64,000 nucleotides of DNA from the human T2T-CHM13v2.0 reference genome, Homo sapiens: NCBI RefSeq assembly GCF_009914755.1, contig NC_060932.1. The stretch is one strand, 5' to 3'. Position numbers and translations under genes: made by a program. The first letter of the stretch is position 1, and the number at the start of each line of letters is the position of its first letter. Shown in pieces: positions 1 through 64,000 of the stretch. The notes under the pieces are model-generated. The model searched no databases. It was not told the DNA's origin and saw nothing but the letters and a program-made list of their open reading frames with translations.

Positions 1-109
1 TAATCTTCACACCAATCCTGATTTGTATTCTCCCATTTTACATAAGAAAAACTGCAGGTAAGAAGTTAAGGCAACTACAGGTAAGAAGTTAAGAAACACT
101 TTTACAACT

Positions 110-655
110 CCAAACAGAAACTCTGTAACCTTTTAGCAGTTATTCCCCATTCCACCTTTCCTTCAGCCCATGGTAACCTTTAATCTACTTTCTGCCTCTA
201 TGAATTTCTCTATTTTAGATATTTCATATAAGTGGAGTCATACAATATTTGTCCTTTTGTGTTTGGCTTGTTTATTTGGCTTGTTTTCAAGGTTCATCCA
301 CGTAGTAGCTAGCAGGTGCCAGAACTTCATTCCTTTTTATGGCTGTATTATGATATTCCTTTGTATGCACATACCATATTTTGTTTATCCATTCATCTGT
401 TGATGGACCCGTAGGGTTTTTTCCCCCTTTTGGCTATTGTGAATAATGCTGCTTTCAATTCTTTGGCTAGCTAGGAGTGGAATTGTAGAGTCATATGGTA
501 GTGTTTACTTTTTGAGGGACTACCAAACTATTTCCCTATGGCTGAATTATTTTTAATTCCCACCAGCAACGTATGAGGGTTCCACTTTCTCCACTTCCTT
601 CCCAACACCATCATACTATTTGTTAATATCTAATGGTATCTTATTGTGGTTTTGT
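110..655 (-). mobile_element. Old L1 (L1M) 3' fragment
   Basis: Typical antisense L1M 3' phrases (catataagtggagtcatacaata; ttggctattgtgaataatgctgct; cccaccagcaacgtatgagggttcc). Confidence 0.8.
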
Positions 656-1914
656 GTAAATGAACTTATACATTTATAGCCGTTGCTGAGAATTTTGGTT
701 ACAATGAATAGAAACCATTCACGTCATCTTTCTATAACATTGAAGTTGGATCCTTTCTGTCTTTTTATTTTCCCTAATTTTGTGCATGTAAAATCACTTT
801 CGGATGTTTACTACCACTCCCCTGGTTTCCCCCAATCACTAGTGTTCTAGCTCTTGTCCTAGCTTAGAGAGCCAGGTCATCTAGGAAGAGACTCAGGAAC
901 AGGGAAGAAACTATAGATGGAGCAATTTTGTGCAATAGGGAGATGCATGTGGTATATAAAAGAAGGCAAGGTAGCAGTGTACATAAGGAGTTATATGGCT
1001 ATAAAGGAATGTAAAAATTATGTAAGGGAAAGAAAACATGGGCGTATGGATGGAAAAGTAATGGAGGAAATGATAGCAGCAAAGCAGGTACACTCTGAAT
1101 ATCAGCCAACACTGGAGGAGCCATGCTTCAAAGTCATCATGTCTCTGACTTGTGGCTTCATTATCGAGAGAAAATAGATTTGGATTCCCTAAACCCCATT
1201 TGAGGTAGGGTGATCATGCCCCCTCTTTTTTTCTCTAGGGCAGAGAGGTAGCTCCTGCAACCCTGATAAGGATGGGAAATCCACTTCCCCAGCCCGCCTT
1301 GAACTGCCACAGTAGATCAGACATAATTACACAGTACATTGGCCCAGTGGATCTGGTAAAACTAGCCTGTGAGATTTAGGAAACCTGAAGTTTCACTCAA
1401 AAGGAAAAAAAAAATCATGTTTTTTTTTTCCCCAAGGAGTTGCTCTTTATTAAAATCTTAGATCCTATATTTGATTGGTTATCCCTGAGCAACAGCAAAA
1501 GTGACCCCATGATGGGAGAGCATATTTCACTGTCTCTGTGACACCAGATTTAACTTTCAAAAGAAATTACACACCAGAAGCTTGAAAATATGCATGCCAT
1601 TTCACCTTCTGTAATTTATATCAAGAAAAAAAATCAAAGCAATGTGCCAATATTTATGTGCATATTATGCAAGATGATTACTACAAAGTTGTCTATCAAA
1701 AAATTGACAGCCATCTAAATGTCCAACAGAAAGAGATTTGTTAAATAAATTATGGCTTACCCATTTACTAGAATACTATTTTGTCATTAAATTGTAAATT
1801 GTCATTGTAAGTATAAATTTTCATTACATTGTAGAAATTATTAATTCACATGAAAGAATATTCACAAATTATTGACAAAAGAAGTGAATTACAGAAGAAT
1901 AAGGTCTCAATTTG

Positions 1915-2055
1915 TAATTATCTATATATTTTTTATCAATCTGTATATCTCTCTATATATCTATCTGTATCTATATATCTACCTCTGTATCTTCAACTGT
2001 CTCTCTATCTCTATATATCCATACATATATGTCTGGAAGATTATATATCAATATC
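1915..2055. repeat. Degenerate (TATC/TA)n low-complexity tract
   Basis: Repeated tatc/tatatc units. Confidence 0.7.
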
Positions 2056-3012
2056 TCAATAGTGGTCTTTGGACAGAAGGATTAAGGGTGATCTTTATTC
2101 ATTCTTAAGCATTATTTGTATTTTCTAATTTTCATACAATAAACTCACACTCTTCACCCATACTTCCTGGAAAATATCAGATGGTGGCAACTTCACAATT
2201 CTGGTAATAAAGAGGGCTCCTTCCCCTGCACAAATGCAGAATCATACCCCCCTATCTTCACATATTCAGAACAGTAACATGACATTCTGGGAGTCCTTTA
2301 AAAAAAAGTATTCTAAATTCTCCTTAGAGAAGACCAGCAAGATACAATTCTACGAGGCAGCAAATGCTGATGTGAGACTAGAGATGAAGATGGTTCAGCA
2401 ATGACGCATCTTACTGGTTTGGTCACAGAAAGGAGCATGTTGCCAGTTCCCGCTGTCGGGATGCCTTTTGTGTTCTGCATCTTTTTTTTAGCTCGGGGAT
2501 TATCAGGGCAATGTTTCCATGCCAGAGCATTCAGTGCAACAATGCCCACCTAAATTCAGAGCTCAGTGTGATTACTACCAGCTTTTAACAACTTTGCTAG
2601 ATAAGAATTTATCTCTTGCCAACAGAATTTGTTCTTATGGTTGACTTATTCATTCAGGAAGTAAGCAAATAATGCTGTGGTGACTTTAATGCCCTACAAA
2701 GGCATTTGCTCAGGGTTAATTTGAGTAGGGTATAATCTTTCAGTTGCTTTGTCAATAAAACATCCCAATTTTATTTTCCACACTGACATTTTACATACTT
2801 GGCTCCCATAGTTTATAGGCATCATGGGGACTCACAGGACCAGATGATCTAACACCAATTATGCTGTCAATAATGCTCTGTGCTAAGGATGGAACTCAAT
2901 ATTCCTTAGTTCATCTATACATTCATTTTTAAGATATAAATAAAATAATAATACTGTATTTTCAAATTGTTATACTACAGAGTGAAATACAGATTTTTAA
3001 AAATTAACGAAT

Positions 3013-3176
3013 TTCTTTTAGAGATGGGGTCTTGCTATGTCACCCATGCTGGAGTGCAGTAGCTAGTCACAGGCATGTTCCTGCCTCAGTACAGCCTCAA
3101 ACTCCTGGGACCAAGTGATCCTCCTGCCTTAGCCTTCTGAGTAGCTGGGACTACAGCCGCACACCACCATGCCTGG
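3013..3176 (-). mobile_element. FAM-like fossil Alu monomer
   Basis: Monomer retaining the 7SL-like segment gcagtagctagtcacaggcatg..tacagcctcaaactcctggg. Confidence 0.7.
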
Positions 3177-3362
3177 ATCAACAGTTAATTTTTGAAGTTA
3201 CTTCTGAAACATTGTCCCGTGACAGGCAAGGCTGAGCAGTTGTTCCACCCCTAAGTCTGTTTCTCTGGAGACTCCCACTAACAAGATCCTGAAAGAAATT
3301 AGAAAAGATCTAAAAAGCATTGGGTCACAGATCGAGAAAGATGTTTAAAAATTGAAACCACA

Positions 3363-3658
<296 letters not shown>

Positions 3659-3906
3659 CAAGTGAAAAATTGAAACCATGCACAAAGAATTGGGTTATTT
3701 ACTCAGTCAGGTTAAGAGTATGCAAGAATATCTTCAACCCAGTAAATAGAAAATCAATTGAATTACTTTTTTCAGGTAGAGGGATTTGGGAAATCCCTTA
3801 GCAATATCTTTTAAGTGGGTTCTTGAAGGTTCCTATAACCTAGTTTTCATCTAAACCTGAAACAACTTTCTCATTTTCTCTTAAAAGTATCTCTTCTAAA
3901 AGACAA

Positions 3907-4233
3907 TTTTTTTTTCTTTTCTTTCCTTCTTTCTTTCTTTCTTTTTTTTTTTTGATAGAGTCTCACTCTGTTGCCCAGGCTGAAGTACAATGGCATGATC
4001 TTGGCTCACTGCAACCTCTGCATTCCGGGTTCAAGCAATTCTTCTGCTCAGCCTTCCGAGTAGCTGTTACTACAGGTGTGTGCCACCACTACCTGGCTAG
4101 TTTTTGTATTTTTAGTAGAGACAAGGTTTCACCATGTTGGCCAGGCTGGTATCGAACTCCTGACCTCAAGTAATCCACCTGCCTCGGCCTTCCAAAATGC
4201 TGGGATTACAGTCATGAGCCACTGTGCCTGGCC
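3907..4233 (-). mobile_element. Alu (S family)
   Basis: Poly-T/tttc head, antisense Alu body. Confidence 0.95.
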
Positions 4234-5146
4234 AGACAATATTTCTATTTAATAGATTCAACAAACATTTGTTGGATATGAACTCTGCATCTCGTCTTTT
4301 ATATGTGGTCCCTCAAAATATTCTGTAAAAAACAATGTTGCTCCAGAATACCTCAAAAAGTATCACCAATTTGCAAGTAGGAAAGTGATGTTCAGAACGC
4401 ACTAACCTTTAAAACTGGTCAGCCTTTGCACTAACCAGTTTTTCCTCCTCCCATCTTGTCCAACTCTTATCTATCCTTTTCTTTGCTGGTCATATTACTT
4501 TAAGTGGACTTGTTCCATAAATACAGGTTAGGAAATGGAAGATTTTATAAGTTAATAATAATAAAAAATCCAGTGCATTGTCTATGTAAGCCTTGCATTC
4601 TGATTTTATAATTCTGGTTGACATTGTTTATATTATTCCCATAAGTCGGCTTCTTTTTCCTTCCCCTAAGAACAACAAAATTTCACTCAGAACAAAAACA
4701 AAACAAGCTTGTCTTATTGACAAATGAATTGTCTGTATCAGTGAACAAATGTTTATTGAGTAGCTACTATATGTAAAGCAGTTAGAATATGATAATAAAA
4801 TGATGAAGTCCCTGACCTCATGGGAATCTCAAACGTCAATTAGTAATTATTAGTGTGATACATGCTGGGAAGCAGAGTAACATAGGAACATCTATTGCTT
4901 TCTTTTTTTCTTTTTTTTTTAATAGCTCACCCTAAAAGTTAATGTTTCTATTTTTGCTTATGTGCATCAAATGAATTATTAAGAAATATATAATGGATTT
5001 ATATAAAGAGTACAAAGTATGTGCAGACAATACAAAGGCAACAGCTTGAGGCAGGAAGAATATATTACATTTCAGGAACTGTGATCTTGGAATCTCTCTG
5101 TCCATATTATCTATTCTTTCAATGCTAGCAGCCCGTTGCCTGTTTA

Positions 5147-5463
5147 ATTTTTTCTTTTCTTTTCTTTTTCTTTTTCTTTTGAAACAGAGTTTGGCTCTTG
5201 TTGCCCAAGCTAGAGTGTAATGGCGTGATCTTGGCTCACTGCAACCTCTGCCTCCTGAGTTCAAGCAATTCTGCTGCCTCAGCCTCCTGAGTAGCTGGAA
5301 TTACTGGCGCCCACCAGCATGCCCAGCTAATTTTTGTATTTTTAGTAGAGACGCGGTTTTACCATGTTGGCCAGGCTGGTCTCGAACTCCTGACCTCAGG
5401 TGATCTGCTCGCCTTGGCCTTCCAAAGTGCTGGGATTACAGGTGTGAGCCACCACACCTGGCC
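5147..5463 (-). mobile_element. Alu (S family)
   Basis: Full antisense dimer. Confidence 0.95.
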
Positions 5464-6301
5464 TTGTTTCATTTTTTCCTGTTAGTTAATTGTCTCTGTA
5501 TGGATTTAGTAGAGATCTATGACATTTCTAGTATGACATTGCCATCTTGATCAAATCTACTTATAAGTACTTTTCTTGCCTCAGCGGAGCAAGAGATTTG
5601 CCATCTTTCTTTACATGCTGATTCCTCCATTACCATTTAATCTATTTCTTAGTATGTTTTTCTGACTATACTGTCGAGTTTAACCTGCCTAGGTAAACAC
5701 AGAATTACACAACATCCCGAGGTTTGTAAACTTAAATCTGTCATTTCTGGCCTTGTTAACAGGTGTGGCTTATGAAACTGTGCTCGTTAATTTTATTTTA
5801 TTAGATTACACGGTTCTTGAGGGTAGAGATCATCTCATGAAACGTTTATAAACTTGATAACATAAAATATAGTGGAAATGCCCTCAAGTCCTTTGAAGTC
5901 ATTTAGTAATATTTTGTTCCAGGAAGAAAGAGGTGTTATTGTTTCTGCTCCAAAAATGACCAGAGATAAGTGATTTAATTTCAATTTTTAAAATCAGGCA
6001 GGTATCTATAATTCTCATGTACTTTCTGTACCATAGAATAAATATGAGTGCTTACAAAATGCTGCAATATCTGAGGTCACTTACGAGCATATTGTATTTC
6101 TAACGGCTAGTGACATACATATTTATGCTCATTGCTTTTAGACATATTAAGCAATCAAATATATACTCTTTATTGACTTATTGCTCATCTACAGTTTTGC
6201 TGTTTAGACGCAAAACACATTTTTCTTCAAAATTTTAGAACATTATGACAACTTAGGAAAAATTAAACATAATTTGGCTCTAAGAAAGAGTACTATGTTT
6301 T

Positions 6302-6593
6302 AATTATTTATTTTTGAGACTGAGTCTTGCTCTTTCGCTCAGGCTGGAGTGCAGTCACCCGATCTTTGCTCATTGCAACCTCTGCCTCCCAGGTTCAAGT
6401 GATTCTCCTTCCTCAGCCTCCTGAGTAGCTGGGATTACAGGCACGTGCCACCACATCCAGCTAATTTTTGTAATTTTAGTGGAGACGGGGTTTCACCATG
6501 TTGGCCAGGCTAATCTCGAACTCCTGACCTCAAGTGATCCACGCACCTCGGCCTCCCAAAGTGCTGGGATTACAGGCATGAGCCACTGTGCCT
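6302..6593 (-). mobile_element. Alu (S family)
   Basis: Full antisense dimer. Confidence 0.95.
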
Positions 6594-6689
6594 GTTTTAA
6601 TAATTTATGTATACATATATATCTTTAAAGTGTATCTTGAAAGAAAGTTTATTTGGCAGTTAAGGGTTCAACCACCACCTCCACAAATA

Positions 6690-7125
6690 TTGGAATTCTC
6701 ATTCTGGCTTTGCTACTACTCTCCAGCTATGTGGCCTTCTACAGAAGCAGCTAGAGCTCTCTGAACCTCAATTTTCTCATCTGTAAAATAAGGATAATAA
6801 TTGTACGTAATTCACAGGGTTGATGTGATGATGAAATAAGATATGATTTCTAGTTAAGTCTAAACAAATATTGCTTGATTTCATTTAGGTATTTATTTAG
6901 AAAACACTACCCAATGTGCAGTCACAGTTCTAAGTCTTTGTAAATATTAACTAATTTTTTCATTTAATACTTCAATCTTCATAACCTTGTAAGGTAGGCA
7001 ATTTTATTACATCTATTTTATAGATGAGGAAACCAAGGGGCTGAGAGGTTAAGATAACTATTTGAGGTTAAAAGACAATACCAGAGCCAGGCTAGCAACC
7101 TGAGCCATTAGGCTCAATAATTCAT
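6690..7125. mobile_element. Two MIR fragments in opposite orientation
   Basis: MIR core ctctgaacctcaattttctcatctgtaaaataaggataata (+) and attttatagatgaggaaacc..agaggttaag (-). Confidence 0.7.
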
Positions 7126-7130
7126 ACTCA

Positions 7131-7428
<298 letters not shown>

Positions 7429-8121
7429 AATAATTCATATTCTTAAACAATGCTCCTTGTTTTATTTGTATATTAATTCAACCAAGGTATTTAACTCCTA
7501 CCATGTGTCAGGAAATGTCCTAGGCACTTGGATTATAAAGATAAAGACGTCTCCACCCTTGACAAGATCATAGTTTAGTGGTAAAAAAAAAAACTGTGAA
7601 CAAATAACTATAATACAATGTAGAAGACATGTGCAGTGGGCTATGTAAGCACAGTGGAGAGAAAGTTTATTGGAAGTTCTAACCTCCACATTTGAGGGAC
7701 TGTGGGAGAGGTACACATGGACACACACATTGCATATACCCAATAACTTAAACATTATAAATCAACTCTTATACAGCTACTTTTATAATGACAAAATTAA
7801 AAGTACATGTAAAGTTATGTTTTTTAATGACCAAAAGTCAGTACAATGTCAAATACAACTGATTTAAATATTCGTGGATAAATCTGTGTATTCAATTGAA
7901 TATTTGGTAATGTTTAGATGAGTAATAAAATAAAATAATTCATAAATAAAGTTTATTTCACATATATATTTTTCTGGCCTTAATTTTAGCAAAATAGTGA
8001 ATTATAATTTATAATCGAGATTTTTACATAATTTGTATACTGTTGACAGTAATAATGTAAATACCTAACATATACTTGTGTTCACAATGCATATAATTTT
8101 AACATTTTAAAATCAAATTGT

Positions 8122-8425
8122 GCCAGGTGTGGTGGCTCACACCTATAATCGCAGCACTTTGGAAGGCCGAGGAGGGCAGATCACTTGAGGTCAGGAGTTC
8201 GAGACCAGCCTGGCCAACATGGTGAAACCCTGTTTCAACTAAAAATACAAAAATAAGCTGGACCTGGTGGTGCATACCTGTTATCCCAGCTACTCAGGAG
8301 GCTGAGGCACGAGACTTGCTTGAACGTGGGAGACAGAGGTTGCAGTGAGCCAAGATCATGCCAGTGGAACCCAGCCTGGGCAACAGAGACTTTGTCTCAA
8401 TAAATAAATAAAGTAAAATAAAACA
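8122..8425 (+). mobile_element. Alu (S family)
   Basis: Full sense dimer with aaat tail. Confidence 0.95.
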
Positions 8426-11400
8426 ATACACATAATTAAAAATTTGTCATTTTCATTTTTTTAAAAAAATTTATTTTTATATCATCTATTAAAAATAAAA
8501 TGTATGATATAAAAGTATTAAATAAGAAATTTTAAAAAATTAGTTAAACCTGAAATTTATAATTCAATTTTTTGAAAATTTAATTACTTAGTATTTTTAT
8601 AAAAATAAAACAATTCCCAATTCTAGCAATCAGTGTCCATCTAGTTGCCAATTGGATTGATGTGTCACACATGTTACATCTAGACCAACTTACATGAACA
8701 TTTAAGAGGAATATGAATTGCTTAAAATTTCAAAATGTTCCTCAGCTGCCATATGCAACTGCTATGAATACTCATTGATTTGTGAGTATCTCTGGAACCA
8801 TAAATTTGAGCACATAGACAAGGAAATGTGTACTTGGCTCTCTCTTCTGAGAACTGGAAATAACAGTTTATTTTGTAAGAATCTATTGCACATATGCTGT
8901 TTGAAGAAAATGATTACTGTGGCCTCTCTCTTGCCTACGTGCTATTACTGCTCAAATCCTCCCCATACTCTGCAGCAGTCTCCATCTCCAGTATTAGCAG
9001 TGGCAGAACCCACAAAACCTTGCCTTGTTCAGACACAGTGGACTTTTGTTTCAAGGACATAGGACTAAAGACTTGGAGAGAGGTATTTCCTTGGGCCCTG
9101 AATCATTTTAGTCATGACAACAGATATTTAGGGTTTGGGGTTCTGCTGTGCCAGTCTGAGCATCAGCTCCAAAAAGACAGTTATGTTTATATGTTCCTCA
9201 AGAAATTTATTTTTGTTTGTTTATGATGTGTGAGGTCCTCTGAAGTGCAGGGTTTAGCCCCGGTCTCCTTCTTGTTTAGGTCTAAGGGTCTGTGTAATTA
9301 TTTCTTATGGGACCAAAGAATTTTTTAGAATGAGACAGATATTTGGTTGCGTCTTGAAGAAGATATAGCACCGTGAGACATGTTACTGACTGTGCAAAGG
9401 CACTGAGGTATGTAGTGATGTAATCTGTTAAGGGAACTGCAGACACATCTGTGTGGCTGGAGCACAGGTTGCTCTTGGAGTAGTGCGAGGTGAAGCAGGA
9501 GAGATAAGTTAGGACACATCCCGGAGGTCTCAAGAGCCATTTTAAGGAACTCGGAGTTTATCCTAAATCAAAGAGGAACCTAAAGGGTTTTATACAGGGA
9601 AATAGTTGATTATTTTGAACCCTGAATGGGGGAGTATAGTTAAGAGAAGGGCAACCATAGAGGCAGAGGCACCAATTAGGGTGGTGATTATCCCTGCAAG
9701 AAGCAAGGATGACTTTAATAATGATGAGTTAGTAGACTTGGAAATGATGAGGGAAGTTAAGAGGGATCCGGGATAAGTTGAGAGGCTGGGTGTCTGCGTG
9801 AGGGTGGCACATTTTAGTTGTTTAATAAATGTTTGGGTGAAGTTTGCTCGTTTCCAGTGCCTCCAGCATTTTAACTACACTATCACATACCCTTAACTGT
9901 GGTTGATTTGCATACATTGTTTCAATACTTTGAATTGCAAAGTGGGTACATTCTTACCACTAAGAAAAGATTCATTCCAACAGAGTGGTGCCACAAAGTT
10001 CTCAGTGAAGCTGGTCTGTTACTGTTACAGAGCTGTGTTCATTCCCATTATGAGCTCCTTGGGTCCAAGTTCATCTCATGGGTCCGTCAGGTCATAGATA
10101 ACTGTGATATAATGTACAATGCTCATCAACAAGTTTTCTGTACACAGAAAAAACCTGCCATTCAGTTACCTTTCATAAGATTCTTTGTCCACATTGCCCA
10201 GTGGGAAACATTTGGAATCCTTTTCAAATTTTCCAAATAGATTATAACTTCACAGAATGTTTCCTTTGTTCTTTAAAGTGCTGAATCATTTATTTTAAAA
10301 TCAGGTTTAACCTAACGCAACTTTAGTTTTGGTTTGCTCTATTTGATTTCAAGTAACCTTTCAAAACAGGTCGGGGGCAGATTTATAATAAATGTAGCTT
10401 GAACTTGGCTTGGAAATCTGATAATGGCAGGCAAAGGGACTATGTTGTTCTTATATCTCTTTTTAAAAGCCCTCTTTATTTGCGCCTTTTCATAGCTGGG
10501 TCGACTACACTGCTTGATGCAAACTCAATCCAAAATATAACCTGAGCTTAAACAAAGGGATATGAGAAGTCTGCCCTAAAAACTAGGAACTCCACACCTA
10601 CCCAACCCTCCTACTGCTATTGACCATGTGATCTGGTTCTAATAACTGCTTCTGTCCAATTCTGTGTATCTGAGTCCAGGAACTGTTAACCAAGGTTGTC
10701 TAAAATATGGACAATAACACACTTTTATCTATTTTTTTTTAAATACAGAAATTGAAGTCTGTTTCCTCAATCCCAGCTTTGGGACTGGGACTCTTGATTG
10801 TGTGTCTACATTCTGGATTATCAAGCTGGTCCTGGCTTTTTTTCCAGGGCACACCATTATCTTGTGTCTGAATTTTTAGCATGGACTTACTACTTTTTGT
10901 CTGTTGCATTATCTTTTACGTATTTTAGTTTGTACGACAAGATGGTTTTTCTTCAATGACATCTATTCTTCTTAAGTTAGGCCTGTTCTTTTCGCGTATT
11001 CCTCATCCCAGGAGAAACGGCCCACAGCAGCTTTCAAACCCTTCTATAGCATTTCAATTTGTCGAGCAGATTGATTGTATCCCGGAAGAGAGGCAAATTT
11101 GTAGCTCATATACCAGTAGAAAAACCTTGCTGGATAAATAGCAACAGGAAGTCGAAGTTAAATCATTATTCCTCTGCCTTCCTAGCATTTGGTTGTGTAC
11201 ATATTATAGTATGCATTTAATTCCAATTTGACTTACAGTTATTTAAGTCTCCCCCAATAGGATTGTAAGGTCCTTTGTGACAGGGTCTATTCTTATTCAT
11301 TGCTGTATGCCTTGCAGCATGAGGGTAGTGCTTTCTAGGTGGTAAATGCATAGTAAATGGTTGAAAAAATAAAGACATATAATAAAATTAGAATGTGTAA

Positions 11401-11613
11401 GATTCTCATTAATAGGATCAGTGTCTTATTCATTTACCTGCTATATATTAATGTAATGCTTTCCATATGGTGAAATACCTAGTAAATGTTTGAATAGTAA
11501 AGATAGAATTAGAGTATCACTTTTCTAATGTATATTTACTCTTAAATTTTTTTCCTGCATAGAAATCAGCTGTCATATTGGCTTTTTGTGCTTGATTTTT
11601 CACACAACGTATT

Positions 11614-11912
<299 letters not shown>

Positions 11913-12105
11913 CGTATTATTATTTTTTATGGTGAGAACAGCTACATCTCTGTTCAAGTCAAATACATTGAGTGCCCACTGTATGCTTTAACTTCTCAAG
12001 TTCTTCAAGAGATACAAACATGAGTGATAAGATGAATCACTGCCTTCCTTATTTTTTTCCTCTCATCTGCTCTTTTTGCATTCTCTTGTCTGAAAGAAGA
12101 GATAT

Positions 12106-12223
12106 AGCTATTTGGGAAGTAGAGGCAGGAGAATCTCTTGAACCCAGATTTGATGCTGCAGTGAGCTATGATCACACCACTGCATTCCAGCCTGGGTGAC
12201 AGAGTGAGACCCTATCTCTAAAA
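12106..12223 (+). mobile_element. 5'-truncated old Alu right arm
   Basis: agctatttgggaagtagaggcaggagaat...gagtgagaccctatctct. Confidence 0.85.
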
Positions 12224-12721
12224 GAAGATAGGGTCTTTTTATATGTTTATCATATGCCTTATAATAGCTAGATCAACTACACTGCTTGATGCAAATTCAA
12301 TCCTGCTGGTCTCCAAAACAAGAAAAAAAGAAGAGAGAAATCAAGTGCGTGAAAATTATGAAACCTGACAAAGGGGAAGAGCTTGGGGAGATGCTCATCT
12401 GATGTTCTGGGGGGAGCGCTATGCTGGGAAAGGCTTGTATCCAGCTGTGGGAACCTTCTAGAGGAGTGGCATTTGAAATCAACATGAAAATATGGCCAGG
12501 ATTTTGACTGAAGAAGTAGGAGACCATTGGAGAAGAGAAGAACGTGAATAGAGACAGAGAAGCAAGATATGTCTAGAGAATGTCAAATGGGTTTGTTAGG
12601 CTTAATGTACAAATAACAAACAAGTGGGAGGTAAGTCTTACAAAGTCAAGGTAGATGGAAGACATATTATGAACTTTAGGGAATCTGTACTTAACTTGGG
12701 AAGACAGTGGAGAGCCATAAC

Positions 12722-12778
12722 CGTGTGTGCGTGCGTGCATGAAAATGTGTGTGTACGTGTGTGTGTTTGTGTGTGTGT
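12722..12778. repeat. Imperfect (GT)n microsatellite
   Basis: gtgtgt runs with interruptions. Confidence 0.8.
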
Positions 12779-13017
12779 AAGGAGATAAAGAGAAAGATGG
12801 GGGTAAGGGGAGGGCTGCAAACCATAGCAGGTTACTAAAATCACTTGAGTATCTTTGAGAAAGATACTCAATCAGCCCAGATCTCTAGAGTGAGAATATT
12901 AAGGTGACTTCGAAAACTGTACTTAACAAAACCCCCAAAATTCCTCAGGTAATTTTTATTTCCCAGGTTTGGGAGTCAGTTGTGGATTATAGATTACTGG
13001 CCAGGAAATTCTGTTCA

Positions 13018-13272
<255 letters not shown>

Positions 13273-16205
13273 TCACACATTGTGTAATTACTGGAAATAT
13301 AGAAAGGAAGACAACACGCACCATCACTGATCTCATAGAGTTTACAGCCTAGCAGGATTAACCAATGCTAAATGAGTAATTACACAAATTATAACTGTAC
13401 TAAGTACTATTGAGGAGAAGCACAGGGTACTGTGAGAAAACATAATGATGGGCCTGACAACTCTGGTTAGGGGAGATGACCCTGAGGAGGTAAAATTTTT
13501 ATCAAAAGCTCAGGGGCTCAGTTAGGTGAAAGATTTGAGAGTCACTGTAAGTAATTCAGAGTGAAATAATGACTTGAAATAGGGACGAGAATGAAGGGGG
13601 AGATGGATGAGCTTCTGTTTCTGTTTGCTTTGTCCAGTAAAATTAAGGGGAAAAATATGTCAAGGAAAATCATCAGAAAGTAAAGCAAAATGTGAGCTAT
13701 CCTTTTGGCAGAACTATGGATTTCCCAAGTTTTTAATAAAATTGGTGCCATTTCCCAAGCACTTAATGCTTGGCTTGGGGCTGTGGTCTCTGGAATTGAG
13801 TCTTTGTTAACTTCTCCTTCAGTGCAACAGAAAATTATATTTCTGCTGAAATAAGGAATTTAAAGTTTATATACCCTTCTTGAACATTGCCAATGTACAA
13901 AAATACAAAAAAAAAATCGTTTCCCAATTTTAGAAAGAAAATAAATTCCTGAGAGATCTCTCAACTCTAAAATACTTCTCTAGGTACGACTTCTCTCTTT
14001 ATCTATCATTGAATCTTAGCTATCTAAGGAAGCAATAAATGTTTCCAGGAACTTCCATTTATATTCTTTTACATGTTATTTAAGCTGCAGAGCTTTCTGA
14101 GACTCTTCATTTCTGCAGAAGTAACAAATGCTGCTGTTTAATCCGTGTTCCACCTGAAAGCTTAGATTTCTTTTTGAGTTGATTTTCTGACTAACACAGT
14201 TAATTTTCTGATTAGTATAGGGATTTATTTTCCTGGAAATGGCTTAATGATTAGCTCTAGTATTTACAAAATAAAAATAACTTCCTGACGTGCTATTCAG
14301 TTCATATGGTGGGTGGAAGGAAATGGCTGTTTTTGATATTCAATTGACATACTAGGGTTCTACCATTAGAAATTTCAGGGAAAATTCAGATTTTAGAATT
14401 GGAAGTGTCTTTCTCAAATGAGCCCAGTTCTAAACTTTACCTAGATTCACCAAACTTTACTCCTAGCCCAGTCTTTTTCCTCTCTCATCTTTAAAGAAGT
14501 GGTAACCCTTTTTAAAGTTTCCACTTGGTTCACAATGGCCCCTAAGCTGCATCTGCTCCTGCAGCCTATAGCCTATCTTCCTAAATGTCAGTGAATTCAG
14601 TGGGATCTCCACCCCATTTCCAACTACAGTTGATAGGACCATAGCTGGGTCCCATCCAAGCCAGCTGGGGTCCTTTTCCTGGGAATATGGAACTGGGACT
14701 AGAAATACATCTGTTTCTTCATGTGGTAGGTATCATCATTCCTGTAAAAGAAAAACGTAGGAAGTAGCTTGTGACATACGAAGTTTAGTCCAAGAACACT
14801 GCTCTTGATAATAGAAAAAAAGAGGAGGATAATGATAAGAAAAATATTACGTTTGAAAAATTAGAAGGAAGGGGTCACATCGAGCTCAGTGGTGACATTG
14901 ATTAGGGCCATGTTTTATGGATTTCCACCATGCCAAGCAGCCCCTGAGCTACAAGAAGCTCCTGCTGCCTCATCATCTCTGTGCACAGTGGGGCTGGTGG
15001 GAACTAGCTTTGAGAGGGCATCATGAACCATGTTTTGAATAGTTTGAGATGTTCTTGTGACATCTAGATGGAAATATCAAATAGGCATTGGATGTGGGCA
15101 TTTGAAACAGTCTTGGATAAAAATGTAAATTTAAGATCATAAACCTAATAAAAGTTTACATAGCCTTTGAAGCCAAAGTTATGGATAAGCGAACCTTATT
15201 ATAGCAAGTTTAAAATTTTGCCACTTAACTCTTTTTTTCTTACATTGAACCTATCGTTTTTTGTTACATGATTTTTTATAATAAGACTTCTTCTGGAACA
15301 CACCCTTTGTATTAATAGTGAACAGATGGTACCAATTTATGCTCTTCTCAACAACGTATGACAGTTCTTATTTCTTTGCATCATTGATAGCACTGTGTAT
15401 TATTTAAAAATCTTTACTGATTTAAAGAATGTAAAGATTGATAGAACATTATTTTAATCTGTACTTCTTTGATTATTAAGTTGGGTCATTTAAAAATGTA
15501 TTTATTTATGATTTGTATTTCTTCTTTACTAAATTGCCTCTTTATGTCTTCTTGACATTTTCTCTTGGAAATTCAATTTTTATGTTAAAACTTGTGAAAG
15601 CTTTTTACATAGCGAGGACATTGTTCCTGTGGATGCCATTTATATTGAAACATTATTCCCGGTTGTCATTTTCCTTTTTATTAAATTTTTTTATTGTTGC
15701 TGCTTTTACCAACATATTTAATTTTTCACAGTTCAATCCATTATTCTGCCATTTCCTGGGTTTGCCTTTGGTGTCTTTGAATAAAATTCTCCTACCAGAT
15801 ATTATTTAAATATTTATGTATTTTCTAGCATATTAATGATTTCATTGAAAAATTTAACCTATCTTGGATATATTTTGATATATGAGTGAGATCAGGTTCT
15901 AACTATTTTTTTAAGTAGCTAAATGTTATTTTAGCACAGTGTGATTCTGTTGTGAATGTTTGCTTCTGCTGGCAATTTAGATCATCTAATAACATAGTAG
16001 AAGGTAACATACCTAAATAGCATAACATGCTTCTACCTGTAAGGGGTATTAAAATGTTTATTAATGACTTGGGAAAGATATACTCTAGTTTTTGAGAGAA
16101 AAATAAAGCCATTTAAAGTTTGTTCCTCTATAACATAAATGCTATTTCTGTCTTCTCATAGTTAGGGGATTAGCATCCAAGATGCCATTGTGAGAAAACT
16201 CTAGT

Positions 16206-17306
16206 TATTGGGGGAACCCACCCCCAGTATTTCAACATAGGTTCTTTCTATTTTCCATAAGTGTCAGCTGGCTGAGAAACAAAGAGAAAGAGTACAAAGA
16301 GAGGAATTTTACAGCTGGGCTGTCGGGGGTGACATCACATATCGGTAGGACCGTGATGCCCACCTGAGCCTCAAACCAGCAAGTTTTTTATTAAGGGTTA
16401 ATAAATAAAATAAAAAAGGGGAGGGGATGTAAGAACAGGGAGTAGGTACAAAGATCACATGCTTCAAACTGCAAAAGGCGGAACTACTAATAAAGGTCTA
16501 ACAAAGATCACATGCTTCTGAGGGAACAAGACAAAGGGCAAAAGCAGAACTATTGATAAGGGTCCAACAAAGATCACAAGGCAAAGGGCAAAAGCAGAAC
16601 TACTGATAAACATCTAAGTTCAGCAGTGCATGTATTGTCTTGATAAACATCTTAAACAACAGAAAACAGGGTTTGAGAGCAGAGAACCGGTCTGACCACA
16701 AATTTACCAAGGCGGAGTTTTTCCCCACCCTAGTAAGCCTGGTACTGCAGGAGACCAGGGCGTATCTCAGTCCTTATCTCAACTACACAAGACAGTCATT
16801 CCCAGAACGGCCATTTATAGACCTCTCCCCAGGAATGCATTCCTTTCCCAGGGTGTTAATATTAATATTCCTTGCTAGGAAAAGAATTTAGTGATACCTT
16901 CTCTACTTGCACATCCTTTTATAGGCTGTCTGCAAGAAGAAAAATATGGCTCTTTTTGCCTGATCCCACAGGCAGTCAGACCTTATGGTTGCCTTCCCTT
17001 GTTCCCTAAAAATTGCTGTTATTCTGTTCTTTTTCAAGGTACACTGATTTCATATTGTTCAAACACACATGTTTTACAATCAATTTGTACAGTTAACACA
17101 ATTATCACAGTGGTCCTGAGGTGATGTACATCCTCAGCTTATGAAGATAACAGGATTAAGAGATTAAAGTAAGACAGGTATAAGAAATTATGAAATTATT
17201 TGGGAACTGATAAATGTCCATATTAAAATGAAATCCTCACAATTTATGTTCCTCTGCCATGGCTCCAGCTGGTCCCTCCATTTGGGGTCCCTGACTTCCC
17301 GCAACA
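16206..17306 (-). mobile_element. MER11 solo LTR (HERV-K/HML-8 family)
   Basis: Reverse complement starts TGTTGCGGGAAGTCAGGGACCCC (MER11 5' end). Length 1.1 kb. 6-bp TSD TCTAGT at 16200-16205 and 17307-17312. Confidence 0.92.
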
Positions 17307-19974
17307 TCTAGTAAGTGCACTTGTGATCTGAGCATTCTAAAGTCTTCAAACACAACCCCTTTGTTCACCAGTTCACTGTTTTGGTACATGGTGAGAGTGT
17401 GTGCATATTTTTAAGACTCTAAGTTTACTCCTTATAACTTACTTCTTTATTGAAAGCAAGATTTTTTGTACAAGAATCCTATGGCTACTTCTCCACATTT
17501 ATTTCAAGCATGTTATACTTCTGTTAAAATACTTTTTATTCTATTCATTATTTTCCTTAGCTTTTAGTCTAGGAACACAAAATCAGCTACCATTTTTTAA
17601 TTGGTTAAATACCTACATCCATAGTTCCATTTTGCCAAAGTAGATATACTCATTTATACAGTAGCTATATCTGTCTGTCTGCCTATCTCTATGTGTATCT
17701 ACTGAAATTAAAAACTGGTAAATCTATTAAGAGTAATAAGAAAATCTGTGCAGTGTCTCAGAAGATCAGTGAGTAAATAAACATTTGGGGTTTACAGATA
17801 ATCAAGAAGATAATGCTTATAAAATAAGTATTTCCTTATGCTTTCATGGTCTTGGATGCAGAGAATATTGATGGCTTTTAAAATGATTTTGGCCCTTTAT
17901 TTATCCAATGATATCTTCCTCAAACAAACTTTCTCTTCTATGCCCTTTTATTCTCATTTGTAATCTTTTATTACCCACTAATAAACAATTCACTAAGGTT
18001 TGAGTTCTCTTTTTAAAAAAAATCTTTTTATATCTCTTCTGCAATGAAACCTTATATCAACCCAAAGTAATATTTTTAGAGGAGAAAGGAAAAAAAGATA
18101 ATTCATGAATGATACCAGAAATATACTGTCATACCATTTGTAGGTATGTGTTACAAAGGATGAGGAAGAAAAGCAAAAATAAATATTATACTAGGATGCA
18201 AGATCAAGAGAGACTTGGAGTCCATTTTTAACTTTTTAAATAGTTTAGAGCAGGGATCTTTTCCTGAGGTCCAGGAATGACTTTGTGATGGGGAAGGAAG
18301 CAAAAGGCTGAGTTTCTAAACATTCTAAGACTCAGTGCAAAATTTTGGCTATATTTGATTATGTAACATTTTTGGTAAGGGAGAGAAGTTTCATAGCTTT
18401 AATCACATATTGGTAGGAATCTGCCACCACAGAACAGAGAAGGACCACGGATAGGGAGTTCCTAGAGTTATAGTAAATAGATATCTGCTCTTTTGAGTCA
18501 TGTAAGGAAATTAAATTTAATGAAGATATTTCTTTTTCTTTCTTTCCTTTGCCCTAATTCCTGTTATGATGAATTTAATGTATTTTGAGTCATTTTGCTA
18601 AACCTTACATAAATGAACAATATAGAAAATATTTTGGTCTACCTGGACTCACAGTTCAGCAGAAGGGTGCCATAGTGATAACGGTACAGCAGGGTATTTC
18701 TGAAGGGCAAGTGAAAAGGCAGAAAACAGCATGCAGTAAGAGCACTCTTTATCCTAGAGCCCACGCTGGGCCTCACCAGCTGGCTTATCATTCTAGATGC
18801 CAATAGATGTGGCATAAAGAAGGTCAGCTGCCAAACATCATGGAAAAGCCAGAGAATCCTTGCAGGATGTTTAAATTCTTTATGTAAGTTGACAAAGGAT
18901 GAGGACATACAAGAGGAGGGTGAGTCAGTGACACATATGAGTTACACTCTCAGATGATCCAATGCCTAGTTTACATACCTCCTCTCAACAGCTGTTTTTA
19001 TTGGCTACTTCAGAGAAATTCATAATGAATCTCATGAGTTCTGCCAAATATATGAAATTCTGGCAGAGGCAGTAAGGGGAAACATGCTACCCATTTGGCA
19101 TTTGCCTTAGGGATAATGTTTGATGGTCATCATGTATTTTTTTGTCACATCTTTGCCCTGTCCATAATAAGACTTACAGACTTATATCTAAATGCTGGAA
19201 TCCATTTTAACCTTCTTAAAAAATATATGGACCATCAGGTCAAGTGTTTTTCAGATCCTTCCTGTGAAACTTATTTCTAAATTGTTTAATTTCTTTTCAG
19301 AAAATGTTTTCAAATGAACATCTTTTGCAAATGTATTTCTCAACTTAAGCTCATATCCCTCTTTCTTTGGCTCCCACCTTTTGAGAGCCTTTGATAACTT
19401 TATAATTAAAATCCTATCAATACAACTCATGTGAAGTAATAGGATCCTAGGCCAGGTATAAGTGTTGCAGGCTTTCTCAATATTTGGCAAATATAGAGTA
19501 TCATACACAGTTGGATTCCTTTGCAAATAAAGTATTTTATATTTAGAGATTACACGTGGGGGCAGAGCTAATGTGTTACTTGACTCCATTATATTTGTAT
19601 TTATTTTTTCAATTAATAAATTATAAATTTCCCAACTTTGTGTAGAAAAACAAATTAATTTTGATTAAAAATAAAATAAAAACAAATTACATTTTAATAA
19701 AGAGGATTCACCTAAATTCTAGGCCCCAAGTCAAATATTTCAAAAGAAGTCTCTTAGTATGGTTTTTAGGTGTAAAACAAACACAGCCTTTGCAGAAAGG
19801 CTTATTAGAGCAGTGAAGAATCTGCTTAATGTTTTTTAAGTAATTTTACTAAAACTTACAGAAATGAACAATTGGGCTTGGTCTTTACTACTTCAAATGA
19901 GATAACTAAAGTAAATCACAAGATTAAACACTGGACACAGGATTTGTAGAATTCTGGATGTAGATATGGCTTCG

Positions 19975-20470
19975 GCAAAATAGGAGGAATAAGTTCTAGT
20001 GTTTTACAGCATAATAGGGTGACTATAATGAACAATAATTTATTGTATATTTTTAAATAGCTAGAGGAAAGGATTTTGAATATTCTCAGCACAAAAAAAT
20101 GATAAATGTTTAAGGTAATGGATATGCTAATTACCCTGATTTGATCATTACACATTGTATACATGAATCAAAATATCACACTGCTAGCCTGGGCAACATA
20201 GAGAGACCATGTCTGTACAAAAAAAAATTTAAAAATTAGGCTGGCATGGTGACAGGCATCTATAGTCCCAGTTACTCAAGAGGCTGAGGTGGGAGGATCC
20301 CTTGAGCCAAGGGGTTTGAGGCTGCAGTGAGCTATGATCACACCATCGCACTCCACCCTGACTGGCAGAGTGAGACCTTGTCTCAAAAAACAAACAAACA
20401 AACAGAAAACACCACACTATACTCCATAAACATGTACAATTATTGTGTGTCAATTAAAGATAAAAATAGC
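19975..20470 (+). mobile_element. L1MA-type 3' end interrupted by a truncated AluJ-like element (20185-20409)
   Basis: aataggaggaataagttctagtgtt..ggatatgctaattaccctgatttgatcattacacattg; resumes after the Alu at tactccataaacatgtacaattatt. Confidence 0.88.
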
Positions 20471-20979
20471 ATAAGGTGAAGCGCACATCTGACTAAAAGA
20501 TTGCATGATGTTTCTATATGATTCTAAGCAAGAATGACTTCTTTAGCATTTTTATAAACCATTCACTTGTGACTTTTCTTCCAATTTTAAAGTAAAGATT
20601 CTCCATGCAAACTAACTAGTTGTAATAATGGCAGAGAAGCATTGTCCTTGCTAACGTGGGGAGAAGAAGTGAAAGCAATATCCAGAAGCATCATCTTCCT
20701 ATATAAAAGATAATCATTTTGATCACAGACAACACAAATGGTAGCAATGTTGGGCCAGCATAACGATATTAAATCCAGTGGTCATCTCAGCTATATTTTT
20801 GTCTTCAGGAGTAAGCAAATGAATTTCCCAATATTTCATCTCCAGCTGCTCTTAGGTTGTTGTATTTGAAGCAAAATACTCTTGCAAGTAAAGTATTTAA
20901 GATTTTTGAATGTAAATGGAGTAGAAACTTAATGGTTTTAGAAACTGAATGCACAACAGAAAGAAAGAGATAAAATTAT

Positions 20980-20985
20980 TTTATT
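20980..20985 (-). terminator. CA1 distal polyadenylation signal AATAAA
   Basis: tttatt on the plus strand, followed in sense by a U/GU-rich tract (tctctttctttctgttgtgc). Confidence 0.75.
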
Positions 20986-21206
20986 GGTTCAAATAAACTG
21001 AAAAAAATAGACATACAAATCACTTAGTTGTAATTTTAAAGAATTCCTCAAACTAAACTTGAATTTAAGCATAAGCTTATGCTTACAGATTACTATTTGC
21101 TAGCTTACTAATTATTATTTGAATTAAGCAGTAAGAACTAAAATTTAAGTTTCTTAGTTTTACAGATTGATTTGAAGGCATGCTGTCTTGCTAATATTGA
21201 AATAAA

Positions 21207-21212
21207 TTTATT
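21207..21212 (-). terminator. CA1 proximal polyadenylation signal AATAAA
   Basis: tttatt on the plus strand about 80 nt after the stop codon; usage inferred. Confidence 0.6.
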
Positions 21213-21293
21213 TCTTAAAAATTATTATTTTACTGGATTATGTCAGAAGCAGGGCTGTGTTCTTGAGGAAGGACAAGTTTCTTCTCAGAATCA

Positions 21294-21410
<117 letters not shown>

Positions 21411-21699
21411 CTAGAAGGATAAAATATTTTAAAAATAAAAAGTTTTTAAAGTTACATAAAGCGTTTTATTTACAGGATTACTAACGCACTGATATTTAGA
21501 AAACTGAGTTAGAAATTGCAGTAATATCACTAATAGGAAGAGAGAAAGCCCCAAATCCTTTACATTCATTTCTTTGAACCAGGCATTTTGCTTTAATTAT
21601 TGATTTAATTATTTAATTAAATCAATTAAATAAAGCAAATTTAATTATTTGCTTTATTTTATTGATTTAATTATTGATGACTGGGTTAAAGTATCAACT

Positions 21700-21868
21700 T
21701 TTTAATTTCAGCTGGGGTACGTTGGGCGAGCGACTTATTAGCTTGGTACCTTAGTTTCCATAAGTACTTACTTCACTGTGTTGTTGTGAAGATTAAATGG
21801 GTTAATACATGCAAAGCCCTTAGAATGATACTTGACACATAGCATGTGCTCAATAAATGTCAGTTAGC
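21700..21868 (+). mobile_element. MIR fragment in CA1 intron
   Basis: ttgttgtgaagattaaatgggttaatacatgcaaagcccttagaa..ctcaataaatg. Confidence 0.7.
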
Positions 21869-22413
21869 AACAGGCTACAATGCTTGTCCTGTAGGTTTGT
21901 TATGAGAATTGGCTAATAAAACATATGTAAGGCACGTAATAAACATGGTAGAGCAATGAATGATACTTACTATAATCACCATTATTAACAACAGTTAATG
22001 AGATATTTTGTTGAATATTTAAAAGTTTAAGCTCCACAAAAGGAACAAAAATATTTTGCCAACTATCAAGGTATGCCAGCTGGGAGCCACAATTCCCCAA
22101 AGTCTTATTGAAATGTCCAGTCACAGTTTTTCCTTTATTTCTGAAATGCTTAAGAAGATATTTAACAAGGTTGGACTTTTCCTTATTAAGGAGGAAAGAG
22201 TGGCGGGAGTCATTTTTTTTCTGCGTAAAGGCAAAATAAAGTATTATAATGCATTTTTGGATAGTTTAATAAACCTATGTCCCCAAATTAATATTTTTAA
22301 GTTGGGAGGAAAAATGAACTTCTCACAAAGCTGACTGAAATAATAATCTCTCTCACTGATACTATCAATTAAAGTAATATTCCTGCTACGCATTCCCAGT
22401 TCCCATTCATTCA

Positions 22414-22596
<183 letters not shown>

Positions 22597-22899
22597 TCAT
22601 TACAGCATGATATAAAATACTTATATGAATATATGTGACATATATATGCTATATTATCTTGTTATACATTATTTAGAGATTTTAGCTAAGAGTCATTGAT
22701 TTTTCTACTATTTAGTATTTCATGACTGGCGTGTTTGTGGATATAAACAATAATATCAACAGAAGAAAAAAAGATGAAAAATGTGTTATATGTAAGTTTT
22801 TGACCAAGACGTCTTCCTTCTTCATTTGGTTGCAGATAAGCAAAGATTCAAAAATCTTTTTTACAATCTATATCTTTAAAACATATTTAATTTCTAGTA

Positions 22900-24636
<1,737 letters not shown>

Positions 24637-25223
24637 TAAGTTTAATCTTTTCTAGAATCAGCATAAATCAGATTTATTTTACACAAATATATGACAGTTC
24701 TCCATGCTGCAAAACATGACAAATCTCTGATTTATGGTTTAACTGCTTACCTTTAAAACAATAAAGCTAAGTTTGTATATATCAAAAAATCCATTTTTTT
24801 TGAGTTGACAAGAGTTATGGTTATCAAAGATTGTATATCAACCATATCTCAAAAGAATGCCCTTTACTTCTGAATTTTTCTACTGCTAAAAAACTAGAGA
24901 TATCTTTATTTATCAAATGGAAAATCACAATTTTGTTAGATATAGTTTTTCAAGCAAATTTAAATGGCTATGTAATCTGGTTTTCTACAGGCCATATTCT
25001 GCTGAAATAAATAAACCATAACTATGAAAAACAGAAAACCAAAACAATTCCCTGCATTAGAGACTTTCTCAGAGGTAGGCAGTATTGAAGTAGCACCTTG
25101 ATTTTCAGTTGGTAGCTTTTACTATGGCCTTCCTACTCCCCAGTTTTAATACTTCATTAAATGATTTCCATAGATCTGTAAATTCTTGTTCTCTGATTTA
25201 AACTACTTATTTAGTGTGTTTAC

Positions 25224-25286
25224 CTTGGTTTTAATTGCTTGGAGGGCATCAAGTACTTTCTGCAGCTTTGGGTTGGCCTCACCAAC
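25224..25286 (-). CDS. CA1: CA1 coding exon 5 (63 nt; VGEANPKLQKVLDALQAIKTK)
   Basis: Manual translation. Acceptor ctccag|GTTGGT, donor AAG|gtaaac. Confidence 0.98.
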
Positions 25287-26246
25287 CTGGAGATTTAAGA
25301 AAATAAAGTATGAGATAAAGATTATTATCAATCGAACACTGCTTAGCTAAATTTTGAATTTTTTTTCAATTAACAACTGACAAGAGGTAAGGTATTTTCT
25401 CTCTGCTTTAGAAGGGGAAATTTTTCAAGCTGTATGTCTTTGAGGGCCTTTGTACTCTATAAATTGTTTATAATATGTACCTACAGATAAAAGTAGCAAA
25501 CAAAAAGTTTGATTTAAACTTAATTATTGGCAATATGTTCAAAGTTATACAGGGCAAAATCTAGTAATTTATCAAAACTGACACAAAAACAAATCTCTTA
25601 TTTTGGTCTGTTATATTAGTTTTCATTACTACAGTATTTGGCATATTGTAAGTGCTCAGTAAAGGTTAAGTAGAAGTGCTATAATTTCAAGAGTTACTTG
25701 GTTACCCGGGCATACCCAATTTAATAATAACTTTTTCGTAGAACTTTTCAGGGATTCTTCTATAGAGGATTTGAGCAACATCTCCCATTTAAAAAATCAA
25801 TTGAATATTCTTTGTAAGAAAAAATTCTCTTACTATTTCTTTCCTAATGAGATATTAAATTGATAAATTTCTGAATCTATGATTTCAGGTTTCCTTATTA
25901 ATATTTAATAATATTTCTTTCCTGATGAGACATTAAATTAATAAATTTCAGAATCTATGATGTAGGAAATTTAGAGGAAAGGGAATTTGGAAGAGCTGGA
26001 AAATAGAAATTCCTTTTTCCCTGTGAACACATTTCTATCTCACCTCCACCTGAAACTCATTTCTCTCTTTAAGAGGGAAAAGCAGAGATAAAACCAAGCA
26101 ATAAAATACTAGGGAACTATTTGTTCACCTGTAGTCATCGGTTAAATGGAAACTTTAAAATAAGAAATTCTAAAATATATGTTGCCTTATTTCCTTCTAT
26201 TTTGAGGTCTAATTGGTAAGACAGTGGAAGCAGAGCTGTGTAATTA

Positions 26247-26354
<108 letters not shown>

Positions 26355-27295
26355 CTAAAAATGATACTATGGTTAATTAATTATTTATACCAGTGTGATG
26401 AAAAAAGATAAGTTATAAGTTAACTTGTTACCATATGATGATGTATCTTGGCTTAGATACATAAAACTTATGTGAACCTTTATCCAGTGGATTAGAAGAG
26501 TTACATTCTCACTCGTAGGAAGGGTTATCTGTGTGCCAGGTAGAGATTACAAAACCTGGAACCAGTAAGCAAAATGTCCTTTCCTACGATATTGTTATTT
26601 AATATTACTCCTTTAAATGTATCTCTCTTTGTTTTGAAAAGATCAGGAAATATGACTAACTAGTTTTTGGGAAAATAATTGAAGTAATTTTCTCTCACAT
26701 GAGGTACTTTATAGTAAATTTATGAGAAAGGGTTCCTGGAGTTCCTGGGAGTCTTGGCCAAGAACAGATTCTTTCAGGCACGTTCGTGCCCTTTCCAAAC
26801 ATCTCTCAAATAAATATCTCCAGCTTAACGTCTCTGCAAACTCTAGATTTGTACATCCAAGTATGTATATATGTATTCTTGATATATTCTTGATATCTCT
26901 ACATGGATGTCTAATAGATGTTTCAGACTTAATCTGGCCAAAATAGAACTCTAGATTTCCTTCTTGCCAAACCTGCTTAATTTTACCTTCTTAGGATAAG
27001 GTTTTTAAATGCTCAATCAATAAGTACAACAACTATCATTCATTTCTTGCTTTCCCCACCTATCAACATTCACATCTTACAGGTTATACTTCGTCACATG
27101 TTCACAACTTTGAGCCTTTGCATTAGCTTCTAATTTTCTCTGGAATTTCCTTCCCCATGATCTTCAAATGGCAGACTTTTGTCTTGAATTAGGGTTGAAC
27201 TCAAATGCCACTCCTTAAATAATTCTTTCCTGATCATCCAATATAAAGTAACCACCACAAATCAAAACAGTTCTATCCATATCACTTATTTAATC

Positions 27296-27397
27296 TCTCT
27301 TCTTCCTATTCTCCTCCCTCCCTTCCTCCCTCCCTCCCTTCCTTCCTCCCTCCCTTCCTTCCTCCCTCCCTCCCTTCTTTCCTGCCTTCCTTCCTCT
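27296..27397. repeat. (CCTT/CCCT)n polypyrimidine microsatellite
   Basis: About 100 bp nearly pure C/T on the plus strand. Confidence 0.9.
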
Positions 27398-27459
27398 GAA
27401 ATTTTTATTTTCCCTATCAAATGCAAGTTCTGATAGCAAGTACTTTTTAAAAACAGTAT

Positions 27460-27760
<301 letters not shown>

Positions 27761-29676
27761 AGACAGTATCTGGCATATTGTAGGTGTCCAGTGAATATTT
27801 GTTGAATGAAAAAAGAATGATTAAGACAGTATATTAAGAGGGATCACTTATTGCAATTTCCTCTGACCATGCCAGTGTAGATTCTGTCCCTACTTGTAAT
27901 TAATTATTCTTACATCTGTATTCCTATGCTTCTTTGTGAATAGTCATACTGCCATTTGCTACTATATTTATTTAATCACAATAATTTATGCCTATACTTC
28001 CCTGCTTGAAAAATGTTTGCTTGTGTCTCTACGGAAATGTTAAGTAACATTATTCAGCACATGCAACATGAAAGGTGCTGGTCTAAGTGTGCTCTGTATG
28101 GGTTAACTCTTTTCATGCTGTCAACAATTATTAAGATAGATACTAATGCTATATTATCTAGATTCTCTATATAGGAATACTGGAGCGTAGAGTGATTTGT
28201 TTGAATTTGTACAGCTAGTAAGTGGTCGAGCTTTGATTCAAACCCTGGCAGTCAGCTGGGTACTTGCATTCTTAAGCAACAGGCTGCATTGCCTCTCAAA
28301 CCTATTGTCTTATAGGTATCTCAAGAAGGTTTATTGAACTGAATTTAATCATATGCTAAACTTTGTGGCTAAGTGTCTCTCAATATCTAGCATGGATTAT
28401 ATTGATTTTTCTCAATTTAGATGAGAGAGTCACTAATTTAGTTTTCTTGGATACTACCAACTATCCTTCCAAAAAGATAATACTAATTTAGGCTCTTAGT
28501 CCATTTAATTTTAATCTACCTTCAATTTTATGGAGGGGAAAACCCAATTAACAGATTTCTGCAGCATTGAAAGGTGTTAGTCATGCTTTACAACACAAGG
28601 TAAAGCAAGTTTTATTTGTATACAATCTGCTGATGTTCTATCAGAATAGAAGATACATATACTTTGTAACGTAGCAGTCTGCCCTGGAAAAATCTATCGT
28701 ACATAATTACTTTCACTAGTGCACAAGATATATGTACAGATATATTCACTGAAGCATTTTTTAATAAAAGCAAAAGAAACCAATATAACAAAAATCATAT
28801 GTTGTGATTGTTCGTCAATAGAAGGCAGTTAAATAAATTCTGATGCATTCACCCAAATGAAATACTATGCCGACAGTAAAAAAGGTGGAATTCAATCTTC
28901 TGATTTTTAAAAATTGTCATGATAAGTGGGTAAATAGAAAAAAAGCAGGTTGCAAAATTATATATATTATAGAATTCATTTGATGAAAGTAAAATTAAAA
29001 AGTCAACCTGCATATATGGGTACACATGTATTATATAATTCATACACCTAAAATAAAGAGCAAAATTTCTCACATTTTAATCTCCCAGACCCTCTGCTGA
29101 GAGTTTGGTGTACATGTCTCCATTTTTCTTTGGATATACAGATAATAATGTCCTGAAATAAGTCACAAACTTCCATGTGAGAGCAGGTTAAGAGCCAGGG
29201 AAGGTTAGACCCTCATCTAGGTGTATGCTGTTCTGTGACCATTGCTGTGGTTAAATTCGAGCTCTTAGTAGAGTCTCATTGAATTGTCCTGGCTTGGCCA
29301 CAACGATACTGCTGGTGTATCCAAACTTGAACGTTTAAATAAAGAGGAAATGATGGTGTGTTCCATTTGGGGTTACAGCTTTAAAGGAGGAGCAGTGTCA
29401 TCCTTTGAAGCTAGCTTTGATATCAAGGTAACAGCTTTTGAGGCATTCTCAGGGAAAGGTGAATCTTGGGCTCAGGAGTTTAGCTGCCTCTTTCCACATG
29501 AAAATTTTCTCTCTCTTGCCAAACATTATGTGTCTGTGCTTGATTTTAATGGAAACTGGGAGTTCCTTACTGGAATACCCATTCCTTTGGAGTCATTATG
29601 ATGTTGTCTTAGAAAAGAAGGGAGAAGCTGCTTCTGGGAGTACTCTCAGGGTAATTATCTCTCACTTACTAAATTA

Positions 29677-29919
<243 letters not shown>

Positions 29920-30936
29920 CTAAACTTTCATCTTGTTTTCCCCCACATCCATGAGGATGACAGTCATATGTATGGTGCACCCCTGACTGTGGCATTGATG
30001 AGCTATTCCATGAATTATACACATTTCCCAGCCACACGAGCTACAATTTTACCTATTTCTAACTCCTAGAAAGCATATTGCAATGTGAGTGAATTATATC
30101 ATTACAGGGCTGTCCTTGAATCTCCTTTAATTTGCAAGTTTATTCCTTCATTCTTTCAACAAAGACAGTATGCATCAAAAATCTTTAGTAGTTTATTTTG
30201 AGTAATGAACCATTCATCACCTACTGTGTAACTGATGAAGACACAAAAGTATATCTTGACAGCTTTGTTGAGAATCCCTGGCCAGGGACCAAGAGAGAGT
30301 ACCAGTGGGGCAGTGGGGCACTTATAAAACTTTGTTTGGAGAGCCTATCCAATGATAATATTAGTTAAATGCATATAATACCAGACCTAATCTAATATTA
30401 ATAATGGACATAGTCCCAAGGTGCCTAAAATTTAGGCCTCAGAAACTCATAAACAAATTTAGCATTTTAAATCAGTAGAACTGTTTTATGGAATTGTCAT
30501 TTAATAAAATATTCAATAAACCTTCATGAAAAGCTAACTCTGTAGCAAAATTTGTTCTAGATTCTGGAGTATAAGGATAATTCAGTCACTGCTTTGTTTT
30601 TCTTTTCTACTGTGCTCATTCATACTCATCCCAATTAGAAAATATTTTTCTTTTTAGTTGTTATATTTGTAATGACTGGTTCACTAGACCTTTCTGGATA
30701 AATGCTGTTTATTCAGAGACAGTGAAGTGAGCATACAGATACTGGAATGACGAGAAGAGACGTGATGGTGACTTTGAGAAGCAAGACTGAAAATAGAGAG
30801 CTGGGAGTTCCAAAAATTGTCTTTACCACCTGGGCGTTTTCCAGAAGTCCAAGATGCCTCACTAGATTACAGCAATGCTGCACACAAGCACAAAAGACTT
30901 AGAATGGGTGTCATATTTCTCGAGCACTATTTTTTA

Positions 30937-31275
<339 letters not shown>

Positions 31276-31346
31276 TTAGGGTTTATTTCAGTGTATTAAA
31301 TGATATTCTCTTAAGATTAATAGAAATTCTGTGTTTGAAGATGTCC

Positions 31347-31744
<398 letters not shown>

Positions 31745-31843
31745 TAAAATAGTGTATTTGTCAATACTACTAATATAGATCTATACTCATAGTCTATAGA
31801 ATCAGACCATACATATTTTATTATTAGCAATAGATTTCTAATA

Positions 31844-34104
<2,261 letters not shown>

Positions 34105-34310
34105 TATATATATATATCAAACATATTTTGTAGTCAGCCATGCCCCAAAAGACAATGCTAAGAATACATGCAAAGATAGTATAATTATTTAAAGCAGACA
34201 GTTCAACAATTAACCTATAGCTGTACAATTATTTTAAATACTTAATATCTTTTCTGTTGGAAATGGGAACAAGTTATCATTTTGATCTATATAAACAGGA
34301 GAACTCTTAC

Positions 34311-34347
34311 CATTTTTGTCATCATATCCCCAGTCTGGACTTGCCAT
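34311..34347 (-). CDS. CA1: Carbonic anhydrase 1, coding exon 1 (MASPDWGYDDKN-G); exon extends to 34371 with 24 nt of 5'UTR
   Basis: Reverse complement reads ATG GCA AGT CCA GAC TGG GGA TAT GAT GAC AAA AAT G|gtaaga. Upstream acceptor tttgttttcag has AG at 34372-34373. Matches the CA1 N-terminus. Confidence 0.98.
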
Positions 34348-34448
34348 TATCTTCTACTGAGTTTTCTTTTTCTGAAAACAAAAATAATACCTGGAATAAC
34401 TAACTGCAACTGTGCATGCAGGAGATGCCTTAAATCCCTGCTTGGGCG

Positions 34449-34545
34449 TTTTTATAGAAACTTATTTGCTTTTAATAGGCCATTATTTCATCATCTCTGC
34501 TTATCAGGAAGTACACATATCTAAAAAAAAGGTGTTGTAAAAAAA
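34449..34545 (-). promoter_or_regulatory. CA1 proximal (colon-type) promoter: TATAAAAA at 34449-34456 and CDX-like TTTTACAA near 34535-34543
   Basis: TATA box about 100 nt upstream of the ATG. CA1 is known to have a proximal colon promoter bound by CDX2 and a distal erythroid promoter; the motif assignment is my inference. Confidence 0.7.
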
Positions 34546-35865
34546 TCTACAAGGGCTATGTTAGTTTCAATTGCTTAATTTTCTTATATTGTAAAAGAGA
34601 ATTATCAGATCCTAGATTTTATAAAGCCAAGTCCTGTTTCACTCATGTTAGTAGAAGATATGGCTTAATATTATAATATGTAATTCTTTAGATTTTCTAA
34701 ATGAAAAATACTTTGTACACTCAAGATTTCCAACTCTACCTTTGTTAGTTACCTAAGCAATATATGCAAAAGTAATTTATCAGGAAAATAATTTGTGTGT
34801 TTACAGGCTGATCTGAACTAGTATCTTAATGTTAATTTAAAATCAGATAATTAAATTACTAATCATTTGTAATATATGTTATTTATAATGATACATTTTA
34901 TAGATATACAGGGTAAGAATAAAGTCCATTTTGGAGCAATATTGGAATTCATAAATGGAGAAGATTTTATTAATATTAAAGTTAAATATAACACAATATT
35001 TATTTTATACATCAAATAGGTCTACAAGAATAAAGGTCTTATTTTTTAATAGCTCTATATAATTTATAAACCAGTTTCTTATTATTTTATTTCACCATCA
35101 CACATACATACAAATGCTATATAGTAAGAATTAGCATTTGTAATTGAGAGATGTTGAGGTACTTTGCCACAACTGGCAACAAGCCAAGAAGCCAAGACTT
35201 CAGCCTCCTAATCCAGTTCCCTTCTTCACTGTACCTCCACCAAATGCCACACTAATTCCCCTCCTATGCTCACAATACTCTTAAGTGCAAGTTAAGCCTG
35301 GACCAAGATGAGAACTGATGCCAACTGAATGATGAGAAGGTACACAGGACTTTTCAGGATGGCAAAGAAAACTGATTAGGATGTGCCAGACTCTGGCCAG
35401 TTCTACATGTTCAAAGCTCTAAACATGCTCAAAGAAAAGAAAACCGGAAAAATAAGCTACCATAGTGATGCTTTTTTCATGCCATGACAGTCATTCCTCC
35501 TTTCACATGGTAAGGATTGTCTGAGCTGCTGCAACCCCTGAAAGAAGAGAGGGATCAGGAGGAATTTTCACTAAGGCTGACTGGAGACACGTTGTTTGCT
35601 CCTTTGCAGTTAGTGATGGTTCGTTGTCTCATATGCAGAGTGGGCTGTGGTCATGAACATTCACAGAGTGGGAAGAGGCCCAAGCTCCCATTCTATGGCT
35701 TTAGTAAGCATAAGAAGATATTGCTTAAAAGAGAATTCTTTTTTTTTTTCCAAAGTACTGTTTATTGAAGGCCCAACAGGGATCAACTGCTGTGCTAAAA
35801 ACTTTACGTACATTAACTTATTTAATTCTTATTATAACAAAATTGGGCATTAAAATCTGTGTTTT

Positions 35866-35953
35866 AGGCTGAGGTGGGAGGATCTCTTGCACCTAGGAGG
35901 TCCAGACCAGCTTGGGCCACATAGTGATACTCTGTTTCTGGAAAAAGAAAAAA
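35866..35953 (+). mobile_element. Alu monomer (FLAM) fragment within MIR-like sequence
   Basis: aggctgaggtgggaggatc..gaccagcttgggccacatagtga with A tail. Confidence 0.75.
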
Positions 35954-36793
35954 ATTGTGTTTTACATTAAAAAAATATTGAGGCTTACAGAGGTGAAGAC
36001 ACCTCCTCAGAGTTACAAAACTTGCAAGTGGCTGCTTATATCCCATAAGCCTAGGGTTTAAACCTAGATCTGTGTAATTCCAAAGCTAATACATTTGCTT
36101 AGCCTTCCACTGTCAACAATTGTCCACTGACCTCCAGTTGATTCTATTTTCTGGAGGATTGGATTAGGTGATGTAGCTTGGTTTGGCTCAAGATGACCAA
36201 GAGTCAGGCTTCATCCTTGGGCTTACTTCACTCCGGAAGCTCATGGAGTGACAGGAGCAGGCTACCCCCTGCCAGGTAATTTGCCTCCTAATATTGTATA
36301 CTTTGTAAAAAGCAACTTTAGCTTGAACTACTCTATTAATCAACAAATTTGAAAAACAGCAACCCCCTTTCATTACACGATTATGTGATGATTTGTCACA
36401 TGAATGCTTTAACATCCATATGGAATGGCAATTTATTTAAAGTTTTAGGCACAGAATGACACTGGACCCTAACTATTATCACCTTTTATTTCATTATGTA
36501 CCCAGGGTGTGTTATTGTACTGGCAGAAAATTATATAGAGAAAGGATATAAAGTTTAATGAGCCTTTATAAGTCCAAACACCCTTCCCATTTACCTTTAT
36601 CCTTCTTTTTCTGCTTACAAATTTTGCTTCTCTCAGCTGAATCTATGCCAAATTCAAGATGTTTAGTTTTGTATTCACTTCACTTTCACCAAAAGTTTCC
36701 TCCCAGTATACTTTTCCAGGATGATCTTTGGGTTACTTTTGCCTACCAAGAAGGAGTTTAATCTACACAGACTCTGCTCTTCTAAACTAAAAG

Positions 36794-37060
36794 TATATAT
36801 ATATATATATATATACTTTTAAATTTTATATATATAAAATTTAAATTTATATATATAATTATATATTATATACTGTATATTATATACTGTATATAATATA
36901 TAATTATATATTATACAGTATATAATATAATTATATTATATACTGTATATAATATATAATTATATATTATATACAGTATATAATATAATTATATATTATA
37001 CAGTATATAATATATAATATAATTTGAATTTATACATATATTATGTATATTAGATTATTA
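36794..37060. repeat. (TA)n-derived AT-rich minisatellite
   Basis: Almost pure A/T with recurring actgt/acagt cores. Confidence 0.9.
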
Positions 37061-39169
37061 CATTTATTTATTAACACCAATTAATTTCTAAATTAAATGG
37101 TACTAAATTTAGGGTACTAAATATTTTTTAGTACCCTAAAATGTTTTTCAAAAAAGCATTTCTTCAGTGTTTTTAAGTATCTATTTAAATCAGTTTTAAA
37201 TTATATTTAAGAGCCTTAGTATTTCTTATTTTAACTTTTGTTCTTCTAGTTCCTTTGATACTTTTCATCTAATTTTTATTTTAATATTTTAAAATCAAAA
37301 ACATGAACTCTTCTGGAAGCAAATAAATTATGGTGAGTTTCAAATTTAAATTTGTACTTAGAAAATAACTCTCTGCTATAAAAGGAACAAAAAGTGAAAA
37401 AGAGTGCCATCCGTGCCTAGTTATGGACGAGATCTGCTAAATGCCACTGAAAGGAAAAATCCACACCTTGGCAGGACCAAATTCCAAAAAGCCAGAGCTG
37501 CTCTACAATGCTTAGAGTTCCACAACAATAAGTGGCTTTCCTGGGATTCATATTTTCCCTAAAATGAGGAAATATATATTGTGAAAATAATGTCATTGTT
37601 GACTATTAAATTTGGCCTGACTCTCACATTGCCTCCTAAATTCCCTGCCCCTCTAGAGATGGTATCATTTGGGGTGGCAAGATAAATCTTATTTCCAGTG
37701 GAGAAGTGGGTCATGGAAAATGGTGATATTAGCCTGGACATTTCTGCATTGAGACAACTAGAAATTCTGATTAATCAACTGAAGTGGCAGGATGGGTTAT
37801 CTGGATTTCACAGCTATCATTTTCTCTCAGTTGGGCTTTCTCATCACCTGTAACAAAGCTGTGTTGGTAACTTTATTCCTTCCAATGTTTGTATTTGTCT
37901 CCATCCATACCGAGCTTGTTCCCATTTTAGGACCTTTGTGCTTGCTGTCCTGCTGTCCAGATTGCTCTGTACCCAGACCTTTGTATAGCCTCAAATATCT
38001 CCTGCTTAGAAATGACTTTCCTGAACTCCAAATTCACATGTCCTCCTTTTCCCAGTCACTCCATTATATCATTCTGTCTTATTTCTTTCATAGCATTTGT
38101 CACATCTTGCTTGTATTGTGAAATTAATTTACTTGCTTAATGTCTATAACCATCTCTAAAATGGCATCTCTATGATATGATAAAACCTTGATCATTTTTT
38201 TCACCACCATGTTCTCTTCATCTATAATATGCCTGGAAAACAGTGGTGCTCAATAGACACTTATAGAGAGAATAATTAAATGGTCATTTTAAATTTAAAC
38301 TATTGTATATTTTTAAAGATGTAGAAGAGCAGAATGTTATCAGGGACTATGCTTACCCAAGTGCACTGATCTGAACTCAGGTTGTGTGGTACATTGATAT
38401 TTGGGCATGTGAATGAGCTTTGCTATACTCATGTTTGTTTTTGGATTAAGGAAAAAGCCTTTCCCCTCTCAGTTCTATTAATGGGAGGAATGAAGTGACC
38501 CGTCTGTGTCTGTCAGTCATTACTGGGAGAATGAGAACACTGATCTTTGTAAGTGTCAAATTTTTGACACTTTGTAAGTGTCAAAATCTAACTCTTCAAA
38601 TATAGTTTGAACTTTTGACATATAAATTTCAAAAATCCATCACTTTTATGGCTTTTATTGCTGTAACTAAAGAAAAGTTTCAACCTTTTATTTCCTGTCT
38701 TGGAACATTTTATTTTTAACACAGTTGTTAAATCTGCTAATGGGTGTTTTTTATTAACAACCAAGTCAACTCTTTATATGTAATCATTTTAATACACAGC
38801 ATAAAGACATTCGCAGTGTCTTACAATTTCAGGCTTTTGAAAATATTAAATTTTAAGTATATCTCATTGACTGTCATGCTAATTGAAATTACTGGCTAGA
38901 AAGACACACTGATATTCAGAGAATATCTAGTGAACTTTTATGCTAATAATTAGGAATCTCTTCTACTGCATGAATGGATAACTTGGGCAAGTTAATAGTA
39001 CTATCCCCGTATTTATTTTTAAAATTGAGAACATACTATTTGTATCTTATCTTCTATAACTGTTTGGGAAATTAATGAGTCTTATAGAACAGATAATGAC
39101 ACTATTAAGTAACATTTTTCACCTAAAAAGAAAATAACATGCATTAATGATTTATAAAGCATAAAATTC

Positions 39170-39472
<303 letters not shown>

Positions 39473-42400
39473 AAAATTCTGCACAAATATAAATGATCAA
39501 CATAAGCCTCAAAAAAAAAAGAGTTTGATTTTAACTCTCAGGCAAATAGATGATGATATAAAACAAAACAGTGAAAATATTGCATGTGGCCTGAAATTCA
39601 AACACTTGCTTCATAGATACATGTTTGCTGTAGATTAAACTAAATCCTATATGTAAATATGAAAAGAGATAAGTTCTCAAGTGTAAATATTAAGGGAGGT
39701 GAAGGTCAGTTCTATTAATTACCTTGTAGTAACATCCTTCATTCATCTGTTTGGGGGTTCTAGCTACCTAAAATCATTTTAAGGTTAAAAAAACATGTCT
39801 TCTTACTCCTGAAATCAGCTTTTTTAGCTCTTAAATCCTTTTATCAAAGATTAGATTTCTAAAATACATTTGTAATGACATGTCTTTTCTTAATCCAGTG
39901 GTTCCCAATGTATGGTTTGTAAATCACCTGCTTCAGCGTCACCTGAAGTGATATTAAAATACAATGTGTGTGTCTCAACCAATCCTTTATTTTTGTGAAT
40001 GGTCTTGGCCAGTTTAGATGATCAACAAATAAGCTCTTTTAGTAAGTATTGGTAGCTTTGTTAGAGGTATCTGGGAGTTAGATGACTCCACCCTCACAAT
40101 CTAATTACCAAGAGGTGTATTTCAGTGAAAGCAAGTCTTCAACAATCAAATTTCCCAAGTGTACATGTGTTATAAACAAACAGCCAGAAAATAGTCATAT
40201 GCCTTGCCTGTAATTTCAGGTGGGCTGGCCGCAAGTGAGGCTCACCAACCAGCACCTTGCATGAAAAGTTCACTCCAAACAGACATCAATGACATCAAGA
40301 CCTCTTTTGGGTCAGGCAGCTGAGTTCAGTGGGGCTTAGACCTCACATACTCCATCAATGACATTTGAGTGCTGGGCTTCTCCACTCCTATGTCTTGTTC
40401 ATACAAGACATTTTCTGGGTCCAGAAAATTTTTCCTTCTCAGTTACTACTCTTGATACCACTAATTGTACAAAATTCTTTCTGACATCTTTTATAGTAAA
40501 TAACAAAACTTTAGGTGTTGATTTCACTACAAATAGCTAAGTAGCCACCTCTGAAGAGGGCAGGTCCTGATTAGGACACTATCAAGCATTCCTATTAGGC
40601 ATTGGATTATATGAACAAAAGTTATTTATACTGAAGTGATGTATAATTATAACACTACTGAATCAAAATCTCTGCATGCAAGACCTGGGAATCTATGTTT
40701 TTAACAAACATTTCCAGGTAATATATTAAAAACATATTTGTAGACTTTTACAAACTTTTTTAAAAATCCTAAATGCTATTTTCTTGACATGCTTTCTCCT
40801 TTAGGAAGAATACTGAATTAATATTCACTTCAACAGCCACTTCAAAAACTACTCACTGTTTTTCTAAATTAGATTTCCCCCATAAGATTTCTTGAATTTT
40901 TAATGCTTTTACTAGTACCTAACTCCAGTGAATAAATTTTTTTTCATTCATTTTTTGTGATACCCTTTTAATTATTAAGTCAGTATGCTAAATACAGGGT
41001 GGTGACTTGCTCTGCAGTAGTTTTTAAATCAAATGCTCAAGTCAGAGCCATGATTAAGTAAAGACAGGTACAATAACTAAATGCCTTCTAGTACTGGCAA
41101 TACCAGTTGTTGCCTGCAGGAGATTGTCATTTTAATTTACTCTGATCTTTGTCTTAGTAGATCTATCAAAGAAAAGTGGCAAGAGCACTATTTGAATTAA
41201 TGATTTGCAGAACGACTCATTACTCAAGGGCAGGTTTCACAGAAAAAGTACATTATAGAGGTCCTCTTTACTGATCTTAAAAGAGTAAACAAAGACATGT
41301 AACGAGGATGAAGTAGTATCTACAACGTTCCTTTAGTCTCTAGACTGTCTTTTGTTTCACAGTTATTTTTAAGAATTAGCATTAACAGTAAAATTTTTTA
41401 AATCTGTCTAACCCAATTTCTTTGAGTAATGCTGTTTCTTTATGATAAAACTGGGTTAATAAGTATAAAATACCTAAAAATATTTTCTAAATGAGGATTA
41501 ACGATTAATACACATAGCAGATGCACAGTAAAAGATGGCTTTTATTTTTTACTGAGTGTGCTACTACTAATAGAAAACTTTGTGGGCTATGGTTGAAACT
41601 TTAATGCAGCCAGGTGTTAAGGAGGACACAAGGCTATGTCTGAGCTTCTAAGGATTTGATGATGTACATTAGCTGATCAGCCTTGAAATCAAGGGACATA
41701 ATCTGACCCCCTCACCCCGGGGTTTTTCTAATAAATGGGGAAGGAATAAATGGAATGATTACAAGTGCTTTCTGATTTTTAAAAAATCTTTTTATTTTTA
41801 GCCTCTACACTAAGGACACAACAGGTGCTTTTAAAGAAAGAAATAGAAATAGTTTCTTTTAGAATAGCCCAATAGAATGAGACCATTTTACTCCTGTACT
41901 TTTTTTACTCACATGATCTTAATTTGTAACTTTTAAGAAGTTCGGAGGCTGAGAAAAACAAATATCAGTATTTCCATTTCAAAAGGAAGAAAGAGGCTTT
42001 CACAGATGAGAAAATTAAGCCACTTGTCCAAAGTCAGATGAAAGTGTTAAAAGTGGAATGTCAAGTCTTTAAACTCTGGGTCAAGAATTCTTCCCACTAT
42101 GATAAATTATAAAATCAAACTAACAGTAACTTTTTTTCATTACTTTTTACTTTATTATCACAAAAGAGTTTAGTCGTGTGGGAAACTATTACCTCACAAC
42201 AGTCATTGTAGTTTCCCTAAAACAGACCCTATAACTTTGGCTTGATTTTGTCCATGGGTGCTGGAGATGGGGTATGGACCACCATTATCTTTGGAGAGAA
42301 TGCATGCTGCATGCTGTGGTTTTTGCATCTCCACAGCTAGCCTGCCCAGCTCATGAAGCTATCACATGCATCCCTACTGAGGCTCTTTCAGGGCCTACCA

Positions 42401-42500
42401 TTTCCACATTTCTGTGGAGAGACCAAGCTACTTGTGATTTATGCTTCCTGATTCCAGTGTAGCTGGTGAATGCATATTCTACATTTCCACAAAAATCTAC

Positions 42501-42575
42501 CTTATTTCTTCCAGTCCTAGGTGTAAAGGATCAGCCTACAGGATGGAACAAAATAGGTCCTCCTCCCTTCTATTT
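42501..42575 (-). other. CA1: Candidate 75-nt alternative non-coding 5'UTR exon of CA1
   Basis: Strong acceptor tgcttttttctcctccctattctag|AAATAG, donor AAG|gtagat, no ATG. Confidence 0.55.
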
Positions 42576-44420
42576 CTAGAATAGGGAGGAGAAAAAAGCA
42601 AAATTATTTATTAGGGTCTTCACAGCAAAATTTTAGAAAAGAATCCTGTCCTCTTACCTGAAGGCAAAATAGCAAGGTTTGAATGGAAATCCTTCCTGAT
42701 CCTGTTTCCTTTATGCAAAAGGTTACTTGGGCAATTAATTTAGCTGGTCAAGGCCATGTCTTATTCTGAATTTCCTGTTTTACTTTCTAAAAAATTTTTT
42801 TTCAAGTTGCTCCAGGCAAATGAGAGTTACCTAAACATATACAATAAGCAGATTTCTAAGATGGGTTTAGCTCTAAGTAAGTGAAGAATTTTCAGGCCTC
42901 TTAAAGATGTTTGATATCACGTAACTCTTCTGTCCTCAGTGACTCCCACAGAAGGAGTGCAGGGCAGCTTCTCCTGTGGTTTCTTAGGGCTCTTTTAGCT
43001 TCTGGAATCAGAAAATTCTGGAGAGGCTGCTTAGGCAACAGTTTTCAAGTGTGACTTGAAAGGCGCTGCATTTCAAAACCCCAGGGTTATGAGTGAAGAG
43101 GTGTTGAATGAAAGGCTCTTAATTGCATCGCCTTGCACCTAGTTTATCTGGCCCTGTGATGGAGTTCCTTAATATGCAACACTTGGACATTGTAATAGTC
43201 CTAATTCCTTTAAGACTGTCCCGGACTCTGCCTTTAACTAGTTGGTAAAGTTCCACATAGCCTTTGTGCAACTGCCTGAGGGTTGCAAAATGAGGGGATG
43301 ACATGTTGGCAAGTGCCTCAGTTTTCCATCATCACCCAGGAGGCAGCCAGAACTAGTCTGGTGAGAAAGAACTCCAGGAAAAACACCTCCCCAGGTTCGA
43401 GTCAATAACGCTTTTAAAATGGAGATCCACAGAGTCCAAAGGAGTTCTTATGGGCCTTATAGGCTAAGAACCAAGCTCAGTTAGAATGAAGCTTATGAAT
43501 GTGGACTTCTTAGAACAAATAGGGCTGATTTTATGCAGTGATTCGATCTGGGGAAGATGAATTCTTGGCAATGTTCTCAATTCCTCCTATTGGTAATTCC
43601 TAGGGGTGCTTGCTAGCCAGGGTTCACGTTCGATGTTCTTACAATGCGATCTTTTGTCACTCCTGTCTCAGGCTCCAAGAGTCCTCATACAGTCCCCTGC
43701 AGAGTTGGACAGGATTTTACTGCGTGGTTGCTTGCAGCTGGCAACAGCTGTTGCTACACTTTTTTATCCACATTTATTTTTGTGTGTTAAGATTGTGTTT
43801 CTAGTCCTCCCCCAACTTCTGATACTACACACTTGCCAAATTGTTTGCTGATGAACATGATATTATTAGTAAAGGCCAGTGACTTCTTCCAAGGGAGCAT
43901 TGACTGTTTATGTAGTGGCTTTATGTAGCCACTTCTGGGTATGGCACTCACTGTGCCATTTATTTTGGTTAATGTTTTTAAAAGACTCATTTTAACTTTA
44001 AAATCAGAGGTGGCGAATGAAACTTTGCTTAAGGATTCATGTCCCTAAAATGTAATGTTGGAGTAGTAAGGAAAAAAGGAATCATCTTTTAGCGGCAGCT
44101 AGGTATAATGAAGTTTGCAGAAAAGAAAAATAGGGTGTATTTCATTAGATCTAATATTGACAGCACTGCTCTAGCATGATGGACATGCCTTCTGTATGAG
44201 ATGAGTATGACATCCACTCAAAAAACAGCCCAGTGGGGAAAGAAATGCCAGCAATAATAGATGTGACCTTTTAGTGCCTTGGCCATTGGCATCGCCTGAG
44301 GGTAATCCTAGATCACCCATTTTTCCATTTGGATGTAGCTGAGACTGACAGGGCAGGTGTCCGGCCTAAAGCAACTGATTTACTGATTTACGAGCAGCTT
44401 TCAGTCTCCTTCCTACTTGC

Positions 44421-44474
44421 CTCTTGCAAAGTGAACTTGAAAATCCAGTTCTTTTCACTACCTCTGTGGAAAAC
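44421..44474 (-). other. CA1: 54-nt non-coding 5'UTR exon of CA1 (exon 1b type) with GC donor
   Basis: Acceptor tgcttgcctctag|GTTTTCCACAGAGG...TTTGCAAGAG|gcaagt. The sequence matches my recollection of the CA1 cDNA leader. No ATG. Confidence 0.75.
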
Positions 44475-45045
44475 CTAGAGGCAAGCACAGGATTTATTCT
44501 TTGTTACTTGTAAGGCTGCTGTTGAAGTAATGCAAAGGTCGATGATTAAATGACATACCATAAAGATTTTTAGTACTGTTATTAAACCCAGTAGGATTAA
44601 AATGCAGCTACTGATGAAAGACTTGAACTGCAGTGTCTAGATGAAGCTAATTCCAACACAACTTAATCCCTTCATCATAATATGAACAAGGAACAAAACA
44701 AACGGTACCATGGCAGTTGGGCACTGTCTCAGGCACCACAACTTCTGGTTGTTGAAATTAGCTATGGGTTGATTTTGTAACTCATAGTTGCATATTACCA
44801 TTAATGTCACCAACCTGTCTCCTGAAACACCAGGTCTGCATCCAAATCATTCAACCTAACCTCAAGGGGTGGATGGAGAAAGTATGTTTTGAACTCAATG
44901 ATCCATGGCTTCTTAGGGTGTAAAATTTGGGCTAGACAGCACTGAGTGTGGGAGGGGAGAGAATCACATTTGGCCCCGCTACATGTTACAAGTGGCACTT
45001 GCAGAATCCTGGCTCCCTCTCTCTACTTCCTCAGCAGGAAAAGTG

Positions 45046-45688
45046 CTTAAAACCATTTGAGGGGGCATACCTTAGTAACATCCTGAATAGACATGTGTGA
45101 ACCTGTCTTTTCTGGAAGCTAGATTTAGGTTAGCTTGAATGTCCAACCAATACCGGTATGCCTGCTTTCCATTCTGTCCTGTGCCATCTGGAGCAACTCA
45201 GCTCTCTGGACCTTAGCCCCAGTTTTCCAATCTAGACTGTGACCTTGCCTTTGACCTGTGGTTGGTCTTATTTCACAGCCACTGACTGCTGCCTATGTCA
45301 GGATGCATGCCCCTGCTCTGCCCAGCCCCTTCCTGCCAGCTCAGCCCTCAGCTCCATTTTTTTTTTTTTTTTTTGAGACATAGTCTCACTCTGTTGCCCA
45401 GGCTGGAGTGCAGTGGTGTGATCTCAGCTCACTGCGACCTCTGCCTCCCAGATTCAAGTGATTCTCGTGCCTCAGCCTGCAAGTAGCTGGGACTACAGAC
45501 ATGTGCCACCATGCTTGGCTAATTTTTGTATTTTTAATAGAGATGGGGTTTTGCCAAGTTGGACAGACTGGTCACAAACTCAGCCTAGCTTCTAATCCAG
45601 GACCTCTTACACCATCCTATTCCATGATCTGATGCTGACCACTAGTTGAGTTCAGGCTCAAGTGACTGCTTAGACCAGAGGCTGAGAG
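45046..45688 (+). repeat. Local duplication, copy 1 (interrupted by Alu 45357-45580)
   Basis: Colinear with 47472-47873, e.g. tgaacctgtcttttctggaagctagatttaggttagcttgaatgtccaacc is identical in both. Confidence 0.93.
45357..45580 (-). mobile_element. 5'-truncated Alu
   Basis: Poly-T, right arm and part of left arm. Confidence 0.93.
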
Positions 45689-46649
45689 TTTAGGCCTGGG
45701 AAGAATATTGCTGAAGGACCCAAGTCCCAGAGGGGAGAGTACAGGCTGCTTTGAGCCAGAACCAAAGGGCACTGTGTGCTCTCCAGTGGTCAAAAATTTG
45801 AGGAGAAATATCTGGCTTAAGCGGGAGAAAAGTGAAAGCAAGAAGAACATGAGCCATTAATCTTGTGCCACACTAATAACTAACATGACGCTATAGACTT
45901 GCAATTCAGCTCACTTGGGTAGCATTTGCATCTTGAGTTTCTCACACATTGTGAAAAATCACCCAGGGATATTTTTATTTATGATCTTAATTTAATTTTG
46001 TTGGACGGGTACTATGTTCATGTGGTTTCAAATTCAAAGGTATAAAAGGGTACAAAGTAAAAAACAATCTTCTCCCATTTTCTGTCCCAGAGAAAACCAA
46101 AGTTATCAATTTATTTCATATATTTAAAGAGATATTTGATGCATATACATGGGTATAACTGCACGTATTATTTTGCTCTTTCGAAAAAAATACAAATAAT
46201 ACATACTGTATACGCTTTTTTTGTCCCTTACTTTTTCCCCTTAATACATTAGAATTTGGCCCTATTACTATACAAAGAGTAATTTTTTTCTTTTTGTTTT
46301 ACATGTTTTGTTTTACTTTTTTTCCTTAATTCATTTTCTTGGAATTTGGCCATTATACAAAGAGTATTTTTTTTTTGGCTTTGCAACGTTCTTTTTTATG
46401 GCTTGCCATTGTTTATTTAGCCATTCCTCAATCAATGGGCATTTAGGTTATTTCTCATTGTTATAAACAAAGTTGAAATGAATGGTACATTTCCTTGTAT
46501 ATGGAGAGGACTGCTACTGGATACAGGAAAAGGGGTCTAGTAATATGAATACCTTGTAAATAAATACATAGATTTTTGTTCTTCTCAATGACTTCTCACT
46601 GCTTAGATTCTAATAACTATCCTGACAGGGAGGGAAAGGTAATACATAC

Positions 46650-46995
<346 letters not shown>

Positions 46996-47471
46996 TAACA
47001 TAAGGAAAAACATATCTAGAGAGAGGCAAAGGTGACAGCTTTCTTTAAAGGGAAAGTTGAATGGAAGGAAATTAATCTCTTAGATACACCCCAGAGTACC
47101 ACCTTTTAGCAGAGAAGTCCATTCTTCCTTCCAGAAAAAGTGCTAAGACAAAATCTTGTTGGGATGATCTGTTTTTAGAGTTCTCTAAAAAATATCTGTT
47201 TCCTCACACATATACAAAGTAAAGGAAAGCAAATAGCTTATAGAACAAGGACGACTTTTACATGATTGATAGCAGATTCAAGGTGGAGTCACCAGTGGAA
47301 GTCACTGAGACAACAGAGAAGAGAGATCTTTCAAGGCGGGGAACCAGTTTCTGACTGAAGGGTGTGTGTGGTGGTGGCGAGGCAGGAGCAGTCTCATTGT
47401 CTTTATAAATAGCTCTCCAGGACAACTTTTGTGTTTGATATAAAGAGAGAAAACAAGTTTGTGAGCACAGT

Positions 47472-47873
47472 CTTAAAACCAAGGGAGCATACCTTAGTTA
47501 CATCCTGGAATAGACATGTATGAACCTGTCTTTTCTGGAAGCTAGATTTAGGTTAGCTTGAATGTCCAACCTATACCTGTATGCCTGCTTTCCATTCTGT
47601 CTTGTGCCATCTGGAGCAACTCAGCTTTCTGGACCTTAGCCCCAGTCTTCCAATCTAGACTGTGACGTTGCCTTTGACCTGTGGTTGGTCTTATGTAACA
47701 GCCAATGACTGCTGCCTGTGTCAGGATGTATGTCCCTGCTCTGCCCATCCCCTTCCTGCCAGCTCAGCCCAGCTTCTACTCCAGTACCCTCTTATCTCAC
47801 CCTGTTTCATGGCCTGATACTGACCACTAGTTGAGTTCAGGGTCAAGTGACTGCTTGAACCAGAGGTTGAGAG
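47472..47873 (+). repeat. Local duplication, copy 2 (no Alu)
   Basis: Colinear with 45046-45688. Confidence 0.93.
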
Positions 47874-48098
47874 AAATGCAGCCAGTCAGGGCACTGAGAT
47901 CACTGACTGCTGTGCGAGAAAAACTGTAGCTGCAAAGGAAGAACTGGTATACACGAACACTGAGAAACATCACCCCAAAATTGTTTTTCTCTAACTGAAG
48001 TATGAAGGTGAATATACAAAGAAAGAAACTTTAAAGCTTAGTGAGAAAGCAACCAAATGTACCTATGCACTTATTTTTTATTTAAAAATTAAAAACAA

Positions 48099-48470
<372 letters not shown>

Positions 48471-49606
48471 TAATGTAACTTGAAGCTAAACTTATTATGT
48501 GAACCAAGCCATTTTGATCAGTGATAAATGGCAGGTCTAGTTTTTTTTTTCTTCTTCTTATTGAAAGATCAAGAACCTCAGCCTGCCATGACTTTCTTGG
48601 CTTCCTTTACTAGCATTTAATCCTTCTAGTATTTGACATAATTCCCATGACAACTTGTGGACTGAATATAACGTCCTTCATTTCACAAATGAGGAGATTG
48701 AAATTGAAATATTTTGTCACTTGCCAGAAGTCCCATGTCAGGGTGGCAGTGTTGATATTTGATCCTACTTTTTGTGCCTCCAGCCCAAGAGTTTTTTCTA
48801 TGACAATCAGGAACCTTGAGATTAAAAACACATTGAATGTTGTCATATGTTGGTAAGAATAAAATACCAAAAAGAAAATGCCTTCTACACACAGCTTTTC
48901 TCATGTACTCACTCTAACCTTCTATTTGCACAATTGGAAGCAAATATATCAGCCTCATTGAGCTTCAGTTTTTTTGTTTGTGAGGCAGAAATAACAATAA
49001 CAACCTTACACAGTTGTGAGGATGAGTAAATAGTATATATAAAGTGTCTCATGAAAAGATAGCACTCAGTGAATGGCAACTTTCCTATAATGATAATAAT
49101 TATTATTATATAGGAGATCAGGTAGGTGAAAATGTTTTATAAATTGCAAATTGATAAATGCAAGGTACTCTTATTATAATTATTTTCTTACATTTAAAAA
49201 TATTTATTCACTAATTTTAGAATACGTTTTAATGGTTGGATCCATTTAGTATATTCACTTTAGTGCTATTCTAAGCCATTATTTTAGGAAATTAAAAATT
49301 TAAAATTAGTTTAACTGAAGTGAATACCAACGCTTCTGAAAAGTGCTTTCCTTTTTTTTCATTTTACTTAATCTTAAAACTAAATGTCTTTCTGCAAGAA
49401 GAGATAACTCGAGACTTCTGTTGGGATCAAGTATGATTAATAGCCTGAAATCAGAAATAAAGCTGCTTTATGGAAGAGTAAGAAAATAAGGTGCAGATGA
49501 ATCTCCTAAATTATTCTTTGTGTACTAGAGGAAAACAAAATAAAATTTCCTCAACCCTTAAAAACTTTGTGAGCTCTAAAACCATTGACAAACATAATTT
49601 ATTATT

Positions 49607-49950
49607 ACAGAATCCCAGTTGCACACCTGAAAACCCTGGGGCCACATGTGTTTCAGAATTCAGAATTTCTCAGATTTTTGGAAAGCAATACAACACAAAT
49701 ATTATATATGAATGCCCTTATCAGGGTCTGGGGGAGTACCTTGTAACTGAACACATTACTATTTTTGGAGCAAATGTATGAATAGTCATAGTACATGGAA
49801 TAAATAAAGACTATAAATAGCTTCGTGTCAGGTCAGGTTAGGCCCACAGGTGAGTTCAGGTCACATCAGGTCATGTGTTTTCAGGAACAGTTTTGGTTTT
49901 CAGAAATTTTTGGATTTCAGAGCTGGAGATAAGAGACAGTGGAGCTGTAT
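49607..49950. mobile_element. MER46C-like Tigger-derived DNA element
   Basis: ggggccacatgtgtttcagaattcagaattt at the left end, ttttggatttcagagctggagataag..gctgta at the right end. Confidence 0.6.
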
Positions 49951-51292
49951 TTTTATCCCCAATGTGGAGCGGGTCAACACAAAGGCAACGTGTCTGGTAG
50001 GAAGATCATCAGATCCAGACTCAAGTAGGCCTGAACACCTGATCTACCTTTTAATCCTCGGATTTATTGTGGAAATTATTTCACCTCTATAAGCCTCTGT
50101 TTCCTTATCTGAAAATGGGGAAAAGAATCCTACCTTGCAGGATTGTGGCGAGGGTTAATGATAATATAGGCCAGGTGTCTAGTTACCTGGTACTTACAGT
50201 ATGATTGATAGCTGCTATCATTGTTCATGAGAGGTGGTATCTAATGAAATAGAATAAAATCTCTTTTTTTATTATTTCAAATTTGAAGGTAGCAGGGAAA
50301 AGGGGTAGAAATTTTGTATATGAATTCCAGCAGACTTCCTAAAGGGAAAAGGGGCAAGGCCCCAAAGCTTTGTCTCTGGGACTTAACATTTATTGAAACC
50401 TATTAGGCTGGACGGGATAGCAACTATTCTCAGCTCAGAGTCAGGGAAGTTCCAAAGAGTCCAAAGAACCCCTGAAATGAAACCCCCAGGAGGGTAGAAA
50501 GAACTTGCATAGTGGGTTGGTCCCAACTGAGAGACAGGCAAATGTAGTCTGGGCCCATGAGGAATTGGACATAGGAACTTGTCTCACTCTGAGCATCTGT
50601 GGTCATGCTTTCAACCTGCACGAGTGACTGTGTGAATTCATTTATTTATTCATTTAGCAATTGTTTTTGAATGTCAACTAAGCATAGATCTATGAAAATA
50701 TCCAAGAAACATACAGAAACAACTCTATCTTCATTAGCATTATAGTTTATGAGGGACTTAAACAAGGATCAACAGCAAATCACCCAAAATTGTGGTGAAT
50801 TTTCTAAAGGGATAAACTAGGTGGGCAGTGGTAAGGGCAGGAATGGGCTACTTACAAGGAGGAAGGCAAGAGGAGACAGGACAGCCATGACCAAGGTTGA
50901 GGTATGGCCAGAACACTCCTCCTCTGTGACACCTCGCTGCTGTGCTTTCTCATCACCAGCTTTTAGATGGAGTGCCATCCCCTCAGAAGGCCTTCTTGAC
51001 CTCGCTAAACTTCATTTCACTCTCCACTTTGGCCAATCACTTTCTACCCATTATCCCAGTTTATTTTTTCGGAGCTTTTATAACCGTCTGAAATTATCTT
51101 TTCTAGTTTTGCATGTATTTATTATATGCTTCCCCTCTTTAGAAGGAAAGATTCTTGAGATCTCTGAGGATTTTGTCCAGTGTCTGAGGGTGCCTAAATA
51201 TTTGTTGAATGATTAAAAGGAAGACTATGCAAAGACCTTAAAGCAAAAAAGAGCCCGATGCATTCTAGTAAATAAAACAAGGCATTTGGGTC

Positions 51293-51712
51293 TTGTTGAT
51301 GCTAATGGCCTCCAATGAATCCTGCCTTCTGGTATCCATACCCTTTTGTAGTCTCCTCCCTTACTGACTCAGGGCATGGCCACATGACTTATTTGGCCAA
51401 TGGGACATCAGCGAACAACACGAGCGAAGGCTTGATAAGTGCTTGTTTAGAACACAGATGAGCCATGTGAGAAAGTCCTGCCTGGTCTGGTCTCCCTCAA
51501 GAGGAAATACTGCTTGGAGAGCAAGGTGCTGGCATTCCAGCTGTCCCAGCTGAAATTCAGCCACCCAGCTGAAATTCACTCAGTGAGTAAGTCCAGGTAA
51601 AACCAACAGAAATATCCACCCATCAACCCCATAACAGTGAGAAGAAAAAAAAGTTGTCACTCTAAGCCACTGAGTTTTTGGGTGGTCTTCTATGTGCAAA
51701 AAACCTGAAACA
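51293..51712 (+). mobile_element. MLT1-type (MaLR) LTR
   Basis: aatggcctccaatgaatcctgccttctggtat..tgacttatttggccaatggga..taagccactgagtttttgggtggt. Confidence 0.7.
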
Positions 51713-53101
51713 GAGCCGAGGCATAGTGAGCAGGTGAAGGTAGTGTGAGATGGTTTAGAAAGGAAAACAATCATTCAGAACCTTACACAAGTCAAGTTAC
51801 TGTATGTTAAACACAATGGAAATTAACAGGTTTGAAGGAAGGGAAGACTTATTACTGTACCCTACTCACTGTACCCTACTCAGCAAAGCCATATTCTCTT
51901 AATGGTTTTCAGAAGCCAAGGTAGAGAGGAAGTGCCTTTTAAAAATAGCTTTTGAGGCAAGAAAGGCCGTAACTGGAAGGCCAGATGGAAGAACATGAGC
52001 AGACTTGTTTCTGAGCACATGAAACATCCAAGAATTAACATGGTGGGTTTTGATTGGAGTGGAGTATGGGGAGAATCTATTCCTGCAGGCCAGATCTATG
52101 AGTCAGTGACTTCATTCGGTGGATGAGTCCTAGGGAAATTCAAGTAACTCTTAAAAATAGAAAGACGTGGAATTGCTAACGAATGAAAAATAAGATTCAA
52201 CCACTTGTAAATGATGATATCAGGACCCTTCTTGTATTAATTGGTGGAGAGGGTTTGGAAGAAGAGACACTGAACCTCGAATGAAAAGGAAGCCCTGCAT
52301 GGAAATGACGTGAGACAGGACAGGGCAGCTGGAGAAACAAAAGACCAATTTCATAAACGGTTATTTTCTGTTTATCTTTGTTTGTGCAAGAGCACAGAAG
52401 AAGCTGCTCACAACAGTCTTTCACATATTGTTGATAACTTGGTAGGTATTATAACAAAGGCTTATTCCACTAATGCCCCTAAAAATGTGGGCATGTATCT
52501 TATCTCTGTGCACTGGCCTCTTTGATATACCCTGGGACATCCAGATACCCTGAAACCTGAGTCCCAGGGCTTAAAACCCACTTACTGGTATTGTGTATGA
52601 TTTACCAATAAGGAGACTAAATTCCTTACCAATAAGGAGACTAAAACCATGGAAAACATGTGCTTATGTTCTAGACAAATTACGTTTTCTGGTTGTAGCA
52701 TTTGGTTAAAAAGCAGACACTGAAAAAGCAAGCTATGGACATATAGAAAGAACGGTTCAAGTCCCATTGAATCTTTGTTAGCCAGTCTTTGGGAACAAAT
52801 TCCATAGCCCTTCTTCCATAAATCCTTCTAGAAAGATAAAATATGAGATTTTGTAGCCTTTTACCTCCTCTAACCCTAACTTGCTTGAAATATCTAGTAA
52901 TTTTTCATACCTTAAATAGAAAAATCAAGCCAGCCAGATTTTATTTATAAGAAGATGAAATACCAATTTTCCCTGAAAGTAGGCCTAAATGTAAAATTAA
53001 AGGCACTGCTGACCTTTCCCTGTCAATCTAAAAGGTAAAAAATTTTTAAAATGGCCTGGGCACTCAACAGTAAAGCCTTTTTAGAAAACAATACAAGCGT
53101 T

Positions 53102-53402
53102 GGCTGGGTGTAGTGGCTCAGGCCCATAATCCCAGCACTTTGGGTGGTCAAGGCAGGAGTATCACTTGAGCTCAGGAATTCCAGACCAGCCCGGGCAACA
53201 TGGCAAAACCCCATCTCTACTAAAAAACACAAAAATTAGCCAGGCGTGGTGGCATGTGCCTGTAGTCCCAGCTACTTGGGGGACCGAGGCAGAAGGATTG
53301 CTTGAGCCTGGGAGGTCAAAGCTGCAGTAAGCTGTGTTTGCAGCACTGCACTCCAGCCTGGGCGACACCCCCTGTCTCTAAATAAATAAATATATAAATA
53401 AA
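53102..53402 (+). mobile_element. Alu (J-like)
   Basis: Sense dimer with gaaggattgcttgagcctgggaggtcaaagctgcag. Confidence 0.93.
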
Positions 53403-54086
53403 CAATTAAAAATGATACAAGCATAACTCTTGTTTCTCATCTCCGGTAACTGTAAATGGCATTACACCATCCCTGTTTCTTAAGGAAGAAATCTAGGAGT
53501 CCTCTTTGAATATTTCCTTTCACAAAATCTATTTATCAAATCAGCAGCAAGTTTAATAGCTTCTTCCTCCTAAACATAATTTAAATCATCTACTTGTGCA
53601 CCACCATCTGCCATCACCATTTCTCTCTTGCAGAACCACCAGGCCCTGGGGAGACCACGCTCCTGTAGGGAATGTGGGTTCTGCAAGAAGTAACTGATCC
53701 CTTCAGGAAATGCACCTTTTCCCTCTAAACACAAAGCAAAACTCCCCAAAACTGAGAACTGGACCTTAGAGGCACATGTTGTCCCATCCTGAGAGTGGAT
53801 GCCAGTAATAACTCTGAGGCTCAGGCCACTGGGAGGGGAAATCTGAATCTGTGACTCTTCTGCTCAGACACTCTCAAGGGAGCTGAACTGGTTCATGGTT
53901 GCTGATGACCCCTGGCTATCGATCTCTTTAAGGAAAGATTGTCCAGTTTAGGGATTTAGGACTCCTCCAAATCATCAAATAATGAGTTCATGAAGACCAC
54001 CAGATACCCAAGAAGGTAAGCACTGTATGTGTCAAATACGTTTAAAAAGATAATAAAGAAGAAAATGTTAAAGAGATATCAGATGT

Positions 54087-54406
54087 GGCCAGGCACCATG
54101 GCTCACACCTGTAATCTCAGCACTTTGGGAAGCCGAAGCGGGATGATTGCTTGATGCCAGAAGTTTGAGACCAGCCTGGCCAACATGTCGAAACCCTCTG
54201 TCTACTAAAAATACACAAGTTAGCCGGGCATGGTGGCAGCCACCTGTAATCCCACCTACTTGGGAGGCCGAGACAGGAGAATCACTTGAACCCAGGGGGT
54301 GGAGGTTGCAGTGAGCCATCACACCACTGCATTCCCTGGGTGCAATGTGAGATGCCCTCTAAGTGACAGAGCAAGACTCTGTCAAAAAATAAAATAAAAT
54401 AAAATA
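54087..54406 (+). mobile_element. Alu with a short foreign insertion near its 3' end
   Basis: Sense dimer; about 22 non-Alu nt at 54341-54362. Confidence 0.92.
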
Positions 54407-54635
54407 ACAGACATGAAGTATTGAGCTTGATGTCTAACACTCAGTGGGGCTTACTATGTGGAAACTCCATGTGGATTGCACCTCATCCTTTCGTCACTGG
54501 ACCAGCGCTATTAGCACCAATTCACCAGCTACTATCATCTGAAGGTACCCATTGATCATGCAAGTTACCTTCTCTGGGCAGGCAATCCACATCTTTATGG
54601 TATTGAGTTTATGGCAGACCATACAGAGAGGTAAT

Positions 54636-55097
54636 ATAGTAGTTTTCTACTGCTGCTGAAACAAATCATCAAAAGTTTAGCCTCTTACAATACAAATTTA
54701 TTCTCCTGACACTTCTGGCAGTCACAAATCCAAAATACGTTTTTGGGGCTAAAATCAAGGGGTTGGCAGGGTTGCATTCCTTCTCAGTCTCTGGGAAGAA
54801 TTTGTTTTGTTGTCTTTTCCAGTTTCTATGTGCCTCCTACATTCCTTGGCTTATGATCCCTTCTCCATCCTCAAAGCGAGCAGTATAAAATCTTCTCTCC
54901 CTCCTCTTTTCTTCCTCCTTCTTATAAGAATCTTTGTGATTATATCAGGCCCATCTGGATGAATCAGAATAATCTCCCATCTCAGGATCCTTCATTTAAT
55001 CACATCTGTGAAGTCCCTTGTGTTGTGTAAGACATTTTCAAAGATTCTGGGGATTAAGATATGGACATTGTTGGGGCCAATTATTTAGCCTACTACA
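54636..55097 (-). mobile_element. MLT1-type (MaLR) LTR
   Basis: ggggctaaaatcaaggggttggcagggttgcattccttc..gataat-like ctcccatctcaggatcc..ctggggattaagatatggacat. Confidence 0.8.
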
Positions 55098-56661
55098 GGT
55101 AGGAAGCAAGGGAAAACTTCTCAAGGACTCATTTAGTGATGGTGGCGTTTGAAGGTGGTGGTGGCTGGGGTATTGAGGAGGAAACAGGCCAAACTGGAAA
55201 TAAAAGATGATTTTTGGCCCTGGGTGTAATTGAATTGGCATATTTTGAGGGGATGGGATTCAAGGAAATTAGCTTCACTGAGAGCTGAAAAAGATTCAGG
55301 GATTTTGCTTTCTAAAAAGCAAAATTGGGAGTATAATTGTGGTGCGTAGGGGAAGAGCAAGGGGAGTTAGTGATGGTTGAAATAATACAATGTACGAATA
55401 GTTTCATTACTAAAGCATATCATTCTCTGGATATTGATGGATATCATTCAATTGGCTGTAGTTGATGTAGCAGAAAAGAGTCATCCATTGATTCTATTGA
55501 TTCTATTGAAATTTTTAGGCAGATAACTTATATTATTTTGATGAAAATATCAATGCTGATATTAGCAATAGATACCTGAGAAGAAGCAATTAAAAAAACT
55601 AAAGATGTGTAGTTTGGCAGAATGATTATCAATATAGTCATCTGTGTGAACTGCTTACCTTCAGTTCCCTTGTGGCACAATAGCACGAAAGAAAGTCAGG
55701 GTAATGTGAGTTTTATTTTATAAGGGCTGTTAAGTCTACATAGGTTTGCTTAGTCATCATGGTCGCTGTTTTGTGTCATGCCCATTCACTTATAATTTAA
55801 AGAAAAAGTAAAGGGAACATGTTTCTTTCTCAACACTTTTGCTTTTGGCAACCTCTTGTTGCTTTTACTACTAATGAGAGAAATTCCAGTTCTTTAAGAG
55901 TTAATTTTAAAACAAAACTTTGCCCGCATCTTTCCAATTCCTGGAATACCATTCACAGGAGCACAGCACAATAAATAATTCTGTTCATGCAGGTGATAAA
56001 TGCTGTTGAGGGCTCCGCTTGCTAACCATTTAAGAAATACAGATTTACATACTTTCAAGGCATATCCGTGAAAATGTCAGTTCTTTAACTAAACACTCAT
56101 CTACACAGCCTTTCTGCTAAAGTGAGCACCACCTGAGTGACTTGCCCACACTCTGAGCTCTTCTTGCCTCCAAATGAATTGGTGATTGTTCCCTTCCTGC
56201 CTCCAGTGTGTTGGTTACTGTTGCCATCCTTATCAAAGGTAAGGGTCCAGGCCCACCAGCTTGGAGTTATCTGTGTCTCCTTCCCTTTCCTTAGGCTCTT
56301 GTGGTAAATGCTGCCAATTCTATCTTCACAACCCCTCTGGTGTTCTTTCCTTTCTTCTCCTTTCATCACCATTGCCTCTTACCTGCTGACATCAAATCAC
56401 ATCCTAACTGACCTCATTGCCTAAGCCTTTGCTCCCTCATATCCAGCTAAAGATCTACTGCAAGAATGATAGCCCTGAAGCCCTGTTCCAGTCAGCTCAT
56501 TCATGGTCAGGGAATTTTCAACAGCTTCCCATTGCTTTGCATAAAAGGCAAACACCACCACCTAGCAGGCAAGGGCCTCAGATCTACTTTTCCAGATTTT
56601 TATTTCAATAGTTTCCTTTATACTGTTTATTTTGTAAAGCAGGACTATATGTTGTCCCCAA

Positions 56662-56902
<241 letters not shown>

Positions 56903-58857
56903 TGAAATGCCCAACTCTTGTCCCAAACACACATATCCACTTGTGAAAATCTAACCTATCATCAAAAGTACATCTCAGATGATAGGTATTTCTTGAATAA
57001 AGTCTTTCATCTTTGCATTGCCATAGAGTTTGTTTTACATCTTTCTTATGACAGCACTCACATTCAAACCGTAGTTATATTTATGTGTATACTTGTCTCT
57101 CCACCAGATGGGTAGTAAGACTCTTAAAATCAGAGTCCGAATTTTATCAGTCCTAGGAGTCTTCCATTCTCTTCAGTAGATAATCAAACACTTTTGTTAA
57201 ATATTGGAATGAATAAGCAAGTGACTTATTTTGTCGATTTATTTCTACAGAACATTAGTGATGTGGTGAACAAACACTTTGAGCACATCCAAAATAAAAA
57301 CCATCTGGAACTAAAGTAACAGAATTTTTAATCAGCTACACTGCTATAATACACACTGAGCTATGAAAAATCTTATGCTGGAAAAGGTGCCAGAATCTTA
57401 GTACACTATTTTCAGGAAAGAGATACCATTTCTTTCCCTAAGATATGACCTCGTCTTAGTACCAGAAATGTGAAACCTAACTGGAGAATAAATAAGTTTC
57501 AATTTTTAATAGCTCATAACTCTGACAGGGCTGGGAGTATCAAATTAACTTGAGCATTATCCACCCTGCAGTGCCAGCTGAGGGGCACGTGGAGAGAAAG
57601 GTGCTGAGGGTGGGTGTGGGTGCTCAGCTTCTAGACGGTACTGGCAGCAACAGCTGCCGCTTGGCTCTGGAGGCAGCCCTCTGCTCTCCCTCTGTGGGCA
57701 AGAGGTCCAGGATGAGATGGGGAGGTGGGTGGTCAGATGGGGCAGGGGCTTAAGAGGAGGCCTCAGGCCCTGGTTGGAGATACAGCTGAGCTGTATGAAG
57801 CAGAGCAATTAGTTATGGCATCACCGGTATATAAAAGGGTGAGGGAATCTCAGAATTGAGTTATAATACCTGCTTGTGAGACGATATTACATTAATGATG
57901 ACAAAGGGTGACTTCTATGAACTTCCAGAAACAAAGGATTATCTGGGGAGTAAACTTAACAGGCGCTTCATTTCAGAACAACATGAAAAAATTACAGGCA
58001 CATAAATCTAGAAGTAGGTAGCTCCGTCTCTACCATAATGGATGATGAAAGGTGAGATTAAATGATTCTGAACTTTGCCTGACATGATAAACCTCTATGA
58101 CTTAAGAAAGTGAGCACTGCTTGGCTGGACAGAGCCTCCCTAATATTATTATGGTAAAAGGAATTTCTCACATTGCAGGCTGGGGAAGCCAAATATGGAC
58201 TTTGTGCCACAGTGTTCTGCACCCGTTCGTCACAGAGCTTTTGCTTTAAAATGAGCATTTGGAAGAACTGGTAAATCATTTTATGCACTTTGCTTGTGTT
58301 ATATTCTAAATAAATTTATAAATGGTTGATTCCTTTTAAATCTTATTTTAAAATCATCTTCTCTTCACCTTCAATATAGCCTGGGCTTGTTAATTTATTT
58401 TTAAGTTCGGGGAGAACAACTGTGGCCATACACATGAAGAAAATACAAAATATTGGGACAGATGACAATTTCATTGCATATCCATCACCCTCCTTCTTGC
58501 TAGTGCCCTGCAGGTGAGAGTCAATCAGTAGAATAAGGAAGGCCTAGGGACGTCCAAAATAATGAAGGCTTTTATAGACCCAGGCAGAGGGCAGTGGCTC
58601 CTCTAGGTACAGGGTTGATGTTTTGCCCTGGGATAAGGAACTCAGAACCCTTGGCTCCCTGAGTGGGTGCAATCAATGAAACCCAGTAGATGTCTCTCAG
58701 TCTTTGGAGAAAAGTTGCCTTTGCCAATGTCCTATGTACAGCTTGCTTCTGCAGGCCAACTCTAGCAGCCCTGGAGAGGAACTGCAACTTTGAGCAGAAC
58801 TATTGTTAATCCACACAGTTAAGGAGGGGAGAAGCCCCAGCATGCTCTTTCTTCCCC

Positions 58858-59007
58858 TTTTTTTTTTTTTTTTTTTTTAAGTTTTTGTAGAGATGAGGTC
58901 CCACTATGTTGCCCAGGCTGGTTTTGAACTCCTGAGCTCAAGTGATCCTCCCTCTTCGGCCTCCCAAAGTGTTAGGATTACAGGTGTGAGTTACTGTGTG
59001 CTACCCA
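58858..59007 (-). mobile_element. Alu left-arm monomer
   Basis: Poly-T then gtagagatgaggtcccactatgttgcccaggctgg. Confidence 0.85.
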
Positions 59008-60231
59008 TCATGCTGTTTCTCACCTTGAGCTTCAAAAGGTCACTTTTCTCCCTTAGCCTCCAAGGAAGACTTTTGATCTTTTGCTCACAAAATAGCCAAT
59101 GGCCAACAGTGTGAGAAAAGATCATCTATGTGACCACTGTTTAGAAAAACATAGATCAAAACAATGAGAGACCATGGGAATGGGAGGCAAAATTCAAAAG
59201 ACTGATAATATTCCTGCGGAAGCACGAAGTACTCCAATAATTCATTTGCAGCCCTTAATTAAATTATAAATGGACATAGAGTTAGATTCAAATATTCCAC
59301 TTTTAGGAGTCTGTGAAATTGAAAAATTAACAAGAGTAATTGGAAATAAATGTGCAAGGATGCTAACTGAATCAATGTTTATAAGAGCAGGCATTTCAAA
59401 ATAACCTAAACGGGAATGGAATTAAATAGTGATACTAGACAAGTGCATTTGTGATACTTTAAGTGTAAAAAGTGAATTGAAGAGCAATGGCATAATATGA
59501 TCCTGATTTTGCATATAAAATTTTTTTGCATCTGCACACTTATGTAGTCAGTGAAGAGAGATTAGAAAGAAATACCAATCTGGTAACATTTGTTGCCTTA
59601 AAGAGAATATGACTCTAAAAGATGACAGATTGTTAATTTTTACTTGATTTACATCTGTATTGTTTGATAGCTGCAAAGAACATATATCATTTTTATAATA
59701 AAATTATTTAAATTTTTTCTTAACCTCATATTTAAAAGTTTATAAGATTTTGAGATATTAATCTGAAGAATTTCAGAGACAGATTATAGAATTTAAAAAT
59801 TAAAATTTTTTAAAAATTAAAATTATTCTTGCCTTAAGAATAAGCCAATATTTTAATAAAATCTTGTTTTAACCAATAAAAAAAGTTTATAAGAGGAAAA
59901 GAACGATTTCTATAGTTTCTACATGTCTACTGGCATGTCAATATAGCTATTGTGCCCCCTTTTGAATACTATTTTATTGCCTTATAAAATTGGAAATCTC
60001 CTAACCAGATGAACACATGGAGAAGTTATTTTATTTTGTACAATCTACATGATGATTATACTCCTAAGAGGAAAAGAAATGTACTTGTTTGAAAAAAACC
60101 AAGGGAGTCAGGGGAATTTCACTCAACTCTGTGGCATAAGAGAAAACATTTAAATTAAATGATTGGAAAGAGAAAAGCAAAGCTAGGGATAAGTTCTGAA
60201 GCATGTAAAAAATCTTTGCTTTGTGGTTCCT

Positions 60232-60422
60232 TTAAGCGAGTGGTTCTCAAACATTTCTGTGCATCAGAGGGCTTTGTTAAAATACAGATTGCCCAGCCTC
60301 ACCTTCAGAGTTTCTGATTCAGTAGGTCTGGGATGGAAGCTGAGAATTTGCATTTCTAGCAAGTCCCAGGTGATGCTGATACTGCTGCTCTGAGGACCAC
60401 ACTTAGAGAGCCACTGCTTTAG
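60232..60422. mobile_element. MER5A hAT-derived MITE
   Basis: agtggttctcaaa..gtttctgattcagtaggtctggg..atttgcatttctagcaagtcccaggtgatgctgat..gagagccactg. Confidence 0.85.
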
Positions 60423-60865
60423 AAATATTCCTTGTATACCCTTTGTCAGAAATAGCTAAGGTTTCCAGAAGCAAGAATAGGAATAAAGGCAAGATGTACA
60501 CAAGTGATATCTGATACTGGGGTTGAGATTATGTATTATATACAATTTTTTGAAAAGTAAGACTACGACTAAGCTATTACATTACATGTGCTGCGGTAGT
60601 ATTTTGTATGTTGTATAAAACAAAAGCATTAAATAAATTGAAAGTATTAAAGAATAATAGAAAATTATTTATATGTATTAAATCTCACTTATTTTCTTTT
60701 CATTGCTTATAAAAGAATATGAGCTGTACAATTTTCCAGCTACTTATACATATTAGACAATAAATAAAAACAAAATATTGAAAGAAGAGAGGACAGAATG
60801 TTTATGAATCGCTTGTAATTTTAAAATTAAAAAATTAAATTAAATTTAAAATAGTAATAATAATA

Positions 60866-61160
60866 ATTATTATTATTTTGAGGCAGAGTCTCACTCTGTT
60901 GCCAGGCTGGAGTGCAGTGGCGCAATCTTGGCTCACCACAAACTCTGTCTCCCAGGTTCAAGTGATTCTCTTGCCTCAGTCTCCTGAGTAGATGGGACTA
61001 GAGGAGTGTGCCACCATGCCCGGGTAATTTTTTTGTATTTTTAGTAGAGATGAGGTTTCACCATGTTGGCTAGGCTGGTCTTGAACTCCTGACCTCATGA
61101 TCTGCCCTTCTCTGCCTCCCAAAGTGCTGAGATTACAGGTGTGAGCCACCACACCTGGCC
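60866..61160 (-). mobile_element. Alu (S family)
   Basis: Full antisense dimer; aaatttaaaat on both sides. Confidence 0.95.
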
Positions 61161-64000
61161 AAATTTAAAATTTAAAAATTCTACCTGTGTTTAGTTGTGG
61201 TACATGTTGCTTTAACAATATGGAGGTGTTTTTTTTTTCACATTTTCTTTGTGTGAAACAAACATAATATCTTTTTAATGATTGTTTCATTGTGACTGAA
61301 GTAGCTGAAATGCACAGTGTGCTCTTTTGAGTTTCCCTATAATTGTTCAAGATTGATTTTTCATTGTTCTTAAAATTAAACTTTTTTTTGGAGAAAGAGA
61401 AACAGGTAAAAAAAAGAGAGAAAACTTTAGATAACTGTAACTTTATACTATCTTGGGGGCAATGCTTCATTTCTAAGGGAGTTCAAGCACTGTGCATCAG
61501 AGCCAGGAGGTTCCAGACTTGTCACTGTCACGTCAATCTTGTAACTTTCCAACAGGTCCTCCTTCCCAGAAACCAAATCAGATTTTCTACTTGAAGCAGT
61601 ACCAAGCCTCTGGATAGAGCTTCGAGGGAAGGATTTTGGGGTCATGGGTTTTTTCCAGGGAGGCTCGAAAAAAGCTTCCCTTGCAGTTTGAGTTTGAAGG
61701 CTGTAGCTCAGTGGCAGATCAGGACACCTAGGAACATTTCCAAGGAAGTAGCCATTTCTCTCCCAGCCTTGAACCCTGATCTCTGGGTTCTTCCCTCTGA
61801 GAATCTCCCCCACCTCAGTTAAACTGCGCATCATAACTGCATGGCTATTTGAGATATTATTTTTAAATAACATGTTTACTTTGTGAAAGCTCTTAGTTAG
61901 GGAAACCAGAGGTCAGCATTGCAGTTTGTTTACAGATCTGTGAAATGGCTTTGCCCTGCTACCCCCTTATTTATATCAGATTTCATCTTTCATGCTACCC
62001 TCTCTTTTCCAAATTCAGTTTCCTAATGCTCTTGGTTACCCCACTTTGGAGATTACCCCGGCTTGCCTAGGATGCATCTCTCCAACTTTCAATGCCTAAC
62101 CTTGGCTAGTTAACCATCTTGAAACACATTCATATCAAAGCATTAATGACAGAAAATAGCTTAATGTGGTAACTTCTAGTCACATCTTTGCTTTACATAG
62201 TGATTTGAAACTCCAAAGATCTTAAGTAAAGACATGCATTTTGAACAATGAAATGCCGTGGACTGGTAGGGCCAACAAGAAGGAGATGTTTAGCCAGAGC
62301 AGCTTCCCGTGGTCCTTTGCATCATAATAGCTAGTCCATCTTTGGTTGATGCAAAAGTTGTACTTAAGAGAAAGCATGGGAACAGGGTTCTCTTTTAAAA
62401 GCATACTCCAAATAGCTACCTTAAGGGGAAATGAATGGGAACCCTGGCACTATGGTGGGTTAATCTTGATGTTCTCCACTCATCCCTTACGCCTGTTACC
62501 CATGTTAGTCTGTTTCTTACTAATTGGAAATTACTTTTACTTATGATTAAGAAACTGTTATAGTCCTGGACTTGTATGTAGAGGATAGGATTACAGTTCA
62601 ACAAGTAGCCAAGTAATATATGACCAACTAAGATCCCTGGAATTTGGCTACCTAGGGTTTAATGTGTCTAGCAAACTATTTCCTCTGTAGTGAGAAATAA
62701 CATGACACCAAACCTTTCAGAATCAGGCCAGGAACTGAAATGGGGGGGAAGTTGAACCAGCTGTCTTTGAAGCTGAACCCCGTCATTAAGGGCTAGATGG
62801 CACAGCCATAGAATAGGTTAGGACTGTTCTAGAGAACTAGTGTTTGTTGTATATTAATACCTGTAATTTATAAGCCCATAAAGATTTATGCTTCTTGTAT
62901 TTTATATGTTTATTTGTACTGTTTTTCCTTCACTTTGACAGTCTCAGCCTATCTCAGATTGGCAGGAAATCAATTGAAGTAAACTTTGTTCAGACTTCAT
63001 TCAAACCTCTGGGGATACAAATGGTAGTGACTGGTTATCATGGGAAGAGTGAAATTCAGAGGAAATTGAATCAAAACCCTCTAAACTTAGGCATTTTTTA
63101 ATAGTACTAAAACCTTGGAGTTTTTTAAAAAAAACTTTTAAAATCTTCTGGCTTTGTTCTATTTTATTTTTATTTTTTAGAAAGAGATATGGGAACTTTA
63201 TGATCACCTTGGATGATTTTATTGTAGTTAGAGATTAAAACATTCTAGCTCATTTCTGTAAATATGGAACTCAGTAACCATGTCTCAGTAGAGATGCTTT
63301 TTATTTACAGAGAGTAAATAGAAAGTAATTTCAATTTTCTAAAAATGACAAGTGCTGTCAAAATGTATGACAACCTGTAGTATAAGTATGTACAGATACA
63401 CTACTTTAAATTTATGTCTTAGATTTTCTTTTCTCGCTAATATTTATTTTTATTGACTTTTCTCAGAAATTATTTTAATCAGTCCTGTATTAAAAGATGC
63501 ACAATTTCAAATTTCTTCTTATCAGATTAAGACACAAAATAGGTTAAAATATAATTTGCCATTATTGTGTTTAAATGGATCTTAGAAGTGTTAAATTTAC
63601 ATTTGCATACTATTCTGGATACTTCTAGGAATTTTAAATTTGATGTCATAATTCTTCTATCACCTTTGGTTGTCTGCATTTAACATATGACACAGTGTGA
63701 TATCTGAATGCCTCTCTGAATAGCTCCCAGCTATAGTGACTACTGCCATCTTTAGGATGGATCCACAGATTCTGGATCTAACTTATGTGCAGTTAGAGGG
63801 AGTTTAAAGGAGATTTAAATTACCCTGCCAACTCCAATGACTCTTCATCCTTGGAGTTTGGTTAGCTGATTCTGTGCCTTGGTCCTAGTAACTGGGGGTT
63901 CTAGCTCCCCTAAAGATCTGAACTCATACCACAAATTGTTTCAAGATCTGTTTCTTTTCCTAAAGGTAAGCCTCTGGCTTGATAATGATTCTGGCGCCCT

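What the first reader, a model, noticed from the sequence alone, without database searches (positions are those of the whole stretch)
18896..18962. Block-scrambled copy of CA1 coding exon 6 lying about 2 kb downstream of the gene
Seen: three adjacent pieces of exon 6 recur on the same strand but in reversed order. aagaggagggtgagtcag (18911-18928) matches 22480-22497 at 17/18. agttacactctca (18940-18952) matches 22465-22477 at 13/13. cagatgatccaa (18951-18962) matches 22454-22465 at 12/12. The last two overlap through a 2-nt CA microhomology. A weaker fourth block (aggatgagga, about 18896-18905, versus gggatgaagga near 22524-22534) continues the same reversed order. The pieces come from the active-site stretch [15 protein letters not shown], and the single mismatch is at the synonymous third position of His200 (CAC vs CAT). 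Inference: an old serial template-switch insertion (Pol theta or MMBIR-like, with a DNA or CA1-RNA template) rather than a pseudogene. It also copied a TGAGTCA AP-1/NF-E2 core into the 3' flank.
Basis: partly seen in the sequence, partly recalled or inferred. Interest (0 to 1): 0.8.

Follow-up and report, generated by a model that had tools for sequence, protein, structure and literature searches.

The report
Scrambled CA1 exon-6 patch downstream
A 52-base stretch 1.4 kb beyond the end of the human CA1 gene is built from three short pieces of CA1 exon 6 in reversed order; it is most likely a harmless scar of error-prone DNA repair rather than a functional element or a pseudogene.

Summary
18911-18928 matches 22480-22497 at 17/18, 18940-18952 matches 22465-22477 at 13/13, and 18951-18962 matches 22454-22465 at 12/12. 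They lie on the same strand in reversed order and tile 41 of 44 source bases inside CA1 exon 6.

Each block alone is chance-level. A nearby pair of 12-mers turns up 0.4-1.1 times per simulated window. The triple did not occur in any of 352 Markov windows. It is also the only such cluster in complex sequence in the real window. My arithmetic puts it at about 7e-5 per window loosely, and about 0.002 genome-wide once compactness is counted.

The patch fits CA1 (42/43), not the paralogs (at most 30/43). The locus is unique in the genome, and the flank holds no colinear CA-like sequence.

The "fourth block" is noise. The TGAGTCA core is real, but such cores occur at chance frequency.

The best reading is a real, functionless templated patch. 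The mechanism is inferred. Age and the empty site could not be tested, because no primate genomes were available. Coincidence keeps about 20%.

The parts
18911..18928 (+). Block C of the patch: copy of exon-6 bases 22480-22497 (codons LTHPPL on the minus, gene-sense strand), 17/18 identical
   Evidence: In the window, matches with up to 3 mismatches number 2 against 0.05 expected. Genome-wide, matches with up to 1 mismatch number 30 against 27 for the reversed control, so the word itself is not rare. What counts is that one of the 29 other hits lies 3.5 kb from the source.
18929..18939 (+). 11-nt spacer with no exon-6 match; its first 3 bases extend block C to 19/21 if a second mismatch is allowed
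   Evidence: and direct reading. One search found no match of 12 or more for the spacer itself.
18940..18952 (+). Block B: exact copy of exon-6 bases 22465-22477
   Evidence: The 13-mer occurs 83 times genome-wide (control 71).
18951..18962 (+). Block A: exact copy of exon-6 bases 22454-22465, overlapping block B by the 2-nt CA
   Evidence: The 12-mer occurs 654 times genome-wide (control 129). The B-A junction 23-mer is unique in the genome at up to 2 mismatches.
22454..22497 (-). Source: 44 bases inside CA1 coding exon 6 (22423-22578, minus-strand gene) encoding [15 protein letters not shown]
   Evidence: plus the hub annotation for the exon limits.
18905..18910 (+). ACATAC, repeated at 18973-18978; a possible duplication or microhomology flanking the patch, not significant
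   Evidence: a flanking 6-mer repeat of this kind occurs at 4% of 20,000 random places.
18973..18978 (+). Second copy of ACATAC, followed by CCTCCTCT, the reverse complement of the start of block C
   Evidence: My estimate is that this is chance-level.

Best explanation
The 52 bases 18911-18962 are a genuine derived copy of CA1 exon 6. I read them as a small patchwork insertion left by error-prone repair of a germline break or stalled fork 3.5 kb from the exon. A low-processivity polymerase copied three short tracts (18, 13 and 12 nt) from the same 44-nt stretch of exon 6, on the same strand. It let go and re-annealed further back after each tract. One re-annealing used a 2-nt CA microhomology and another followed an 11-nt filler. 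The product was then sealed into the 3' flank. It has no function. What is shown: the blocks, their order, their tiling of the source, their specificity for CA1, the uniqueness of the locus, and the excess over chance. What is inferred: that an insertion event happened, since no empty allele was seen; the mechanism (iterative template switching of the MMBIR or Pol-theta kind); the template (DNA in cis favoured over CA1 RNA); and the age. One difference in 43 bases suggests an event that is not ancient, but the interval is very wide.
For: Exact blocks and tiling. The three blocks match CA1 at 42/43; 19 other CA-family exon homologues in the genome match at no more than 30/43. In 352 order-3 Markov windows, a 17/18 pair with one nearby off-diagonal 12-mer occurred 11 times, in 9 windows. 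A 17/18 pair with two such 12-mers occurred 0 times. In the real window on both strands, the 35 records of such triples fall in 4 loci. Three are simple or self-palindromic repeats (about 3.9/31.3/47.0 kb, 21.6 kb, 36.8-37.0 kb) and the fourth is this one. It is the only one of 84 reversed-order 12-mer pairs whose blocks are both two-copy. Genome-wide frequencies of the three words are at control level: 30 vs 27, 83 vs 71, 654 vs 129. So their meeting within 52 bp, 3.5 kb from their common source, is not due to common words. By my arithmetic this is about 6e-10 expected places in the whole genome for this fixed source and partition, and about 0.002-0.07 after allowing for all sources and partitions within 64 kb. 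The locus and 1.9 kb around it are unique in the genome. Similarity stops sharply at the block edges, and tblastn and blastn found no colinear CA similarity in the flank. This fits copying of short tracts rather than decay of a long copy. Multi-template germline templated insertions exist in human genomes: passages of PMC8421209 report about 100 events of 25 bp or more per person, 26-33 of them complex, with up to five templates.
Against: No empty allele or outgroup was seen, so an insertion event is not demonstrated. Every component is individually common. About 7 same-strand 17/18 pairs and about 336 matches of 12 or more occur per simulated window, and pairs of nearby 12-mers occur 0.4-1.1 times per window. 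The same 180 bp holds five other 12-14-mers matching unrelated places. Without the compactness argument, my estimate is that 3-7 loose triples of this kind are expected somewhere in a 3.1-Gb genome, and the compactness statistic was chosen after seeing the data. Simple template switching does not itself predict that each tract should end where the previous one began. Described templated insertions are mostly copied from within about 100 bp, often as reverse complements (PMC8421209 passages). Here the template is 3.5 kb away and in direct orientation. Only one junction shows microhomology.
Confidence: 0.55

Rival explanations
1. Coincidence. Three unrelated chance matches (a 17/18, a 13-mer and a 12-mer) happen to fall together, and a reader who recognised the CA1 coding sequence noticed them.
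For: Pairs of nearby 12-mers arise 0.4-1.1 times per simulated 64-kb window. 140 of 1500 random positions start a match of 12 or more somewhere in the window, and the same 180 bp has five other such matches to unrelated places. 8-mer clusters covering at least 30 of 44 bases of a core are common, at 912 of about 16,000 cores. The three words occur genome-wide at about control frequency. My loose estimate of about 7e-5 per window gives several expected cases per human genome, and the scan looks at very many windows.
Against: 0 of 352 simulated windows had the triple. It is the only such cluster in complex sequence in the real window. The blocks tile the source with 0-2 nt gaps and sit within 52 nt in the copy. 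My arithmetic gives this a further factor of about 4e-4, or about 0.002 expected genome-wide. The source is the nearest gene's exon on the same strand.
Confidence: 0.22
2. Fragment capture and shuffling. A short piece of exon 6 (DNA, or cDNA from CA1 RNA) broke into three pieces that were ligated in a new order into a break by end joining. Alternatively, a once-colinear insertion was rearranged later.
For: Each source base is used once and the pieces abut in the source. Breakage and religation predicts this; free template switching does not. Patches from distant, often transcribed, regions inserted at breaks without target duplication or poly(A) are described as class 2 templated sequence insertions (PMC5110952, abstract and passages). 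All blocks lie within one exon, as an RNA origin would require.
Against: Pieces of 12-18 bp are very short substrates for ligation. Described patches are contiguous (PMC5110952 passages). From general knowledge, CA1 is not a germline-expressed gene. No exon-exon junction is present to prove an RNA origin. Getting C-B-A from a colinear copy by duplication and deletion needs three tandem copies and four deletions (my reasoning).
Confidence: 0.15
3. A decayed CA pseudo-exon or paralog relic from the tandem duplications that built the CA13-CA1-CA3-CA2 cluster.
For: The site lies between CA13 and CA1 in a cluster made by gene duplication (hub annotation).
Against: The blocks match CA1 at 42/43 but CA13 at 30/43, CA2 at 29/43 and CA3 at 16/43. 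The order is reversed, not colinear. Similarity ends sharply. tblastn of the whole CA1 protein against 1-20342 gives nothing better than E 0.71 at an unrelated place, and only the 7-residue SLTHPPL (E 6.8) at this site.
Confidence: 0.02
4. A selected regulatory element: an AP-1/NF-E2 site, or a sequence kept similar to the exon for a function.
For: A TGAGTCA core lies in block C (18921-18927). Two more cores lie at 18494 and 18586, giving three in 430 bp (Poisson about 0.004 after correction for about 149 windows). From general knowledge, CA1 is an erythroid gene.
Against: The window holds 8 such cores, about what composition predicts (my estimate). RefSeq marks no functional element here; the only one in the window is at 9648-10179 (hub annotation). 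Occupancy and accessibility data cannot be consulted here. A binding site would not explain blocks A and B.
Confidence: 0.03

Closest known systems
MMBIR-type templated insertions (MMB-TIs), including complex multi-template germline events (PMC8421209; passages read)
   Same: Short tracts copied from a template near the site. There are several template switches in one event, microhomology at a junction, and fixation as a harmless germline variant.
   Different: As defined and searched there, the template lies within 100 bp and is copied as a reverse complement. Here the template is 3.5 kb away, is copied in direct orientation, and the three tracts come from one 44-nt stretch in reversed order.
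Polymerase-theta-mediated end joining with templated insertions (PMC5068794, PMC4032859; search listing and abstract starts only)
   Same: Tracts a few to a few tens of nucleotides long, repeated rounds of annealing, extension and dissociation, and 1-3 nt microhomologies.
   Different: From general knowledge, the template is normally the immediate flank of the break. No flank-derived tract could be shown here.
Class 2 templated sequence insertions/polymorphisms (PMC5110952; abstract and passages)
   Same: A patch from a distant, transcribed region inserted at a break without poly(A) and without a clear target-site duplication. End-joining-like junctions with filler.
   Different: Those patches are contiguous copies, thought to be RNA-derived and usually from other chromosomes. 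This one is three scrambled 12-18-nt pieces from 3.5 kb away in cis.
Short-range template switching in replication (four-point model; PMC5453318, PMC7954356; listing and abstract starts)
   Same: A local, one-step mutational event that produces a cluster of apparent changes by briefly copying another template.
   Different: That model produces inverted (reverse-complement) copies within a very short range. No block here is inverted.
Breakpoint-junction templated insertions in FoSTeS/MMBIR rearrangements (PMC5120786; passages)
   Same: Junctions carry 6-15-bp and longer templated insertions 'from nearby sequences', with 2-5 bp microhomology, attributed to iterative template switches.
   Different: Those accompany large copy-number changes. 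No associated rearrangement can be seen from one genome.

Membership tests
Templated insertion (generic) | Inserted bases identical or nearly identical to a template elsewhere, beyond chance | tested here: met
   42/43 over three blocks. The triple arose in 0 of 352 simulated windows and is the only complex-sequence triple in the real window.
Templated insertion (generic) | An allele or outgroup without the insertion (empty site) | not testable with these tools
   The held genome has no relatives here. The junction 23-mer was not found in genome contigs.
Templated insertion (generic) | Microhomology at the switch points | tested here: inconclusive
   There are 2 nt (CA) at the B/A junction. 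The other junctions have an 11-nt filler or 0-1 nt.
MMB-TI as defined by MMBSearch (PMC8421209) | Template within 100 bp of the insertion, copied as reverse complement | tested here: not met
   The template is 3.5 kb away and on the same strand.
Class 1 (LINE-1-mediated) templated sequence insertion (PMC5110952) | Target-site duplication of at least 5 bp | tested here: inconclusive
   ACATAC at 18905 and 18973 flanks the patch, but such a repeat occurs at 4% of random places.
Class 1 (LINE-1-mediated) templated sequence insertion (PMC5110952) | Poly(A) tract at the insertion end | tested here: not met
   There is no A or T run at either end of 18911-18972.
Pseudogene or paralogous CA exon relic | Colinear similarity to a CA exon or protein | tested here: not met
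   The order is reversed. tblastn of CA1 against the flank gives only a 7-residue hit at E 6.8. The paralogs fit worse than CA1.
Dispersed repeat family | Other copies in the genome | tested here: not met
   The 161-bp and 1.9-kb queries hit only themselves. The junction 23-mer is unique at up to 2 mismatches. Very old repeats could escape this search.
AP-1/NF-E2 binding site | TGA(G/C)TCA core | tested here: met
   The core is at 18921-18927. It is 1 of 8 in the window, which is the chance number.
AP-1/NF-E2 binding site | Occupancy or accessibility in cells | not testable with these tools
   No ChIP or ATAC data are held.

The most novel reading that the evidence does not exclude
The patch records a germline event of a kind not yet catalogued: a coding-exon segment (or its transcript) used in cis as a repair template from kilobases away. 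It yields a tile-permuted copy in which each source base is used once, in direct orientation and exactly reversed block order. That would be micro-scale shattering and religation, or backward-stepping template switching, at a 12-18-nt grain. If it recurs elsewhere in primate genomes it would define a distinct mutational signature.
Probability: 0.12. Interest if true: 0.5.

Novelty: new member of a known kind. Interest (0 to 1): 0.3.

Why it matters
If real, this is a clean natural example of a multi-step templated insertion whose template is known, unique and under selection. The constrained exon preserves the original template sequence, which makes the event easy to date and dissect in primate alignments. 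It has no evident consequence for CA1 or for the carrier. It is also a caution: perfect 12-13-mers shared within a 64-kb window are ordinary, and only clustering plus tiling makes a case.

Tried and rejected
1. Extra 8-mers of the same 44-nt core in the flanks (18745-, 18813+, 18877-, 18896+, 18978-) looked at first like further pieces. One search showed that 8-mer clusters covering at least 30 of 44 core bases are common (912 of about 16,000 cores), so I dropped them.

2. The fourth block is rejected.

3. I tried an empty-site test through paralogous repeat copies. The flank has no other copy in the genome, so the test was impossible.

4. I looked for an independent copy of the junction in other assemblies. 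There were 0 matches in genome contigs.

6. I considered the paralogs (CA13, CA2, CA3 and others) as source. Rejected.

7. I looked for a segmental duplication between flank and gene. The only hits belong to one repeat at about 20179-20333, inside a masked stretch.

8. The ACATAC direct repeat and the AGAGGAGG/CCTCCTCT inverted repeat around the patch might have been mechanistic clues. They are at chance level (my estimate).

9. I tried a physical loop-out model to explain why each tract ends where the previous one began. I could not make it sterically plausible, so the tiling stays unexplained under pure template switching.

Full report
**What is there**

- Block C: 18911-18928 matches 22480-22497 at 17 of 18.
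- Block B: 18940-18952 equals 22465-22477 (13/13).
- Block A: 18951-18962 equals 22454-22465 (12/12).

All three are on the same strand. The source order is A-B-C and the copy order is C-B-A. B and A overlap in the copy by the dinucleotide CA. In the source, A ends and B starts on the same base (22465), and C starts two bases after B ends. The three blocks therefore tile 41 of the 44 bases 22454-22497, and in the copy they occupy 52 bases with one 11-nt spacer.

The source lies inside CA1 coding exon 6 (22423-22578, minus strand by the hub annotation). Translation gives ...[19 protein letters not shown].... The single mismatch is the third base of the His codon: CAT in the exon and CAC in the copy. 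That is residue 201 with the initiator Met and 200 without. The patch lies 1.4 kb beyond the annotated 3' end of the gene (20342) and 3.5 kb from exon 6.

**The fourth block fails**

The bases at 18896-18905 match the exon best as an 8-mer at 22486-22493, not at 22524-34. They are also part of a 14-mer (18892-18905) that matches an unrelated place at 18153.

**Is it more than chance?**

The components are not.
- In Markov models of the window (orders 1, 3, 5; 60 windows each), a reversed-order pair of exact matches of 12 or more within 100 bp arises 0.40, 0.38 and 1.08 times per window. It occurred in 19, 19 and 40 of 60 windows.
- 140 of 1500 random positions start a match of 12 or more somewhere in the window. 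The 180 bp around the patch hold five other 12-14-mers matching unrelated places.
- 8-mer clusters are uninformative. 912 of about 16,000 44-nt cores have a non-colinear 8-mer cluster covering at least 30 of their bases. I therefore discarded the extra 8-mers of the core that I had noticed in the flanks.

The set is.
- In 352 order-3 Markov windows there were on average 7.0 same-strand 17/18 pairs and 336 exact matches of 12 or more. A 17/18 pair with one off-diagonal 12-mer within 60 bp occurred 11 times, in 9 windows. A pair with two such 12-mers never occurred.
- From these rates I compute about 7e-5 triples per window.
- In the real window on both strands, the 35 records of such triples collapse to four loci. 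Three are simple or self-palindromic repeats (about 3.9/31.3/47.0 kb, 21.6 kb, 36.8-37.0 kb). The fourth is this one.
- Among the 84 reversed-order pairs of 12-mers in the real window, this is the only one whose blocks are both two-copy. By my reading of the printed sequences, the other 83 are Alu or poly-T.

Whole-genome counts give a model-free calibration.
- The exon 18-mer with up to 1 mismatch occurs 30 times, against 27 for the reversed-pattern control.
- The 13-mer occurs 83 times, against 71.
- The 12-mer occurs 654 times, against 129.

The words are ordinary, but for this fixed source the expected number of places anywhere in the genome holding all three within about 120 bp is about 6e-10 (my arithmetic). 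Allowing for every possible source and block partition within 64 kb gives roughly 0.03-0.07 per genome. Counting compactness in the copy as well gives about 0.002. Without any compactness argument, 3-7 loose triples per genome are expected. The compactness statistic was chosen after seeing the data, so I keep about 20% for coincidence.

**What it is not**

- Not a dispersed repeat. The 161-bp and 1.9-kb queries hit only themselves in the 3.1-Gb genome. The B-A junction 23-mer is unique at up to 2 mismatches. Very old repeats could escape these searches.
- Not a paralog relic. Searching the genome with the exon-6 peptide gave 21 matches. In the 20 fetched loci, the homologous 44 nt match the copy's blocks at 42/43 for CA1. 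The others reach 30/43 (L004, which lies within the CA13 span), 29/43 (L003, CA2), 16/43 (L005, CA3) and no more than 29/43 for the rest.
- No colinear CA-like sequence in the flank. tblastn of the whole CA1 protein against 1-20342 gives a best E of 0.71 at an unrelated place, and only SLTHPPL (7/7, E 6.8) at the patch. blastn of 14001-20342 against the gene finds only hits that all start in one repeat at about 20179-20333.

Similarity ends abruptly at the block edges, which fits copying of short tracts rather than decay of a long copy.

**How it most likely arose (inferred)**

Reversing three blocks while keeping their orientation cannot be reached by one inversion. By duplication and deletion it needs three tandem copies and four deletions (my reasoning). 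The economical reading is a single complex repair event that copied short tracts of exon 6 and joined them with a 2-nt microhomology and an 11-nt filler.

Such multi-template insertions are known as harmless germline variants in people. Passages of PMC8421209 report about 100 events of 25 bp or more per individual, 26-33 of them complex, with up to five templates. Short templated insertions 'from nearby sequences' with 2-5-bp microhomology mark FoSTeS/MMBIR junctions (PMC5120786, passages).

This case differs in three ways: the template is 3.5 kb away, the orientation is direct, and the tiling is neat. Free template switching does not predict the tiling. Breakage of one captured fragment and religation does, and so would a cDNA patch of the class 2 TSI kind (PMC5110952). 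I therefore list fragment shuffling as a separate rival. DNA and RNA templates cannot be told apart, because no exon junction is included.

The flanking ACATAC repeat (18905, 18973) occurs at 4% of random places and proves nothing.

**Function**

None is indicated. The TGAGTCA core in block C is one of 8 TGA(G/C)TCA cores in the window, about the number composition predicts (and my estimate). RefSeq marks no element here.

**What could not be done**

No other primate genome, human haplotype or functional-genomics track is available here. The empty site, the age, the ancestral His codon and any occupancy remain untested. Those alignments are the decisive step.

**Verdict**

It is a minor mutational curiosity and a new member of a known kind.

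Noticed in passing
window 45046-45347 and 47472-47770 (also 45579-45688 vs 47763-47873): A direct repeat of about 300 bp at 93% identity, 2.4 kb apart, inside a CA1 intron, with a second 111-bp piece at 85%. The layout is that of an LTR pair around a short internal region. This is my guess; no repeat library was available.
   Followed up: partly
window 18494, 18586, 18921: Three TGAGTCA cores fall within 430 bp just downstream of CA1. The window total of 8 is the chance number. Poisson for three in one 430-bp span is about 2.5e-5, or about 0.004 after correcting for about 149 spans. Two of them predate or are independent of the patch. It could be a small AP-1-type cluster or chance.
   Followed up: partly
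window 36788-37011 and 21599-21669: Two self-complementary (palindromic, low-complexity) stretches showed up as dense inverted self-matches in the cluster scan. The first lies in a stretch NCBI masks as repeat. The second is in the intron between the last two CA1 exons.
   Followed up: no
window 18892-18905 and 18153-18166: An exact 14-mer is shared by the left edge of the patch region and a site 740 bp upstream. By my estimate about 28 such 14-mers are expected per window, so it is probably chance. It abuts the patch, however, and could be another templated tract.
   Followed up: partly
whole genome: The 12-mer of block A occurs 654 times genome-wide, against 129 for its reversed control. It may therefore sit in some repeat family elsewhere. 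This does not affect the locus, which is unique.
   Followed up: no
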